A DNA stretch of 64,000 nt, from the NCBI GenBank assembly GCA_963832745.1, contig CAWHVC010000002.1, forward strand, positions 128,001 through 192,000, written 5' to 3'. Shown in pieces: positions 1 to 64,000 of this stretch. Source of the stretch: Candidatus Bathyarchaeota archaeon. Its GTDB lineage: Archaea; Thermoproteota; Bathyarchaeia; Bathyarchaeales; Bathycorpusculaceae. A program made the translations under genes and the position numbers. The stretch's first letter is position 1. Each line of letters opens with the position of its first letter. Under the pieces are notes generated by a model that was given only the letters and a program-made list of their open reading frames with translations, ran no database searches and was not told the origin of the DNA.

Positions 1-642
1 GCGTTTGTTTTTTCGCTGATTCCAGTTTGTGTAATTCTATTGCTTGTAAAACGTCGTGGTGCTTCACCAGAAACAATGATTCTGTCAGGCATAGCTATAA
101 TGTACATTTTTGCTGCCTGCACCACAATACTACAGTATTTTGCAGAAGCAAACGCGGTTAGCGCCACGGTGTTTTGGACTGTTGGCGACTTATCAAGGGC
201 AGCTTGGTGGCAACTGCCATACATTCTAAGCGCTTTAATCATCTGTTTTGCAATTAACTTAAAGTTGTCTTGGGACCTCAACATAATGAAGATGGGTGAT
301 GATACCGCAAAAAGTTTAGGTGTAGAAGTAAACCGTGTTCGAATAATATCTATGGTAACTGCTTGTTTATCAACCGCGACAGTTGTTAGTTTCACTGGTG
401 CAATCGGCTTCATTTGCCTTGTAGCACCACATATTTGTCGTGCAGTAATCGGAGGGGATGAACGTTATTTGCTTGTGGCTTCAGGTCTTTTTGGCGCAAT
501 TCTGTTACTTATCGCTGACATCATAGCTAGACAATTACTTGCTCCAATAGTTCTGCCTGTAGGTGCTATAACAGCTTTCTTAGGTGGACCACTGCTGCTT
601 TATCTGTTAATACGCAAAAAGCAGCAACTCTCAAGCAATTGA
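1..642 (+). CDS. FecCD/BtuC-family iron-siderophore or cobalamin ABC transporter permease (5'-truncated by window edge)
   Basis: Motifs MGDDTAKSLGV, GAIGFICLVAPHI, LPVGAITAFLGGP; multiple TM helices. Confidence 0.9.
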   Translation, partial: AFVFSLIPVCVILLLVKRRGASPETMILSGIAIMYIFAACTTILQYFAEANAVSATVFWTVGDLSRAAWWQLPYILSALIICFAINLKLSWDLNIMKMGDDTAKSLGVEVNRVRIISMVTACLSTATVVSFTGAIGFICLVAPHICRAVIGGDERYLLVASGLFGAILLLIADIIARQLLAPIVLPVGAITAFLGGPLLLYLLIRKKQQLSSN

Positions 643-737
643 CTTTTTTCTTTATTTTTAATCGTTATTTTCACTTCATAACCTTTAGTATATACCACAA
701 TCAGTATTCTGTATGAAACTTGAGAAAGGGGTTTAGT

Positions 738-1097
738 ATGCAACCAGTAGACTTTACTTACGTGGTCTTACCCTTAGGTGCCATCGTTGTTTTACTAGTA
801 GCTACAGTGCTTCTTTCGGAATCACGAAAAGAAAGGCAAGATAAAAAAATTAAACGCGCAGTAGAAAAATTGAGCAAAGAAAAAGCCGAGAAACAGCAGG
901 CTTTTAGAAGTCAACAGTCGGAACTTGATAAGCTGCATGAAACAAAAGCAATAGACAACGATACATACGAACGCTTAAGCACATTAATGCGAATGAACGA
1001 GAAAAACTTGGAAGATACAATGAACGCGTTAATCTTCGCAGAGAACCTTGGTAAAAAACCAAAAAAGATCAAAATGGTTCCGCAAATCAAAATTTAA
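738..1097 (+). CDS. Hypothetical protein, N-terminal TM helix plus coiled-coil/SHOCT-like region
   Basis: ORF 720..1097; ATG at 738; hydrophobic VVLPLGAIVVLLVATVLL followed by charged helices. Confidence 0.6.
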   Translation: MQPVDFTYVVLPLGAIVVLLVATVLLSESRKERQDKKIKRAVEKLSKEKAEKQQAFRSQQSELDKLHETKAIDNDTYERLSTLMRMNEKNLEDTMNALIFAENLGKKPKKIKMVPQIKI

Positions 1098-1100
1098 TTT

Positions 1101-2183
1101 TTATTGATTTGCAGCTTTTGCCCAGACACGGCAGGTTCCTTCACTAGAAACCATGCATGCGCCTACAGGTTTTGCGGGTGTACAAGCTTTCATGAATAAG
1201 GGACATTGGTCAGGTTTGATTTTGCCGATGATTACGCGGTGGCACTGGCAACCCTGCAGAATATCTTTGCCTTCCGCTACGTGAACATTAAATTTGGCCC
1301 TTGCATCTAAACCGGCAAATTCGTCCTTGAGCAGCAAAGCCGAGTTTTCCAGTTTGCCTATTCCACGCCAACTACCCGCTGAAACCTTAAACGCACGGTC
1401 CATTAACTCCAACGCTTTAGGGTTACCCTCCGGCTTAACGACACGGGGGTACTCGTTTTCCAGTCGAGCTTTACCTTGGCTGATTTGCCGCATAAGCATG
1501 AAAATCGACATCAACACGTCATTAGGTTCAAACCCTCCCACAACCGTTGGCATCCTATACACTTTTGGGAACACTTCATAGGGTTTCAAACCAATAATAG
1601 CACTCACGTGACCCGGCGCAATGAAACCATCAATCTGTAAATCGTCCACGCCAAGCAGCAACTCCATAGCCGGCGGAATTAACCGGTGAGAAACCAAAAA
1701 ACTAAAATTTTCAGGCAGTTTTCCAAGCGCTTCAACCGCTGTTGACGGTGCAGTTGTTTCAAAACCAACCGCAAAGAACACAAACTGCTTATTAGCCTCC
1801 GCTTTAGCCATTTCGATAGCGTCAGAAACAGCGTACACAATTCGCACATCAGCCCCAACAGCTTTTGCTTCCAGAAGTGAAGATTCACTGCCCGGTACAC
1901 GCAGTACGTCACCGAAACATGTTATTACAATGCCTTTTTTGGCTAACTGGACTGCCTCATCAATTTCTGCTGCTGGCACAATGCAAACTGGGCAGCCAGG
2001 ACCCGCAATAACCTCAACCTGTACTGGCAAAAGACTGCGCAAGCCAAAATGTGTAATTGTCCACTCATGTGTGCCGCAGACATGGCAAAACTTCACTGGA
2101 CCCGTTTCAACAGCTAACGCTTTAATTTTTTCTGAAATACTTTTTGCAACTTGGGGGTCTCTAAACCCGTAATTTTCTTCCAT
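1101..2183 (-). CDS. hypD: Hydrogenase maturation protein HypD
   Basis: CHVCGTHE, GPGCPVC, GFETT, PGHVS, GACMVSSEGTC motifs. Confidence 0.97.
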   Translation of the reverse strand: MEENYGFRDPQVAKSISEKIKALAVETGPVKFCHVCGTHEWTITHFGLRSLLPVQVEVIAGPGCPVCIVPAAEIDEAVQLAKKGIVITCFGDVLRVPGSESSLLEAKAVGADVRIVYAVSDAIEMAKAEANKQFVFFAVGFETTAPSTAVEALGKLPENFSFLVSHRLIPPAMELLLGVDDLQIDGFIAPGHVSAIIGLKPYEVFPKVYRMPTVVGGFEPNDVLMSIFMLMRQISQGKARLENEYPRVVKPEGNPKALELMDRAFKVSAGSWRGIGKLENSALLLKDEFAGLDARAKFNVHVAEGKDILQGCQCHRVIIGKIKPDQCPLFMKACTPAKPVGACMVSSEGTCRVWAKAANQ

Positions 2184-2197
2184 AACCCTTCGCCAAC

Positions 2198-2422
2198 TTA
2201 TTGTTTGTCGGCTTCTAAAACTTCTTTCCAGATTCTCAGGGTTTCTTTTGCTTCTTTTTCTTCTACAACCTGAATAGCGTAACCAGCGTGAACAAGCACA
2301 TAGTTCCCTACTTTGGCGTCTACAAGAGAAATGTTCACGTCACGCAAGACGCCTTGACCAAAATCCACGTTGGCTCGGTTGCCTTCAACGCTCATGATAA
2401 GAGCGGGAATAGCTAAACACAT
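2198..2422 (-). CDS. hypC: Hydrogenase maturation chaperone HypC
   Basis: N-terminal MCLAIPA; VLVHAGYAI. Confidence 0.97.
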   Translation of the reverse strand: MCLAIPALIMSVEGNRANVDFGQGVLRDVNISLVDAKVGNYVLVHAGYAIQVVEEKEAKETLRIWKEVLEADKQ

Positions 2423-2472
2423 AAAGCATCAAACAAATAAAAACGCCACAACGGCGATAAAAACAGATTGGT

Positions 2473-4755
2473 CTAAAAACATGAAAATCCAGCAACAACA
2501 GCCTGACCAAAAGAAACTCCGCCATCGCCAGCTGGAACAGCTTCATGAACCACAAAACCTAAGTCAGCCGCTTCTACCACTTCTCGCATTAGCTGCGCCA
2601 AAATTTGGTTACAAGCAGCCCCGCCAGAGAAACCAACGGTTTTAACTCCTTCCGCTTTTGCTTCTTCGACGGCCAGTTCCGCTAACCCTCTGGCAAGATA
2701 AGCGTGCGCAGAATACGCCAAATCTTGTGTTGCCATTTTTGTCTTGTTTTCATAGATTGCGCCAAGCAAATTGGTTGTTTCTAAGACGCCGTTCTGAATG
2801 ATTGGCTTAAGGTTTAGCGTGTCATTGCCTTTTATCGCCCAAGATTCAAGCTTCATAGCTGCTTCACCCTCGTAGCTGCGCCTGTAACATACGCCTAAAA
2901 CCGCTGAGACTGCATCTAAAACTCGCCCGCAACTTGTGGTTTGGATAATTTCTGCGCCTTTTTCTAGTTGATTTAAAATCAGTTTTGCCTCTGTTTCCCC
3001 ATAAGGCAAATGCTCTTTGTTCTGCATTAGAAACTCTTCTATGTTTACGCCCGCTTTCTGCAGGATTCCTGCTGCAATCCGGGTTGGGTACCTGCTGGCT
3101 AAGTCTCCGCCCAGCAATGGTTGAGGCTCTAAATGCCCAAGACGCTTAAACTCCGTAGAATCAGTTTGACACAAAAGGATTTCGCCGCCCCACGCCATGC
3201 TATCAACACCGTAACCGTAACCGTCACAAACAACGCCCACAACTTCATCCAATCCGTGCTCTGCCATCAAAGCCGCAGCGTGAGCGTGATGATGCTGAAC
3301 TCTTACAAGCGGCAACCCCTTGGTTTCAGCCCACTCCTGAGCCAAAGCCGTTGTAGTGAATTTTGGATGTAAATCGCAAGCCAGCACCTCAGCTTTGCCG
3401 TTGATTAAATGTAGCAGGTGTTCTGTGGCTTGAGCGAGAAAACTGCGGGTTTCAACGTTTTCCACGTCGCCGATGTGTTGACTAATAAACGCTTTATCTT
3501 CCAGAAGAATGCAGGAAGTGTCATTTAGTTCGCCTCCAAAACCCACAGCACAACATTTGGCTTTCTTTTTTAGCCTGATTGGAGCGGGCGCGAAACCTCG
3601 ACTTCTCCTCAAAAACACTTGCCTGTTTCCGTGGACACGCATGACCGAGTCGTCACAGCGGTGAGCAATTCGGCGGTTATGAAACAAGAAATAATCCACA
3701 GTTTCGCCCAGTGTTCGTAGTGCTTCTATGTTGTCGTTGATGATTGGCTGGTTTGGCGGATTTGCGCTGGTCATCACAAAAGCTTGGTCGGATACGTGGT
3801 CGAAAAGCATGTAATGCAGTCCAGTGTAGGGCAACATGACACCCACATTGTGCAAGTGAGGCGCAACAAGCGGCGAAAGACTGTAATTTGAACTCTTGTT
3901 TAGCAGCACGATTGGACGCATTGGCGAAGTTAACAGTTCCTCCTCTTTCGTGGTAATTTCAGCGAACTGTATTGCGGCTTTAAGGCTGCGTGCCATAATC
4001 GCAAAAGGCTTCTCCCAACGATGCTTAGTCCCACGTAGTCTCCTCAACGGCTCCTCAAGCGTGACAGAGCATGCAATGTGAAAACCGCCATACCCCTTAA
4101 CAGCAAGCACTTTGCCCTGTGAAAGAAGTTTTCCAGCTTCCCGCACAGGATCCGAGGTTTTGACAAGTTCACCCATACTTGTAGTGAGGTAGGCTTGTGG
4201 TCCACACTTGGGGCAAGCAACGGTTTGTGCGTGGAAACGCCTGTTTGAAGGGTCTTCATATTCTTTTTGGCAGAAACTACACATGGGAAACTCACGCATG
4301 GTTGTGTTTTCTCGGTCGTAGGGTAGGCGTTCGATGATGGTGAAGCGTGGTCCGCAATCGGTGCAGGTGATAAAGAAGTAATCATGCCGAGGGTCTGCTG
4401 GGTTCCGAAGTTCTTTTAGGCACTGGTTGCAGATGGCGATGTCTGGTGGAATAATTGAGCCCGAAAGCTCTGCGGTTTGTGAGCTTTTGCAAATTGTAAA
4501 TTGCGTGTATTCTTCTTTGCCTGTTAGGATGGTTTTTGTAACGTGGTCAATTTTTGCTTGAGGCGGATTCTTAGCAACTAAATCTTGCATGAATTGTTCA
4601 ATGCTTCCTGTGTCGCCTTCCAAAAGCACTTCGACGCCGGCATCACCCATGTTGCGAACATAACCTGCCAAACCGTTTTTCACTGCTGAACGGTAAATGA
4701 ATGGGCGAAAACCTACACCTTGAACTATGCCTGTAATATTTAGTTTAACACGCAA
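2473..4755 (-). CDS. hypF: Carbamoyltransferase HypF
   Basis: GIVQGVGFRPF acylphosphatase domain, two CxxC zinc fingers, DLHP, QHHHAH, GDGGVSFGQA. Confidence 0.97.
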   Translation of the reverse strand: MRVKLNITGIVQGVGFRPFIYRSAVKNGLAGYVRNMGDAGVEVLLEGDTGSIEQFMQDLVAKNPPQAKIDHVTKTILTGKEEYTQFTICKSSQTAELSGSIIPPDIAICNQCLKELRNPADPRHDYFFITCTDCGPRFTIIERLPYDRENTTMREFPMCSFCQKEYEDPSNRRFHAQTVACPKCGPQAYLTTSMGELVKTSDPVREAGKLLSQGKVLAVKGYGGFHIACSVTLEEPLRRLRGTKHRWEKPFAIMARSLKAAIQFAEITTKEEELLTSPMRPIVLLNKSSNYSLSPLVAPHLHNVGVMLPYTGLHYMLFDHVSDQAFVMTSANPPNQPIINDNIEALRTLGETVDYFLFHNRRIAHRCDDSVMRVHGNRQVFLRRSRGFAPAPIRLKKKAKCCAVGFGGELNDTSCILLEDKAFISQHIGDVENVETRSFLAQATEHLLHLINGKAEVLACDLHPKFTTTALAQEWAETKGLPLVRVQHHHAHAAALMAEHGLDEVVGVVCDGYGYGVDSMAWGGEILLCQTDSTEFKRLGHLEPQPLLGGDLASRYPTRIAAGILQKAGVNIEEFLMQNKEHLPYGETEAKLILNQLEKGAEIIQTTSCGRVLDAVSAVLGVCYRRSYEGEAAMKLESWAIKGNDTLNLKPIIQNGVLETTNLLGAIYENKTKMATQDLAYSAHAYLARGLAELAVEEAKAEGVKTVGFSGGAACNQILAQLMREVVEAADLGFVVHEAVPAGDGGVSFGQAVVAGFSCF

Positions 4756-5116
4756 AGATAGAAGCCTTCGCCTAATTCAAACGGAGATTTTCTCTTATAC
4801 ATTTCGAAAAATATTACCTGAGTGTAAAACAAAAAAATCGTATCATGCATTGAGATATGTTTGATTTTAAATCAGATCGAAGGCAAAACGGATAAGCTTG
4901 CATTACAACTTAATAATGAAGGTGACAAAAAAATAAAAAATAAGACTAAAAACAAACCCAAAACTGAAAAGAAAGAAAATACAACCAAAAACAAAAGCAA
5001 AAAAGATTGGCAGCAAAGATAAAAAATGCAGATGAAAGAAGACAAAATATTCTCAAATTTTATAGGATTTAACCTGTTGGTTTAAGATACAAGGGCTAAA
5101 GATTAAATTGACGATC

Positions 5117-6742
5117 TTACGCCCGTCTTAGTTCCCGTCTTAGTACTTTTCCTGCGCTGCTAATTGGCAGTTCTGTTCTGAATTCAACTTCGCGAATGGC
5201 CTTATAGGATGCGACTTTGCCGTTAACAAAAGCTTCAATTTCTTTTGCAGAAACAACCGCGCCATCCTTGAGCACTATGTATGCTTTTGGGACTTCACCC
5301 ACAGCAGAATCCGTTTTGCCTACAACTGCACACAACTTCACTGCTGGATGCTCATACAACACGTCCTCAAGCTCCCTTGGGTAGACGCTGTAGTCTTTGT
5401 GTTTAATTAGGTCTTTTTTGCGGTCAGTAATGTAGAAGTAGCCGTCGGAATCCATGAAGGCAATGTCGCCAGTGAGTAGCCACCCGTCACGGAGAACCAT
5501 GGCAGTTTCGTCTGGTTTCTGCCAGTAACCCCGCATCACCTGTGGACCTTTAATAATCAATTCACCCCTCTCGCCAATAGCAAGCGCCTGTTGTCCTGTT
5601 TCTAAATCTACAATTCGTGCTTCTGTATCAGGCAGTGGTAGACCAATTGAGCCGACCTTGACAGTTTTCATAGACGTATCCACAGGCGTGCAATGGGTAA
5701 CTGGCGAAGCTTCGGTTAATCCGTAGCCTTCAGCAAGAAAGCCACCCGTAACCTCCATAAACCGTCTTTGAACGTGCGGCGGTAAAGGAGCAGCACCAGA
5801 AATACACACGCGAATTGACGTTAAATCGTGCTTTTCAAGTTCTGGATTTGCCAAGAGTATCGAGTACATAGTGGGGGAGCCACAATAAACCGTAACCTTG
5901 TGCCGTTCTATGGTTTGCAAAACTTTTGGTGGCTCAAACTTGGGCAACAGAACCATTTCTGCGCCAAGGCTAATCGGGGTAGTCATGCTGGTTGTCATGC
6001 CGTAAATATGAAACAGTGGTAAAGCGGCAAGAAACACGTCTTGGGCTGCGCCTTTTATCCATGAAGCAAAAGCCAACGCGTTTGAAACAAGATTTGTGTG
6101 AGTTAGCATGGCGCCTTTAGCGGTGCCGGTTGTGCCGCCCGTGTATTGTAGCGCCGCCAAATCCTCAGATGGGTTAATTTGAATATTGGGTTTATCTGCA
6201 GAAACACCACGTAGCTCTGAGAAGCCATCTTTATCTAAGTTGGTAACTAAAACGTGTTTTAGGCTGGTTTTTTCTTTAACATTTGCCACGATTGGATAGA
6301 GCGTGTCAAGGGTAACTATGATTTGTGCTCCTGAATCAACTAGTTGATGTTCTACTTCGCGTTCCCGATGCAATGGGCTAATCGCTGTTACAATTGCGCC
6401 TGCCTTAAGAGCACCAAAAAAGCCGATTACAAACTGGGGAATGTTGGGCAAGAAAAGCGCTACCCGGTCGCCTTTCTTAACTTCAAGCCCTAATAGCGCA
6501 TTAGCAAACTGATTTGACAGAGAATTCAATTGTGCGTAAGTAGTATTTTTTTCTCCATAAGACAGAGCAGTTTTTTCCCCGAAATTAACTGCGCTTGTTT
6601 CCAAGAGCCCTTGAAGAGGCATCCTTGAAACATCAACTTGTTTGGGTACATGTGCTGGATAGAAATTTAACCAAGGCATCTCTTTGTCTGTCAATTTACG
6701 CTCTTTTAGCATATTTGAGTGATTAACTAAAAACTTTTTCAC
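5117..6742 (-). CDS. Long-chain fatty acid-CoA ligase (AMP-binding enzyme)
   Basis: YTGGTTGTAKG AMP-binding loop, EGYGLTE, TGD, GKVLRR; true start may be slightly downstream of the ORF start. Confidence 0.9.
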   Translation of the reverse strand: MKKFLVNHSNMLKERKLTDKEMPWLNFYPAHVPKQVDVSRMPLQGLLETSAVNFGEKTALSYGEKNTTYAQLNSLSNQFANALLGLEVKKGDRVALFLPNIPQFVIGFFGALKAGAIVTAISPLHREREVEHQLVDSGAQIIVTLDTLYPIVANVKEKTSLKHVLVTNLDKDGFSELRGVSADKPNIQINPSEDLAALQYTGGTTGTAKGAMLTHTNLVSNALAFASWIKGAAQDVFLAALPLFHIYGMTTSMTTPISLGAEMVLLPKFEPPKVLQTIERHKVTVYCGSPTMYSILLANPELEKHDLTSIRVCISGAAPLPPHVQRRFMEVTGGFLAEGYGLTEASPVTHCTPVDTSMKTVKVGSIGLPLPDTEARIVDLETGQQALAIGERGELIIKGPQVMRGYWQKPDETAMVLRDGWLLTGDIAFMDSDGYFYITDRKKDLIKHKDYSVYPRELEDVLYEHPAVKLCAVVGKTDSAVGEVPKAYIVLKDGAVVSAKEIEAFVNGKVASYKAIREVEFRTELPISSAGKVLRRELRRA

Positions 6743-6802
6743 TGTGGAAAATTTTTATTTCTATATACCGCTTGAATAATATAAGAAAAAGAAGGACAAA
6801 CT

Positions 6803-7291
6803 ATGGCAAGCTACCGAAAAGCAGCACTAGACGATTTAGCTGCAATAACTGAAATTTACAATGAAGCAATCCAAAACACCACCGCCACCTTTGACACCCA
6901 GCCAAAAACTCTTCGGGAACAACAAATTTGGTTTGCCAATCACCAGCCAAGACACCCTATTCTTGTAGCTGAACAAGATGGCTTTGTAGTAGGGTGGGCA
7001 TCACTTAGCAAATGGTCTGACCGCTGCGCATACAGCGACACCGCAGAAGCATCAATATACATAAGAAAAGAATACCGTGGAAAAGGCATAGGCGGGCAAC
7101 TGCTTGAACTGTTGCTTGTAGAGGGCAGAAGAATCAATTTGCATACGGTTATTGCTCGAATTGCAGGTGATAATCCAGTAAGTCTTACACTTTTTAAGTC
7201 CAAGGGCTTCAATGACGTAGGGGTCATGAAAGAGGTAGGCAGAAAATTCGGCAAACTTTTAGACGTATATTTAATGCAAAAAATTTATTGA
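6803..7291 (+). CDS. GNAT N-acetyltransferase, phosphinothricin acetyltransferase-like
   Basis: IYNEAI..TATFD, RGKGIG, EVGRKFG motifs. Confidence 0.88.
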   Translation: MASYRKAALDDLAAITEIYNEAIQNTTATFDTQPKTLREQQIWFANHQPRHPILVAEQDGFVVGWASLSKWSDRCAYSDTAEASIYIRKEYRGKGIGGQLLELLLVEGRRINLHTVIARIAGDNPVSLTLFKSKGFNDVGVMKEVGRKFGKLLDVYLMQKIY

Positions 7292-7315
7292 AATAAAGAA
7301 AAAAACGGTAAGTAA

Positions 7316-7756
7316 TCAAGTTGAAGCGGCGTTTTCGGGCTCGATTACCACAGCGGTTCCAGTTGCCGAGAAAAGCATAATCCCGTTCTGGGTGCCCATG
7401 TCGGAGGTTTCAACATCCATGCCGATGATTGCGTTTGCTCCAAGAGCTAAGGCTCGGGCTTTAGCGCGTTCTATTGCTTCCCAACGTGCTTTCTCAACTT
7501 CAGAGGTGAAGGCTGTGACTTCTCCACCAACCATGGATTCCCATCCTGCTACGAATTGGCCAAAAATGCCTCTTGTCCGCGGGGTTAAGCCAGTGACTAA
7601 GCCGAGGACCTTTTTGATTTTGTAGCCTGCAATCGTTGGGGTAGTTACGATTAAGAATTGGTTGGTTTGTGTTATTTGAACGCCGCATTTTGAACAAAAG
7701 CTTGCGCCTTCAAAGTTAACGTTTCCGCATTTAGGGCAATTCATTATAGTTACCAT
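7316..7756 (-). CDS. Zinc-ribbon plus YbjQ/UPF0145 heavy-metal-binding domain protein
   Basis: CPKCG...FCSKCG; ALGANAIIG, ATGTAV. Confidence 0.85.
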   Translation of the reverse strand: MVTIMNCPKCGNVNFEGASFCSKCGVQITQTNQFLIVTTPTIAGYKIKKVLGLVTGLTPRTRGIFGQFVAGWESMVGGEVTAFTSEVEKARWEAIERAKARALALGANAIIGMDVETSDMGTQNGIMLFSATGTAVVIEPENAAST

Positions 7757-7887
7757 TTCTTGTTAAGCGTTGGTAGCTTAAAAATAATCAGATTAACGCT
7801 TTCTCAAAGATGGCTGGTCAAAATTAAAAGCTCTTAAAGCGCTGAATAGATACCTGCAGTAAAGAGTCAAAATGTGAGTGGTCTAAA

Positions 7888-8352
7888 ATGAATTGTTTGT
7901 TAATTGTTTATTCGTATCATCATAATAACACCCTAAAAGTCGCTGAGGTATTCGCAAAGGCTCTTGACGGGAAAATCGTAAACCCACAACAGACCGACCC
8001 TGAACTGCCATGTGAATATGATTTAGTTGGTTTTGGCGCTGGGATAGATAGCGGAAAACACTACAAGCAGCTACTTGACTTCGCCGAAACGCTGCCACAA
8101 GCCGCTGGAAAGAGAGCGTTTATTTTCTCAACAAGCGGCGTTTCAAACCCCACTTACCAAGAAAAAATACATACCTGCCTCAGGGAAAAACTGCAAACAA
8201 AAGGCTACTTGATTGTTGGCGAGTTTAACTGTCATGGGTTCAACACTAACAGTTTCCTTAAACTGTTTGGAGGCATGAACAAAGGCAGACCAAACACGGA
8301 AGACTTGGCAGCCGCGGAAGAATTCGCAAAAAACCTAAAACAAACCTTTTAG
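7888..8352 (+). CDS. Flavodoxin-family protein
   Basis: YSYHHNNTLKVAE, GFGAGID, GRPN motifs. Confidence 0.85.
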   Translation: MNCLLIVYSYHHNNTLKVAEVFAKALDGKIVNPQQTDPELPCEYDLVGFGAGIDSGKHYKQLLDFAETLPQAAGKRAFIFSTSGVSNPTYQEKIHTCLREKLQTKGYLIVGEFNCHGFNTNSFLKLFGGMNKGRPNTEDLAAAEEFAKNLKQTF

Positions 8353-8516
8353 GCAACCAACTGCCTGCACGTATACTGCCCTTTTTTGATTTTTCACTTC
8401 TTTTCATGACTTCTGTTGACTCAGCCAGCAACCGATGCACATTTAATTTCAAAAAAGCAACCCAAAACAAACCCTAAAAAACCGCCTTATTTGCTGGAAA
8501 AACAAGAATAAAGAAT

Positions 8517-8624
8517 TGGTGCCGGGAACGGGATTCGAGCCCGTGACTTCTGGTTGTAGGCGCTTGGCCCTGTCAAACTCCAGATTATGAGTCTGGCGCC
8601 CTAGCCAGGCTAGGCTACCCCGGC
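8517..8624 (-). tRNA. tRNA-Met(CAT), elongator type, with encoded CCA and a ~30-nt non-canonical intron
   Basis: Reverse complement GCCGGGG..CCAGA-CTCATAA-TCTGG-[~30 nt]-AAGTC-ACGGG-CTCGAAT-CCCGT-TCCCGGC-ACCA. Confidence 0.9.
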
Positions 8625-8816
8625 ACACTTGCCTATCCGTTTTTCTTTGCGGATGTCATGTTAGTTTGTATTCTTTCATTTAAACCTTAAGTTACAACAT
8701 CTGCCAATCGCTGTTTTACCTACAAGTAATATTATTGAAAACCCGCCCTTTTGCGATTAGTTTATTTTTCCCAAACACACGCTTATTCTAAGGCAAGTTA
8801 CAGAAGCGAATTTTCG

Positions 8817-9887
8817 ATGAAAACCGAAAACGAAAAAATAACAATGCTGCATGGCGCAGGCGGAACAGTCATGCACGATTTAGTAAAAAATCACATTGTC
8901 AAAAATTTTGGCGGCTTAGACCTGTTCGCTGAAGTGCCACTGGAAGCTATGGATGACGCTGCAGCAATCGGTGACATAGTTTTCAAAAGCGATTCACACG
9001 CGGTTAAACCCATCTTTTTCCCCGGTGGAGACATTGGGCGTCTATCTATTTCGGGTACAGTAAACGATATTTCAGCTTTAGGCGCCGAACCATACGCTTT
9101 AGCATCCGGCTTCATCTTAGAAGAAGGCTTGCCTATGGCTGATTTGGACAGGATACTGGTAAGCATGCGCCAAACCATGATTGAAGCGGGCGTAGGCATA
9201 GTTACAGGCGACACAAAAGTTGTAGAAAAAGGCAGTTTAGGCGGCTGCGTCATGAACGTTTCAGGCTTAGGCAGACGTTCAGAAGCGCTTGAAAGCAACT
9301 TAAAAACGGTAAAAAGGTGCAGACCAAACTTCTCTGCAAGATGGACTCTTGACTCAAGCCTTTCTGTGGGGGACAAAATTGTCCTTTTAGGAACCATCGG
9401 CGACCACGGGTTGGCGGTTCTTTCGGCACAGCAGGGCCTGACTTTTGGAAGCGAAATAAAATCTGACGTTAAACCATTAAACAAAGTAATACAACGGGTG
9501 CTCGGTGAAGTCGGCGGCGTCGTGACAATGAAAGACCCAACGCGCGGCGGCTTAGCTGACGCCTTAAGCGAATTTACCGAAAAATCAAAGATTGGCATCT
9601 TAATTCAAGAAGACAAAATTCCAATCAGAAAGGACGTTGTTGCCGCCTGCGAAATGCTTGGTTTAGACCCGCTTGAAGTTGGAAACGAAGGAAAAATGCT
9701 CTTTGGCGTGGTGCCCGAGAAAGTTGAGGAGGTTTTGGCGTTTCTTAAGCAAACCAGCGAGGGTAAAGATGCACAAATTATCGGTGAAGTCACAGACGCT
9801 TTTAAGGGCGTAGCTATGCAGACGGTTGTTGGTGGTAAACGTATCGTCGCTAGACCAATTGGTGACCCAGTGCCGAGAATCTGCTAA
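8817..9887 (+). CDS. hypE: Hydrogenase maturation protein HypE
   Basis: HGAGG, FFPGGDIG, GDTKVV, DPTRGG, C-terminal PRIC. Confidence 0.96.
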   Translation: MKTENEKITMLHGAGGTVMHDLVKNHIVKNFGGLDLFAEVPLEAMDDAAAIGDIVFKSDSHAVKPIFFPGGDIGRLSISGTVNDISALGAEPYALASGFILEEGLPMADLDRILVSMRQTMIEAGVGIVTGDTKVVEKGSLGGCVMNVSGLGRRSEALESNLKTVKRCRPNFSARWTLDSSLSVGDKIVLLGTIGDHGLAVLSAQQGLTFGSEIKSDVKPLNKVIQRVLGEVGGVVTMKDPTRGGLADALSEFTEKSKIGILIQEDKIPIRKDVVAACEMLGLDPLEVGNEGKMLFGVVPEKVEEVLAFLKQTSEGKDAQIIGEVTDAFKGVAMQTVVGGKRIVARPIGDPVPRIC

Positions 9888-9930
9888 AAAAAATTCCTTT
9901 TTATTTCCTTTTAAAAAAAGGAAAATTAGT

Positions 9931-10635
9931 TTATTTTTGGATTTTTTCCACTTTGCTTGGCGTAGCAATATAGACTATGTCGGTTAAGCCGACAAAGAAA
10001 CCGGTTTCAACAACACCTGGAATCATTTTAACTTTAACCAAAAGCTCTTGTGGATTCTGGATTAATCCAAAGTTGGCGTCAATTATTACGTTACCGTTGT
10101 CCGTAATGATTGGTCCAAGTTTGCCTTTTCCTTCACGAACAACTGGTATACCGCCTAACGCTGTAATACTGCTTTTTGCAAGTGAAAGCGCAAACGGCAA
10201 AACTTCGATTGGGACTGGCTGGTTGTTTTCGCCTAAAACTTTAACGCGTTTGCTTTCGTCAACGATTATAATGTTATATTTGCTGGCTGCGGCAACTATT
10301 TTTTCTCTTGCTAAGGCTGCACCCATGCCTTTTATGAGGTAAAGTTCAGGTGTAACTTGGTCGGCTCCATCAATCGTTACGTCAATTACTGGGTGTTCGT
10401 CAAGAGTAGTTATTTGGACACCATATTGAACTGCCAATTGGAACGCTTGATAAGATGACGGGATACCCATGATTTTCAAGTTTTCATTTTTTACTCGTTC
10501 GCCTAAAGCTTCTATGGCAAAAGCGACTGTGGTTCCGCTTCCTAACCCCACAATAGAGTTGTCTTTAACATGTTTAACTGCTTCAAGGGCAGCCTTCTTT
10601 TTTGCTTCCTGAATTAAATCTGCGTTAGTTTTCAA
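9931..10635 (-). CDS. rpiA: Ribose-5-phosphate isomerase A
   Basis: GLGSGTT, DGADQ, KGMGAALAREK, PGVVETG. Confidence 0.96.
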   Translation of the reverse strand: MKTNADLIQEAKKKAALEAVKHVKDNSIVGLGSGTTVAFAIEALGERVKNENLKIMGIPSSYQAFQLAVQYGVQITTLDEHPVIDVTIDGADQVTPELYLIKGMGAALAREKIVAAASKYNIIIVDESKRVKVLGENNQPVPIEVLPFALSLAKSSITALGGIPVVREGKGKLGPIITDNGNVIIDANFGLIQNPQELLVKVKMIPGVVETGFFVGLTDIVYIATPSKVEKIQK

Positions 10636-11383
10636 TTTCCATCTGTCCTAACTTGTCTAGTACTTTTTCAACTTCACTTCTGATTGATTCTATACGTTTT
10701 TCAGCTTCAGTTTTGGCGTCTGGCTTTTCAACTACCGTTTTACGCTTCTTTTTAGGCTTCTCTTCACTGCTTGTTGGTGCTGATTCTTCCTCTTCTTCCT
10801 CATCATCTATCTCTATTTGGGTTGGTGCTGGAGTAGGTAGTTTTATTGGTATTTCTTTTATTGGTTTAATGTCGATTCTGCCGCGGAGTTCATCAACTTT
10901 TGAGGTTAACTCGCCGAAGCGTTCGCTAAAGAGTGACATTAAATCTTCTTGCATTCCTTCAAGTTCATGTAATGCAACGATGGTTTCGTCTTTAGCTATG
11001 GATTCTTTGATTGTTGACATACGGTTTTTGTAGGTTACTGCAAGTCTGTCGCGTTCTGTTTCGGTGATTTTGCCTTCTGCTTGAGCTTCATACAGCCGCC
11101 TAATAGAGTCACCAAGAATTTCGCGTTCTAAATCTAAAATGCGTAATTCATCTTTAGCGTTTGAGGCTGTGGTTGTTTGAATGCTTTTTGATATTCTGAA
11201 TGGTAGATTAGTTAATTCTAAATCTATGTTTTTAGGGTCTCTGCTTTTGATTTTTTCTTCTGGCTCTGGCTTTTTTTTGCCCCTAAGTCTCATTCCAAAA
11301 AGTACTGACATGGCTGCGGTTATAGCCAGTGTTACCGCTAGAATGATTATTATGATGATTGTTGGGTCATCGTACCAAGCCAT
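10625..11383 (-). CDS. Hypothetical membrane-anchored coiled-coil protein
   Basis: N-terminal TM helix, heptad-rich middle, acidic/basic linker; overlaps the rpiA start. Confidence 0.75.
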   Translation of the reverse strand: MAWYDDPTIIIIIILAVTLAITAAMSVLFGMRLRGKKKPEPEEKIKSRDPKNIDLELTNLPFRISKSIQTTTASNAKDELRILDLEREILGDSIRRLYEAQAEGKITETERDRLAVTYKNRMSTIKESIAKDETIVALHELEGMQEDLMSLFSERFGELTSKVDELRGRIDIKPIKEIPIKLPTPAPTQIEIDDEEEEEESAPTSSEEKPKKKRKTVVEKPDAKTEAEKRIESIRSEVEKVLDKLGQMEIEN

Positions 11384-11789
11384 GCCGTGCTATCCTCTGT
11401 AATGTGATTGCATATGATGTATAAATAAATTAATATAATTAATCCCTAAGCTTACCGTTTAATATTTAAATGAACATTGAAAAACCTTATGTGCTTGTTT
11501 TAAAGGAAGATGCATCTTTGCTTGTTTTGTCCCTGTTTAATATGCTGGTTTAATTTTTTATTTAACTATCTTGTTGCTTGCAGAAACAGGGTTAGCTGAT
11601 TTTATAATGCCAATTGGCAGGTTGTTAACAATTAATAATTTTGTTTTAAAATAATTTGTTTTTACAAAAAAAGCGGTTAGCCGATATTTTACTTAACTCT
11701 TATAAGTATCTTCTTTTTTATTGTTTTTTATAGCGCTGGTAAGCGTCGACGTATAAAACGTTGAATTAGGTTTATGGAGCGTTTTTTTA

Positions 11790-12254
11790 TTGAAAACTCA
11801 TTTTTGGAAAGGTTTGTCTACGCCTGTTTTTTTAGCAATCATGACAATAATCTTGCTGGTATCAGTCTCTTCATTGGGTTTGCTTACAATTAACAAAACA
11901 ATCTCATCCACTGGAACAATCGTGGTGTCAACTCCTAACCTTGGCATTTTTTCAGACAGTCAGTGCACGCAGTCATTGACTATCTTCGATTGGGGGTCAA
12001 TTGCGCCTGACACGTCGGTTACTAAAACCATCTACATCAAAAATTCTGGAGATGTGCCCTTAACTTTGACTATGGCATCGAGTGGTTGGGACCCCGCTGC
12101 CGCCGCAAATTCGATGGGGTTGACTTGGAATAAGCAAAGTTCGACACTGGCTGTTGGGCAAACTACGTCTGCAGTTTTAACTTTGACTGTTGATTCTGAT
12201 ATTAGCGGTATATCGACTTTTAGCGTAGACATTATAGTGTCTGGTACAGGGTAG
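11790..12254 (+). CDS. Secreted/membrane-anchored Ig-like hypothetical protein
   Basis: N-terminal hydrophobic helix; IYIKNSGDVPLTLT beta-rich, Ser/Thr-rich. Confidence 0.75.
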   Translation: MKTHFWKGLSTPVFLAIMTIILLVSVSSLGLLTINKTISSTGTIVVSTPNLGIFSDSQCTQSLTIFDWGSIAPDTSVTKTIYIKNSGDVPLTLTMASSGWDPAAAANSMGLTWNKQSSTLAVGQTTSAVLTLTVDSDISGISTFSVDIIVSGTG

Positions 12255-12444
12255 GCTTCCACTTTTTCTTCTTTATTTTCATTTATAAAAAAGCATGGGT
12301 TTTTTGTTAAATTTTGGCAAGAATTAATTGTATTCGATGTATTTCATTTAATTTTTGCTTGGTAAGTTAACTCGTTGCTTACAATAATTTAAATCCCTAA
12401 CTTTGCTTATAGTAGGTTAGCGATTTTTTAGGAGAAAAATTAAA

Positions 12445-14985
12445 TTGAAAAAAACATTTGCTTTTCTTTTCGTTTTAACCCTGTTAGTAGCATCGTTAAC
12501 ATTTGCAATATTAGAAAAACCAGTTTCGGCTCAATACTGGGATACAAGCGGTCAATACCATTCAACAATGGGTGGGCAAATTCCTGCTGGCGTAACTCCT
12601 GACACTATTGTTCCAACGCATGCATTCATTGCCGTTACACCTAATCCTATAGGTAAAGGGCAAACATTGCTGGTTAATGTTTGGACTACTCCTGGAACAG
12701 ACGTTAGCCGGTACCACACTGGTTACACCGTTACTATCACAAAGCCTGATGGTTCAACAGAAAACAAAACCATGAATTCTTACTACGCAGACTCCACATC
12801 CTACTTTACTTATGTACCAGAAACTACTGGAGACTACAAGTTTCAATTCACCTTTGCAGGTGACTATTATGCTGCAGGGAATTATACTATGAATCAAGGT
12901 GCCGTCTTCCTGATGGGGGGAGGTAGCCAAAACGTAAGCTTCACAAAATCCGCATGGTATGAACCCTCAACGAGTACAGTCACTACTGTAACAGTTCAAG
13001 AAGACCCTGTAATGTCCTGGCCGCCTTCTCAATTACCAAGTGATTACTGGACGAGACCCATTTCGCCTGAAAACCGTGAATGGTGGATCATCGCAGGTAA
13101 TTATCCTGGAATAGGTGAAGTAGGTGGTGGACCTTCTTGGCCAGCAGACACAAACACTTACGTTACTAGTTCTTACTCTTTTGTTCCTTATGCTTTAGGT
13201 CCTAACTCTGCTCACGTTGTTTGGAGAATGCCTGTGTCTGATGCAGGTCTTGTAGGGGGTATACATGGAACTGACTCCTATGTAGGCGGCGGCTTCGGTG
13301 TAGGTCCATCAGTCATTTACAATGGACGTGCATATCAACAAATATCCCAAGGTGGATCCAACAATATTTTAGAATGCTACGATATACGAACTGGTGCAGT
13401 ATATTGGCAGATTCCAAACCCGATTCCCTCCTCAAACCTCTTTGGCTTTGTCATGTCTGGCTCAATGTACCTATCTTACAGTGAAGGAACCGCAGAAGTA
13501 CCAGGTGGAACGGCTTCATCGATGAGTGCCGGAGCGACTCTTGTCTGCTTAGGTAACAACCTTGTCAAGATTGATCCATTCAGCGGTGCAGTAACATTAA
13601 ACGTTACAGGCATGTCAGGAACTTACTACGCAGACCCGTATGTTTTAAGTGTGCAAGCTCTTGGCTCTCCAATGGCTCCAACAGGATATCGCTTGCTAAA
13701 CTGGAGTATTACAGGTTCAACAACCAACTTTACAAACCGTGTTGTTAGTAACATTTCATGGCCAATAAGCAGTTTGCCTTCAACAACTGACTTCGAAGCT
13801 GGAGTAGCCGTTTCTATAAGCAGTATCCCTGACTCAGCCGTAGGACCCTACGGTGCCGTAGGAACAATGCTATCTGGATACAGCATAACCACAGGTCAAA
13901 TGCTTTGGAACATAACAGAATCTGGTACAGGATACAGTTTGGCTTGTGAATGTGCAGACCACGGAAAAGTAGCTCTCCTTATGACCACTGGAGTATGGAA
14001 AGCATGGGATATACAAACAGGTGCAGTAGCTTGGATAAGTGAACCAATGGCTAATCCATGGGGGCTATCAAGCTTTGGCGATTACGGACAACAATCAGCA
14101 TACGGTTTACTTTACAGAGAATCCTATGATGGTGTCTATGCGTTTAACTGGAGTAATGGCCAAATAGCTTGGCATTTCATGGCTCCATCAGTACCGTTTG
14201 AAACGCCCTACAGCGGCAACTACTCGTTTAACGGCGGCGGAATTGTTGCGGACGGAAAACTTTACACGTACAACACAGAACACACACCAAGCAACCCAAT
14301 TACAAGGGGCTGGAGACTTTTCTGTATTAACGCGACCTCCGGCGAAGGTATATGGAATATAACTGGACCAATGACTCCGATGGCGGTAGCAGACGGGTAT
14401 CTTGCAGCAAGCAACGGATATGATGGTTACATGTACGTGTTCGGTAAAGGCCAAAGCCAAACCACTGTATCAGTGCCCCAGACTCAAATTCCCACAGGAA
14501 CAAGCGTTATCATCTCAGGTTCAATCTTAGACCAATCACCTGGCAGTGCAGGTAAAGCATGTGTATCTAAAGATTCTATGACGGCATATATGGAGTACCT
14601 TTACATGCAGCATCCAATCGACGGTATCTATCATAACTTGACGATAACCGGCGTTCCAGTGTCAATAGATGCCGTTGATCCAAACAACAACACAATACAC
14701 ATCGGTGACACAACAAGCGATCTAAGCGGAACTTACAGTTTTGTTTGGATGCCAACAATGGATGGGACATACACAATAACTGCAACATTCATGGGTGACG
14801 AATCCTACGGAAGTTCATGGGCTGAAACAAGCGCTGTAGTAGTAGCTGGCTCAGGAACAACATCAACGCCGACACCAACCGCATTAACTTTGCCACCATA
14901 CGAATTATACACTATTGGTACAGGCATCGCAGTAATTATTGCAATCGCTATAGTAGGTTTACTAACACTTAGAAAGCGGCCTTAA
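12445..14985 (+). CDS. Cell-surface PQQ-like beta-propeller protein with Ig-like domains and C-terminal TM anchor
   Basis: Signal peptide; repeated xxTGxxxW blades (DIRTGAVYW, ITTGQMLW, IQTGAVAW, ATSGEGIW); C-terminal TM followed by RKRP. Confidence 0.85.
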   Translation: MKKTFAFLFVLTLLVASLTFAILEKPVSAQYWDTSGQYHSTMGGQIPAGVTPDTIVPTHAFIAVTPNPIGKGQTLLVNVWTTPGTDVSRYHTGYTVTITKPDGSTENKTMNSYYADSTSYFTYVPETTGDYKFQFTFAGDYYAAGNYTMNQGAVFLMGGGSQNVSFTKSAWYEPSTSTVTTVTVQEDPVMSWPPSQLPSDYWTRPISPENREWWIIAGNYPGIGEVGGGPSWPADTNTYVTSSYSFVPYALGPNSAHVVWRMPVSDAGLVGGIHGTDSYVGGGFGVGPSVIYNGRAYQQISQGGSNNILECYDIRTGAVYWQIPNPIPSSNLFGFVMSGSMYLSYSEGTAEVPGGTASSMSAGATLVCLGNNLVKIDPFSGAVTLNVTGMSGTYYADPYVLSVQALGSPMAPTGYRLLNWSITGSTTNFTNRVVSNISWPISSLPSTTDFEAGVAVSISSIPDSAVGPYGAVGTMLSGYSITTGQMLWNITESGTGYSLACECADHGKVALLMTTGVWKAWDIQTGAVAWISEPMANPWGLSSFGDYGQQSAYGLLYRESYDGVYAFNWSNGQIAWHFMAPSVPFETPYSGNYSFNGGGIVADGKLYTYNTEHTPSNPITRGWRLFCINATSGEGIWNITGPMTPMAVADGYLAASNGYDGYMYVFGKGQSQTTVSVPQTQIPTGTSVIISGSILDQSPGSAGKACVSKDSMTAYMEYLYMQHPIDGIYHNLTITGVPVSIDAVDPNNNTIHIGDTTSDLSGTYSFVWMPTMDGTYTITATFMGDESYGSSWAETSAVVVAGSGTTSTPTPTALTLPPYELYTIGTGIAVIIAIAIVGLLTLRKRP

Positions 14986-15346
14986 AAACCGCATTTTTCC
15001 CTTTTCTTTTTATTTTTTTAGTTTAAGGGTTTTTTAACAAAAAAGGGCTAGCCTAAATGGTAACAAATATGCCACTTCACCTATGTATCCATGGATAATG
15101 GCTTGTTTTTGTGCAAAATTATGTTTCTGATGCCCTGCACGTCACTTTTTTGTTTTAAAGTGATTAATTATGCGGGGGCGAGGCAAGGTCGACTTTTGGG
15201 TCTATTTTGCGTTCGCGCTGGGCGTATTTGGAAAAACTATATTAGATTAATTGCACTCCAAAGTCTGACACACCTCACGCGTTCGAATTGATCCCGTCGC
15301 AGGGATGCTAAATGGCTCGATAAAAGTAAAATCTTACTTGTGATAC

Positions 15347-15362
15347 GGAAAGCCATATAAAT
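15347..15362 (+). promoter_or_regulatory. Putative BRE/TATA promoter of the ribosomal protein cluster
   Basis: GGAAAG-CC-ATATAAAT ~40 nt upstream of the rpl22 ATG. Confidence 0.55.
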
Positions 15363-15400
15363 CGCTTTTACGTGTTTGTTTGCGCATCGGAGATATAGAA

Positions 15401-15877
15401 ATGCCAAAATGGGGATACTCCATCATTCAAGAAACCTTAAATCCGGAAAAAACAGCGAAAGCCAGCGGAAGAGAACTCAAGGTATCCCATAAAGCGGCAA
15501 GAGAAGTTTGCCGTGCTGTCAGGGGTATGATGCTTAGTAACGCAAAAGAATATTTGCGTGATGTCATCGTAATGAAAAAAGCTGTCCCCTACGCAAGATA
15601 CAAGAAGAAACTCGGCCACAGACGTGGTTTAGTCCGTACTTTTGCCGGAAGATACCCAATCAAAACATCCGAACAAATCCTCCGTGTTATCGAAGCAGCA
15701 GAAGCAAATGCTGAAAACAAAGGCTTAGACGTTGACCGCCTAAGAATCATTCACGCTGCTGCCTATCCAGGTATGAAACTCAAACGTTTCACTCCGCGAG
15801 CACACGGTAGAGCATCACCAAAATACGATACCACAACACACGTTGAAATCGTTTTAGACGAGAAACCGGGAGAATAG
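15401..15877 (+). CDS. rpl22: 50S ribosomal protein L22 (uL22)
   Basis: KVSHKAAREVC, GRYPIK, PRAHGRA. Confidence 0.96.
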   Translation: MPKWGYSIIQETLNPEKTAKASGRELKVSHKAAREVCRAVRGMMLSNAKEYLRDVIVMKKAVPYARYKKKLGHRRGLVRTFAGRYPIKTSEQILRVIEAAEANAENKGLDVDRLRIIHAAAYPGMKLKRFTPRAHGRASPKYDTTTHVEIVLDEKPGE

Positions 15878-15879
15878 GC

Positions 15880-16629
15880 ATGTCAATAGTTAAACGTTTT
15901 ATAACTGAAGCAATAAAAAGAACCGAAATTGACGAGTTCTTACAGAAAAAACTTGAACGCGCAGGATACGGTGGAGTAAACCTTTCAAAAACTCCGCTGG
16001 GAACCCACGTTGTTATCTACGCCATGAGACCAGGATTAGTTATTGGTCGAGGCGGAGAAACCATCAAAGAACTCGCAGCATCATTAGAAGAAAACTTTAA
16101 GCTTTCTAACCCACAAATCAGCGTCTCCGAAATTGAAGTTCCAGAATTTAACGCTCTAGTAGTTGCAAACCGTGTTTCATCTGCCTTGCAGCGAGGAGTT
16201 CACTTTAGACGCGCAGGTTTCTGGGCATTAAACCAAGTTATGGAAGCAGGCGCATTAGGCTGCGAAATTGTTATCAGCGGTAAACTTCGCACAGAACGCG
16301 CAAGATTCGAAAAATTCCGTGCAGGATACTTCCCAAGATGTGGAGAACCAGCACTAGTTTTCACCAAGAAAGCTGAAGCTCACGTCCAACTTAAACCCGG
16401 CATGATTGGTGTCCGCGTTAAAATTATGCCTCCAGACGCACAATTCCCAGACAAAATCAAAATAGCAGCAGCATTACCTCCTGAAGAAGAAAAAGAAATT
16501 GTTCCCCAAGCACCAGTAGCAGCTAAAGCACCCGAGCCAGCACCTGAGCCTGAACCAGCACCAGAAGAAACCGTTGTAGCTAAAGAAGTCGCTGACGAAG
16601 CACCCGAAACTGAGGAGGCAAAAGAGTAA
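15880..16629 (+). CDS. rps3: 30S ribosomal protein S3 (uS3) with Pro/Glu/Ala-rich tail
   Basis: RPGLVIGRGG KH motif; GCEIVISGKL. Confidence 0.97.
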   Translation: MSIVKRFITEAIKRTEIDEFLQKKLERAGYGGVNLSKTPLGTHVVIYAMRPGLVIGRGGETIKELAASLEENFKLSNPQISVSEIEVPEFNALVVANRVSSALQRGVHFRRAGFWALNQVMEAGALGCEIVISGKLRTERARFEKFRAGYFPRCGEPALVFTKKAEAHVQLKPGMIGVRVKIMPPDAQFPDKIKIAAALPPEEEKEIVPQAPVAAKAPEPAPEPEPAPEETVVAKEVADEAPETEEAKE

Positions 16630-16913
16630 TGCCTATAATGCGACTCCAAGAAATCATCAACATGTCCAGCATGGACAGAACAAAAAAACTTTCAGAATTA
16701 CGCACTGAACTTGCACGCATGCATACAATGATCAATGCGGGCGGCGCTGTTGAAAATCCAACACGCGTAAGAGAATTGCGTAAAACTATCGCTCAAATTC
16801 TCACTATTGAGAATGAGCAGAAACTTAACCTTAGGGCTCCAGCTCAAGTAAAAGAAGAAAAGAAAGCTGAAAAAAAGCCCAAGGTGACACAATCTAAGGA
16901 GAAACAGGATTAA
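16629..16913 (+). CDS. rpl29: 50S ribosomal protein L29 (uL29)
   Basis: ENPTRVRELRKTIAQILT; operon position. Confidence 0.93.
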   Translation: MPIMRLQEIINMSSMDRTKKLSELRTELARMHTMINAGGAVENPTRVRELRKTIAQILTIENEQKLNLRAPAQVKEEKKAEKKPKVTQSKEKQD

Positions 16914-17194
16914 TGAAAATAACCCCAGACATCATCCGATACGAGTTTATCGGCACGGCAGCTCAAGTCGCCCAAAGTAACCATCCTGGTTACCTTGGAT
17001 TAAGCGGCAGAGTTATCGGGGAAACAAAAAATTCTTTCACTTTAGACAGTGAAGGCAAAACTAAAAGCGTAATTAAAGACTCAGCTGTTTTTAACTTCGC
17101 ATTCAATGATGGTACAATCGTTGAAATTGACGGTAAACTTTTGGTTGGAAGACCAGAGGATAGACTTAAAAAAAGCATTAAGAGGTTATGGTAA
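16913..17194 (+). CDS. rnp1: Ribonuclease P protein subunit p29 (Rpp29/Pop4)
   Basis: EFIG, GRVIGETKN, GRPEDRLK; operon position. Confidence 0.92.
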   Translation: MKITPDIIRYEFIGTAAQVAQSNHPGYLGLSGRVIGETKNSFTLDSEGKTKSVIKDSAVFNFAFNDGTIVEIDGKLLVGRPEDRLKKSIKRLW

Positions 17195-17514
17195 TGTCTC
17201 TAACATTCAAGCAACCTAAAAAAACATGCGATGACCGCAATTGTCCATTCCACGGAGCACTGGCCATAAGAGGCCGTATTCTGGAAGGAGTAGTTGTTTC
17301 TGGAAAAATGGATAAAACAGTCATAGTTGACAGAGAATTTATGCAGTTCTCATCAAAGTTCTCAAGATACGAACGAAGACACGGTCATATTGCATCACAC
17401 AACCCACCTTGCATTGACGTTAAAGAAGGCGACCGCGTAAGAATTGCTGAATGCAGACCAATCAGCAAAACTGTATCTTTCGTAGTTGTTGAAAAATTAG
17501 GAGAGGAAAAGTAA
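17188..17514 (+). CDS. rps17: 30S ribosomal protein S17 (uS17)
   Basis: [18 protein letters not shown]. Confidence 0.96.
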
Positions 17515-17515
17515 A

Positions 17516-17959
17516 ATGTGTGCAGCGAAGGCAAAGCAGAGAGCCCTTACAGCAAAAGGCATGCTTTCTCACGGACAAAAAGTTAGCAGAGGCTTACAAT
17601 CAGGTTCTGAACTCCGATGCACTGACAACACAGGCGCACGAGTTCTTCGATTAATTCAAGCAATGGGCTACAAAGGACGCCTGAGACGTTACCCATCCGC
17701 CACAGTAGGCGATAAAGTGACTGTTTCAGTACGTCAAGGCTCACCAGACATGCGTAAAAAGATCTTCCAAGCAGTCATTGTACGCCAAAGACGATCTTTC
17801 CGTAGAGTCGACGGCGTTTGGGTACAATTTGAAGATAACGCAGCAGTAATTATTACTCCTGAAGGTGAAATGAAAGGCTCCGAAATCAGGGGACCAGTTG
17901 CAAGAGAAGCTGCAGAAAGATGGCCAAGAATCGCCAGCGCCTCAAGCATAATTGTTTAA
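17516..17959 (+). CDS. rpl14: 50S ribosomal protein L14 (uL14)
   Basis: [26 protein letters not shown]. Confidence 0.97.
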
Positions 17960-17975
17960 GGAGAGAAAAAGACAC

Positions 17976-18575
17976 ATGCAATTAAAAGTAAAGAATCCGG
18001 GCAAGCAACGTAAACGCCTTTACAACGCCCCTGCTCATATACGTCACAAGTTAATGGCTGCTCCACTTACAAAAGAGTTAGCCGCAAAGCAAGGAATAAA
18101 AACTCTGCCTGTGCGAAAAGGTGACACAGTTCACATTGCACGCGGAGACAACAAGGGATTTGAAGGTAAAGTTTCCCGCGTTGATCCTAGAATTTACCGT
18201 ATTTACATTGAAGGCTTAACACGTGAAAAAGTTGATGGCACCAACATTTTCCTTCCAGTGCATCCTTCCAAGGTTATGATTAAAAACCTTAATCTTGACG
18301 ATAAAAAACGTAAAACGATCATTGGAAGAAAGAAGCCACTTGAAAAAGAAGCTGCTCCAAAACCAACAAACATTCCTGTAACAACCGTTAAAGCAAAACC
18401 AGAGCCGAAAGTTCCAGTTGAAGAAGTCGAAGCACCCGCAAAGCCAGTAGTTGTAAAAGAAGCTCCAGAACCAAAAAAGGTAGCAGTCAAAAAGGCGCCA
18501 GCGGCAAAACAAGAAGCCGAATCTAAGCCTAGTGCTAAACCGAAAGCCCCTAAAAAAACTGAGGGAGGACAATAA
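17976..18575 (+). CDS. rpl24: 50S ribosomal protein L24 (uL24) with long Lys/Pro/Ala-rich C-terminal extension
   Basis: PGKQRK, VRKGDTV, HPSKVMI. Confidence 0.95.
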   Translation: MQLKVKNPGKQRKRLYNAPAHIRHKLMAAPLTKELAAKQGIKTLPVRKGDTVHIARGDNKGFEGKVSRVDPRIYRIYIEGLTREKVDGTNIFLPVHPSKVMIKNLNLDDKKRKTIIGRKKPLEKEAAPKPTNIPVTTVKAKPEPKVPVEEVEAPAKPVVVKEAPEPKKVAVKKAPAAKQEAESKPSAKPKAPKKTEGGQ

Positions 18576-18577
18576 AA

Positions 18578-19345
18578 TTGGGTAGAAAAGGAAAAACAGC
18601 AAGGCTGAAACGTAAGCCAGCACCAAAATTCTGGCCTATTCACAGAAAAGAATCTCCATGGGTAGTTAAACCTGTATCTGGTCCACATTCACTTCAAAAA
18701 TGTTTACCAATGACACTTGTACTCCGTGACATGCTCGGAGTTGCAGATACCAGAAAAGAAGGAAAACTTATCCTGTCAGAAGGCACAGTTCAAGTAAACG
18801 GTATAGTCCGCAAAAAAGATGATTTCCCAGTTGGTTTAATGGATGTCATCTCAATGCCTGAATCAAATCAGTACTACCGCGTTGTGCCTTCACACAAAGG
18901 ATTAGTCCTGTTACCAATCAACAAAGAAGACGCAAAATACAGGCTCGTCCGTGTTGAAAATAAAACAACAACCTCGGTTGGTGTTCAAATTGCACTTCAC
19001 GACGGTACAAACATGTTAGTCAAAGTTGCAGACCCTAAAAACCCCGTTGAAGTAAAATACGAAACCTTCGACATCCTTAAAATAAACATTGCAGATGGTC
19101 AAGTAGCTGAAACACTCAAAACAAAAGAAGGTAACACTGCAGTAATCACCGGCGGTAAAAACATCGGTGTCCAAGGCAAAATTGTTGAAATAGAAAAAAC
19201 TGAAGCCAAGAAACGTCGACAAGCACTAGTCGTCATTGAAGATGATCAAGGTGCACGTTGCCAAACAATATTGGACTTCATCTTTTCTATTGGCAGCAAC
19301 GAGCAACAAGTAATAGCAGAACCGGAGGAAACCACAGTTGTCTGA
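18578..19345 (+). CDS. rps4e: 30S ribosomal protein S4e (eS4)
   Basis: LKRKPAP.FWPI, PVGLMDVI, ITGGKNIG; TTG start. Confidence 0.96.
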   Translation: MGRKGKTARLKRKPAPKFWPIHRKESPWVVKPVSGPHSLQKCLPMTLVLRDMLGVADTRKEGKLILSEGTVQVNGIVRKKDDFPVGLMDVISMPESNQYYRVVPSHKGLVLLPINKEDAKYRLVRVENKTTTSVGVQIALHDGTNMLVKVADPKNPVEVKYETFDILKINIADGQVAETLKTKEGNTAVITGGKNIGVQGKIVEIEKTEAKKRRQALVVIEDDQGARCQTILDFIFSIGSNEQQVIAEPEETTVV

Positions 19346-19877
19346 AGAAGCCCCAATTGAACAGTGGACTGAACACAAAATGATGCAACCACGAATAGAA
19401 AAAGTGGTTGTTAACCTCAACATCGGCAAGTCAGGCGAACCGCTTGAAAAAGCCACACGTGTACTCAGTGAAATTTCAGGTCAAACACCTTACAAAGCAA
19501 AAGCAAAGAAAAGCATCAGAGACTGGGGCATCAGACAAGGTGAACCAATCGCATGCGTTGTAACACTGCGCCGTGAAAAAGGATTGGACTTCCTAAAGAA
19601 GGTACTTCCAGTCGTGGATAATAAAATTGCAGAACGTTCATTCGACCAAGTTGGAAACTTTGCATTCGGCTTAAAAGAACACATTGACATACCCGGCGTT
19701 AAATATGACCCTGAAATCGGAATCTTCGGAATGGACATTTGCGTTTCAGTAAATCGTCCAGGTCAACGCATAAAGATTCGGCGAAAGCAAACAAAACGTA
19801 TCGGCAAAAAACACTTGCTTACACCTGAAGAGTCCATCGCGTACATTAGACAAACTTTAGGAGTCGAAATCGTTTAA
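19338..19877 (+). CDS. rpl5: 50S ribosomal protein L5 (uL5)
   Basis: [28 protein letters not shown]. Confidence 0.97.
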
Positions 19878-19894
19878 ATTTAGAGTGTGAATGT

Positions 19895-20059
19895 ATGGGA
19901 AAACAGCAAACTAAAAAAGAACGAAAATACGGTAAAGGTTCACGACCATGCGTTAGATGCGGTGCTTATGGACCAGTTATCCGACGTTATGATTTATATT
20001 TATGTAGGCAATGTTTTAGAGAAGCAGCGCCGAAATTAGGATTCAAAAAATATGAGTAG
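19895..20059 (+). CDS. rps14: 30S ribosomal protein S14 (uS14, Zn-binding); absent from the ORF track
   Basis: Hand translation [54 protein letters not shown]. Confidence 0.96.
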
Positions 20060-20070
20060 GAGCTAGGGCA

Positions 20071-20454
20071 ATGGATACTTTAACAAATGGATTAATAACA
20101 ATCATAAACAATGAGATGCGCAATAAACGCGAGTGCATCATTAGCCCAGCCTCTAAACTGTTAGGCCGCGTTTTACGCATAATGCAGCTTAACGGTTACA
20201 TAGGTGAATTTGAATTCATCGATGATGGTCGCCTAGGCAAATTCAAAGTTCAACTACTAGGCAGAATTAACAAGTGTGGTGCAATTAAACCACGCTTCCC
20301 ATCCAAAGTCGGTGAATTCGAAGATTGGGAAAAGAAATTCCTTCCATCAAGAGACGTGGGGTTAATGGTTGTTTCAACCTCTAAAGGCGTTATTGCACAC
20401 AAGGATGCTGAACAAAAGAACGTAGGAGGAAGGCTGTTAGCCTTCGTGTACTAA
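20071..20454 (+). CDS. rps8: 30S ribosomal protein S8 (uS8)
   Basis: GYIGEFE, INKCGAIKPR, STSKG, GGRLLAFVY. Confidence 0.97.
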   Translation: MDTLTNGLITIINNEMRNKRECIISPASKLLGRVLRIMQLNGYIGEFEFIDDGRLGKFKVQLLGRINKCGAIKPRFPSKVGEFEDWEKKFLPSRDVGLMVVSTSKGVIAHKDAEQKNVGGRLLAFVY

Positions 20455-20455
20455 G

Positions 20456-21010
20456 GTGTTTTTTATGCGGCTCCCAGAAATATCTAAAACCCTTCAGGTT
20501 CCTGAAGACGTGACCGTTACTCTACAGGGCAAAAAAGTTAGTGTAAAAGGCGCAAAAGGCTCCTTAATACGTGACTTCTATTTTGCTCCTATTTCAATTG
20601 ACGCTGAAGGCAAAAACGTTCGTGTTTCGGCAAAGTGGCCCCGCAAAAAGGAAGCTGCTCTTGTCGGCACAATCTACTCGCATATTCAGAACATGATAAC
20701 AGGCGTAACCAAAGGCTACTCTTACAAGCTAAAGATTGTGTTCTCTCACTTTCCAATATCTGTAAAGCTTGAAGGCAGAAGCATTCTGATTGAAAACTTT
20801 ACTGGCGAAAGAAGAGCACGACACATAAAAATCATCGGCGACGTTAAAGTCAAAATTGAAACAGACGACATCATTGTCTCAGGGATAAACCTGGAAGACG
20901 TAAGTCAAACAGCAGCCAACATTGAGCAAGCAACACGTGTCAGAGGTAAAGACCCGCGTGTTTTCCTTGACGGCTTATACGTTTACGAAAGAAATGAGGG
21001 TATGGCATAA
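20456..21010 (+). CDS. rpl6: 50S ribosomal protein L6 (uL6)
   Basis: HIQNMITGVT, SHFPI, DPRVFLDGLY. Confidence 0.97.
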   Translation: MFFMRLPEISKTLQVPEDVTVTLQGKKVSVKGAKGSLIRDFYFAPISIDAEGKNVRVSAKWPRKKEAALVGTIYSHIQNMITGVTKGYSYKLKIVFSHFPISVKLEGRSILIENFTGERRARHIKIIGDVKVKIETDDIIVSGINLEDVSQTAANIEQATRVRGKDPRVFLDGLYVYERNEGMA

Positions 21011-21564
21011 TGACCGAAAAGAAACCACAACTGCAGCGCAAAGCACTCAGAACAAGGGCACGCGCACGAAACAAGAAACCCGCTTTCCTTAGACCAGAAA
21101 GCTGGCGAGACAGCAAATTCAGCGAGAGCTGGCGAAGACCACGCGGCTTAGACAATAAAGTCCGTCGAAAAATCAAAGGTTGGCCCGCAAGCCCCAGCAC
21201 TGGATACAAAGGTCCCAAAATTGCCCGTGGATTACATCCATCAGGCTACAGGGAAGTCATGATTTACAATGCTGAATCAGTCGCTGCCGTTGACCCTAAC
21301 ACTCAGGCTATCCGTATAGCTCATACAGTTGGCAACAAAAAACGTGCCTTAATAATCGCTGAAGCTGAAAAATTGCAAGTCAAAATCCTTAACGTTAACG
21401 TTGTTACGGAAGAGACAGAGGCTGAAGGCGAAGAAGAAGCTGAGGCTGAGGAACAGGAAGCAGAAAAGAAAACTGAGAAAGCAAAAGAAAAGAAGAAGAC
21501 CAAGAAGCCCAAAGCTAAAGAGGACAAATCAAAGGCCAAAAAGTCTAAGGAGAAGAAGAAATAA
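21010..21564 (+). CDS. rpl32e: 50S ribosomal protein L32e with acidic-then-basic C-terminal tail
   Basis: WRRPRGLDNK, RGLHPSG. Confidence 0.95.
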   Translation: MTEKKPQLQRKALRTRARARNKKPAFLRPESWRDSKFSESWRRPRGLDNKVRRKIKGWPASPSTGYKGPKIARGLHPSGYREVMIYNAESVAAVDPNTQAIRIAHTVGNKKRALIIAEAEKLQVKILNVNVVTEETEAEGEEEAEAEEQEAEKKTEKAKEKKKTKKPKAKEDKSKAKKSKEKKK

Positions 21565-22019
21565 TGACCAACCTATCCAGTCAAAGACGCCTTGCTTCAG
21601 CTATTCTTAAAACCGGTGAAAACCGTGTTTGGATAAATCCTGAACGCATTGATGATGTTGAAGGCGCCATTACACGTGAAGAAATCAAAAAGTTGATTCA
21701 CGAGAAAATAATCACTTCACTACCTGAAAAAGGTGTTAGTCGCTCAAGAGCAAAGACAATTCGCGAAAAGAAAAGCAAAGGTAGACGACAAGGTCCAGGC
21801 AGCTATACTGGTTCACCACAAGCTGGTATAACTAAGAAAGAAGCTTGGATGATTAAAATCCGTTCATTACGCCGCAAACTCCGCGAACTTAAAGCAAACC
21901 GAACAATTACTGAAGAAACATACACAGAATTCTACCGTATGGCTGGCAGTGGCCGCTTTGAATCTGTTGCTGACTTAGAGCGTTACTTGAAGGCAAAGGA
22001 TCTATGGAGGAAACGTTAA
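21564..22019 (+). CDS. rpl19e: 50S ribosomal protein L19e
   Basis: QRRLAS, RVWINP, AITREEI, GRRQGPGS. Confidence 0.96.
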   Translation: MTNLSSQRRLASAILKTGENRVWINPERIDDVEGAITREEIKKLIHEKIITSLPEKGVSRSRAKTIREKKSKGRRQGPGSYTGSPQAGITKKEAWMIKIRSLRRKLRELKANRTITEETYTEFYRMAGSGRFESVADLERYLKAKDLWRKR

Positions 22020-22020
22020 G

Positions 22021-22623
22021 ATGGCAAAAAATGCAAATTATCGTGTACCTTTAAGACGTAGACGCGAAGGTAAAACTGATTACCAAGCTCGTAAAGCTCT
22101 GGTTATTTCAGGTAGACCTCGTCTAGTTACAAGAGGTTCATTAAAGAACGCTACCGTGCAAATAATTCAAGCAAAACCAGCAGGCGACATCGTTTTAGCA
22201 GCTGCAAACAGCAAAGAGTTAAGCAAATTGTTCGGTTGGAAAGCTCCAACAGGCAACATTCCAGCCGCTTACTTAACTGGATTGCTTTGCGGTTTGAAAG
22301 CTAAAAAGAATGGCGTTGAAGAAGCAATCTTAGATGCAGGTCTTGTTTCCCCAACAAAGGGTGCAAGAATCTTTGCTATGTTAAGTGGTGTTGTTGATGC
22401 AGGTGTTAGTGTTCCTCACAGTGAAGCAAAAATAGTTAAGGAACGCATAAAGGGTGAACAAGTTGCAAAGTATGCAAAGAAACTTGGCGTTGGCTCTGAA
22501 GAGTACAACCAAAAGTTTTCAGCTTACATCGCAGCAGGTGTTGCCCCAGAAAAACTGCCTGAGCACTTCACAAAAGTTAAAGCCGGTATAGTTGCGTCAT
22601 TTAAAGGTGAGAAGAAAGAATGA
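22021..22623 (+). CDS. rpl18: 50S ribosomal protein L18 (uL18)
   Basis: RRRREGKTDY, NIPAAYLTGLL. Confidence 0.97.
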   Translation: MAKNANYRVPLRRRREGKTDYQARKALVISGRPRLVTRGSLKNATVQIIQAKPAGDIVLAAANSKELSKLFGWKAPTGNIPAAYLTGLLCGLKAKKNGVEEAILDAGLVSPTKGARIFAMLSGVVDAGVSVPHSEAKIVKERIKGEQVAKYAKKLGVGSEEYNQKFSAYIAAGVAPEKLPEHFTKVKAGIVASFKGEKKE

Positions 22624-23273
22624 GTAGAGACAGAAGAGACCAAGATAGACGTACAGCAAATCTTGAAGAGTGGGTTCCAAAAACTCGTCTCGGCAGGATG
22701 ATTCAAGAAGGCAAGATTACCACAATGGACGACCTGTTCCTTAGCGGCATAAAGATTTCCGAGCCACAAATCGTTGACGCATTGCTTCCAGACATTCAGG
22801 AAGAAGTCATCAACGTTAACTTGGTTCAGAAGCAAACTGATGCAGGCGAAAAATCACGTTTCAAAGCAATCGTCGCTGTCGGCAACAGAGATGGCTACAT
22901 CGGTCTTGGCAACGGAAAAGCCGGTCAAGTCCGCAACGCCATCGAAAAAGCCGCAGCAAACGCACGCTTAAACATTGTTCCAGTGAAACGTGGCTGTGGA
23001 AGTTGGGAATGTAATTGTGGACAAACTCACAGCGTACCTTTCCAAGTTGAAGGTAAATGTGGTGGTGTCCGAGTTGAAATCATTCCAGGTCCAAGAGGTT
23101 TAGGTCTTGTTTCAAGTGAAGTCGCAAAAACAATCTTTGGCTTAGCAGGCGTAAAAGACCTTTGGATGAGAAGCTTTGGTTCAACAAGAACAGTTCCTTC
23201 ATATGCATGCGCAATCTTTGATGGTCTACGCAAAACGTACAATTTGATTACACAAGTCGATTGGGTGAAGTAA
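22620..23273 (+). CDS. rps5: 30S ribosomal protein S5 (uS5)
   Basis: WVPKTRLG, RGCGSWEC, PGPRGLGL. Confidence 0.97.
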   Translation: MSRDRRDQDRRTANLEEWVPKTRLGRMIQEGKITTMDDLFLSGIKISEPQIVDALLPDIQEEVINVNLVQKQTDAGEKSRFKAIVAVGNRDGYIGLGNGKAGQVRNAIEKAAANARLNIVPVKRGCGSWECNCGQTHSVPFQVEGKCGGVRVEIIPGPRGLGLVSSEVAKTIFGLAGVKDLWMRSFGSTRTVPSYACAIFDGLRKTYNLITQVDWVK

Positions 23274-23274
23274 A

Positions 23275-23763
23275 ATGGCACAGCAAACAGAGCAATATAA
23301 ACCAGTAGCAGTAGTTCGCGTTCGCGGTACAGTCAGCGCGTTAAGAGAAGCACGGGAAACCCTTAAGCTGCTTCACTTAGAACACACTAACCATGCAATC
23401 TTAATTGATGATCGTCCATCCTACAAAGGTATGCTGCAAAGAGTAACAAGCTATGTCACATGGGGCGAAGTTACCAAAGAAACAGTTGTAGCAATGCTTG
23501 AAAAAAGAGCAAGACTTGCAGGCAACAAAAAACTGACAGCAGAATATCTTGAAAAACTTGACTTCAAAACGTTTGATGAATTAGCAGATGCAATAATGAC
23601 TGGCAAAGCAGAACATGGCAAACTACCATTCATGACTCCACTGTTCAAACTGCATCCGCCAACAAAAGGCTTTAAAGGAAAAGTCAAAAAATCCTTCAAA
23701 GCAGGCGGAGAAGCAGGTTACCGCGGCGAAGCAATCAACGAACTCGTAAAACGTATGATTTAA
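23275..23763 (+). CDS. rpl30: 50S ribosomal protein L30 (uL30)
   Basis: AVVRVRG, YVTWGE, LHPP..GF, GYRGEAIN. Confidence 0.96.
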   Translation: MAQQTEQYKPVAVVRVRGTVSALREARETLKLLHLEHTNHAILIDDRPSYKGMLQRVTSYVTWGEVTKETVVAMLEKRARLAGNKKLTAEYLEKLDFKTFDELADAIMTGKAEHGKLPFMTPLFKLHPPTKGFKGKVKKSFKAGGEAGYRGEAINELVKRMI

Positions 23764-23766
23764 TCA

Positions 23767-23805
23767 TTAGGGTTAAACCCTAACCTTTGTTTATTTTTTG
23801 TTTTT
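23767..23805 (+). terminator. Hairpin plus T-tract after rpl30
   Basis: TTAGGGTT-A-AACCCTAA inverted repeat followed by T-rich runs. Confidence 0.55.
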
Positions 23806-23951
23806 GTTGTATATTTTTTGTGGCTTTTTTTGTTTTTCATGGAGAAAAGCGGTATTTTAGTTGATATGCCTATAAGCAAGAGATATTATTTCATTAATAC
23901 TGGATGACTATTCCTAAAATGCAAATGTGGTTTCGCGAATAATTTGCTTTT

Positions 23952-24611
23952 ATGGATTTTCTGATGGTTTATTGGTGTATAGGTTTGAGAGCTAAAAGTC
24001 CAAGCATAATTGAGCATCTTGCGTTCCTTTCCGTTAAATATCACGTATTTCTCGCTGACCTCTTTGGAGCACTAGTTTCTGCTAGAAAAACTGGTGAATC
24101 TAACTGTAACGATTTAATGGTTGAATATAGAGGCAGCTTTAATGGTCAAGCAGTATTTTTGATAACAAAATCAGGCAAAGTAATAGTGCAGTTTAGGGTT
24201 GAAGAAGATTTTCTTTCAATAAAAAATGTGCCCTTTGACAGTTGGATGAATACCGATAAAGTGCGTAATCAAATAGCTAAAGAAACTTTGCTTTCAGGTT
24301 CCTTTTCAATTTCAGACTTGCGTCACGGAATGAAGAAAGTTTGTTTGGAAGCGAAAATTTTAGAAATTTCAAAGCCAGTGACGGTTCATACGCAGTACGG
24401 GAATAATGTTTCTTTGACTAACGCTTGGGTGGAAGATGTAACTGGAAAAGTCAAGCTTTGCCTTTGGGGTGACCAAGTAAACTCTGTAAGAGTTGGCGAT
24501 ACTATACACATTAAGAATGCATCAGTTTTTGTTTACAAGGGTGAACGGCAGCTTCGTTTAGGTAAAACAGGAACGCTTAATGTGCTTCCAACTTTGATGC
24601 CTAAAAATTAG
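23952..24611 (+). CDS. OB-fold ssDNA-binding (SSB/RPA-like) domain protein with uncharacterised N-terminal domain
   Basis: C-terminal ISDLRHGMKKV...EDVTGKVKLCLW...IKNA...ERQLRLGKTG; true start probably TTG ~23985. Confidence 0.75.
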   Translation: MDFLMVYWCIGLRAKSPSIIEHLAFLSVKYHVFLADLFGALVSARKTGESNCNDLMVEYRGSFNGQAVFLITKSGKVIVQFRVEEDFLSIKNVPFDSWMNTDKVRNQIAKETLLSGSFSISDLRHGMKKVCLEAKILEISKPVTVHTQYGNNVSLTNAWVEDVTGKVKLCLWGDQVNSVRVGDTIHIKNASVFVYKGERQLRLGKTGTLNVLPTLMPKN

Positions 24612-24753
24612 GTTTTCCAAATAACTTCACTTTTTCCTTAACAAAATTTTTTCAAGCAGCCCAGCTTTTAAACAGTGAAATTTGCCATTTTTTGACGGCA
24701 AGTCATTTTTTTCCAAAAAATTTTAATTATGAATTGCACTTGAAAAGGGCTAA

Positions 24754-25353
24754 ATGAGCTTCCGTAAATGGTTATCCGACAAAGTATCCACGCCTAAAGC
24801 CAAAATAGACTTAACTCTGGAGAAAAGCAAATTCTCTTTAGGCGAACAAATCCGTGGGCAAGCCAAAATCGTTTGTGACGAAGAAATTGACGTAACAGAA
24901 GTCTCCGTGCTTTTAACCTGTAATGAAAGCGTCAAGAAAACCCGAATCGTAAGCAGCCAATACGGCACACAGCAGTCCGATTACTGGGACAGCGGCGAAA
25001 TTTACCGTGTAAAATTCGTCTTCTTCGAAAATGCCCACGTACCTCAAGGTTTAAATCAAATTTACCCTTTTTCGTTAAATGTACCAACAGCCGCTAAAGA
25101 AACTTGCTACGGCATAGACCGCTATGTTAAATGGTATATGTCCTCAATTTTTGATGTTAAAGGCCGACCTGACGTTCACACTGACACTTACGAGGTGCTT
25201 ATAGAAAAACCCCAAGTTGTCTCCTCCCAACAGGCGCCTGTCATTAAAGAGGTAGTAAAAGAAATCGTACTCATACCCTGTGGTTACTGCGGTTCACTTA
25301 TGCCTCAAACAGCCATTTTTTGTCCCAACTGCGGCGCAAGAAGAAAAAACTAA
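24754..25353 (+). CDS. Arrestin/Spo0M-like protein with C-terminal zinc ribbon
   Basis: Beta-sandwich pattern (LGEQIRG, YPFSLNVP, VKW) plus CGYCG...CPNCG. Confidence 0.7.
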   Translation: MSFRKWLSDKVSTPKAKIDLTLEKSKFSLGEQIRGQAKIVCDEEIDVTEVSVLLTCNESVKKTRIVSSQYGTQQSDYWDSGEIYRVKFVFFENAHVPQGLNQIYPFSLNVPTAAKETCYGIDRYVKWYMSSIFDVKGRPDVHTDTYEVLIEKPQVVSSQQAPVIKEVVKEIVLIPCGYCGSLMPQTAIFCPNCGARRKN

Positions 25354-25400
25354 CTCAATAACACTAAAGGGGTAGGTGTTAATGGCGCAGTTTTATTTCT

Positions 25401-27782
25401 TTATTGTATGGACATGTGGATTCTGACCCATTCGTCGGGACTGATTTGCCGTTCCGTTTCTGCTCCCGTTTCAATTCTGACCCAACTTATTTTTCCGTTA
25501 AACTTGTTATTGCGGTCTTTGAAGTCATCCGAGAGTGGAGCTCCGATTTTGTCGCCTACCATACAGGTTGAATCAGCTGAAAAGATAATCGGCACAGTAT
25601 GCTCAAGTTTGCCCTGTGCCACCTTCTTGTTGTCTATGTAAAGTGTTGCCGTTCCGCCTTTTCCTGGGCCGCCGCCGTTATAGTTGAAATCCATGCGAAC
25701 CTCATGTTTTCCCGGTGGTATTTTGTCTGTGGCTTCAACTGAATAGTTTGCTAAGCCTAAAAAGTTATAGCAGTACTTGAGTTTTCCTTCCCAGAAATAG
25801 AGTGCCCACCCGCCAAAGTTGGCGCCCTGTGCGATAATGGTTCCTGATGCGCCTGAAGTGGGAACCTCAACTTCGGATAGTATGGAGTGTGACTTGTTTT
25901 TGATGTCTATAACTCCAGTTTCGTTAAGAACCATTCCTGGATACAAAAACTGTGTATTGCCTGTTACCATTTCTGGTCTGCCTGCCAATTTAGGGATAAA
26001 GCGTTCTATACCTCGGTCGTCCAACGGTAGGACGTTGTAACGTGTTGCTTCTATTAGCCATTGCCGTTGTAATTCGTGAAGTAAGTCTGGTCTCTGTTTT
26101 GATAGGTCATCGGATTGTGTCCAATCTTTTGTGGTGTCGTAAAGTTCCCAGTTGTCATCGTCGAAGGCCACGGTTTGTTGGCCTACAAGTTGCCATGGTG
26201 TGCGGTGTTTGGTTACTGCTGTCCATCCTTTGTAGTATATTCCTCGGTTGCCAAACATTTCAAAATATTGAACGTCATGACGGTCAGGTGCAGCAGATTC
26301 CTCGAAACTGTACATCATGCTGGTGCCTTCCATCTGCTTCTGTTCCACACCCTCCACAAACTCTGGTTCAGGAATGCCAGCGATTTCAAGAATGGTAGGT
26401 GCAATGTCGATTACGTGGTGGAACTGGTGCCGTAATTCGCCTTTTGCTTTGATTCCTTTTGGCCAATGAACGATTAAGCCGTTTCTGGTGCCTCCAAAAT
26501 GGGAAGCAACTTGCTTGGTCCACTGGTAAGGACAACACATCGCGTGCGCCCAACCGACCGCGTAATGGTTGTATGATGTTGGTCCACCGAGTTCATCAAG
26601 ATGCGCCATCAGGTACTGTGGGGTTTCCAAAGCCGCTGCACCGTTAAAGTTGGTCATTTCATTAAATGTGCCGTTCAGTGTGCCTTCTGCTGAAGCTCCG
26701 TTATCGCCAATAATGTAAAATACTAACGTGTCATCAAGAATGCCCAAGTCTTTTAACGAGTCAAGTAGTCTGCCAACGTGGTAATCGGTGAATTCTAAAA
26801 ATCCAGCGTAAACTTCCATTTCACGTCTAAGAACCGGCTTAAGATTTTCTGGCATCTCATCCCAAGCAGGAATCTCTTTGTGTCGTTTGGTGAGTTTTGC
26901 CTCTTTAGGAACCACTCCAATTTTTTTCTGCTGTTCAAAGGTGTGTTCTCGAAGTTTATCCCAGCCGTCATCGAATTTGCCCCTGTATTTGTCTGCCCAC
27001 TCTTTTGGAACATGATGAGGCGCATGGGTTGCTCCTGGGGCGAAGTAGACAAAGAATGGTTTTTCTGGGGCAATTGCTTTTTGGGTTCGAATCCAGTTAA
27101 TTGCTTGATCTGTCATGTCTACCAGAAAGTGATAATTTGGGTCATTGGGCAGGGTAACTCTTGCGCGGCCATCGTAAACTTCGGGGAACCACTGATTAGT
27201 TTCTCCCGCAACGAAACCGTAGAATTTTTCGAATCCCGAAAAGGTTGGCCAATGGTCAAAAGGTCCGACGGGTCCGGTTTCCCATAATGGCACTTCATGG
27301 CATTTTCCGAAATGAGCGGTTGAGTACCCGTTATACTTTAAAATTTTAGCTAAAGGGGCACAATAGTTAGGTCTAATCGAGTTATAGCCTGGCGCCGACG
27401 TGGCAATCTCTGTTATGCCTCCCATTCCTACCGTGTGATGGTTATGTCCCGTTAAAATGGCTGCCCGCGTTGGAGAACATAACGCTGTCGTGTGGAACCG
27501 AGTGTATTTTAAGCCGTCAGTACCAAGCGCTTCTGCAACTGGCGTATTGATTGGTCCACCAAAAGCGCTAGAAGCTCCAAAACCCACGTCATCAAGCAAA
27601 ACAAGAATAATATTGGGCGCGTTTTTAGGTGATTCAATGGCCTGTATGGGCGGAAACTTTGCGTCAACATTTTTTGCGTCATAAACGATTAAGCCCTTGT
27701 AAGGCTTGTCTGGCATGGGCAGGACAGTGCGTTGTGGACTATGCTTTTCGGGTGGTGACCTAAAATTTTCAGGCTGTGACAA
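25401..27782 (-). CDS. Arylsulfatase (Cys-type)
   Basis: PNIILVLLDDVG, CSPTRAAILTG signature, GDNG, C-terminal beta-sandwich. Confidence 0.93.
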   Translation of the reverse strand: MSQPENFRSPPEKHSPQRTVLPMPDKPYKGLIVYDAKNVDAKFPPIQAIESPKNAPNIILVLLDDVGFGASSAFGGPINTPVAEALGTDGLKYTRFHTTALCSPTRAAILTGHNHHTVGMGGITEIATSAPGYNSIRPNYCAPLAKILKYNGYSTAHFGKCHEVPLWETGPVGPFDHWPTFSGFEKFYGFVAGETNQWFPEVYDGRARVTLPNDPNYHFLVDMTDQAINWIRTQKAIAPEKPFFVYFAPGATHAPHHVPKEWADKYRGKFDDGWDKLREHTFEQQKKIGVVPKEAKLTKRHKEIPAWDEMPENLKPVLRREMEVYAGFLEFTDYHVGRLLDSLKDLGILDDTLVFYIIGDNGASAEGTLNGTFNEMTNFNGAAALETPQYLMAHLDELGGPTSYNHYAVGWAHAMCCPYQWTKQVASHFGGTRNGLIVHWPKGIKAKGELRHQFHHVIDIAPTILEIAGIPEPEFVEGVEQKQMEGTSMMYSFEESAAPDRHDVQYFEMFGNRGIYYKGWTAVTKHRTPWQLVGQQTVAFDDDNWELYDTTKDWTQSDDLSKQRPDLLHELQRQWLIEATRYNVLPLDDRGIERFIPKLAGRPEMVTGNTQFLYPGMVLNETGVIDIKNKSHSILSEVEVPTSGASGTIIAQGANFGGWALYFWEGKLKYCYNFLGLANYSVEATDKIPPGKHEVRMDFNYNGGGPGKGGTATLYIDNKKVAQGKLEHTVPIIFSADSTCMVGDKIGAPLSDDFKDRNNKFNGKISWVRIETGAETERQISPDEWVRIHMSIQ

Positions 27783-27897
27783 AAAAGTTCACCAACTAAG
27801 AGAGTTAAACCTTGAAGTTAAAAATATGTGATTTCACAAAGAAATAACAATTAATCTATAATTGTATTAGTAGCAGATTGACCTGTCCAGTTAGCGG

Positions 27898-28233
27898 TTA
27901 CTTTGATTTTTGCCTAAACCCAACCACGTTACCGTCAGTGTCCTTAACTTGTGCAATCAACAAGCCCCCGCCAACCTCCATAACGTCCTTGACAATTACG
28001 CCGCCAGTTTGGGTTATTGCTTGAAGGCATTCCTTAATGTCCTCAACATCCATGTACACAACAGGTCCTTCAGTGGCGCTTGGGTCTAAACCAACCTCTA
28101 AATCACCAACCCTAAAACCCACATAATAAGGACTTGCAACGTACGGTTCAACACCCAAAAACTTGCCAAAAAACACCTTAGCCTTCTCAACATCCTTAAC
28201 AGGATAAACTAAAAGCTTAACACTATTAGACAA
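27898..28233 (-). CDS. VOC/glyoxalase family protein
   Basis: PVKDVEKAKVFF, VEDI, KDTDGNVVG. Confidence 0.88.
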   Translation of the reverse strand: MSNSVKLLVYPVKDVEKAKVFFGKFLGVEPYVASPYYVGFRVGDLEVGLDPSATEGPVVYMDVEDIKECLQAITQTGGVIVKDVMEVGGGLLIAQVKDTDGNVVGFRQKSK

Positions 28234-28434
28234 ATCAAAAACCTCTAATAGAAAATTACTTCTGCGCTATAAAAATAAATTCAGAAAAATTTTGCAAAAA
28301 GAAAAATTGACAATCTTTTTACATATTTGATTTTAGTTAAGAATTCTTGACTACAATGAGTCAAAAAATGTTTACGAGAACTCTTATATGCTCTCGAAAA
28401 CCCTTTCACAATTGTATTGTTAAGGTTATGAAAA

Positions 28435-30114
28435 ATGGGGAACAAAAAAGCATCTCTTGTTCTATTCATGGCTTTCTTTATTGTGTTGGCTTTTTTCCCT
28501 ATTCACCTGTAGTGGAAGCGAATCCTACTTCGATGATGTACCCACTGCCCGAGCCTTCTTTTGTTATAAAGGCTGATGGAAGTATTGACCCCTTAACAGC
28601 ACCCATTCACAGGGACGGTAACGTCTACACTTTCACGGATAACATAGTTGGCTACACAGTTATTGTAGAAAGAGACAACATTGTACTTGACGGAGGCGGC
28701 TATTCTCTAAAAGGAAATGGCTTCACAAGCGTTGATGACCCATATGGTTCCAAAGATTTGAACATTGGATTATTTCTCATGAATCGGCAAGGGGTAACAG
28801 TAAGGAACATGAAAATCAGTGGGTTCCATGATGCTGTTTACCTTTTCAGTTACTTAGGTGGTTCTTCTAGCGAAAATCGCTTTGAGAGTAATCTGCTGTC
28901 AGACAATTATTATGGTATGTACTTGCTTTATTCTCAGTTTACCGTGCTTAGAAACAACCAGATGAAAAATAACACGCGCAACCTTTGCATTATCGACAAC
29001 ATTCAAATCAGACCTGAACCGCCCAACTTGTACCTAAATGACATTGATTCGTCAAACACAGTCGATGGAAAACCAGTAATCTACTGGGTAAATAAACATG
29101 GCGGAACCGTGCCTTCTAACGCTGGATATGTTGCCCTTATAAACTGTTCAGACATAACCATCGAAAACTTGGAGTTATCCCACAACGGACAAGGGATACT
29201 GTTGAGTTCCACGCCCAACCTGCAAATAACACAAAATCATATAACAAACACGGATTCAGGCATTTTCCTTCATAAATCTTCAAACGTTAATGTCACTGAA
29301 AACAAATTGGAAAGCAATGATGTCTGCATAAACGTTTACGAGTCTAATGCAACCCAAATATCATCAAACAGCCTGACAAGAAATAAAAGTGGCATTTCTT
29401 TAGTCGGCACACAGGATAACATCGTTTTTAGAAACAGTATTGTCGCTAACAATGGTGGGCGGTTTGTTTTTAAGTGTAGTTTCCAATTCCACAATTAAGG
29501 AAAATGACGTATCGGATAACAATGGAACTGGCATCGTCATATATGTTTCTTATAACAACACGGTCACTGCGAACACTATAACCGGCAACGTTGAAGACGG
29601 AATTGGCCTCTGGGAAGTGGATACAACAAACAATACAATCTCTGACAATTTAATAGCGAACAATGCCCGATTTGGGTTTCTAATCCGATATAGCTGCAGC
29701 AACAAAATCATTGGAAACCTGATTACAAAAAACAATGATTCCGCCATGCGGTTTGTAGAGGGTAGCGATAATTTAATTTACCACAATAGCTTCATCGAAA
29801 ATGCCAATAATAGCGCCCAAATATCTATTGTGTCAGCTTTTAATAATCCAGCATTCCCTAACATGTGGGATAACGGCGTCGAAGGCAACTATTGGAGCGA
29901 CTCCAAAGCCTCACCCTACATTATAACTGAAAACAATCACGATAATCACCCACTTCAAACAACCATCAATTTTGTTAATCCTGAAACACCTTCAAACTTA
30001 TTGAAAGAAGAAACTGTAGCGGCGTTAGATTTTCCTGAGATTGTACTTGCTTTAGTTGCTATAGCGGTAACTACAAGTATAATACTTCTGGCATTCTATA
30101 AGCGTAAACGTTAA
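28435..30114 (+). pseudogene. NosD/right-handed beta-helix surface protein broken by two frameshifts
   Basis: Signal peptide MGNKKASLVLFMAFFIVLA (ATG 28435) is out of frame with the VEANP body at the T6 run (~28491). A second shift at ~29455 joins ORFs 28347..29498 and 29440..30114 (WDNGVEGNYWSD, C-terminal TM). Confidence 0.75.
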
Positions 30115-30164
30115 AACCATTGTTCTGCCCGAACTGTGGTATAATAATAACGTACTTGCCACTT

Positions 30165-30325
30165 TTTTGTTGCCTAAGCCCAACCACGTTGCCGTTTGGG
30201 TCTTTAACTTTTGCAATAGCAGGCCCGCCAACATCTGTAAACTTCTTGGAAAATCTCGCGCCAGCTTTAGTTAATGCTTCCAGACTGCTTTTAATGTCAG
30301 TAACATCGGTGTAAGCAATAGGTTA
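30165..30325 (-). pseudogene. Degraded C-terminal half of a second VOC/glyoxalase gene
   Basis: TTGCCTAAGCCCAACCACGTTGCCG..TCTTTAACTTTTGCAAT..CCGCCAAC closely parallels 27909-27975 of the intact VOC gene. Confidence 0.7.
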
Positions 30326-30435
30326 CACATTACCGTTCATTGGCTGTTTAAGAATTTGTTTCCAACATTTAGTACAGTACCTGTTTTGTATGGGGTTAGC
30401 AACCCAGTTTTGATTCTGTTAAGTAGTCCCTATTT

Positions 30436-30636
30436 CTAGTTGTATTGGAATGTGTAGTGGGTTTGTTGGTTGTTTTGGTACTTTATGAATGCACGGAAAC
30501 CGTTCTGGTTTATGCAGTCTTTGAATAGTTTACGACGCTGTTCAGGTGTCATGTTGGTGACGTTGTAGTGTTTGGTTTGTTGTTTCATATCTGTGCTCTT
30601 CTTATGCGGTTTCTTTTGGGTCAACGTATTGAGCAA
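30436..30636 (-). CDS. Small basic hypothetical protein
   Basis: 66-aa ORF overlapping the upstream Zn-finger ORF; no recognised family. Confidence 0.4.
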   Translation of the reverse strand: MLNTLTQKKPHKKSTDMKQQTKHYNVTNMTPEQRRKLFKDCINQNGFRAFIKYQNNQQTHYTFQYN

Positions 30637-30793
30637 CTACTCGTGAACACCGTGGGCACTGTACATGGTACCCTTTGTTGTAGCTTATTCCGGCTGAGAG
30701 GAGTGCGTTTTGTTTGGGGGTTATGCGTCCGTATTTGCATTGCCATACTAAAAAGTGTTTTTTGGGTGTTTTGGAGGTTTTCAATTTTAACAC
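30602..30793 (-). CDS. Small zinc-finger-like protein
   Basis: WQCKYG...GYHVQCPRC; similar to the repaired product of 47450..47718. Confidence 0.55.
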   Translation of the reverse strand: MLKLKTSKTPKKHFLVWQCKYGRITPKQNALLSAGISYNKGYHVQCPRCSRVVAQYVDPKETA

Positions 30794-30919
30794 TTGTTAA
30801 TTGTTTTGACTGTTTGTTAGATATAAAATTTACTTATAATTCCTTATAATAGAATATTAGTGCTTATTATTACAGATAAACCCTAAACTTAACGGGCACC
30901 ATAAGATAAACGGTTCCAA

Positions 30920-31078
30920 ATGGTCAAAATGAAATTAACGATAACAGTTGAGCCTGAACTAATCCACTGGATAGACGAGCAAGTTGAAAAGAAACATTTT
31001 GCCGACAGAAGCCACGCCGTTCAATACTCGCTCCACAAAGTAAAAGAGTTAATCGACAAAGGCGAAATCAAATTCTGA
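30920..31078 (+). CDS. Ribbon-helix-helix (CopG-like) DNA-binding protein; absent from the ORF track
   Basis: Hand translation MVKMKLTITVEPELIHWIDEQVEKKHFADRSHAVQYSLHKVKELIDKGEIKF. Confidence 0.8.
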   Translation: MVKMKLTITVEPELIHWIDEQVEKKHFADRSHAVQYSLHKVKELIDKGEIKF

Positions 31079-31309
31079 TTTTGCTCTTCTTTGATATTTT
31101 AACAATTTCTTAATCTCCTAACTTCCAAAATACGTTATTTCAGGCATTTTTAATGCTAATATTGTTTAAAGGGGTGCGTTTTGCTGCTGTTTTGGTTGTT
31201 GGAGCGTGATAACTGCCTTAAGCGGCTGAATGGGTCATGATAGTTGCCCGACCTGCATCATGTGGTTTAATGCCGTTAGTGCTTTACTCTGCAGTTCTAT
31301 GTTGAACAC

Positions 31310-31485
31310 CAAAACCTATTTGCATCTATTTGGAGCCTATTAGAAATAGTGTGCAAAAACCTATAGAGGGTAGGTCAAAACCAGCACTTTTAGGCTCCTA
31401 TTAGAAGTTCTATGTAAAAACCTGTAGAGAGGTAGGTTGCTAATATTGAAAAACCAAGTCGTTAGCATGTTGGAAACCAGTGTTT
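31310..31485 (+). repeat. Two tandem copies of a dispersed repeat (core CCTATTAG...TGCAAAAACCTATAGAGGGTAGG)
   Basis: Cores at 31351-31374 and 31397-31436; tail AGCATGTTGGAAACCAGTGTTT at 31464-31485. Confidence 0.75.
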
Positions 31486-31548
31486 AATCTGTTGTGCTGC
31501 TTGCTTTATAGAATAACTTAAAAACAAAAATTACACATTAGTTTTGAG

Positions 31549-31743
31549 TTGATTGATTTGTCTTTAACGGAAGAGGAAACACAAAATATTCAAGCATCAA
31601 GTACTATTGAGCAGTTCGCTAAAATTTTTGTTAAAAATTATCCCTTGATTTTCAAAAACGGTTTTTACAATACAAAGATTTCTGCTGACGCTGACGGAAA
31701 ATTTCCTTATGAGGTGGTTCTGGAAATAAGACTTAAACAGTAA
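31549..31743 (+). CDS. Small hypothetical protein flanked by repeat copies
   Basis: 64-aa ORF, TTG start. Confidence 0.45.
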   Translation: MIDLSLTEEETQNIQASSTIEQFAKIFVKNYPLIFKNGFYNTKISADADGKFPYEVVLEIRLKQ

Positions 31744-31807
31744 AACCCTAAAGGGGCAGATGCTATTGACTCAGAAACAGCAAAAAGCATGTTGAAACCC
31801 TTGTTTT
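31742..31807 (+). repeat. Partial copy of the dispersed repeat
   Basis: AAAACCCTAAAGGGGCAGATGCTATTGA..AAAAGCATGTTGAAACCCTTGTTT. Confidence 0.65.
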
Positions 31808-31986
31808 AGCCTGTTTTAAGGTGTGCAAGCATGTTGAGGCTGCCTTTTTGTTTGATGAACCGGTTTTATGTTGCTCTTTTCTGCGTTGAATTTGCTCCTG
31901 TTGCGCAGGTGTTTTTTGCCCCTTGATGTGCGATACGTTTTATAATGTCGTTAGAGAAATGCGTTAGGTAAATTGGAGGGGGAAAA

Positions 31987-32448
31987 ATGAGTGCAAAATG
32001 GCGTAGAAGCACAAAAAATCGTAAATGGCTAGACCTTAACGATAGTGCAAAAAAGATAGTTAAGAGTAAACCTAAGACCCTGCGAATTGAAACCATTAAG
32101 CCCACTAAAAGCGTTCGTTCTAGCCAAAGCTTAAGGGCCCCCAAAGGCTTTAGCAAGCGCAAATTTGTCGATCCCAAACCGTTAATTGACATTTTCCAAG
32201 AAAACAATTGGATAACAATCGTTGCAGAAATCGCAGGCTTTAATAAGGAATCCTTCAAAATAAATGTGAAAGACCAGAAAATTACGCTGTCAGCAAAATC
32301 AAAAGAACGCAGATACTATAAAAGTTTAAATCTGCCGAAGGTAGTCATTCCCAGCGATATCCACACCACTTTCAAGAACGGCGTACTGGAAATAAAATTA
32401 AAGAAAGCAGAAAATCCACAACAAACAATAAACAAAGAAGCGGATTAG
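31987..32448 (+). CDS. Hsp20/alpha-crystallin family protein
   Basis: LIDIFQE..ITIVAEIAG, YYKSLNLP, FKNGVLEIKLKK. Confidence 0.88.
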   Translation: MSAKWRRSTKNRKWLDLNDSAKKIVKSKPKTLRIETIKPTKSVRSSQSLRAPKGFSKRKFVDPKPLIDIFQENNWITIVAEIAGFNKESFKINVKDQKITLSAKSKERRYYKSLNLPKVVIPSDIHTTFKNGVLEIKLKKAENPQQTINKEAD

Positions 32449-32451
32449 AAT

Positions 32452-32865
32452 ATGCCTCATAAACTTAGAAAAATACGTAAAACAAGAGGTTCAAGAACAC
32501 AAGGTTACGGAAGAATCGGCCAACACCGCGACAGCGGTAGTAAAGGCCACCGAAAAGTCGGACGCCACAAACACCTTTGGAGCTTAATTGTAACTTCTGA
32601 ACCCAACTACTTCGGAAAACACGGCTTCACATCTCCACAAAGCCTAAACAAAAAAGAAAGCACACTAAACCTCCAAAAACTAGCCGATATAGCAGAAACC
32701 AACACAGTCAACTTAACCACCATGGGCTACACCAAACTGTTAGGCACCGGAAAAATAACAAAACCCCTGACTGTAACAGTGCCAACCTGCTCCAAATCAG
32801 CACAAGAAAAAATCGTCCAAGCAGGCGGAAAAGTAATCACTATCTCCCAAGAGAACGGAGAGTAA
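32452..32865 (+). CDS. rpl15: 50S ribosomal protein L15 (uL15)
   Basis: RGSRTQGYG, YFGKHGF, KLLGTG, KIVQAGG. Confidence 0.96.
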   Translation: MPHKLRKIRKTRGSRTQGYGRIGQHRDSGSKGHRKVGRHKHLWSLIVTSEPNYFGKHGFTSPQSLNKKESTLNLQKLADIAETNTVNLTTMGYTKLLGTGKITKPLTVTVPTCSKSAQEKIVQAGGKVITISQENGE

Positions 32866-32874
32866 GGCTAACAT

Positions 32875-34311
32875 ATGGCCGGAAGATTCCTCAGCCTATT
32901 CAAACCAATAGGTAGAGTTCTGCCTGAAATAAAAAAACCCGAACGCAAAGTCTCATTTAACGAAAAAATCTTCTGGACCGCGCTTGTTTTAATCATTTTC
33001 CTAGTCATGACTGAAGTCCCCCTCTACGGGGTCAGCACAAATGCACAAGACCAGTTCGGTCAGTTGAGAGTTATCTTTGCTTCCAACCGCGGCACCTTAA
33101 TGGAGCTAGGTATCGGCCCCATCGTGACGGCTGGTTTAATTCTCCAATTACTTGTTGGTTCATCAATCATCAAATGCGACATGTCAAATCCTGAAGATAG
33201 AGGTCTCTTTACTTCAGCAAGCAAAGTTTTCTCTATCGTATTAACTGCTGTTCAAGCAGGCGCATACATCCTCAGCGGCATGTACGGTACAATTACTGGA
33301 CCCATAATGATTGCTATATTCTTCCAGTTACTAGTTGCAGGCATAATTGTGATGCTTCTCGACGAATTAGTCCAAAAAGGATGGGGTCTAGGCAGCGGTA
33401 TAAGCCTATTCATCATGGCAGGCGTTGCCCAAAATATATTCTGGTCAATGTTTGCTCCATCAAACGGTCTATTCGTGGGTGCATTAGACAATTTACTCAA
33501 AGGTAGCATAACTACGTTCGACTGGATTGTAGGCACCTCCAGCGGATACTTCCCATCCTTCATCGGCTTCATCGCAACCATCGTCACATTCATAGTAATC
33601 ATCTACATGCAAGGCGTCCGTATCGAACTCCCAATGACTTACGCAGGATACAAAGGCTTCCGCAGCAGATACCCAATCAAACTACTCTACGTCAGCAACT
33701 TGCCAGTCATCTTCGCCAGCGCACTCTTCGCAAACGTGTTCTTCTTCACACAGCTACTCTGGACACAATTCGGAAGACCAGCACCAGGAACAAACTTGTT
33801 CTTCCAAATCTTCGGTGACTATAACCAAACACTAACAACCCTTTCAGATGGAACCACTCAACAAAACGTTGTAAACGTCGGCGGCTTAGCACATTTCATG
33901 TCTCCACCAAACGGACTCATCAACGTTGGTGTAGACCCATTGCGTGCAGTAGGTTACCTTGGCATATTGGTGGCTTTCTGTGCCATCTTCTCGCTAATTT
34001 GGCTTGAAGTCGGCGGATTAGGCCCCAACAAAGTCGCACAGCAACTCATGGACAGCGGCATGCAGATTCCAGGCTACAGGCGAAGCGGAAGACCGATTGA
34101 GCAAATACTAAAACGCTACATTCCAGTTGTAACAGTGCTCGGCGGTATAATAGTCGGTTTAATAGCTGGCTTAGCAGACTTCCTTGGCGTTTACGGTTCA
34201 GGCACCGGTATCCTGCTGTCAGTAGGTATCATCTATCAGTACTATGAACTGTTGATGCGTGAACGCGCTGCAGAAATGTTCCCAGCGTTCAGAAGAATAC
34301 TGGGTGAATAA
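32875..34311 (+). CDS. secY: Preprotein translocase subunit SecY
   Basis: GTLMELGIGPIVTAG, GLGSGISLFI, YPIKLLYVSN, GTGILL. Confidence 0.98.
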   Translation: MAGRFLSLFKPIGRVLPEIKKPERKVSFNEKIFWTALVLIIFLVMTEVPLYGVSTNAQDQFGQLRVIFASNRGTLMELGIGPIVTAGLILQLLVGSSIIKCDMSNPEDRGLFTSASKVFSIVLTAVQAGAYILSGMYGTITGPIMIAIFFQLLVAGIIVMLLDELVQKGWGLGSGISLFIMAGVAQNIFWSMFAPSNGLFVGALDNLLKGSITTFDWIVGTSSGYFPSFIGFIATIVTFIVIIYMQGVRIELPMTYAGYKGFRSRYPIKLLYVSNLPVIFASALFANVFFFTQLLWTQFGRPAPGTNLFFQIFGDYNQTLTTLSDGTTQQNVVNVGGLAHFMSPPNGLINVGVDPLRAVGYLGILVAFCAIFSLIWLEVGGLGPNKVAQQLMDSGMQIPGYRRSGRPIEQILKRYIPVVTVLGGIIVGLIAGLADFLGVYGSGTGILLSVGIIYQYYELLMRERAAEMFPAFRRILGE

Positions 34312-34408
34312 GCACCAAAAAATAGGGCTTGAAAAAGCCTCTCTTTATTTTTTCTTTAATCTAAAATTTTAAAAATTTTTGAAGACATTGTAATTGCTAA
34401 TTAGCAAG

Positions 34409-35668
34409 TTATTTTTTGTCTTGCCCGTATTCGCCTGATTTTATTTTGTCTACAAGCAAACCAACAAACTCTATTGGCCACACGTCATCGCATACGTCGC
34501 TTGTTAGAATGTTTCTCTTGTTAAAGAAAGATATCAAATCATTTTTCAAGAGCAGAATAAGCATGAATTTGTGACCATAAGTTTGTTTAAACAGGGAATA
34601 CTTTGAAGACTGCTTAAGATTCATTTCATAATGCGGCTCAAGAACAATTTTTCTGCCGTTAACTTCTTTGTCCAAAATAAAATCCGGCGTATACTTGTCA
34701 CCAGGCAACGGAAACGTGATAGTTTCATAACCATACGGAATATGCATCCGCATCAGCATCCGCGCAGTTTCTTTTTCCCAACCACTTTTATAACGACTTA
34801 ACTTCTGATAATGAACTTGCGGTTGACCAGTGACTTTCTGGATTTGATCAAAAAACTGCAACGCTTCTTTTAAGGTACTGCGATTAAGATTTTTGCGTTT
34901 GAGCCACCTGCCCAAAAGGAAAAACGGGTAATCCGCTTTTGCTGGGTCACGGGGGAAAATCCGTTTAGCATACTCAGTGATTTTTAGTTGTGCTTTTAAG
35001 GCAGCAGTTTCGTCTTTCCATAAATACGGTGCAGTGGAATTTATTAAGCCCAAGCTTATTGCAACGCTTGCGTTTTCCCTTGTTAAGGGTACCATTAAAT
35101 CTTCGGGTGAAAAGTGCTTAAAGATTTCAAGGTCCGGTTCGGGACGCACCATCCATCGCATGTACGTCCAAGCTTTGTCTTTATGGATGCCTCTCATCCT
35201 TTCAATGCTTCTAGTTAATTCTTCAACAAAATCTTTAGGTTTAGCAAATCTTAGCGAGTAACGGATTAAGTCTCTTTCAGCTTTGAATTTGACAAAAATG
35301 TTTACTGCGGCTAACGTTTCAGGAATAGCTTCTTTACGTGGACCAAGATAATTGTAAAAACTGTACTTTACGATTTCTTCGCCGAAAAGGTGCGGTTTAG
35401 TTATCTCAAAAAGCCGGGGAGCTCCAAATTTTTCGTGCAAGTTAATAAGCAGGTTTCTAGCGTTTTCTGAAAAACCTACCATCTGATCATCAAGTATGGA
35501 TGCGGAAAGCAGGAAATAGTGTGCTGCATTCTTTTTTTCTTCATAATCTTTTGAGTAAGGGTTAAACAGTAATCGTGGGTTCATTCTTCTGTCCCACTGT
35601 ATATCGGCGACGTTAGTGTTGGTTCTTACAAACTTTGCCAGTAATGAATGCAAGTCATCGGTCGCCAT
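34409..35668 (-). CDS. DUF2400(TIGR02757)-like helical domain fused to a PD-(D/E)XK nuclease (T7 endonuclease I-like)
   Basis: MRWMVR..DL.....PEDLMVPL...LGL...FPRDPAKADYPFF; C-terminal KSGWE...YGYE...YTPDFIL...IVLEPH. Confidence 0.65.
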   Translation of the reverse strand: MATDDLHSLLAKFVRTNTNVADIQWDRRMNPRLLFNPYSKDYEEKKNAAHYFLLSASILDDQMVGFSENARNLLINLHEKFGAPRLFEITKPHLFGEEIVKYSFYNYLGPRKEAIPETLAAVNIFVKFKAERDLIRYSLRFAKPKDFVEELTRSIERMRGIHKDKAWTYMRWMVRPEPDLEIFKHFSPEDLMVPLTRENASVAISLGLINSTAPYLWKDETAALKAQLKITEYAKRIFPRDPAKADYPFFLLGRWLKRKNLNRSTLKEALQFFDQIQKVTGQPQVHYQKLSRYKSGWEKETARMLMRMHIPYGYETITFPLPGDKYTPDFILDKEVNGRKIVLEPHYEMNLKQSSKYSLFKQTYGHKFMLILLLKNDLISFFNKRNILTSDVCDDVWPIEFVGLLVDKIKSGEYGQDKK

Positions 35669-35893
35669 TCTAATATTTTGCCTCTCTATCTATTCTATAG
35701 TTAATCTTTTAATAATTACCTGTCAACTAATTCAATATTGCCTGACTAAAATGGCGTTTTCATACCAGACATCTTACCTTTTTACAGCATGCGATTTTCA
35801 AACGGAACAGACTCTATATGTTGAACGAAAAATCAGTAAAAACGGTTATAAACAAGGAAGAAGGATACGCATACACAATAAGTACTTAAGTGA

Positions 35894-36373
35894 ATGAGAA
35901 TGTCGGCGACAGAGTTATCTTGGATCGCAACTGCACCCGTTGCAACAGTAATTATCATGGCTATTGCGCTTGTAATTGCAATCGTTAACACATCAATCAA
36001 CAGAGCACTTATCAGCTACTTTGTTGGTTGGGATAAATATCGTACAATGCAAAAAGAAATGGCTGAATACCGCAAAGAAAGCATGGCTGCCGCTCGTTCG
36101 AACGACAAAAAGCAAATGGAAAAACTCAAGAAAAGGCAGTCACAAATTACCGCTATGCAGGCTCAAATGGCCAAACCCCAAATGGTGCAGCTAGGCATAT
36201 CTTTCATTTATATTGTGGTATGGTGGTTCGTCTTAATTCCCCTTTTCGGGAGTGCTCCAGTAGCTATTGTGCCTGGTTTTGGGCCAATCTCAGTGATTTA
36301 TTGGTATCCCATCACATCCTTCTTCCTTGGGTTACTAATGCAACGCCTCTTGGGCACAATGCCTTTGGAATAA
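35894..36373 (+). CDS. DUF106/EMC3/TMCO1 (Oxa1 superfamily) membrane protein
   Basis: TM-coiled coil-TM architecture, IYWY motif, position downstream of secY. Confidence 0.88.
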   Translation: MRMSATELSWIATAPVATVIIMAIALVIAIVNTSINRALISYFVGWDKYRTMQKEMAEYRKESMAAARSNDKKQMEKLKKRQSQITAMQAQMAKPQMVQLGISFIYIVVWWFVLIPLFGSAPVAIVPGFGPISVIYWYPITSFFLGLLMQRLLGTMPLE

Positions 36374-36387
36374 GCTGAGGTAACGTC

Positions 36388-37002
36388 ATGTCCACAAATA
36401 ACAACCTCCAATGCGTTACTCGCAAACCTCTCATTCTTTGCATTTCTGGAATGGCTGGAACCGGTAAAAGCACACTCTCTAAAAAAATTGCGAAGAGATA
36501 TAACCTCAAATGTTACTCTGGCGGTGATGCTCTTAAGGAATTAGCCAAAGAGGCCGGTTACGAGATTACTGGTGACGGCTGGTGGGAAAGTCCCGATGGT
36601 TTAAGTTTCTTGGAGAAACGGGTCAAAAACTCACAGTTTGATAGGGAAGTGGACACCAAACTGCTTGGTTATGCAAAACTGGGTGATGTTCTGCTTGATA
36701 GTTGGACTATGCCTTGGCTGCTAAAGGACGGATTTAAAATCTGGTTAATGGCGTCTTTAGATAAGCGTGCGGCAAGAGTGGCTGAACGGGACAAAATGAC
36801 TGTTGAGCAAGCTTTCGCTGTTCTGAAGGAGAAGGAAGCTCAAACTAAAGCGATATACAAAAATCTTTATGGATTCAATTTAGGCGACGATTTTACCCCA
36901 TTTAATTTTATTCTGGATACTGATAACTTGAACGCTGATCAAGTTTTTGAAGTTCTTTGTAAAGTGATTGACAATATAGTTTGTGCTTGTCAATCAACAT
37001 AA
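36388..37002 (+). CDS. cmk: Cytidylate kinase
   Basis: ISGMAGTGKST, SGGD, DREVD, RAARVAERD; conserved locus. Confidence 0.9.
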   Translation: MSTNNNLQCVTRKPLILCISGMAGTGKSTLSKKIAKRYNLKCYSGGDALKELAKEAGYEITGDGWWESPDGLSFLEKRVKNSQFDREVDTKLLGYAKLGDVLLDSWTMPWLLKDGFKIWLMASLDKRAARVAERDKMTVEQAFAVLKEKEAQTKAIYKNLYGFNLGDDFTPFNFILDTDNLNADQVFEVLCKVIDNIVCACQST

Positions 37003-37115
37003 AACAAAAAAATCTGTAATCTGCTAATAAAAACCTTTTTAAAAATTTAAAAGTTCAGCACTTGCATTATCTTTTCACCTCAAGCTTCATACCTTAATGG
37101 GAGAAGGCAGGAACA

Positions 37116-37313
37116 ATGACGATTCATGAGGCATTAATCGCGATTTTAATAGCAATCGCTATTATACTATGCTTAATATTATCCTACAAGCTGATCAATA
37201 TCGAATCAACCCTGACAATACTGATCTTTAACCTATTTTTCATTTCACTAATTTTCCAGCTAAAAGGTACAGTTTTGTGGGCAACTTTGCCCAAATTTTT
37301 AAGGTTGGCATAG
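37116..37313 (+). CDS. Small hydrophobic membrane protein (possibly truncated)
   Basis: Two hydrophobic segments in 65 aa; GCAGGA upstream of the ATG. Confidence 0.5.
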   Translation: MTIHEALIAILIAIAIILCLILSYKLINIESTLTILIFNLFFISLIFQLKGTVLWATLPKFLRLA

Positions 37314-37528
37314 GCTCATACTTAGACGGAAGAAAACGTCTCCATTGATTGGCGACTCTTTTAATTTTTGCTTTCTTTTATAATATGCTAATTTGTACAA
37401 AAGCCCTTATTGACTTAGTAATTGGAAGCTGAGACGGCAAAATTGTCGCTGGGCGAAAACTGAGCATTCAGGGAAAGGAAAATTTTATATTTAAAACGTC
37501 AGATAGCAATCAGCCAAGGGAAAGGAAT

Positions 37529-37756
37529 ATGGAAACATTTTTTGTATTCCTTGGATTCACAATGATTATTGTACTTGTACTTTTTTTACCAGTATTAATT
37601 GAACTTAAGAAACCAAAAGATATTGCACCGCGGAAAATAGTTGATTTCAAAACGGTCCTGTTATTGCAGACTAAAAAAGAAGTGGCGCCCAATAATCAGC
37701 CTTTAAATGGCACTTTGGCTGCCGCGGTTGAATCTTTAACTAACTTGGAAGTTTAA
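37529..37756 (+). CDS. Small single-TM hypothetical protein
   Basis: TM helix followed by LPVLIELKKPKD; AAGGA upstream of the ATG. Confidence 0.6.
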   Translation: METFFVFLGFTMIIVLVLFLPVLIELKKPKDIAPRKIVDFKTVLLLQTKKEVAPNNQPLNGTLAAAVESLTNLEV

Positions 37757-38793
37757 CTCTTCTTTAGCAGCAGGGAAGCGTTTTTCCATTGTTCCATAGC
37801 TAATGAAATGTGGCCCGAAGGTGACCCATAAATTGAATAAAACACGTAACAAAGATACGTGCATTGAGTGCAAGTCCTGTACTGCTCACGTAAATCATTG
37901 AATTTTTCACTCTTCCAGTTTTTAGGCAAATCGAAAATTGAGCCTGCAAAAGTGTGATTGTGGCAACCCGCAACTCTGCCCAGATGGTCCACGACTAGAA
38001 AGCTTTGAAGCGCTTTGCAATTCCAAGTTCTTTTTTCTTCAGCGTAGAGGCTTCTTAACGTTTTTAGAAGTTTGTCTGTCATTAAGATTCTTTTGTTGGT
38101 TTTCTTCATTTCTTTTAAAGTGTCGCAGAGTTTAACCATGGCTTCTTTATCGGTTATTATGAATTCGTCATTAGGTTTGCCGATGCGGAACAGTTGGTCA
38201 GGATCATCTGTCATGTCGTATGAGTAAAGGCAATACCAAACAGGGATACCCTTGCTCGTGAAGTAATTAGTGATATCCACGATTTCGTAAAGATTCATTT
38301 GAGAAATCGTTGGAGTAACGCTAACTTTTATTCCCTCTTTCTGCAGGGTTTCAACTGTTTTCATGGCGTTTTTCCATGCACCAGGCACATTTTTTATGTA
38401 ATCCTGTTTTTTCTCATCAAGGCTATCAATAGATAAAGCGACAAAATCAACTTTTCTTAAGAGATCAATTTTTTTTGCCGCCATGCTACCGTTATCATAT
38501 ACTGTAGTTACAAACCGTTGGGTAGCATAATCAATAATTTCTCCAATGTCCTCTCTTAGCAGTGGATCGCCGCCGGACAGAACAAGCTCAACTATGCCCG
38601 CGTCTTTCAGAATGTCCATGCCTTTTTTAATTTCTTCAGTTGAGAGTTCGTTTTTGTCTTGTTCTTTCCATACATTGCAGCCTAAGCATTTGTAATTACA
38701 TTTTCTTGTAATAAGCCATTGTGCATGGTGTGGTTTGCCGTGAACAAGTGAACGTGCTGCTACGTTTGCTGCCTTTTTTACTCCCATAACCAA
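37753..38793 (-). CDS. Radical SAM protein with SPASM/twitch-like C-terminus
   Basis: CNYKCLGC, SGGDPLL, C-terminal CKA...AGC...CTQCTYLC. Confidence 0.88.
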   Translation of the reverse strand: MVMGVKKAANVAARSLVHGKPHHAQWLITRKCNYKCLGCNVWKEQDKNELSTEEIKKGMDILKDAGIVELVLSGGDPLLREDIGEIIDYATQRFVTTVYDNGSMAAKKIDLLRKVDFVALSIDSLDEKKQDYIKNVPGAWKNAMKTVETLQKEGIKVSVTPTISQMNLYEIVDITNYFTSKGIPVWYCLYSYDMTDDPDQLFRIGKPNDEFIITDKEAMVKLCDTLKEMKKTNKRILMTDKLLKTLRSLYAEEKRTWNCKALQSFLVVDHLGRVAGCHNHTFAGSIFDLPKNWKSEKFNDLREQYRTCTQCTYLCYVFYSIYGSPSGHISLAMEQWKNASLLLKKS

Positions 38794-38978
38794 ATAGGGT
38801 CACTAGCCGCTTAAATTTGATATTAACACTTAATCAAATCTGGACTATAAAAACCATTATTAAAGTTCACCTGTTTGCTGTATCTGAATCTCTTCTTTAG
38901 GTGCTCCAACTAAGGCTTTATTCGGCTAAGCCTTATAGGCACAAATGTAAGTGTAAACTGAACGGAAGCTGGGTTCAA

Positions 38979-39710
38979 ATGGTGGATTCGATTGATGTTG
39001 TTCTGCTGACAAAGAACAGTGAGCGGGCGTTAGTCAAGTGTCTAGACTCACTTTACCAGAACGTTCCAGTCCACCAACTGATTGTAGTTGACGGGTACTC
39101 TACCGATGGCACTCTTTCAATAATAGAAACTTATAGCCAGAAACATTACAACGTAAAAGTAATTTTTGATAAAGGTACTCGCGCTTCAGCCCGACAAAAA
39201 GGAATCATGGCCGTGCAAACTGAATGGTTCATGTTCATAGACAGTGACGTCGTTTTATGCCGTGATTGGTTCCAAAAAACCATCAAAAACATTGACGCAG
39301 ATGTTGGGGCAGTTTGGGGGACTGAAGTCTGGTCTACCTTGAAAAACCCCAAAATGCTAAAACTATTCTTGGTTGTTACCCGCAAAATTTTCGAAGTACG
39401 CGGTGGCACACATGACACTTTAATTCGCTCTTCACTTGTTAAAGACATCCAAATACCCGCTGAGCTTCATGTTTTTGAAGATGCATACATAAAAGACCAT
39501 ATAACCCGTAAAGGCTACAAGGTAGTGGCTTGTTATGACCCTTTCTGTATTCATTTTAGACCTGATTCTGTTTGGACTTTAAAAGGCAGTTTAGGTTTAG
39601 TTGCTGAGGCACTACGGTTGGGTAGTCCCCATTTGATTTCGAAGCTGCTTTTGGCTTACGGCTTCTACACTGGCTACTCAGTTTATCAATTTTTTGCAAA
39701 CAACAAATAA
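38979..39710 (+). CDS. Glycosyltransferase family 2
   Basis: VVDGYSTDGT, FIDSD (DxD), FED. Confidence 0.9.
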   Translation: MVDSIDVVLLTKNSERALVKCLDSLYQNVPVHQLIVVDGYSTDGTLSIIETYSQKHYNVKVIFDKGTRASARQKGIMAVQTEWFMFIDSDVVLCRDWFQKTIKNIDADVGAVWGTEVWSTLKNPKMLKLFLVVTRKIFEVRGGTHDTLIRSSLVKDIQIPAELHVFEDAYIKDHITRKGYKVVACYDPFCIHFRPDSVWTLKGSLGLVAEALRLGSPHLISKLLLAYGFYTGYSVYQFFANNK

Positions 39711-39766
39711 AACAGTTGGGAAATAGCTTATTATTTTAATGCCCCTCTATATGCAAGCAATTCGGC

Positions 39767-40543
39767 GTGTTAAATTTGAGTAACTCTCTGGCGCAAATTG
39801 ATGTGGTGCTGCTTACCAAAAACAGCGAGTACCTTCTTGCAAAATGCTTGACCTCGATCTACCAAAACGTGCCAGTTCACAGGCTACTTGTGGTTGATGC
39901 TTACTCCACTGACCGAACTATTGAAATTCTAAAAAAATTCAACCAAAAACACCGCAACATAATAATCGTAAAAACCAATGGCACTCGTGCTCAAGCACGC
40001 GAAACAGGTATTAAACATGTCATCACCGACTTCTTCGCTTTCATAGATAGCGACGTTATACTGTGTAGGGATTGGTTCAAAAAAGCCTTCGCTGAAATGA
40101 AGGATGGTGTCGGTGCCGTGTGGGGTGTAAACATTGATGTAATCCCAAACGTTAAACAAAAATGGTTCTTGCTGTTGGAAAGCATGATTGCACGCCAAGG
40201 CTTCCGTTTACGAGGCGGAACACATGACACGCTTATCCGAAAAAGCGCTTTGGAGGGGTTACATATTCCTGAGGAACTTCATGCTTTTGAGGATGCTTAT
40301 CTTATTCGTTGGGTCGAAAAAAGAGGGTATAAAGCGCTTGTTGGCAGCAGCATCTATTGTTTGCATTATAAGCCGCCGACAAACTGGAGTCCCCAAAACG
40401 CCGTAGACCAAGCAATTGTCGAATTCAAATGTGGCATGCTTCACTCCCACCTTTATTCTTATGCCCTGTTCTATCCAGTGTTCATGTTTTACTGGTTTTT
40501 GCAAGTGCCGCTTAGCGGTTTTGGCGGTCAACTAAAAAAATAG
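39767..40543 (+). CDS. Glycosyltransferase family 2 (tandem paralog)
   Basis: VVDAYSTDRT, FIDSD; shares RGGTHDTLIR with the upstream gene. Confidence 0.9.
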   Translation: MLNLSNSLAQIDVVLLTKNSEYLLAKCLTSIYQNVPVHRLLVVDAYSTDRTIEILKKFNQKHRNIIIVKTNGTRAQARETGIKHVITDFFAFIDSDVILCRDWFKKAFAEMKDGVGAVWGVNIDVIPNVKQKWFLLLESMIARQGFRLRGGTHDTLIRKSALEGLHIPEELHAFEDAYLIRWVEKRGYKALVGSSIYCLHYKPPTNWSPQNAVDQAIVEFKCGMLHSHLYSYALFYPVFMFYWFLQVPLSGFGGQLKK

Positions 40544-40576
40544 TTTGCCAGCAGTTAGACGCTTTAAAAAGTAAAC

Positions 40577-40678
40577 CAACCTATTAGAATCCAAATAGCA
40601 GTTCTATGCAGAAACCTATAGGGGGTAGAGTACTATTGATGAAGAAAGCAGCCAAAAGCATGTCAAAATCGGTGTTTC
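40577..40678 (+). repeat. Most complete copy of the dispersed repeat
   Basis: CAACCTATTAGAATCCAAATAGCAGTTCTATGCAGAAACCTATAGGGGGTAGAGTACTATTGA..AAAAGCATGTCAAAATCGGTGTTT. Confidence 0.75.
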
Positions 40679-40707
40679 TTTTAAGAGAGGTATTGAGAAT
40701 TGCAGGT

Positions 40708-41715
40708 TTACCGTGATAAGGCAGTCCAAAGTTGGTCGGTTACGGGTCTTGGCAGCGTCTGAGGGACGCCCGTCCTTGTTTCAAGGACACGTTTTTCTGG
40801 GTTGCTGTTGAATTCGCCTATGACTGCCGCGTAGATGCCCTGCTCTTTTAAGGCTGAAATGATTTTTTGGGTTGAGTCTGCTTCAGCTGCAATCAGTAAT
40901 GCGCCTGAACTTATGAGTTGCAAAGGATCAATGTCAAAGTGCCGACAGATTTCGGCTGTTTCAGGTTCTACAACAATTTTTGCTTCAAAAATCCTTATAC
41001 CTAAGCCTGCTGCGTCTGCCATTTCGTGCGCTCCGTTAAGGATGCCGCCTTCCGTTGGGTCATGCATCGCGTGCACTCCGCCTGCTCGGTAAGCTGTTAA
41101 GGCGTCTTTGACTACGCTGATTTGATTGTAAAATTCCTTAGCGCTCGCCAGAAACTGCTGGCTAAACACTTTTAACAGCTTTGCTTCTCGGTCTGTGGCT
41201 AAAATAGCAGTGCCTTCAATCCCAGCGCTCTTGGTTAAAATGAGTTTGTCGCCTGCTTTTGCGCCCGCCGCGGTTACGTATTTGCCTTTTTCGGTTAAAC
41301 CCATAATGCAGCAAACCACGATTGGGTTGGTTAAGCCGGGAGTGGATTCACAGTGTCCACCCACAATTGCGATGCCCAACTCTTTGGCTGCCTCTCCCAT
41401 TTGAGTGCTTATGGTTTCAACTATTTTGCTGTCAGAACCTTCAGGCAACATAATGCATGAAAAAATGAATGACGGCTCTACACCGAAAGTTGCCACGTCA
41501 TTAGCGTTAACGTTTACGGCTTCTTGACCGATACGTTCTACTGCACCTGTAATAGGGTCCATGGAGACGATGGCTGATTTGCCGCCGATTTCAAGTACTG
41601 CTCCATCAACACCTGTCCTAGGGCCAAGGATGACTTCTTTGCGGTCTGCCCCCAAATTTTTGAAAACTATGCTTTGCAGGATGTCTATTGGTATTTTTCC
41701 GGGCGGTAGCTTCAT
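40708..41715 (-). CDS. AIR synthase (PurM/HypE/ThiL-fold) family protein of unknown substrate
   Basis: GVDGAV, DPITG, NANDVA, VGGHCE, HDPTEGG; lacks the HypE C-terminal PRIC. Confidence 0.85.
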   Translation of the reverse strand: MKLPPGKIPIDILQSIVFKNLGADRKEVILGPRTGVDGAVLEIGGKSAIVSMDPITGAVERIGQEAVNVNANDVATFGVEPSFIFSCIMLPEGSDSKIVETISTQMGEAAKELGIAIVGGHCESTPGLTNPIVVCCIMGLTEKGKYVTAAGAKAGDKLILTKSAGIEGTAILATDREAKLLKVFSQQFLASAKEFYNQISVVKDALTAYRAGGVHAMHDPTEGGILNGAHEMADAAGLGIRIFEAKIVVEPETAEICRHFDIDPLQLISSGALLIAAEADSTQKIISALKEQGIYAAVIGEFNSNPEKRVLETRTGVPQTLPRPVTDQLWTALSR

Positions 41716-41729
41716 GCTTGTATCATCTG

Positions 41730-42266
41730 TTAAATCATGCTTTTAAGTTGTGGGAAAACACGGAGTACCGCATACGATAAAGGTACTGCTATTATTACTC
41801 CGACGAACATTTGGAACAGGTTAAACGGGACTTCTGCTAAGGCTGCGCCGAATCCGTAGCCTAAAACGAATTGTTCATAGAGGAAATAGCCGGTAACCAT
41901 TTCTAATCCGCCTACTAGAACGGCGATTGTTGCGCAAATAGCGTCGTTTTTGATGTGTTTTTTGAGTTTTCTGCTTAGCCACCCGACTATTGCGCCTTCT
42001 GTTCCTTTGATTACTAATGTTCCTGGGGCGAAGTAGCCGTATCCAAGGTAAATGTCTGATAGCATTGCTCCTATGCCTCCCGAGAAGGCGCCTACTGTGG
42101 GTCCAAAGATTAATGCTGCTGTGTAGATGATTATTTCTCCGAAGTTGAAGTAGCCGCTTGTAGCTGGGATGGGGAAAGCGAAGATTATTGTTGCTACTGC
42201 GACAAGTGCTGCGAAGACGGCTGTTAATGCTGCTGTTAGTGCTGGGCTTTTGTGTTTTTGTTGCAT
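41730..42266 (-). CDS. ECF transporter S component (HmpT/PdxU2-like)
   Basis: AALVAVAT..PIPATSGYFNFGE..GIGAMLSD..APGTLVIKG; ~6 TM. Confidence 0.85.
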   Translation of the reverse strand: MQQKHKSPALTAALTAVFAALVAVATIIFAFPIPATSGYFNFGEIIIYTAALIFGPTVGAFSGGIGAMLSDIYLGYGYFAPGTLVIKGTEGAIVGWLSRKLKKHIKNDAICATIAVLVGGLEMVTGYFLYEQFVLGYGFGAALAEVPFNLFQMFVGVIIAVPLSYAVLRVFPQLKSMI

Positions 42267-42298
42267 GGTTTTTACCTTGGTGTAGGCTGTGACTTTAG

Positions 42299-42340
42299 TA
42301 GTATAGTTGTGGCTATACTATCTAATAAATTTGTTTTCAC
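42299..42340 (-). promoter_or_regulatory. Promoter (BRE/TATA) with adjacent perfect 8-bp inverted repeat, candidate operator
   Basis: TAGTATAG-TTGTGG-CTATACTA at 42299-42320; minus-strand GAAAACAAA-TTTATTAG immediately upstream. Confidence 0.6.
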
Positions 42341-42354
42341 GCGACCCTTCTATT

Positions 42355-43752
42355 TTACATCAAGAGTTGAATCTCATCAAACGCCGCCAAAACCTTCCTA
42401 CCCCGCTCCGTAATACGGAAAAACCGTTTCCCCGAATCCTCATAACTAACCACCAAACCCTTAGCCTCCAACTCATTAAGATGCTGATACACTGCACCCC
42501 GCGTCATAATCTGACCCAACTGCTTCCATAAATCATAACCATACGAATCCGCCTCACTAAGCACCTTGAGAATCTTCTGCTTCGTACTCACCCTAGGCCC
42601 TAAACCCGCGGCTTTCTGCTTTTTTGTCAACGTCTGCAATACATCTGTAGCTTTAAGGCCGCTGCCCGTGATGAGGCAAACCACTGTGTCTTGAGCGGAG
42701 ATGTTGGTGGTTCTAAGTTTTTGGAGTGCTGCTACTGTGGCAGAACTTGCAGGCTCCGCAAAAACACCCTCCAATTTTGCAACTAACAACTCTGACGCCA
42801 AAATCTCTGGGTCAGATACTGTCAAAGCCAACCCATTTGACTCTTTAATGGCCTTTATCGCCAAGTCACTTTGCAATGGGTCACCAACAAGAATTGCAAG
42901 AGCTCTTGTTGATGTGCTACAGGCTTTCGATGATGTCTCTTCGGTTAGTTTTTTGACTATTGGTGCGCAGCCTTCTGTTTGGACACCAACCATCCGCGGC
43001 AACTTGCCTGTTAATCCGAGCTGTTTGAGTTCTTTAAAGCCCTTCCAAAGCGAGTAAATAGTTCCGCCGCTTCCCATAGAAACAATAATCCAATCCGGAA
43101 CCCCCAACTGTTCAAAAACCTCGTAAGCGATTGTTTTTTGTGCTTCAATTGCGAGCGGGTTGATTTCTGCGGTGGCTTGATACCAACCTGTTTCCTTCGA
43201 TAGCGTAATGGCTTTTTGGATGGCTTCGTCGATTATGTCGCCTGATTCTTCAATAACTGCGTCGTAAGCAATCATCTGCGCCAACTTGCCTACATCAACC
43301 ATTTTGGGGACTAAAACATGGCATTGCAGCCCCGCTTTAGCTGTATACGCCGCAAGTGATGCGCCCATGTTTCCGTTAGTTCCGCAAATTACGGCTTCAA
43401 AGCCTTGATCAATCGCGTTTGAAGTCAAAAAAGCAGCTGCACGGTCACGATAACTGTTTGTGGGATTGCGTGTTTCATCTTTCAAGTAAAGTTCATTGAG
43501 TCCAATGGCTTTAGCAAGCCTTTCAGCTTTGTGCAGTGGAGTTACGCCTTCACCTAAACTGACAATGTGCCTGACAGGCGGAAGCATTGGTTGATACTTC
43601 CAGAATCCTTCAAGCCCCAGCAACTTAAACGCCGACGCCTCTGGCAAATCTGCTGTGTATTCCAGTGTGCCGCCGCATTTTTCGCAGTTACTCCGTAGTG
43701 GTCTAACGGGGTATTCTGTTTGACAGTTGGTGCATTTGAGTGTTGGTTTCAT
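42355..43752 (-). CDS. Threonine-synthase-like (fold type II PLP) protein with Lys-to-Arg at the PLP site, fused to a C-terminal PadR-like winged helix
   Basis: N-terminal Zn ribbon, SLGEGVTPL, NPTNSYRDR (canonical NPTGSFKDR), EPASSA, ITGSGLK; tail SYGYDLWKQL..TRGAVYQHLNELEAKGLV..FRITERG. Confidence 0.85.
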   Translation of the reverse strand: MKPTLKCTNCQTEYPVRPLRSNCEKCGGTLEYTADLPEASAFKLLGLEGFWKYQPMLPPVRHIVSLGEGVTPLHKAERLAKAIGLNELYLKDETRNPTNSYRDRAAAFLTSNAIDQGFEAVICGTNGNMGASLAAYTAKAGLQCHVLVPKMVDVGKLAQMIAYDAVIEESGDIIDEAIQKAITLSKETGWYQATAEINPLAIEAQKTIAYEVFEQLGVPDWIIVSMGSGGTIYSLWKGFKELKQLGLTGKLPRMVGVQTEGCAPIVKKLTEETSSKACSTSTRALAILVGDPLQSDLAIKAIKESNGLALTVSDPEILASELLVAKLEGVFAEPASSATVAALQKLRTTNISAQDTVVCLITGSGLKATDVLQTLTKKQKAAGLGPRVSTKQKILKVLSEADSYGYDLWKQLGQIMTRGAVYQHLNELEAKGLVVSYEDSGKRFFRITERGRKVLAAFDEIQLLM

Positions 43753-43894
43753 CCTTTGCTATTTGCTTAAACGGGCTTTTTATGTTATGCCTTGAATCGG
43801 GTTGTAGTTGCGGTTTTGCAATCACAAATTTTTAAAAATATAGTTTGGTCTAAACAGCTTGAGTTTCTTTGGAATTTTTGAATAAAATTTTGAG

Positions 43895-46063
43895 TTGATT
43901 ATTTTGGAAAAAAATGAAAAGAAATCTCAATCAAAAACAATTGATAATCTTGAATCCTACAGAGTTGAATCCAAAAACCAGCAATTAACAACCAATACAG
44001 GCGTAAAAATTAATGACACCGATAACTCACTGCGAGCGGGTCCTCGTGGACCGACGCTTTTGGAAGATTTCCATTTTAGAGAAAAACTGACGCATTTCGA
44101 CCATGAACGCATACCTGAAAGAGTTGTCCACGCAAGAGGCTCAGGCGCGCATGGCTACTTCCAAGTTTACAAATCAATGAATAAATATACTAAAGCAAAG
44201 TTTCTGCAAGACCCCGAAACAAAAACGCCCGTTTTCGTTCGTTTTTCAACTGTTGCTGGTTCTCGAGGTTCAGCGGACACTGTGCGCGATGTCCGAGGTT
44301 TTGCCACACGATTCTATACTGAGGACGGAAATTATGACTTAGTTGGAAACAACATCCCCATCTTCTTTATACAAGATGCTATTAAATTTCCCGACTTAAT
44401 CCATGCTGTTAAGCCTGAACAGGATAACGAGATTCCTCAAGCAGCCACTGCGCATAACACTTTTTGGGATTTTGTGGCTAATAACCCTGAAATTGCTCAC
44501 ATGATTATGTGGGCTATGTCTGACCGGGCGCTTCCCCGAAGTTTTCGTATGATGGATGGTTTTGGAGTAAACACTTACCGCTTTGTTAACGAAGAGGGTA
44601 AATCGTGTTTTGTAAAGTTCCATTGGCGTGCAATGCTTGGTGCGCATTCGTTGGCATGGGATGAAGCCCAGAAAATTGCTGGTAAAGACCCTGACTTTAA
44701 TCGTCGTGATCTTTGGGAAGCTATTGAGATGGGTGATTTTCCTGAATACGAGTTTTCTGTGCAGATTATTGATGAGGCGGATGCGGAAAAGTTTGATTTT
44801 GATATTTTGGATGCTACAAAGATTTGGCCTGAAGAACTGGTGCCCTTGCAGCCTGTTGGTAAGATGGTTTTGAACCGTAATCCTGACAATTTTTTTGCGG
44901 AAACTGAGCAGGTGGCTTTTTGTCCTGCGAATGTTGTTCCGGGTATTGATGTTAGTGATGATCCGTTGTTGCAGGGTAGATTGTTTTCGTATTTTGATAC
45001 GCAGCTTACACGTTTGGGTGGGCCGAATTTTAATGAGATTCCTATTAACAAGCCGGTGGTGCCGGTTGTTAATAATCAACGTGATGGTTTTCATCAAATG
45101 AATATCAATAAGGGTTCAGTGGCGTATTACCCTAACTCTCTTAATGATAATTATCCTCGGGCTGGATTGGACTCCAAGGCGGGTTACGTGCATTACCCTG
45201 AAAGGGTGCAAGGGGATAAGGTGCGGGTTAGGAGCGAGACTTTTCAAGAGCATTTTGGTCAGGCGATTTTGTTCTGGAACAGCATGACGGAACCCGAAAA
45301 ATATCATATTATCAAGGCGTTTCATTTTGAAGTTGGAAAAGTTACTGATATGGTTACGCGCCAAAAAATTGTTGATATGTTTAACAATGTGGATAATGAA
45401 CTTGCTAAAGCTATCGCGTTAGGTGTGGGTGCTAATCCGCCAAAACCTGTTGAACGCCATATGCCTAAGGTTTTGGTGTCTAAGGCTTTGTCGCAGGATA
45501 ATCCGCAACGTCGCAGCGCTAAAACCCGTAAAGTAGCAATTTTTATGATGGACGGGTTTAATGATGAAGAGTTAATGTTGGTTAAGGATTCTTTAACGGC
45601 GGCGGGGGTTCATGTTACGGTGATTTCGCAGTACTTGAGTCCAATTAAAAGTTTAAACGGCAAACAATTTGTTCCTGACAGCAACTTTGTTGGCGCTGCA
45701 AGTTCAGTTCTTTTTGACGCAATTTATATTCCGGGTGGTGAGGCAAGCATTGACGCTTTGGCGCATCAAATGTTTGTGTTGGAGTTTCTAAATGAAGCTT
45801 ATAAGCATTGTAAGGCGATTGCGGCTTCAAGTGAAGGCATCGGGTTATTGCAGCAAACGGTTAGTGAGGCTAAACTTGCATTTTCAAATGCTGTGGTGTC
45901 GGATAAGGGTGTGGTTACTTGTATGGGTGCGCCGACTGAAGAGTTTACTGGGGCTTTTTTGGATGCGATTGCTAAGCATCGGCATTGGGTGCGGGAGAAA
46001 ACCGAGGATGTTCCGGTTGAGCTTCAGGCTGTGCTTGGTGAATGGTTAACTAAAGAGCAGTAA
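43895..46063 (+). CDS. katE: Large-subunit monofunctional catalase (HPII/clade 2) with C-terminal flavodoxin-like (DJ-1/PfpI-like) domain
   Basis: FDHERIPERVVHARG, RFSTVAGSRGSADT, LQGRLFSYFDTQ. Confidence 0.95.
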   Translation: MIILEKNEKKSQSKTIDNLESYRVESKNQQLTTNTGVKINDTDNSLRAGPRGPTLLEDFHFREKLTHFDHERIPERVVHARGSGAHGYFQVYKSMNKYTKAKFLQDPETKTPVFVRFSTVAGSRGSADTVRDVRGFATRFYTEDGNYDLVGNNIPIFFIQDAIKFPDLIHAVKPEQDNEIPQAATAHNTFWDFVANNPEIAHMIMWAMSDRALPRSFRMMDGFGVNTYRFVNEEGKSCFVKFHWRAMLGAHSLAWDEAQKIAGKDPDFNRRDLWEAIEMGDFPEYEFSVQIIDEADAEKFDFDILDATKIWPEELVPLQPVGKMVLNRNPDNFFAETEQVAFCPANVVPGIDVSDDPLLQGRLFSYFDTQLTRLGGPNFNEIPINKPVVPVVNNQRDGFHQMNINKGSVAYYPNSLNDNYPRAGLDSKAGYVHYPERVQGDKVRVRSETFQEHFGQAILFWNSMTEPEKYHIIKAFHFEVGKVTDMVTRQKIVDMFNNVDNELAKAIALGVGANPPKPVERHMPKVLVSKALSQDNPQRRSAKTRKVAIFMMDGFNDEELMLVKDSLTAAGVHVTVISQYLSPIKSLNGKQFVPDSNFVGAASSVLFDAIYIPGGEASIDALAHQMFVLEFLNEAYKHCKAIAASSEGIGLLQQTVSEAKLAFSNAVVSDKGVVTCMGAPTEEFTGAFLDAIAKHRHWVREKTEDVPVELQAVLGEWLTKEQ

Positions 46064-46131
46064 TTTTTTTCTATTCTTTTTTGTAGGTTTTGCTGAAGAG
46101 GAAAATCTAAATGTGAGTTTCCGCAAACTAT

Positions 46132-46560
46132 TTGCAGTTGATGATTATGAGTATAAAAGAAGACCCAATTAAACTCCACAAAGACGCTAATGCTTTGATG
46201 GAAAACGGCAAATATGTTGAAGCACGTGAACTTTTCTCCAAAGTAGCTGAACTTTACTTTAAAGGGCAAAACTATTTCGGCGCTGCTGAAATGAACTACA
46301 AAGCCGGCGAATGTAGCGTAAACCTGAAAGAGTATCCCCAAGCCGTTGAATCCTTCAATAAAGCTGCAGATATCGCTTTAAACAAGGGTTTTGACCGTTA
46401 CGGGTTAAGCGCGTTGGAACAAGCCCGAGACAGCCAAAAAGCGGCAGGTAACAGCAAAGAAGCGGAAGAAATCGATGCCCGCATAAAAGAAATTAATGAC
46501 AAAATCAACAAGCAGAATGCTGTCGGCGACGAAGAATCGTCTTTTTCAGTGTTCTCTTAA
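46132..46560 (+). CDS. TPR/SNAP-like helical repeat protein
   Basis: Repeated A/G-x-Y-x-x-A helical pattern. Confidence 0.7.
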   Translation: MQLMIMSIKEDPIKLHKDANALMENGKYVEARELFSKVAELYFKGQNYFGAAEMNYKAGECSVNLKEYPQAVESFNKAADIALNKGFDRYGLSALEQARDSQKAAGNSKEAEEIDARIKEINDKINKQNAVGDEESSFSVFS

Positions 46561-46599
46561 ACGCAACTTTTTTCTTTTCTTTATTTTTAAAATTCTAAT

Positions 46600-46770
46600 T
46601 TACTGGTTTTCAACATGTTACTGGCATGTTTTTCAACCAATACGACCTGCCCCCTTAGTGATTTTGGGCTGAATAAGGGTGGATAGAGTCTACCCGTCTG
46701 GTTTTACTCTACCCCTTTAGGTTTTTGCATTGATCTGCTATTTGGATCCTAATAGACTCCTAATAGGTTG
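46600..46770 (-). repeat. Two partial copies of the dispersed repeat
   Basis: rc CAACCTATTAGGAGTCTATTAGGATCCAAATAGCAGATCAATGCAAAAACCTAAAGGGGTAGAG (46706-46770) and rc CTAAGGGGGCAGGTCGTATTGG..AACATGTTGAAAACCAGT (46600-46658). Confidence 0.72.
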
Positions 46771-46970
46771 GTGGCAACATAGAAATGCAAGACTGCAAGG
46801 AAAACAAAATGCATTCGGGTTCTAGCATGACCCATTCTGCAAGGCTACTGCATTTTTCGCGCTCCAACAGCCAAACCAGCAGCAAAGCATGCATTATAAA
46901 CAATTTTGGCGTTAAAAAATGCCGATTTAAAACGTGTGAAATAGTCAGAGAATTGCCAAATAATTGCTTG

Positions 46971-47216
46971 TTAAGCGGTTTTTTCTGTGCAGTATCCTTC
47001 TTCTTCCTCACTTGGCTGCAAGCTGCCCATGCTTCCGCTTGCCATCGAAATATTTGCGTCCAAATCTTGATGGCACGTTAACCAGTGATTATCATACTCT
47101 TGCCGAGAATCAAAAACCCGTCCACATACTGTGCACTCAAGCTTATCTCCAACAATTTTAGGCTCCCGCATACCAACTGTGCTGTCCACATCACGTGTAC
47201 CATAAGCTTTATCCAA
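46971..47216 (-). CDS. Small C2H2 zinc-finger protein
   Basis: CTVCGRVFDSRQEYDNHWLTCH. Confidence 0.7.
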   Translation of the reverse strand: MDKAYGTRDVDSTVGMREPKIVGDKLECTVCGRVFDSRQEYDNHWLTCHQDLDANISMASGSMGSLQPSEEEEGYCTEKTA

Positions 47217-47389
47217 AAATAATCAACCAAAAAAGCTTAGGCAACGCCAACCCTTTAATTTTTGTGACTACAAAACGAGACCTATTTCTCAATCGGTGGT
47301 TTCGGACAATATTTTGACATTTACTCCACCAGATGCTGTTTCTATGTGGCTGCTCGTTTAAAACTGCTTTTCCCATAAGTTCCCCTTCA

Positions 47390-47443
47390 CCCTACCCTCT
47401 ATAGGTTTTTGCATAGAACCTCTATTAGGTCCAAATAGGTTGG
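47390..47443 (-). repeat. Copy of the dispersed repeat
   Basis: rc CCAACCTATTTGGACCTAATAGAGGTTCTATGCAAAAACCTATAGAGGGTAGGG. Confidence 0.78.
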
Positions 47444-47449
47444 CGTTGC

Positions 47450-47718
47450 TTACTCGGTTTTTAGTTTTACAAACTGTTCTATAACAGAACCGCATCTGCG
47501 GCAGTTAATATGCAAGCCGTACCTGTGGCTTTCAAAACCGCTGATTGGCGCATTTTTTGCTGAAAAACAAACCCGCATCGTCTACACCTGTAATTATCGC
47601 CCACTCGAGTTTTATGCCTCTGCAAACGGTCATAAACTAGTGCGCCTACCCCGACAAGAATCAATGGCCCCAAGAAAAAGAAAACGTCAAACAATGCAAC
47701 TAACACGTTACCGTCCAT
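47450..47718 (-). pseudogene. Membrane-anchored zinc-finger gene with a single frameshift
   Basis: TM plus CRRCG in one frame; the second knuckle HINCRRCG lies in the shifted frame after GTTTTTCAGCAAAAAATG. Confidence 0.6.
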
Positions 47719-47805
47719 TTTAATCCACCAAGTAACCGTTTAGATTTTTAATTTTAAGAATTAAGTCAAAAATCGAATAAAATTTCCGATGCACCACAAT
47801 CCTCC

Positions 47806-47931
47806 CTAGTAAACATCTCTAAACCGTTTCCCACAACAGCAACACTCATACTCAGTAATCCGAAAAGTAGTCGCCTCAAACGTACGCAACACTTTAGCCG
47901 CGTTATTGCCGCATGCAGGACAAATAACCAA
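47806..47931 (-). CDS. 41-aa zinc-ribbon microprotein (possibly Cren7-like fold); absent from the ORF track
   Basis: MVICPACGNNAAKVLRTFEATTFRITEYECCCCGKRFRDVY; TTG start preceded by GGGGAG. Confidence 0.65.
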   Translation of the reverse strand: MVICPACGNNAAKVLRTFEATTFRITEYECCCCGKRFRDVY

Positions 47932-47954
47932 CCACTCCCCCGCCTATAAAAAGT

Positions 47955-48134
47955 TCACTGGCTACTGTAAACTTCGATTTTGCGGATTTTACTGCACCAA
48001 GGAATTTGAGCTTCTTTCCGAATGTCTTTTTCTATTTGGTTGTTTGAGGTTTGGGTTGACTCGTAACCTAACTCTATCTCAATAACTGCTTTTTTGGGTA
48101 GCATGTTTTGGGTTTCGTGATTATTTTGTTTCAT
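47955..48134 (-). CDS. Small conserved hypothetical protein (K.AVIEI.L..ES...IPW family); absent from the ORF track
   Basis: ...MLPKKAVIEIELGYESTQTSNNQIEKDIRKEAQIPWCSKIRKIEV; paralog at 59237. Confidence 0.7.
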   Translation of the reverse strand: MKQNNHETQNMLPKKAVIEIELGYESTQTSNNQIEKDIRKEAQIPWCSKIRKIEVYSSQ

Positions 48135-48214
48135 ATGGCATATATCTCCAATCCTAACTCGATATTTTATACTTATATATTTTTTCTATTTCTAAGTTAA
48201 AATTTAAAGCATTC

Positions 48215-48523
48215 ATGTTATCTGTGGGTTTAACTCATAATCAACCAAGGGTTTGCCATTTGAAAATCTCGCAAATAATCAAAGTCCCCACAGTACGAAT
48301 AATGCTATGTTTATACGAAAAAGGTGAATTAAGACACTCCCAATTATCCAAGCTAACAGCCAGCAGGGGAACCCTGAGCCTTAGCTTAAAAGAACTCGAA
48401 CAAGACGGCTTAATACAAAGAAAAATCCTAGACACAAAACCCATACAAAGCATCTACAGCCTAACCGAAAAAGGAAAAACAATCGCCCAACAACTAACCC
48501 AAATACAACAAAACATAAAATAA
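48215..48523 (+). CDS. HxlR-like winged-helix transcriptional regulator
   Basis: LRHSQL..SRGTLSLSLKELEQDGLIQRK..YSLTEKG. Confidence 0.8.
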   Translation: MLSVGLTHNQPRVCHLKISQIIKVPTVRIMLCLYEKGELRHSQLSKLTASRGTLSLSLKELEQDGLIQRKILDTKPIQSIYSLTEKGKTIAQQLTQIQQNIK

Positions 48524-48643
48524 ATTAAAATAACGTTTTTTGTCCCCTATGAAAAGCCATTTAATTGAGCGGTTAAGCTATTGCTGTTTTATCCATGTTT
48601 GTTAGGTCTTACATTTGAAGTAAACTTAATGTTGATTCGAAAA

Positions 48644-49429
48644 TCATGACTGAATCAAATCATTTTTAGAAATTGTTAATATTTTAGGTTGCCTTTTGCT
48701 CGGGGATGTTATAGTTAAATGGATTGTTACAATGTTTACTCGATGAGACTCAATTAATATTGAAGATGGTATTTGAAGGGTAAAATCGCCTTTACAAAAA
48801 ATAACATAAAATCCTTCTGAAACAGTTAATGTTTTGATGTATGTCAGGATTTGATTGAATCCCTTTATTACCCTGTTCTTTTGATTTTGCGTAATTACTT
48901 TAACTTCTATGGGGAACCATTCATCTTTTGATTGTATGAGAACATCGGGTATATTTTTCCCAAATATTGCTTCTGATATTGGTGTCACGTTATTGTCGTG
49001 AAGGAAAATGCAGAGTTTTCGTGTTAGTTCTTTTTCATTATCTCTAATTAGTGCCTCGGTTGCATTTTCAGTTAAGTTAACAATTTCGTTCGAGTTATAC
49101 CATTCACAGCGACGTTGAAATTTAACCAGTAGAGATAAGCCTAAATTTGTCTTATCGAATCGGTCAAGAATAAAGTTGTGAATTCTTTTTAGGTCAATTA
49201 GAGTTAGTTCGACATCGAAGTAATCTTTATCCCAATTGTAAAGCGATAATGAGAATTCCTTTAATGCGCTGCTGTTTTTGATGTATCTTTTCATTGCATT
49301 AACATCGTTTACGAAAACTGAGCCAGTGAAAATATTCTCATTTAGAGCGTCATGGCACTCTCTCTTATTTCCGTTAACTGCTTTGTAAATTCTAATTAGT
49401 CTCTCTAATGCACCCCAAGCAGCAGTCAA
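48644..49429 (-). CDS. AT-rich PD-(D/E)XK nuclease-domain protein (possibly 5'-damaged)
   Basis: EKEL..LFL...PDVLI...PIEVK...GFNQILTY; frame stays open ~100 codons upstream of the TTG. Confidence 0.6.
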   Translation of the reverse strand: MTAAWGALERLIRIYKAVNGNKRECHDALNENIFTGSVFVNDVNAMKRYIKNSSALKEFSLSLYNWDKDYFDVELTLIDLKRIHNFILDRFDKTNLGLSLLVKFQRRCEWYNSNEIVNLTENATEALIRDNEKELTRKLCIFLHDNNVTPISEAIFGKNIPDVLIQSKDEWFPIEVKVITQNQKNRVIKGFNQILTYIKTLTVSEGFYVIFCKGDFTLQIPSSILIESHRVNIVTIHLTITSPSKRQPKILTISKNDLIQS

Positions 49430-50219
49430 CTTTGCTATTTGTATCGAATCCCAATACTCGTGGCATTTGGTGAATAATTCATCATCCTTTTTAGAACTGA
49501 AAAAAACTTGTTCGTATTCAACTTTAAAAATATCTGAGAGTTTTTTTGCAATGGTTGAATCTTTAATTTCCCAAAAAATTTTTTTCAGTATTAACTCAAG
49601 ATTCAGCCATGCTGGACCATTAGAAGCTACTCTGTTTCCACTGGCAAATCCGTCAAATTCGTCTAAAAGAGACTTTATTTCTCTTGAACTTATGGGATTT
49701 GGTAAAGCTGCTTTTATTTCTTGAGCTATTCCCTCACAAAGTCATGCGTTTGTCATAGCCTTTCAGTTAATATAATACTCCTCGGAATATGCATCTTTAA
49801 AGTACTTTCCCCCATAAATAACAGGTGTATTGGTGATATGTTGGTGCAGGTAAATTACCATCCAGCCCAATTACATAATTGTAATTCATAATGGTAAAGT
49901 CATGAATTCGGTATTTTGAAGAATTTCAAGATGCATAGACTTTCAATCTTTATTAATATAGGACTAGTTCTTGATGAGTATCATTATACACAATGGCAGA
50001 TGTTAGTTAGTAAGACGGACTTCAAATTCTGTAATTAGGCCAGACAAGCACATCATTTAGTCGGCAATTATTTCGGTGTTTAGTTTTGTTTGTTCTTTTT
50101 TGTTAGCCAAACTATTATGCAGGCTGCGGCTGCTACTCCTATGGCTACTGCATTGTTGTGGCGTAGTTTGTATGAAAAAAGCTAACAAGCAAAAAATGTA
50201 AAGAAAGCAGAAAAACTGC

Positions 50220-50897
50220 TTAGACTCGCAAGACTATTTTTTCTGTGTACTTGCCAAGTATGCCTGCGAACTCGTTTATGGTTTCAGGCGCGTATGGATG
50301 TACTGTCTGGAAATGTTTGTCCATAGTGTTTTCTGGTACGAATTGTTGTAGTGCGTGGGTTTTGGCGCCTTTTGTTAATTCGCCGATTTTGTCAGCGTCT
50401 TGCAGGGTTACGAGTTCAGGTACGATGGTGGTGCGGAATTCGTAGGGTACTTTGCCCATTTTGAGCATTTCCAAGCTTTTCATAAGGTTGCTGGTGTCTT
50501 CTGCGCCGAGTTCCTTGTATTTTTCTGGGCAAGTCTTAACATCCAACGCCACGTAATCCACGTAGCCGAGGCATTCCTCAAGCACTTCAGGGTAGAACCC
50601 GTTTGTGTCAAGTTTGACGTAGAAGCCGCGTTCTTTGAGTTTGGCAAGGAATTTAGGCAGTTCCCGGTGCATACAGGGTTCACCACCTGTGACTACTACG
50701 GCGTCAACATATTTTTTGCGACTCTCCAAAATCTCCAACGCGGCGGCTTCCTGTAGAAACGGCGGTTGCGGGTCTGTAGCGATTTTCCAGTTGTGACAAT
50801 ACGGACAGCGAAGGTTGCAGCCGGGGGTAAATAGCACGCTGGCTATCTTATCGGGGTAGTCAAGCAAACTTAATTTTTGTAATCCGCTAAACTTCAT
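50220..50897 (-). CDS. nrdG: Anaerobic ribonucleotide reductase activating enzyme (radical SAM)
   Basis: SLLDYP, GCNLRCPYCHN, TGGEP, KLDTNG; directly downstream of nrdD. Confidence 0.92.
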   Translation of the reverse strand: MKFSGLQKLSLLDYPDKIASVLFTPGCNLRCPYCHNWKIATDPQPPFLQEAAALEILESRKKYVDAVVVTGGEPCMHRELPKFLAKLKERGFYVKLDTNGFYPEVLEECLGYVDYVALDVKTCPEKYKELGAEDTSNLMKSLEMLKMGKVPYEFRTTIVPELVTLQDADKIGELTKGAKTHALQQFVPENTMDKHFQTVHPYAPETINEFAGILGKYTEKIVLRV

Positions 50898-50912
50898 TTT
50901 CCATGTCTCACC

Positions 50913-53039
50913 TTAATGTACTAGGGGATTTGAAGCGATGACTGTTGAGCGGTCAAAGGTTTTGCGTATGGCGAATTCTGCTTGTTTTCCGTTGTTCCAT
51001 TGGTCAACTGGTCGTAGGTAACCGACTACGCGGCTGTATACTTCGCTGGTTGCGCCGCAGACTGGACAATTTTTGTGTTCTCCTGTAGTGTAGCCGTGAG
51101 TTGGACAGATGCTAAAGGTTGGCGTTAAAGTGAAGTATGGCAGTTTAGAGTTCAAAGACACCTTTTTAACCAGTTCAGCTGCCGACTTCCAAGAAGGCAA
51201 ACGTTCACCAAGAAATATGTGAAAGTTAGTGCCTCCAGTGTAAAGCGGTTGAAGCGTTTCTTGATGTTCGAGTGCTTCAAAGAGGTCACCTGCAAAGTCA
51301 ACTGGCAACTGTGAAGAGTTGGTGTAAACTGGTTCAGCATGCTCTTTCTTAATGTGTTTTTGGTTGGCAAATATGATGTCACGGTAACGTTTCTGGTCAA
51401 TGCGGGCTAACCGGTATGCTGTGCCTTCTGCTGGAGTAGCTTCCAAATTATAGATGTCGCCTGTTTCTTCTTGATACTCACTTATGCGTTTACGCATGAA
51501 CATGAGTGTTTTAACCGCAAATGCTTGCCCCTCTTTAGAAGCAATGTCTTGCCCAAGCAAGTTAAGAACCGCCTCGTTTACGCCTACAATGCCAATGGTT
51601 GAGAAGTGATTCTTCCAGTATTTACCAAACGCCTCCTTTACATGGCGCAGGTAACGTTTCGAGTATGGATATAACCCGTTGTCAGTGAAGCCTTCAAGCA
51701 CTTTACGTTTAATTTCCAAACTTGATTTAGCCACATCCATCAAGTTGCCTATCCTTTCAAAGAATTCATCTTCATCTCTGGACAAATAGCCAACTCTTGG
51801 AATGTTTAAGGTAACTACACCTATGCTGCCTGTTAATGGGTTAGCACCGAAGAATCCGCCTCCACGTTTACGCAGTTCACGGTTATCAATGCGTAACCTG
51901 CAGCACATGCTACGAACATCTTCAGGGTTCAAATCGCTGTTTATGAAGTTGCTAAAGTTAGGCACACCATATTTGGCTGTGACTTCAAATATTGCCTGTG
52001 AAACTGGTGAATCCCACTCGAAGTCTTTGGTGATGTTATAGGTTGGAATTGGGAAAGTGAACACTCGACCTTTTGAATCACCTTGAGCCATAACTTTAGC
52101 AAAGGCAAGATTGAACATCTCCATTTCTTTGGTCATATCACCGAAAGTGTCCTGAGTAACTTTGCCATTGTAAATTACTGGCTCATTCTTCATGAAGCTT
52201 GGAACAGTCAAGTCCAAAGTCAAGTTAGTGAATGGAGTTTGGAAACCGACACGTGTGGGCACGTTCATGTTGAAGAAGAATTCCTGAAGCGCCTGCTCAA
52301 CATCTTTGGTGGTTAAATGGTCATACCGGATAAACGGTGCAAGGTACGTATCAAAATTACTGAACGCTTGTGCACCTGCAGCTTCACCTTGCAATGTGTA
52401 GAAGAAGTTCACAACTTGACCAAGGGCTGTTCGAAAGTGTTTTGCTGGTTTGCTTTCAATTTTTCCTGCAACACCGCCAAAACCTGAAAGCAGTAGGTCG
52501 CTTACATCCCAACCGACACAGTACGGTCCAAGAACACCAAGGTCATGAATGTGAAGGTCGCCTGAAAAGTGGGATTCAGCGATTTTAGATGGGTAAATAC
52601 GGCTTATCCAATACTTTGCGATTACTGTGGATGAAAGATAATTGTTCAACCCTTGCAGTGAGTAGCTCATGTTGCTGTTTTCTTTAACTCGCCAATCTTC
52701 AACCTCAAGGTACTGGTCAACAAGGTCAGCACTGCTTAAGAGTGCGGCAAGTTCACGCATGTCATTATGCTGTTTACGGTACAAGATGTAGGCTTTAGCG
52801 GTTGAGGCGTGACCATTTTCGATTAACTGCTTTTCAACCCGGTCCTGGACTTCTTCAACGGTAGGAACACCGTCGTCGCCATATTGCTTGTTTAATGCAG
52901 CTACTACTTCATCACAGATGCGTTTAGCCTGCGCTTTATCTTTTCCGCCAACAGCCTTGGCAGCTTTCCAAATGGCTTGTGTAATACGATCTGGGTCAAA
53001 GGGTTCTAATTTACTATCACGTTTTAGTACAAACTTCAT
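50913..53039 (-). CDS. nrdD: Class III anaerobic ribonucleoside-triphosphate reductase with ATP cone
   Basis: ATP cone, HIHDL, SMCCRL, EATPAEG, YSRVVGYLRP glycyl-radical motif. Confidence 0.96.
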   Translation of the reverse strand: MKFVLKRDSKLEPFDPDRITQAIWKAAKAVGGKDKAQAKRICDEVVAALNKQYGDDGVPTVEEVQDRVEKQLIENGHASTAKAYILYRKQHNDMRELAALLSSADLVDQYLEVEDWRVKENSNMSYSLQGLNNYLSSTVIAKYWISRIYPSKIAESHFSGDLHIHDLGVLGPYCVGWDVSDLLLSGFGGVAGKIESKPAKHFRTALGQVVNFFYTLQGEAAGAQAFSNFDTYLAPFIRYDHLTTKDVEQALQEFFFNMNVPTRVGFQTPFTNLTLDLTVPSFMKNEPVIYNGKVTQDTFGDMTKEMEMFNLAFAKVMAQGDSKGRVFTFPIPTYNITKDFEWDSPVSQAIFEVTAKYGVPNFSNFINSDLNPEDVRSMCCRLRIDNRELRKRGGGFFGANPLTGSIGVVTLNIPRVGYLSRDEDEFFERIGNLMDVAKSSLEIKRKVLEGFTDNGLYPYSKRYLRHVKEAFGKYWKNHFSTIGIVGVNEAVLNLLGQDIASKEGQAFAVKTLMFMRKRISEYQEETGDIYNLEATPAEGTAYRLARIDQKRYRDIIFANQKHIKKEHAEPVYTNSSQLPVDFAGDLFEALEHQETLQPLYTGGTNFHIFLGERLPSWKSAAELVKKVSLNSKLPYFTLTPTFSICPTHGYTTGEHKNCPVCGATSEVYSRVVGYLRPVDQWNNGKQAEFAIRKTFDRSTVIASNPLVH

Positions 53040-53494
53040 TGTTTCTTCACTTCCATAAGTAATCGCCCGAAGTCTTCGGGTTCTTCAAACTTTTTGTAAA
53101 CAGAAGCAAACCGGATGTAGGCGATGCGGTCCACGTTTTTGAGGTATTTCATGATTAAATCGCCGATTTCTTGTGACGAAACTTCCTCAACGCCTTTCGC
53201 CATCAGGTCTTGCCGTACATGTCCTGCTAACTCATTGATTTGAGTCATTGTTACTGGCCGTTTTTCACACGCTTTTTGCATGCCGCGGATTATTTTGTTG
53301 ACGTCAAAACGTTCAAGTTTGCCGTCTTTTTTGCGTACCATCAACTCTATTGTTTCAACATACTCGTAGGTTGTGAATCGTTTGCCGCAGTTAATGCATT
53401 CTTTTCGTCGGCGTGTAGTGTTGTCTGGGGAATCGCGTGTTTCTAGGGTTTTGAAGTTTTCAGAGCCACAGTAAGGACATTTCATAAATTTCAC
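53036..53494 (-). CDS. nrdR: Transcriptional repressor NrdR
   Basis: MKCPYC..ETR..RRRKECINCGKRFTTYE, ATP cone, AYIRFASVY. Confidence 0.95.
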   Translation of the reverse strand: MKFMKCPYCGSENFKTLETRDSPDNTTRRRKECINCGKRFTTYEYVETIELMVRKKDGKLERFDVNKIIRGMQKACEKRPVTMTQINELAGHVRQDLMAKGVEEVSSQEIGDLIMKYLKNVDRIAYIRFASVYKKFEEPEDFGRLLMEVKKQ

Positions 53495-53560
53495 ACAGGT
53501 ATAGTGCCGACAAGCTTACACGATACACTACAGTTAGCGCGTATTTAAGGTCTTTTCACA
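53492..53560 (-). promoter_or_regulatory. Tandem NrdR-box-like sites downstream of an archaeal BRE/TATA
   Basis: CACACAGGTATAGTGC (53492-53507) and ACACTACAGTTAGCGC (53524-53539), 32 bp apart; minus-strand GAAAAGACC-TTAAATA at ~53542-53557. Confidence 0.6.
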
Positions 53561-53714
53561 TCAAACATGAAAATAAATCCATATTTAGAAAACAGGTTCC
53601 GTGAAAAATACACAAGTTCACAGAAAACAAAAAACCAAAAAAGGGCTTGTTTCAGCCAAAAAACCCTATATACCCAAAAAGGTTGAGCGCTTAAAATTTA
53701 GGGTAAAAACTACT

Positions 53715-53933
53715 TTAACTTTCCTTTACAGGTCTAACAATTAAATAGCCCTTATCGATTAGCCAGTGATGAAACTGATAAGTAGTGAATAAACAGCCTG
53801 AACCGCATTTCTTTCGAATTTTCTCGTATTCCTCGGAGCCTTCTTTTTGCTTATTTAACTTCACCTGCACGGGGCATTTAATGTCGTTGCAGTATTCTCG
53901 GCGTTTATACTCAACAAAACCTTCCAACGTCAT
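53715..53933 (-). CDS. Small Cys/His-rich hypothetical protein
   Basis: EYCNDIKCPVQ...CGSGCLFTTYQFHHWL. Confidence 0.75.
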   Translation of the reverse strand: MTLEGFVEYKRREYCNDIKCPVQVKLNKQKEGSEEYEKIRKKCGSGCLFTTYQFHHWLIDKGYLIVRPVKES

Positions 53934-54161
53934 ATTACATCGCTTGGGCTAATCATCAACTCGAAATATAAGGCTTATTTGATTTCATTTGCCTTTTGAT
54001 TAGCTTCTTTTTTGAACGTTTGCTAAGTGTATAGCTCCAAACCCTGAAGCAGTCTATATCAGTAATTTTTAGGAAAAACAAATTAGGGTAACCTTTTTGA
54101 TTTTAATTGTAAACAGTGCGGGTTTAGCAAAGGAGAACACTTTTGCAACGTTGAGGTTTGA

Positions 54162-55235
54162 ATGGAAATGAAAACCGCCAGTAAAATCGTCATCATTGTT
54201 GCATTAATCGGGTTATTTGTTGTTGTAGCGATAAACCTGCCTCTTGGATATTACACTACAGAAGCAAATGACGATACAGAAGAATCCAAAGAATTTACTG
54301 CAAACGAGAAAACAACCAAGTTTTTATCAAGTGTTGTCGAGCTTGACCTTACAAAATACAATTCGTCATCGCCTTCAGCTTTGTCAGGCTCACCAAATAG
54401 CTATCGATATCCACCCGAATTTTGCGGTGCCGTGAAAGAGGAATGTCGCTACTACAAGTATGAGACCGACGAAAGCAAGATTGACACAATGAGTATCTTC
54501 TACAACGAGCAACTGGTACTTTTCAAAATTGAAGCATCACGTGGCAACTATATTTACTCTGAGACACCAGTAACTGATCTTTTCAACCAAGCAAAAAACA
54601 TACTGCAACGATACCAAGCATACGCTGATGACGTGTACCCCACAGATACCTCTTATCTTGAGCCAATGCAAAATGTTCTAAACACCGCTAATGACTTATC
54701 ACCTACGAACGTTACTATTGGGAACATAAATTTTCAGGTCTCGAAAAACGGCGCCAAAACAATCATCCAATGGATATATACTGAAAACGACGTTTCTATG
54801 AATTGGAAAAGACTAGAATTAGTTTTCCGCAATAACGCTTTCGAGTCAATGATAGACAACTGGCCCATCTACAATGTCAGCGGCCCAAGCGTAATTAATT
54901 CTGAGGAAGCATATCAACTAGCGTTGGATACTGCTCAGAACTGCGAGTTTCGCATAATTAACCTGTACAGGAACGAGACGGTTAAGTTGCCTGACCTGTC
55001 AGATTCAGTTTACCAACTATACTTTACCATGGTACCTTACCGCAACGAAACCCTTCACAATCCAAGCAAATTATCCCGAGACCCCTTGACATTGTATCCG
55101 TATTGGCAGTTTGACTTCTATTTCAAAGAAGGCGAAATCGGGGGCTACTCTGGCATACAAGTTGGTATCTGGGGAGACACAAAAGAAATCGTGTACTGCA
55201 ACGGCTTTGGCTATCTTGGCACTCCAGGAACATAG
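54162..55235 (+). CDS. Membrane-anchored/secreted hypothetical protein
   Basis: N-terminal TM; C-terminal LYPYWQFDFYF..GIQVGIWGDT. Confidence 0.75.
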   Translation: MEMKTASKIVIIVALIGLFVVVAINLPLGYYTTEANDDTEESKEFTANEKTTKFLSSVVELDLTKYNSSSPSALSGSPNSYRYPPEFCGAVKEECRYYKYETDESKIDTMSIFYNEQLVLFKIEASRGNYIYSETPVTDLFNQAKNILQRYQAYADDVYPTDTSYLEPMQNVLNTANDLSPTNVTIGNINFQVSKNGAKTIIQWIYTENDVSMNWKRLELVFRNNAFESMIDNWPIYNVSGPSVINSEEAYQLALDTAQNCEFRIINLYRNETVKLPDLSDSVYQLYFTMVPYRNETLHNPSKLSRDPLTLYPYWQFDFYFKEGEIGGYSGIQVGIWGDTKEIVYCNGFGYLGTPGT

Positions 55236-55252
55236 CAAATTTGATGTTACTC

Positions 55253-56098
55253 CTACTGCTTGGTTTTGCCCTGCCTTTTAGAGCGTTTACTTAGTATATA
55301 TGCGATTGTTGGTGCGCTTGCAATGAAAATGGTGATTCTTAGAATTTCAAACAGCCATGGAATGCTTTCAGTTTCATTTCCCCTCAAAATACCTGAGGTA
55401 AAATTATGAAGTTGATAAAAATTCAAAATTGAAAGCAATGAAATACCTATAGTGAACGCTATGGCATGGGTGATGCTGTCTTTGATGGTTTTTGCATAGT
55501 AATGCCTATCGTATAGGGTGAATAGGAAAACTCCCAACAGCATTATGGCAAGTGTAGCAAAAAAGAAGCCCATCAAATCTATAGTTGAGAAACTTTTGCT
55601 AAGCACTATGTTGGTGTACCATATACTTTGATTTAGTGAAAGATCCAAAAGCAGTGGTGCTGCCCATGTTAATCCAGCAATCAAAAGGAATAGCACACTT
55701 TTCTTAATCGATAACCCAATGAAGCGTTCAATTTCCTGATGAACAACCGTGCTAGTGTGTTCCCGTTCATGGTCAGCTTTTTGCAAAAGCGTGATTCCTG
55801 CTCTGCCGACTTCTGAAAGTTGGTATTTGCCGCGTTTTGATTGCTCAACCAGTGAGGAGAGTCCTTTTAAGTGGTAGCTCATTAAACCGGTGTCGGTGAT
55901 ACCAGTTTCTTGTTGAATGTCAGTAAATGAGGCTTCTACTTTGTTATCAATGAACAGCAGAATCTGGCGCCTTACGGGATGCTTTAAGGCTGTAAAGATT
56001 TCGTCATACCGGTTTTCTTCTGTCAAAGTTACACCTAACCCGTTTGAAGGGCGAGGAAGAGGCTTAAAGATTTTCGTGAATAAAAACTGGAAAGACAA
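55253..56098 (-). CDS. ArsR-like winged-helix regulator with C-terminal membrane domain
   Basis: IFTALKHPVRRQIL..SFTDI..TGLMSYHL..GKYQLS; 4 TM helices. Confidence 0.8.
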   Translation of the reverse strand: MSFQFLFTKIFKPLPRPSNGLGVTLTEENRYDEIFTALKHPVRRQILLFIDNKVEASFTDIQQETGITDTGLMSYHLKGLSSLVEQSKRGKYQLSEVGRAGITLLQKADHEREHTSTVVHQEIERFIGLSIKKSVLFLLIAGLTWAAPLLLDLSLNQSIWYTNIVLSKSFSTIDLMGFFFATLAIMLLGVFLFTLYDRHYYAKTIKDSITHAIAFTIGISLLSILNFYQLHNFTSGILRGNETESIPWLFEILRITIFIASAPTIAYILSKRSKRQGKTKQ

Positions 56099-56213
56099 AA
56101 AGTGCTGTCCTTATACAGTCACATATTTAGAAAAATGAGTCCCGAAATATTTACTCATGGCAATTAGTTAACGGATTTCAAGTTAACAAAACAAGTCACC
56201 TGCAGGTGGAAAA

Positions 56214-56615
56214 TTGCAAGAAGAAACACCTAAACAAGAAGATTCTGGACAGCTTATCAGCGGTTTGTATAAACAGATGAGGAAAATTTTGGATTCTACA
56301 GGGCAACCAGTCTTCATCTATTTAGCTGATGATCAAAAAGTGTGTAATCAGCGGTTTGCTGACTTTTTAGGATATGCTTCGCCGCAGGATTGGTCTAAAA
56401 CTCCGGGTTTTCTTGAAACTTTTGTTGATGATGAAATAAGCCGAAACGCCTTTATGACTGCTTATTGGCGTGCAGTAAATGACATGGACGCCTCCTCTGT
56501 AGCGATAAATTGGCGAAAAAAGGATGGTACCAAAGTGCGGTCAACAATGGTTATTCTGCCAATGACTTATGAAGGGCACATTTTATCTGTTCACTTCATA
56601 ATCAGTACACAATAA
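56214..56615 (+). CDS. Stand-alone PAS-like domain protein
   Basis: ILDSTGQPVFIY..CNQRFADFLGY..WRKKDG. Confidence 0.65.
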   Translation: MQEETPKQEDSGQLISGLYKQMRKILDSTGQPVFIYLADDQKVCNQRFADFLGYASPQDWSKTPGFLETFVDDEISRNAFMTAYWRAVNDMDASSVAINWRKKDGTKVRSTMVILPMTYEGHILSVHFIISTQ

Positions 56616-56712
56616 ATAATCGATTGAGCGCTTTATTTTCAAAAATAACGTTTCTTTTATGCGAGAACTAGTACAATTGCTTACAAATACTGTTAAAAAC
56701 CAGAAATACTAA

Positions 56713-57426
56713 ATGAAGTATGGTGGGCTGTTCCTGTTGAAGTTCAAACAAGCAACAATTGCTTTAGTACTGATTCTGATTCTTGGCGGCTGCTTTGCGG
56801 CATCGTTGTATCAACAAAAAACCTTTAAATCAACACTCTCACTTCACGGAAGTAATCTAGAAATTTCAAGTTTCAGTAGCCTGCAATTCATAACAATAGA
56901 TAAAACGACTCTCATTGCTTTACCAACAGGCTTTGACGTTTATACTCCTGCGATACAACAGCCTTCGCCGACCAATTCAACCCGTATGCAGATTTATGAG
57001 TACATAAACGCAAACCCCGGCGTGCAGTTTCGGGCTGTCTGTGCAGGCTTAACTATACCTGTAGGTTTAGCACAGTACCACTTAGGCATACTTGTTAAGT
57101 CTGGACTTGTATCTTTTGTTCGTGACGGTAAATACAAGCGGTTCTTTGTATCAAAAAAGTTTTCCAAAAAACAGATTGCTGCAATAGCTTTGCTACGGCA
57201 CAAAACAGCTAAACGAATCTTTGAAGTCCTGCTTAACAAGAAGCAATTGTCTCACGGCAAACTCGCTGATGAACTTTGCATTTCGTCACAAGCCTTAACA
57301 TGGCAGATGAAGTCTCTGAAAAGCACAAAGTTCGTACTGCAAGTTAATGATGGCTTAAAGACCGTTTATTCCATCGACACGTCCTCACAAATGCTGCTGG
57401 AAACATCTTTAGCCATAATAAACTAA
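56713..57426 (+). CDS. Double winged-helix regulator with N-terminal hydrophobic segment
   Basis: NSTRMQIYEYINANPG..AQYHL; second HTH SHGKLADELCISSQALTWQM. Confidence 0.8.
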   Translation: MKYGGLFLLKFKQATIALVLILILGGCFAASLYQQKTFKSTLSLHGSNLEISSFSSLQFITIDKTTLIALPTGFDVYTPAIQQPSPTNSTRMQIYEYINANPGVQFRAVCAGLTIPVGLAQYHLGILVKSGLVSFVRDGKYKRFFVSKKFSKKQIAAIALLRHKTAKRIFEVLLNKKQLSHGKLADELCISSQALTWQMKSLKSTKFVLQVNDGLKTVYSIDTSSQMLLETSLAIIN

Positions 57427-57471
57427 CCTTTTTTGAGTCTACTTTTTTAATTCCAAGCCGTAAATTATTGT

Positions 57472-58113
57472 ATGCGTAAGGTGTATCTTTTAGGCGGAGA
57501 AAGCATCAAAAAACGTGATGGTGAAGCGGTTAACGAGCAAGCTTTTAGTGAAGCCGGAGGTTCGCCTGATGTTTTGGTGTTTTCGTGGGCAAGGGCAAGT
57601 TTTGACCGTCTTTATCAACGGCAAAAACTGGTCTACAATTACTTACGGTACTTAGGCGCTAGCAACGTAACTATCGTTGACTATTCAACCCCTTTTGAGG
57701 AGCTTAAGGAAAAAATTGGTCAAACTGACCTTATTTACTTGACTGGTGGTAGCCCAAGCATTTTGGTTGAACGATTCAGAAACGTGGGTGTTGATGCTTT
57801 GCTGGAAGGTTTTGAGGGCGTGGTTGTTGGACGAAGTGCTGGTGCGTTGGCTCTATGCAAAAAGTGTCTTGTAACTATAAGATCTACTAAACAGGTTAAA
57901 ATGGTCGATGGCTTAGGCTTGATTGACGTAACCATGAAGGCGCATTACACCAGCAAAAAAGATAAGCAGCTAAAAGCGCTTTCCATGGGCGGACGAATTT
58001 TTGCTGTTCCACTAGGGTCAGCACTAGTTTATGATAAGGGGTCTTTATCTAGTATTAATCCCGTGTATTTATTTGAAAATGGCGAACGCCAAAAAATGAG
58101 TTGTTTACCTTAA
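57472..58113 (+). CDS. Peptidase S51 (peptidase E/cyanophycinase-like)
   Basis: IYLTGGS, GRSAGA nucleophile elbow, AHY. Confidence 0.85.
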   Translation: MRKVYLLGGESIKKRDGEAVNEQAFSEAGGSPDVLVFSWARASFDRLYQRQKLVYNYLRYLGASNVTIVDYSTPFEELKEKIGQTDLIYLTGGSPSILVERFRNVGVDALLEGFEGVVVGRSAGALALCKKCLVTIRSTKQVKMVDGLGLIDVTMKAHYTSKKDKQLKALSMGGRIFAVPLGSALVYDKGSLSSINPVYLFENGERQKMSCLP

Positions 58114-58127
58114 ATTAGCGGCAAGGT

Positions 58128-58886
58128 CTAACTGAAGTATCTTTTAACATAAAGATGCGCTTTAACAATGTACGGCGTCAAAGCAACTGTAAGCATTGTT
58201 CCCAATGTAGCAAGCACAATAATGTCGCCAAAAACCCAGCCAAAGAAAACCGTTGAAAACGCTTCAACTGGAACACTGCCAAACAAGACTAAGGCGCCAA
58301 CACCAAACAATCCCGACATAATGCTTGCAACAAAAACGCCAATCGCCAGCCAAGTAAACCATGACTTGTGCTTCTCAAAAATGGCTTGAACAACAAGAAG
58401 GCCAATTGCCACCATGAATGTTCCGATAAATAGTGCTCGAACAGAATTCGTTAATGCCCAGGCTGAAACAATCAGGTTAATTATGAGCAACGCGTTTATG
58501 CTGTACGTAATTTTTGGACGGTTTAATTTTATGGATGGTTTGCTTTTTAGTGACCTGAAAACAAGCAGGGGAATAAAGCCTTCAAAAAAGTCAGCTAAAG
58601 CCCAAACAAGCACAAAATCCAGTGAATAACCCACAAACAGGCCCATGAAAACGCAACTCAGGTACCCTGCAAGGCAGCCCCAAATCCCAAACCACAATGC
58701 TAATGGAACGTAAATGGCTGCAGCGATGTAAAGGCCTGAAACGCCTGAAACGGGTCCGCCTTCTGTTGGGGCTTGAATAACAGCCCATATGGCTAAAATG
58801 GTGCAGATTACAGTTGCAATGGCGAAGACTGCTGGTTGTTTCCAGGTTACGCCTTTTTTGTTGAGGGTTTGCTCGGTTGTCTGCAT
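58128..58886 (-). CDS. Polytopic membrane protein of unknown function
   Basis: ~7-8 hydrophobic segments; GLYIAAAIYVPLALWFG, GWVFGD. Confidence 0.75.
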   Translation of the reverse strand: MQTTEQTLNKKGVTWKQPAVFAIATVICTILAIWAVIQAPTEGGPVSGVSGLYIAAAIYVPLALWFGIWGCLAGYLSCVFMGLFVGYSLDFVLVWALADFFEGFIPLLVFRSLKSKPSIKLNRPKITYSINALLIINLIVSAWALTNSVRALFIGTFMVAIGLLVVQAIFEKHKSWFTWLAIGVFVASIMSGLFGVGALVLFGSVPVEAFSTVFFGWVFGDIIVLATLGTMLTVALTPYIVKAHLYVKRYFS

Positions 58887-59236
58887 GAAACGGGATTGGT
58901 CTTTTTTGCATATAAACCTTGGCTGCCGTTTGTTTCTTAAAGTATCTGTGGACAAAAGGGTCATTTGTTCAAAAAACTCGTTTTAACCTTGATAGTTTTA
59001 TGTTTCGCTATAAGTTAATCTGGGCGATTTTGAAACTGATTTTCCATTTTTAACATAAATGACTAAAAAATGTTGTTTCAATCATAAGCCAGTTTAATTT
59101 GATGTGTATAATTGCATCGTTTGTTTACCTGGTTAATGGTATTTCCTTATAAATGAACTGTTGCGCATGTAATCACAAGTATTATGAAATTATATAACTT
59201 AGTCCACCTTTAATGTATTTTTTATAGGGGAATGCA

Positions 59237-59389
59237 ATGGCGAAAACGGCTGTAATAGAAATAACCTTGGTTAAGGAATCTGCCGATATTTTGAATGTGA
59301 ATCTCGAAAAAGAACTTTATGAGTATCTTGACAAGAGCCCCTTAAGGCTTCCTTGGCAAGATGAAGTTAAAAAAATCGAAATAAAATAA
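59237..59389 (+). CDS. Small conserved hypothetical protein (paralog of 47955..48134); absent from the ORF track
   Basis: MAKTAVIEITLVKESADILNVNLEKELYEYLDKSPLRLPWQDEVKKIEIK; AGGGGA upstream. Confidence 0.7.
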   Translation: MAKTAVIEITLVKESADILNVNLEKELYEYLDKSPLRLPWQDEVKKIEIK

Positions 59390-59431
59390 TTTTTTCAAAA
59401 ACTTTCCTTTTTCCAAAGTAATCGTTTAACT

Positions 59432-59776
59432 TTATAACGGTTTTAGTATGTTCGCCAAGAAACCTTCAATTTGATGGTTATCTTTTAGAATTATGTCGAT
59501 TGTTGCATTGCCTTTCTCTGTAAGTTTATATGTTCTTCTTCTTTCCTCGCCGGAACCTTCTATGAGTTGTTTGCGTTCTAGCGCATAAAGCAAAGAGTAA
59601 ACTGTCCCAGCGCTGATAAGCATATTAAAGCGTTTGTTAATAAAAGCGATAAAATCATAGCCGCTTAATGATTCAGTCTTCAATTTTGCCATAACGACGA
59701 TGTCTAAAAAGCCTTTGATCACTCGTTCGTTCAATTCGTCCAGAATTTTAGATTCAGAAATATTGTTTGCTGACAT
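59432..59776 (-). CDS. PadR-family transcriptional regulator
   Basis: LSGYDF..ISAGTVYSLLYALERKQLI..YKLTEKG. Confidence 0.88.
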   Translation of the reverse strand: MSANNISESKILDELNERVIKGFLDIVVMAKLKTESLSGYDFIAFINKRFNMLISAGTVYSLLYALERKQLIEGSGEERRRTYKLTEKGNATIDIILKDNHQIEGFLANILKPL

Positions 59777-60069
59777 AAAATTTGCTCCATTGTCCCTTTC
59801 TTTGTATTCATAGTTTGAACGCGAATAGTATTCTGGATAGCACTGTCTGCGCCTTTGATTTAAAGATTACTTGCTGATGGGATTATTGTGAAAGTCGAAA
59901 TATTGTCCTAAATGTTAAGAAACAATAAGTTATATTTCAAATAACATAAAAACATAAAAGCTAAAAGCAAAAAAATGCTCAAATTCTGAACTTTAAAACC
60001 AAAATATTTCTGAATTCTATTCAACAAAAAACGACGACAAATAGTTTTATGCCAAGTTAAAAGTAAAGT

Positions 60070-60389
60070 AGCGATGGACCGCTGCAGTTTGACGCCCAGA
60101 CTCCGCTTGAAACTTCCGAACCCTACACTCATACCCGTGCCCCCTTGAGCGCATAACGTCCAAACTTAGGTTGCTCTCTCCCGAGCCTAGCCGGGTTCGC
60201 CTGGTAGACAATGAAACAGCTCCCCTACGGAAGCTACCCATTGACCGCCAGCCCCAAAGGACGGATAATCAACGTTTCGGAAAGGGAAACTCAAGCGGCC
60301 TTTGACGCCTCATCCGCAGATGTCAGCCCGTCATGTAGAGGATTTACGGAGATAATGGACCCCTGACCCACCGCCTAAGATCCATCGCC
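60070..60389 (-). ncRNA. ffs: Archaeal signal recognition particle RNA (7S)
   Basis: Terminal pairing GGCGATGGA/TCCATCGCT; helix 6 AGCTTCC-GTAG-GGGAGCT; helix 8 TAGG-CTC-GGGA-GAG-AGCA; ~320 nt. Confidence 0.88.
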
Positions 60390-60634
60390 ACTATATCATT
60401 TTTGGTCTATAGTATAAAAGTTTGGTTGGTTCCTTGCTCGATTTCTTATGGCTGGTTTTGTGCAATGTTTTTGGCTGCCTTTTGGATATATTTAGTGTGT
60501 GTTTGTGTGTGCATTTGGTTACAACAAATGTTTTTATGAGCTTTTAGTTTTCGTTAATGTGTACGCTTTTTTAGGAATGATATAATATGCAAACATGCGA
60601 TATTTTGAAGTTAAATAGGATAAAAGGGAAAAAT

Positions 60635-63589
60635 GTGAAAATAAAAAGCGCTTACACGATATTACTTTTAGGTCTTCTGCTACTTGCAACCGTTACAATC
60701 GCAACCAATAATGTCTCAGCTGCAGGTCCAACAACCGTGCTTCTCGGAACAGCTGCTAATTTCTCAGTTTTAGCTGGCTCTGGAATCACTAACACCGGTC
60801 CAACCACAATTTATGGAGATGTTGGCACTTTTCCGACGCCTTCACAGACGGGATTTGGTAGCGTAACTATAATTGGAACCAACCATGTAGACGATGCTGT
60901 CACACAACAAGCCAAAATCGACCTTGTAACCGCTTACAATGATGCTGCTGGAAGAACACCAGTTACTACTGTAGCCACTGAACTCGGTGGAACTACCCTC
61001 GTACCTGGAGTCTACAATTCCGCATCAGGCACTTTTCAAATAACTGGAACAGTGACGCTTGATGGACAAGGTGACCCTAATGCGGTTTTCATTTTCCAGA
61101 TGGCAAGTACACTTGTCACTGCATCATCTAGTGTTGTACTTCTTATAAACGGTACTCACTCTTGCAACGTTTTTTGGCAAGTTGGAAGCTCAGCAACTAT
61201 TGGCACTTCTTCTTCTTTTGTAGGAACAATTTTGGCTTTAACCTCAATCACATTGACTACAGGCGCTACAGTAGATGGCAGAGTATTGGCACGCAATGGC
61301 GCAGTCACAATGGACACTAACACCATTGGCCAAACGGTACATCTTGAAGGCATAACTTTAACCCCTGCGAACGCCACAAACCCTGTTGGTACTAACCACA
61401 CTATCACTGCAACTGTAGCAGGGACAGGCGATCCAGTTCCTAATCGTAACGTCAACTTTACAGTTGTTTCAGGTCCCAACGCAGGATTAACAGGCTCAGC
61501 CATAACTGACAGCAACGGACATGCATCATTTACTTATACGAGCAACTCTCCTGGCACAGATACAATTCAGGCAAGCTTCGAAAACAGTCAAGGCGTGACA
61601 GTTATTTCAAGTCCAGTAACAAAAACTTGGACTCCGCTACCTGGCCCAGCCATAATTGTATCTAAGCAGGTTTCGAGCGATAATGCTACTTGGCTTGACG
61701 CAGATTTGCCACCTGGACTAATAGTCACAGTTGGTTCAAACGTGTATTACCGATTTAACGTGACAAACATTGGCAATGTTCCATTAACTAACGTCAATTT
61801 GACAGACAACACCTACACTTTGAGTGGCGCTTCTGTTCCAACTTTGGCTCCCGGCGAATCTTTTGTCTACTATTATGGTCCTGTTCTTGCTCAGTTAGGT
61901 CTGCATACAAACACTGCAACAGCTTCAGGGCAATCTGATAGTACAGTTATTAGCGATACTGACAACGCAAACTACAATGGCACACCAGAATCTATTCCTT
62001 CAATAAATGTGGTTAAACAGATTTCTGGTGATAACGCTACATGGGTTGACGCAGATTTGCCTCCTGGAATCTCAGTTGTTATTGGCGCAAATGTGTACTA
62101 TAGGTTCAATGTTACAAACACTGGCAATGTTGCATTATCTAATATTACTTTGACTGATAATACGTATGATTTAAGCAGTGCAGTGGTTCCGCCAACTTTG
62201 GCTCCTGGTGCTTCCTTTGTCTACTACTTTGGCCCAATTTCGGCACTATCAGGTCAACACACAAACATTGCAACTGCCACTGGCGAATTTAATAATGTAG
62301 TGGTCAGTGATACTAACAATGCAAACTATAACGGTGTTCCAGTAACAATTGTTTCAATAAATGTGGTTAAACAGATTTCTGGCGACAACAAGACTTGGCT
62401 TGACGCAGATGCTCCACCCGGACTCATTGTCACTATTGGTTCAAACGTTTACTACAAGTTCAATATCACAAACACAGGCAACGTTACATTAACTAATATT
62501 ACTTTGACAGATAACACCTATTGTTTGAAAGGTCTTCACTTACCTTCAAGCTTAGCTCCTGGAGAATCATTTGTCTACTATTTGGGACCAATTACTGCTC
62601 AGTCAGGACAACACACAAACATTGCTACTGCAACAGGTATCTACAATAATGTAACCTACACCGATACAGACAACGCAAACTACAACGGAACCAAGGCCGT
62701 CAAACCTTCAATATGCATAGTCAAATATGTCTCAGTTGATTGCGGCAAAAAATGGTGTGACGCTAACTGTGCGCCAGGTCCAATAATTCAAGCTGGCAAG
62801 AGCGTGTATTTCAAGTTTGAAGTCAAAAACACGGGTAATGTTGCTCTAACTAACATAAGCCTTGCAGACATGCCGTTCATAAACTTCTCAAATGCCAATA
62901 TTCCAACCACCCTTCAACCAGGAAAATCGTTTAAAGTCATCATTGGACCAATATGCGCTGGTTTACTACAAAATTGCGATAAAGCAACAGTAACTGGAAC
63001 CTATGCTAACGTAACATATTCTGACTGTGATGTTGCCAACTATTATGGTTCACTTTGCACCTACACTGCATGCTCATACGCTGGAACTGGCACAGCAGGC
63101 AAACTGCTGAATTGCTATTATAAGACTGCTTTCTGCTCAGGATTGCAAGTCGGCTACTACTATAGTGACTCAGGTTACGGCTATAAGTGGACAAGCGACA
63201 AAGTAAGCAGTTTAAAGGCGTTCCTTAAATGCACTGGGACTAGCGGAATAATAAAATGTGATAAGCTTAACCCTGTAAACACTAAATATGGTGGTGGCAG
63301 CTTAGCTGTTCAAGTAGCAACTTTAACAATAAACATAGCTTACGTAGACTTATCTATAAAATGTATACCAAATGGACTTGGAGATTTACACTACTGCAAA
63401 GCTGGCGATTCACTTAACGGCAAAACAGTATCCGAAATATTAGTTATTGGAAACGGCGTTTTAGGTGGTCAACCATTACCCCAAGGTTACACATACACTT
63501 CATTAAACAGTTTAATTCAGCATCTGAACGAAGCCTTTGGCAATGGACAACCAACATCGTGGGCAAGAACATACCTAAAAGTAAGCTAA
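60635..63589 (+). CDS. Secreted multidomain protein: DUF3494 ice-binding-like domain, Ig-like (Big_1) domain, four ~117-aa Ig-like repeats and Cys-rich C-terminus
   Basis: Signal peptide from GTG 60635; LGTAANFSVLAGSGITNTG, NVFWQVGSSAT, GRVLARNGAVTMD; repeats with YRFNVTNTGNV. Confidence 0.85.
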   Translation: MKIKSAYTILLLGLLLLATVTIATNNVSAAGPTTVLLGTAANFSVLAGSGITNTGPTTIYGDVGTFPTPSQTGFGSVTIIGTNHVDDAVTQQAKIDLVTAYNDAAGRTPVTTVATELGGTTLVPGVYNSASGTFQITGTVTLDGQGDPNAVFIFQMASTLVTASSSVVLLINGTHSCNVFWQVGSSATIGTSSSFVGTILALTSITLTTGATVDGRVLARNGAVTMDTNTIGQTVHLEGITLTPANATNPVGTNHTITATVAGTGDPVPNRNVNFTVVSGPNAGLTGSAITDSNGHASFTYTSNSPGTDTIQASFENSQGVTVISSPVTKTWTPLPGPAIIVSKQVSSDNATWLDADLPPGLIVTVGSNVYYRFNVTNIGNVPLTNVNLTDNTYTLSGASVPTLAPGESFVYYYGPVLAQLGLHTNTATASGQSDSTVISDTDNANYNGTPESIPSINVVKQISGDNATWVDADLPPGISVVIGANVYYRFNVTNTGNVALSNITLTDNTYDLSSAVVPPTLAPGASFVYYFGPISALSGQHTNIATATGEFNNVVVSDTNNANYNGVPVTIVSINVVKQISGDNKTWLDADAPPGLIVTIGSNVYYKFNITNTGNVTLTNITLTDNTYCLKGLHLPSSLAPGESFVYYLGPITAQSGQHTNIATATGIYNNVTYTDTDNANYNGTKAVKPSICIVKYVSVDCGKKWCDANCAPGPIIQAGKSVYFKFEVKNTGNVALTNISLADMPFINFSNANIPTTLQPGKSFKVIIGPICAGLLQNCDKATVTGTYANVTYSDCDVANYYGSLCTYTACSYAGTGTAGKLLNCYYKTAFCSGLQVGYYYSDSGYGYKWTSDKVSSLKAFLKCTGTSGIIKCDKLNPVNTKYGGGSLAVQVATLTINIAYVDLSIKCIPNGLGDLHYCKAGDSLNGKTVSEILVIGNGVLGGQPLPQGYTYTSLNSLIQHLNEAFGNGQPTSWARTYLKVS
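61652..63050 (+). repeat. Four intragenic tandem repeats of ~351-354 bp
   Basis: Units begin at ~61652, 62003, 62357 and 62711; shared GACGCAGAT, GGCAATGTT, AACGCAAACTACAA. Confidence 0.8.
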
Positions 63590-63697
63590 ACATGCCCTAT
63601 CTCTATCCACCCTTTTTCTTTTTTTAATTTTTCTAAAAACTTTCTATTATTTTTTAAAAAAGAGATTGCCCTCGTGTCTTAGAGGGTTAAAAGTGCC

Positions 63698-64000
63698 TTA
63701 TTTTATGTTTTTAGCAGTTGCCGCTTTCAAATTGCTTGCGGTCATTTTCAATTCTTCAAGCATCAAGTTCTCCTTGCGCTGATTTTTAGTAATTATGTTT
63801 ATGAATGCGCTGCCTACGATTGCTCCGTCTGCGCCTGCTTTTATGACCCGCTGGACATGCTCAGGTTTGGATATGCCAAAACCGACAGCTAACGGAATTT
63901 TTCCTGCCGTGAAGGGTTGAACACGCTGTATCAGTTGTAGTGTTGAGTCTTCTATTGAGGATTTTGCGCCTGTAACGCCGAAACGTGAAACCAAATACAG
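63698..64000 (-). CDS. trpA: Tryptophan synthase alpha chain (C-terminal part; 5' end outside the window)
   Basis: YLVSRFGVTG, PLAVGFGIS, ADGAIVGSA. Confidence 0.92.
   Translation of the reverse strand: MYLVSRFGVTGAKSSIEDSTLQLIQRVQPFTAGKIPLAVGFGISKPEHVQRVIKAGADGAIVGSAFINIITKNQRKENLMLEELKMTASNLKAATAKNIK

Follow-up and report, generated by a model that had tools for sequence, protein, structure and literature searches.

A lysine-less threonine synthase fold fused to a winged helix as a probable vitamin B6-sensing regulator of a vitamin uptake operon in Bathyarchaeota

The closest described counterparts of the protein considered here are the bacterial one-component regulators PdxR, MocR and GabR, in which the effector domain is the fold of a PLP enzyme taken out of catalytic use. 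PMC5320631 places pdxST, pdxK and pdxU in the reconstructed regulons of bacterial PdxR, and states that MocR regulators are absent from Archaea. Here we describe a gene of comparable design in a 64,000-nucleotide stretch of Candidatus Bathyarchaeota archaeon DNA (positions 128,001 to 192,000 of contig CAWHVC010000002.1, assembly GCA_963832745.1; hereafter the window), and the best reading of its fused product is that of an archaeal counterpart to bacterial PdxR, analogous to it but not homologous. The likeness extends to gene context, in that the fused gene is linked to pdxST, to a PF07155 transporter proposed for B6 and to a presumed salvage enzyme, much as PMC5320631 gives the content of the PdxR regulon, and in some genomes it lies divergent from pdxST. 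The components themselves differ, however: the fused protein has a PALP domain of fold-type II where MocR, GabR and PdxR have a fold-type I aminotransferase-like domain, its winged helix (wHTH) is of the PadR type and C-terminal rather than of the GntR type and N-terminal, and the PLP lysine is absent from 69 of 71 fused representatives, so that PLP would be bound non-covalently. Within the Archaea, the nearest comparison is with ThiR, a thiamine regulator composed of an enzyme-like ThiN sensor domain and a DNA-binding domain; it too is an archaeal vitamin regulator derived from a biosynthetic enzyme fold, but one of a different fold, vitamin and regulon. Neither a ThrC-wHTH regulator nor an archaeal B6 regulator was found described in the open-access literature searched.

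The regulator gene (42355..43752, minus strand) is an open reading frame of 465 aa with Pfam PALP and PadR domains. Its N-terminus bears a four-cysteine, zinc-ribbon-like motif (C7, C10, C23 and C26; 43675..43734, minus strand), presumably metal-binding, whose cysteines are 88-94% conserved in fused and canonical relatives alike. Residues 64-363 (42664..43563, minus strand) constitute the PALP domain (Pfam E 7.8e-74), the proposed sensor, whose best solved relatives in a sequence search of the PDB are the threonine synthases 2zsj, 2d1f and 6cgq. The SMGSGGT loop is found at residues 225-231, while the motif aligned to the NPTGSFKDR of 2zsj and 2d1f reads NPTNSYRDR, with Arg102 at the position of the PLP Schiff-base lysine. 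The preliminary description had reported this CGT codon at approximately 43448-43450; the codon is as described and occupies 43447..43449 (minus strand), and since it is at least two substitutions removed from AAA or AAG, it is not a one-base error. A linker that is disordered in the AF2 model (residues 378-389) leads to the PadR-type wHTH at residues 394-456 (42385..42573, minus strand; PF03551, 45.4 bits against a Pfam gathering cut-off of 27), modelled as helices and a beta wing with a pLDDT of about 95, the model of the whole protein having a pLDDT of 92 and a pTM of 0.85. No GntR domain was matched by Pfam in the protein, the C-terminal PadR domain being its sole DNA-binding domain. The predicted homodimer scores 0.84 against 0.00 for the best control and so passes a mark that 20 of 30 solved pairs, but also 1 of 23 single chains, attain, with at least 58% of contacts agreeing between runs and a partner pLDDT of at least 82, although this pass may reflect likeness because ThrC dimers have already been solved.

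When compared with the threonine synthases (TIGR00260; NF004170/PRK05638), the protein shares the fold, the zinc-ribbon N-terminus and nearly all pocket residues, and differs in having no catalytic lysine, in carrying the additional wHTH and in lying outside the thr cluster. Its identity to archaeal ThrC is 35-40%. A second, lysine-bearing thrC in the same genome, the existence of which had been posed as a check, was indeed found between thrB and hom on contig C3. The protein scores 206.8 bits on TIGR00260 (thrC; cut-off 167.1) and 398.7 bits on NF004170, below the cut-off of 421 while covering positions 2-441 of the 442 in the model; the latter evidently was built on fused members, as it spans the wHTH tail, and its cut-off is passed in 6 of 201 genomes among the matches listed. 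All of the named members that we met are labelled "threonine synthase" or "PLP-dependent enzyme". To judge by its sequence, the 465-aa protein is most likely not a threonine synthase, and the name "threonine synthase" is very probably a misannotation of the whole fused family.

Substitution of the lysine is neither a private mutation nor a sequencing error, as might have been suspected of a single protein, for the position is non-Lys in 120 of 120 close homologues and in each of the 30 fused loci listed from a sample of 201 genomes of the phylum. The anticipated co-segregation of lysine loss with the wHTH was likewise borne out: in 150 representatives (taken at 50% identity, with the tail detected by an iterated HMM) there were 71 non-Lys proteins with the tail and 60 Lys proteins without it, as against 3 Lys proteins with a tail and 5 non-Lys proteins without one, the last being mostly fragments. 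Lysine occupies the column in 58 of 58 canonical relatives, while the 69 fused relatives that depart from it have Leu (19), Ile (15), Arg (14), Val (7), Met (4), Thr (4), Phe (2), Ser, Tyr, Asn or Ala; two fused representatives, P0122 and P0124, retain lysine, and its loss is as such not obligatory for the family. The surrounding pocket is equally conserved in the 71 fused and 58 canonical proteins (N96, P97, T98, D103, R104, G127, N128, K206, T207, E211, G227, G229, Q258, E333, T362, G363 and G365). Ser125 is 94% conserved in canonical proteins versus 40% in fused ones, and position 201, which would correspond to the substrate-phosphate arginine of ThrC, has Arg in 27% of the canonical set, with Phe or Leu taking its place in the fused proteins. 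In a tree of the ThrC domain only (FastTree), the fused proteins, which were found in TACK and Asgard archaea, fall on one side of a single branch (SH-like 87), suggesting that they share one origin.

The two genes adjoining the regulator, together with the wHTH, palindrome and TATA-like box reported alongside them, are all present in the window. The first encodes an ECF transporter S-component of 178 aa (41730..42266, minus strand; PF07155, E 7.4e-36), which has a single PDB match at E<=0.1, to 4hzu_S, with an E of 1e-19 and along its full length. This chain is HmpT, a protein first proposed as a hydroxymethylpyrimidine transporter and from which pyridoxamine has been extracted (PMC4860826); the pyridoxamine assignment rests on one study. 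PMC9997740 gives PF07155 as the family of PdxU and PdxU2/HmpT, so that the archaeal S-component of the window and the HmpT/PdxU2 of Lactobacillus brevis (PDB 4HZU chain S) belong to the same family. Four of the five named pocket residues of HmpT (E41, Y120, N140 and Q143) have matching residues in the S-component, these being invariant or nearly so across the alignment of the archaeal family, while His84 is replaced by Lys in that family; in many archaeal orthologues, moreover, helices four and five are separated by an insert of some 75 residues. An energising module is available, as the window's genome has three CbiQ/EcfT genes. In the loci of the five fused-bearing genomes of family f10 (L037-L040 and L046), ecfS is followed by a two-domain ABC ATPase, and the 248-aa protein encoded after this ATPase was rejected as an EcfT, having no Pfam match even at E 0.01. 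We propose that the S-component imports a B6 vitamer.

The second gene, 14 nt downstream of ecfS, encodes a 335-aa protein of the PurM fold (AIRS/AIRS_C; 40708..41715, minus strand; PF00586 61.8 bits, PF02769 90.6 bits). It has no assigned subfamily and falls below every NCBIfam cut-off, including those for HypE (126 against 251.6), ThiL (91 against 184), SelD (80 against 125) and PurM (35 against 236), and true ThiL, HypE, SelD, PurL and PurM are encoded elsewhere in the genome, ThiL with 254 bits. No conserved neighbourhood of this PurM subfamily is commoner than the pairing of the purM-like gene with ecfS, seen in 10 of 23 loci, and in one genome the purM-like gene is directly upstream of pdxS-pdxT. 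The PurM-fold protein probably acts on the imported compound, using ATP. A more ambitious proposal, that the three genes constitute a complete archaeal B6 salvage system composed of a Lys-less ThrC PLP sensor, a PdxU2-type importer and a PurM-fold B6 vitamer kinase, is tentative and in our estimation rather doubtful.

Between the regulator and ecfS lies an operator candidate, the perfect inverted repeat TAGTATAG-N6-CTATACTA (42299..42320), directly 3' of the TATA-like box AAATTTATTAGA (42321..42332, minus strand) of the putative ecfS promoter and 32 nt 5' of the ecfS ATG. The number of perfect 8-N6-8 palindromes expected by chance in the intergenic stretch of 71 positions is approximately 0.001 (71/4^8). 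The repeat is conserved in orthologous loci, where AT-rich boxes are found at the same place, directly 5' of the palindrome; in the same protein clade (the Arg clade), 14 loci have it upstream of ecfS as AGTAWAGT-N4-ACTWTACT. Conservation of the neighbourhood had been raised as a check, and families whose proteins are only 34-65% identical retain both the regulator-ecfS pair and a palindrome at the ecfS promoter; in three genomes of the same genus or family, the ecfS-purM-like pair is kept and both regulator and palindrome are absent. Scanning the window's genome for the exact palindrome with up to 4 mismatches returned one perfect copy in 3.02 Mb, the next best having 3 mismatches, and a scan for AGTAWAG-N6-CTWTACT with up to 2 mismatches returned one perfect site and five 1-mismatch sites, which were rejected as further operators since they are inside ORFs or at no plausible promoter. 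These scans of the window's genome gave no operator-like site upstream of the regulator gene that would indicate autoregulation, nor any sign of a wider regulon; the regulon envisaged in the preliminary description amounts, in this genome, to a single operon.

Palindromes were also encountered in other genomes that carry the fused gene. The three g33 genomes (family f21), in which the regulator ends a gatD-gatE operon, have 5-9 AGTAWAG-N6-CTWTACT palindromes each versus 0-2 in the reversed control; the 20 g33 sites inspected were almost all in coding regions and were not accepted as operators. Some of the g33 palindromes fall at conserved positions of the same gene. Two f16 genomes with the same arrangement have 1 and 3 palindromes. 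A 12-bp palindrome of the hydrophobic clade, CCTATATATAGG, has a single copy in each of two genomes, which in G127 separates the regulator from pdxS and in G034 separates it from ecfS; as a candidate operator it is a lead only. In appearance CCTATATATAGG is TATA-box-like. A third CTCATATATGGG site in G037 is inside an ABC ATPase gene and was read as chance.

The family as a whole is associated with genes of B6 supply. Of 47 loci, 27 have an ecfS gene no more than 3 kb from the fused gene and almost always immediately next to it, and in all five PdxS-bearing genomes of genus g24 the fused gene and pdxS-pdxT are divergently arranged, with 62 bp or less between the starts. EcfS and PdxS come close to excluding one another in the sample of 201 genomes (10 with both, 98 with EcfS only, 81 with PdxS only and 12 with neither), counts which are phylogenetically non-independent at the genus level and for which a Fisher p overstates the case. 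Genomes with the fused gene number at least 66, and among the 66 listed, EcfS is present in 63 and EcfS or PdxS in 65. In the window's genome (99% complete), no match was found to PdxS, PdxT, PdxJ or Phos_pyr_kin (the PdxK/ThiD family), the profile of the last matching in 14 of 14 control genomes. The genome does encode PLP enzymes, and the organism most likely cannot make B6.

Several other explanations deserve consideration. The ThrC-like domain could instead sense an amino acid or an intermediate of the threonine pathway (threonine, O-phosphohomoserine or a PLP-amino-acid aldimine), with the regulator controlling amino-acid-related import. Such a role would suit a domain derived from threonine synthase in which almost the whole active site is conserved beyond the PLP contacts, and if lysine is missing from the pocket, PLP could be accommodated there as the external aldimine of an amino acid, which is established chemistry. 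Moreover, the fused gene is beside canonical thrC in three loci among those listed (G021, G101 and G197) and, without ecfS, ends a gatD-gatE operon in four, contexts which do not point to B6. The thrC adjacency may, however, be a relic of tandem duplication, and Ser125 and position 201 differ between canonical and fused proteins. The partner transporter, for its part, matches HmpT/PdxU2 and no other solved S-component and is complementary to PdxS, and the adjacency to pdxST and the shared genome-unique motif point to B6. We regard amino acid sensing as unlikely. It is less probable still that the protein is a PLP enzyme working without the lysine (or with Arg) to which the wHTH is a moonlighting or autoregulatory addition, an idea that we would give very little credence. 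The score of 206.8 bits does exceed the thrC cut-off, the active site is otherwise intact and two family members retain lysine, but 12 kinds of residue occur in the column, for the most part Leu, Ile and Val, which can neither form a Schiff base nor replace it, a canonical thrC is present in the genome, and the candidate operator is at the promoter of the transporter and not at that of the regulator.

A role in thiamine salvage, in which the S-component would import hydroxymethylpyrimidine (HMP) or thiamine, the PurM-fold protein would act as a ThiL-like kinase (converting, for instance, HMP-P to HMP-PP) and the regulator would sense a pyrimidine precursor, recalls the original naming of HmpT and is compatible with the 91 bits of the PurM-fold protein on ThiL and with the want of a ThiD/PdxK family member in this genome. 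ThiL phosphorylates a phosphate ester, chemistry of the kind that such a step would entail. The proposal nevertheless seems to us quite improbable. A genuine ThiL is encoded elsewhere, the sensor is a PLP fold, and of the thiamine proteins sought in the window's genome, namely ThiC, ThiE/TMP-TENI and ThiD, none was found; with neither ThiC nor ThiE/TMP-TENI, imported HMP would probably have no use. No thi genes are near the fused family in any locus examined, the link being to pdxST. The preliminary description had offered a B6 vitamer or PLP, a PLP-amino acid adduct and a thiamine precursor as ligands; given the adjacency to pdxST, the HmpT/PdxU2-like S-component, its complementarity with PdxS, the separate ThiL and the missing ThiC, ThiE and ThiD, B6/PLP is now favoured and the thiamine precursor less so.

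We therefore return to B6, and consider it probable that a dead enzyme joined to a DNA-binding domain serves as a B6-sensing one-component regulator of a B6 uptake operon. Those checks called for in the preliminary description that were open to computation all went in its favour. The in silico basis for this reading is the domain make-up, the lysine loss, the conservation of pocket and operator, the gene linkage and the phyletic patterns, from which we infer that the protein binds PLP and DNA, in which direction it exerts control and what each operon protein has as its substrate. The sensor would be the threonine-synthase-fold domain, keeping its PLP pocket and having lost the lysine of the covalent tie, and the output the C-terminal PadR-type winged helix. 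A homodimer joined through the ThrC domain would bind the palindrome; as this has the TATA-like box on one side and the beginning of the ecfS-purM-like operon on the other, an occupied operator should block the initiation of transcription. PLP, or else some other phosphorylated B6 vitamer, is the most likely ligand and would bind reversibly, on the assumption that PLP can be held without the lysine. That the ligand-bound form is the repressing one is deduced from the position of the operator alone; with B6 plentiful the uptake operon would be shut, and with B6 scarce it would open, the HmpT/PdxU2-like S-component then importing a B6 vitamer upon which the ATP-using PurM-fold enzyme probably acts. 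Other archaea have members of the same family next to pdxS and pdxT, the genes of PLP synthase, and there the regulator probably controls these genes.

Should this be true, the family would provide a clean case of the conversion of an enzyme into a sensor by removal of one residue, and would correct a systematic annotation error that includes the name of a curated NCBIfam equivalog model. If the PurM-fold protein were indeed a B6 kinase, it would represent new chemistry for the fold and would replace PdxK in archaea without the PdxK/ThiD family. Two problems of the B6 literature, the identity of the B6 importers and that of the alternative B6 kinases, are made directly testable here, and the fused family may serve to mark those uncultured TACK and Asgard archaea that are auxotrophic for B6. 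In the sensing and regulation of B6 by archaea, it would fill a gap with an independently evolved solution.

The three genes of the locus are arranged in tandem on the minus strand of the window, in a genome (G000) of 3.02 Mb that is 99% complete; G numbers denote genomes of our 201-genome phylum sample, L numbers loci, and f and g numbers families and genera. Gene 1 (42355-43752) encodes the regulator, a 465-aa protein that joins a ThrC-fold domain (Pfam PALP, residues 64-363, E 7.8e-74) to a PadR-type wHTH (residues 394-456, 45.4 bits against a cut-off of 27), and whose named close homologues come from Bathyarchaeia. It is followed, after an 88-nt spacer, by ecfS (gene 2, 41730-42266), which encodes a 178-aa ECF S-component (PF07155, E 7.4e-36), and, 14 nt further on, by the purM-like gene 3 (40708-41715), encoding a 335-aa PurM-fold protein with both AIR-synthase-type domains (Pfam). 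Divergent from the regulator gene lies a large-subunit catalase gene (43895-46063, plus strand; Catalase and Catalase_C/DJ-1 domains, E 2e-187). At a locus of the same genus (L093, G190:C96) the homologue of a TPR protein (window 46132-46560) directly adjoins ecfS, so that regulator, catalase and operator together form an indel of about 4 kb between close relatives. Next to the operon, at 37753-40543, lie genes for two glycosyltransferases of family 2 and one for a radical SAM/SPASM protein; these neighbors keep their place in related genomes (L053, L056, L093-L095), which is probably plain synteny outside the operon unit. A true HypE is encoded at 8739-9884 on the plus strand (350 bits against a cut-off of 251.6), and hydrogenase maturation genes are therefore near.

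The 465-aa protein fails the defining feature of a threonine synthase. Aligned to 2zsj and 2d1f, it has NPTNSYRDR at the NPTGSFKDR motif of threonine synthases, and the Arg that the preliminary description had reported in place of the Schiff-base Lys is borne out at residue 102, encoded by a CGT codon (43447-43449) at least two substitutions from any Lys codon. Nor is it a private mutation, the refutation which that description had envisaged: Arg occurs at this position, together with both Pfam domains, in all 120 of the closest database clusters (72-100% identity), and again in 30/30 of the best fused loci of the phylum sample, including those that reach 700 bits on NCBIfam NF004170, a 'threonine synthase' model whose 442 positions span the wHTH tail and which was therefore built on the fused family. 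Loss of the Lys was proposed to track the fusion, and it does: among the 150 best matches from a search of 1.84 billion representatives, with the tail called by an iterated HMM, 71 carry the tail and no Lys and 60 carry Lys and no tail, the remainder being three with both (two genuine, one a fragment), five with neither (mostly fragments) and 11, with or without the tail, whose motif was missed by the search pattern. The Lys-bearing second thrC that had also been anticipated is present in the genome as a normal gene (NPTGSFKDR) between those for homoserine kinase (thrB) and homoserine dehydrogenase (hom).

When 71 full-length fused proteins were aligned with 58 canonical relatives (Schiff-base Lys, no tail), the Lys column was K in 58/58 of the latter and L19, I15, R14, V7, M4, T4, K2, F2, S1, Y1, N1 and A1 in the former. 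Nearly all other columns whose conservation among the enzymes is 80% or more are equally kept in the fused proteins, among them pocket residues such as N96-P97-T98, D103-R104, G127-N128, K206-T207, E211, the G227/G229 glycine loop, Q258, E333-P334 and T362-G363-x-G365. Because the Lys column is varied while the other pocket columns are conserved, the pocket is under selection and the covalent attachment of PLP is not. An AlphaFold2 model of the protein (71 relatives; pLDDT 92, pTM 0.85) places a disordered linker at residues 378-389, ahead of a helix-helix-helix-wing-helix tail.

In a FastTree phylogeny built from only the ThrC domain, the fused proteins make up one side of a single branch (SH-like 87), which comprises two well-supported clades: an Arg clade (19 representatives), containing the window's protein and both of the members that keep Lys, and a hydrophobic clade (51). 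Named fused members belong to Bathyarchaeota, Aigarchaeota, Lokiarchaeota and Promethearchaeota, and every one is labelled threonine synthase or PLP-dependent enzyme; the family occurs widely across the TACK and Asgard archaea, and these labels are very probably a systematic misannotation. Several matches to the fused-gene profile, in genus g24 and a few others, each contain one in-frame TAA or TAG in a frame otherwise open over about its full length (G127:C9:28079-29488, G055:C14:20034-21434, and matches in G079, G135, G006, G071, G023, G130, G157 and G171); this stop may sit at the match end.

As to the transporter, a section of PMC9997740 describes PF07155/COG4720 as the family of PdxU and PdxU2/HmpT, two of only three named B6/PLP transporters. 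Compared with all PDB sequences, the window's S-component has a single transporter match, 4hzu chain S (E 1e-19), which a passage of PMC4860826 identifies as HmpT of Lactobacillus brevis, a protein that yielded pyridoxamine. At the positions of HmpT Glu41, Tyr120, Asn140 and Gln143 the window's protein keeps these residues, which are invariant or nearly so across 32 archaeal orthologues, and the position of His84 is Lys in the archaeal S-components. About two-thirds of the archaeal HmpT-like S-components in our family alignment (A2) have an insert of approximately 75 residues that separates helix 4 from helix 5 (e.g. L037:10020-10778, L053:10268-11014); the window's 178-aa protein is without it.

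No match to PdxS, PdxT, PdxJ or the PdxK/ThiD kinase family was obtained in the 99% complete G000, the kinase search having found its family in 14/14 control genomes; yet PLP enzymes and three EcfT modules are encoded, so that, judged by its gene content, the organism must import B6. Across the 201 genomes EcfS occurs without PdxS in 98, PdxS without EcfS in 81, both in 10 and neither in 12, and the genomes with a fused gene (at least 66) have EcfS in 63 and one or the other in 65 (the lone exception being 70% complete), with PdxS in 10/66 of them versus 81/135 of the others, counts that are patterns rather than statistics since relatives are not independent. In genus g24 the fused gene is divergent from pdxS-pdxT (both confirmed by Pfam) in 5/5 PdxS-bearing genomes, with starts at most 62 bp apart, and sister genomes have the same synteny without pdxST. 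The hydrophobic clade has an element, CCTATATATAGG, of which G127 contains a single copy, between regulator and pdxS, and G034, a genome of another family, likewise a single copy, between regulator and ecfS; in G037 and G069 a variant is found at the unlinked ecfS/purM-like locus.

Gene 3 reaches none of the NCBIfam cut-offs (HypE 126 against 251.6, ThiL 91 against 184, SelD 80 against 125), and ThiL (254 bits), HypE, SelD, PurL and PurM are encoded elsewhere in the genome, as is a second unassigned PurM-fold paralogue of 337 aa (L080, G000:C5:258126-259139), likewise below cut-off at 88 bits for SelD, 85 for HypE and 83 for ThiL. Relatives with 31-82% identity occur in 144/201 genomes, PdxS-bearing families included, and in 0/26 genomes of family f9. 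Their commonest conserved neighbor is an S-component (10/23 loci, five families); in one genome the gene immediately precedes pdxS-pdxT in the same orientation, and in another the ecfS-purM-like pair lies 2.7 kb from pdxST. This context fits a putative ATP-dependent step on the imported vitamer; we know of no PurM-fold protein that acts as a kinase on a hydroxymethyl group. In two family f5 genomes (L049:10363-11085, L052) the place of the PurM-fold gene after ecfS is taken by one whose 240-aa product has an NAD-kinase C-terminal domain and no other domain; this product may be an alternative kinase.

Conservation of both the gene order and the palindrome had been proposed as a check on the locus, and the regulator-ecfS pair and the palindrome are indeed conserved. 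The fused gene has ecfS within 3 kb in 27/47 loci, nearly always as its direct neighbor, downstream or divergent, and in family f10 all five genomes with a fused gene (L037-L040, L046) have a two-domain ABC ATPase after ecfS. The perfect inverted repeat TAGTATAG-N6-CTATACTA (42299-42320), seen earlier beside the TATA-like box AAATTTATTAGA (42321-42332), does directly abut it, 32 nt before the ATG of gene 2. In the stretch from an AT-rich box to the start of ecfS, 14 loci of the Arg clade carry AGTAWAGT-N4-ACTWTACT (TTAAAGT-N4-ACTTTAA in family f10), despite regulators of 34-65% identity to the window's protein, and three genomes of the same genus or family that keep the ecfS-purM-like pair and its synteny are missing regulator and palindrome alike. 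The exact palindrome occurs once in G000, the next-best sites having three mismatches, and relaxed genome scans gave neither a second credible site nor one upstream of the regulator gene; the predicted G000 regulon is one operon. From archaeal TATA-to-start spacing, the start site presumably falls within the palindrome, an arrangement that suggests repression, a step we infer. Palindromes resembling AGTATAG-N6-CTATACT also number 5-9 per genome in G017, G025 and G033 (loci L114-L133) versus 0-2 in the reversed control, nearly all of them inside coding regions and two pairs at matching positions of orthologous genes. A homodimer through the ThrC domain is predicted with a score of 0.84 versus 0.00 for the best control (a mark reached by 20/30 solved pairs and 1/23 single chains; runs agreeing in at least 58% of contacts, partner pLDDT at least 82), a score that may reflect only likeness to solved threonine synthase dimers.

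Other readings of the system must be weighed. Sensing of an amino acid or a threonine-pathway compound is suggested by the ThrC ancestry of the sensor domain, by three genomes in which the fused gene adjoins thrC, and by four loci (L042, L045, L048 and L055, in families f21 and f16) where it closes an operon of gatD and gatE (Glu-tRNA-Gln amidotransferase), shares 4 nt with gatE and has no ecfS near; such a sensor would, however, leave the transporter type, the pdxST linkage and the complementarity with PdxS unexplained. That the unit serves thiamine or HMP is weakened by the genuine ThiL elsewhere in G000 and by the failure of ThiC (PF01964), TMP-TENI/ThiE (PF02581) and Phos_pyr_kin (PF08543, for ThiD) to match anywhere in that genome, a gene complement by which the organism is probably a thiamine auxotroph as well. 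A still-active enzyme is hard to square with the Leu, Ile or Val that fused relatives have at the Schiff-base position.

A PLP/B6-responsive repressor of the B6-uptake operon would, by analogy, work like bacterial PdxR, whose regulons are described in part of PMC5320631 as containing pdxST, pdxK and pdxU. The same portion of that source states that the MocR family does not occur in Archaea, and the fused regulator stands outside it, differing in fold type, DNA-binding domain and domain order and having no Lys. We found no description of a fused ThrC-wHTH system in the open-access literature searched. We rate the archaeal system as a candidate one-component regulator with a PLP-fold pseudoenzyme for its sensor.
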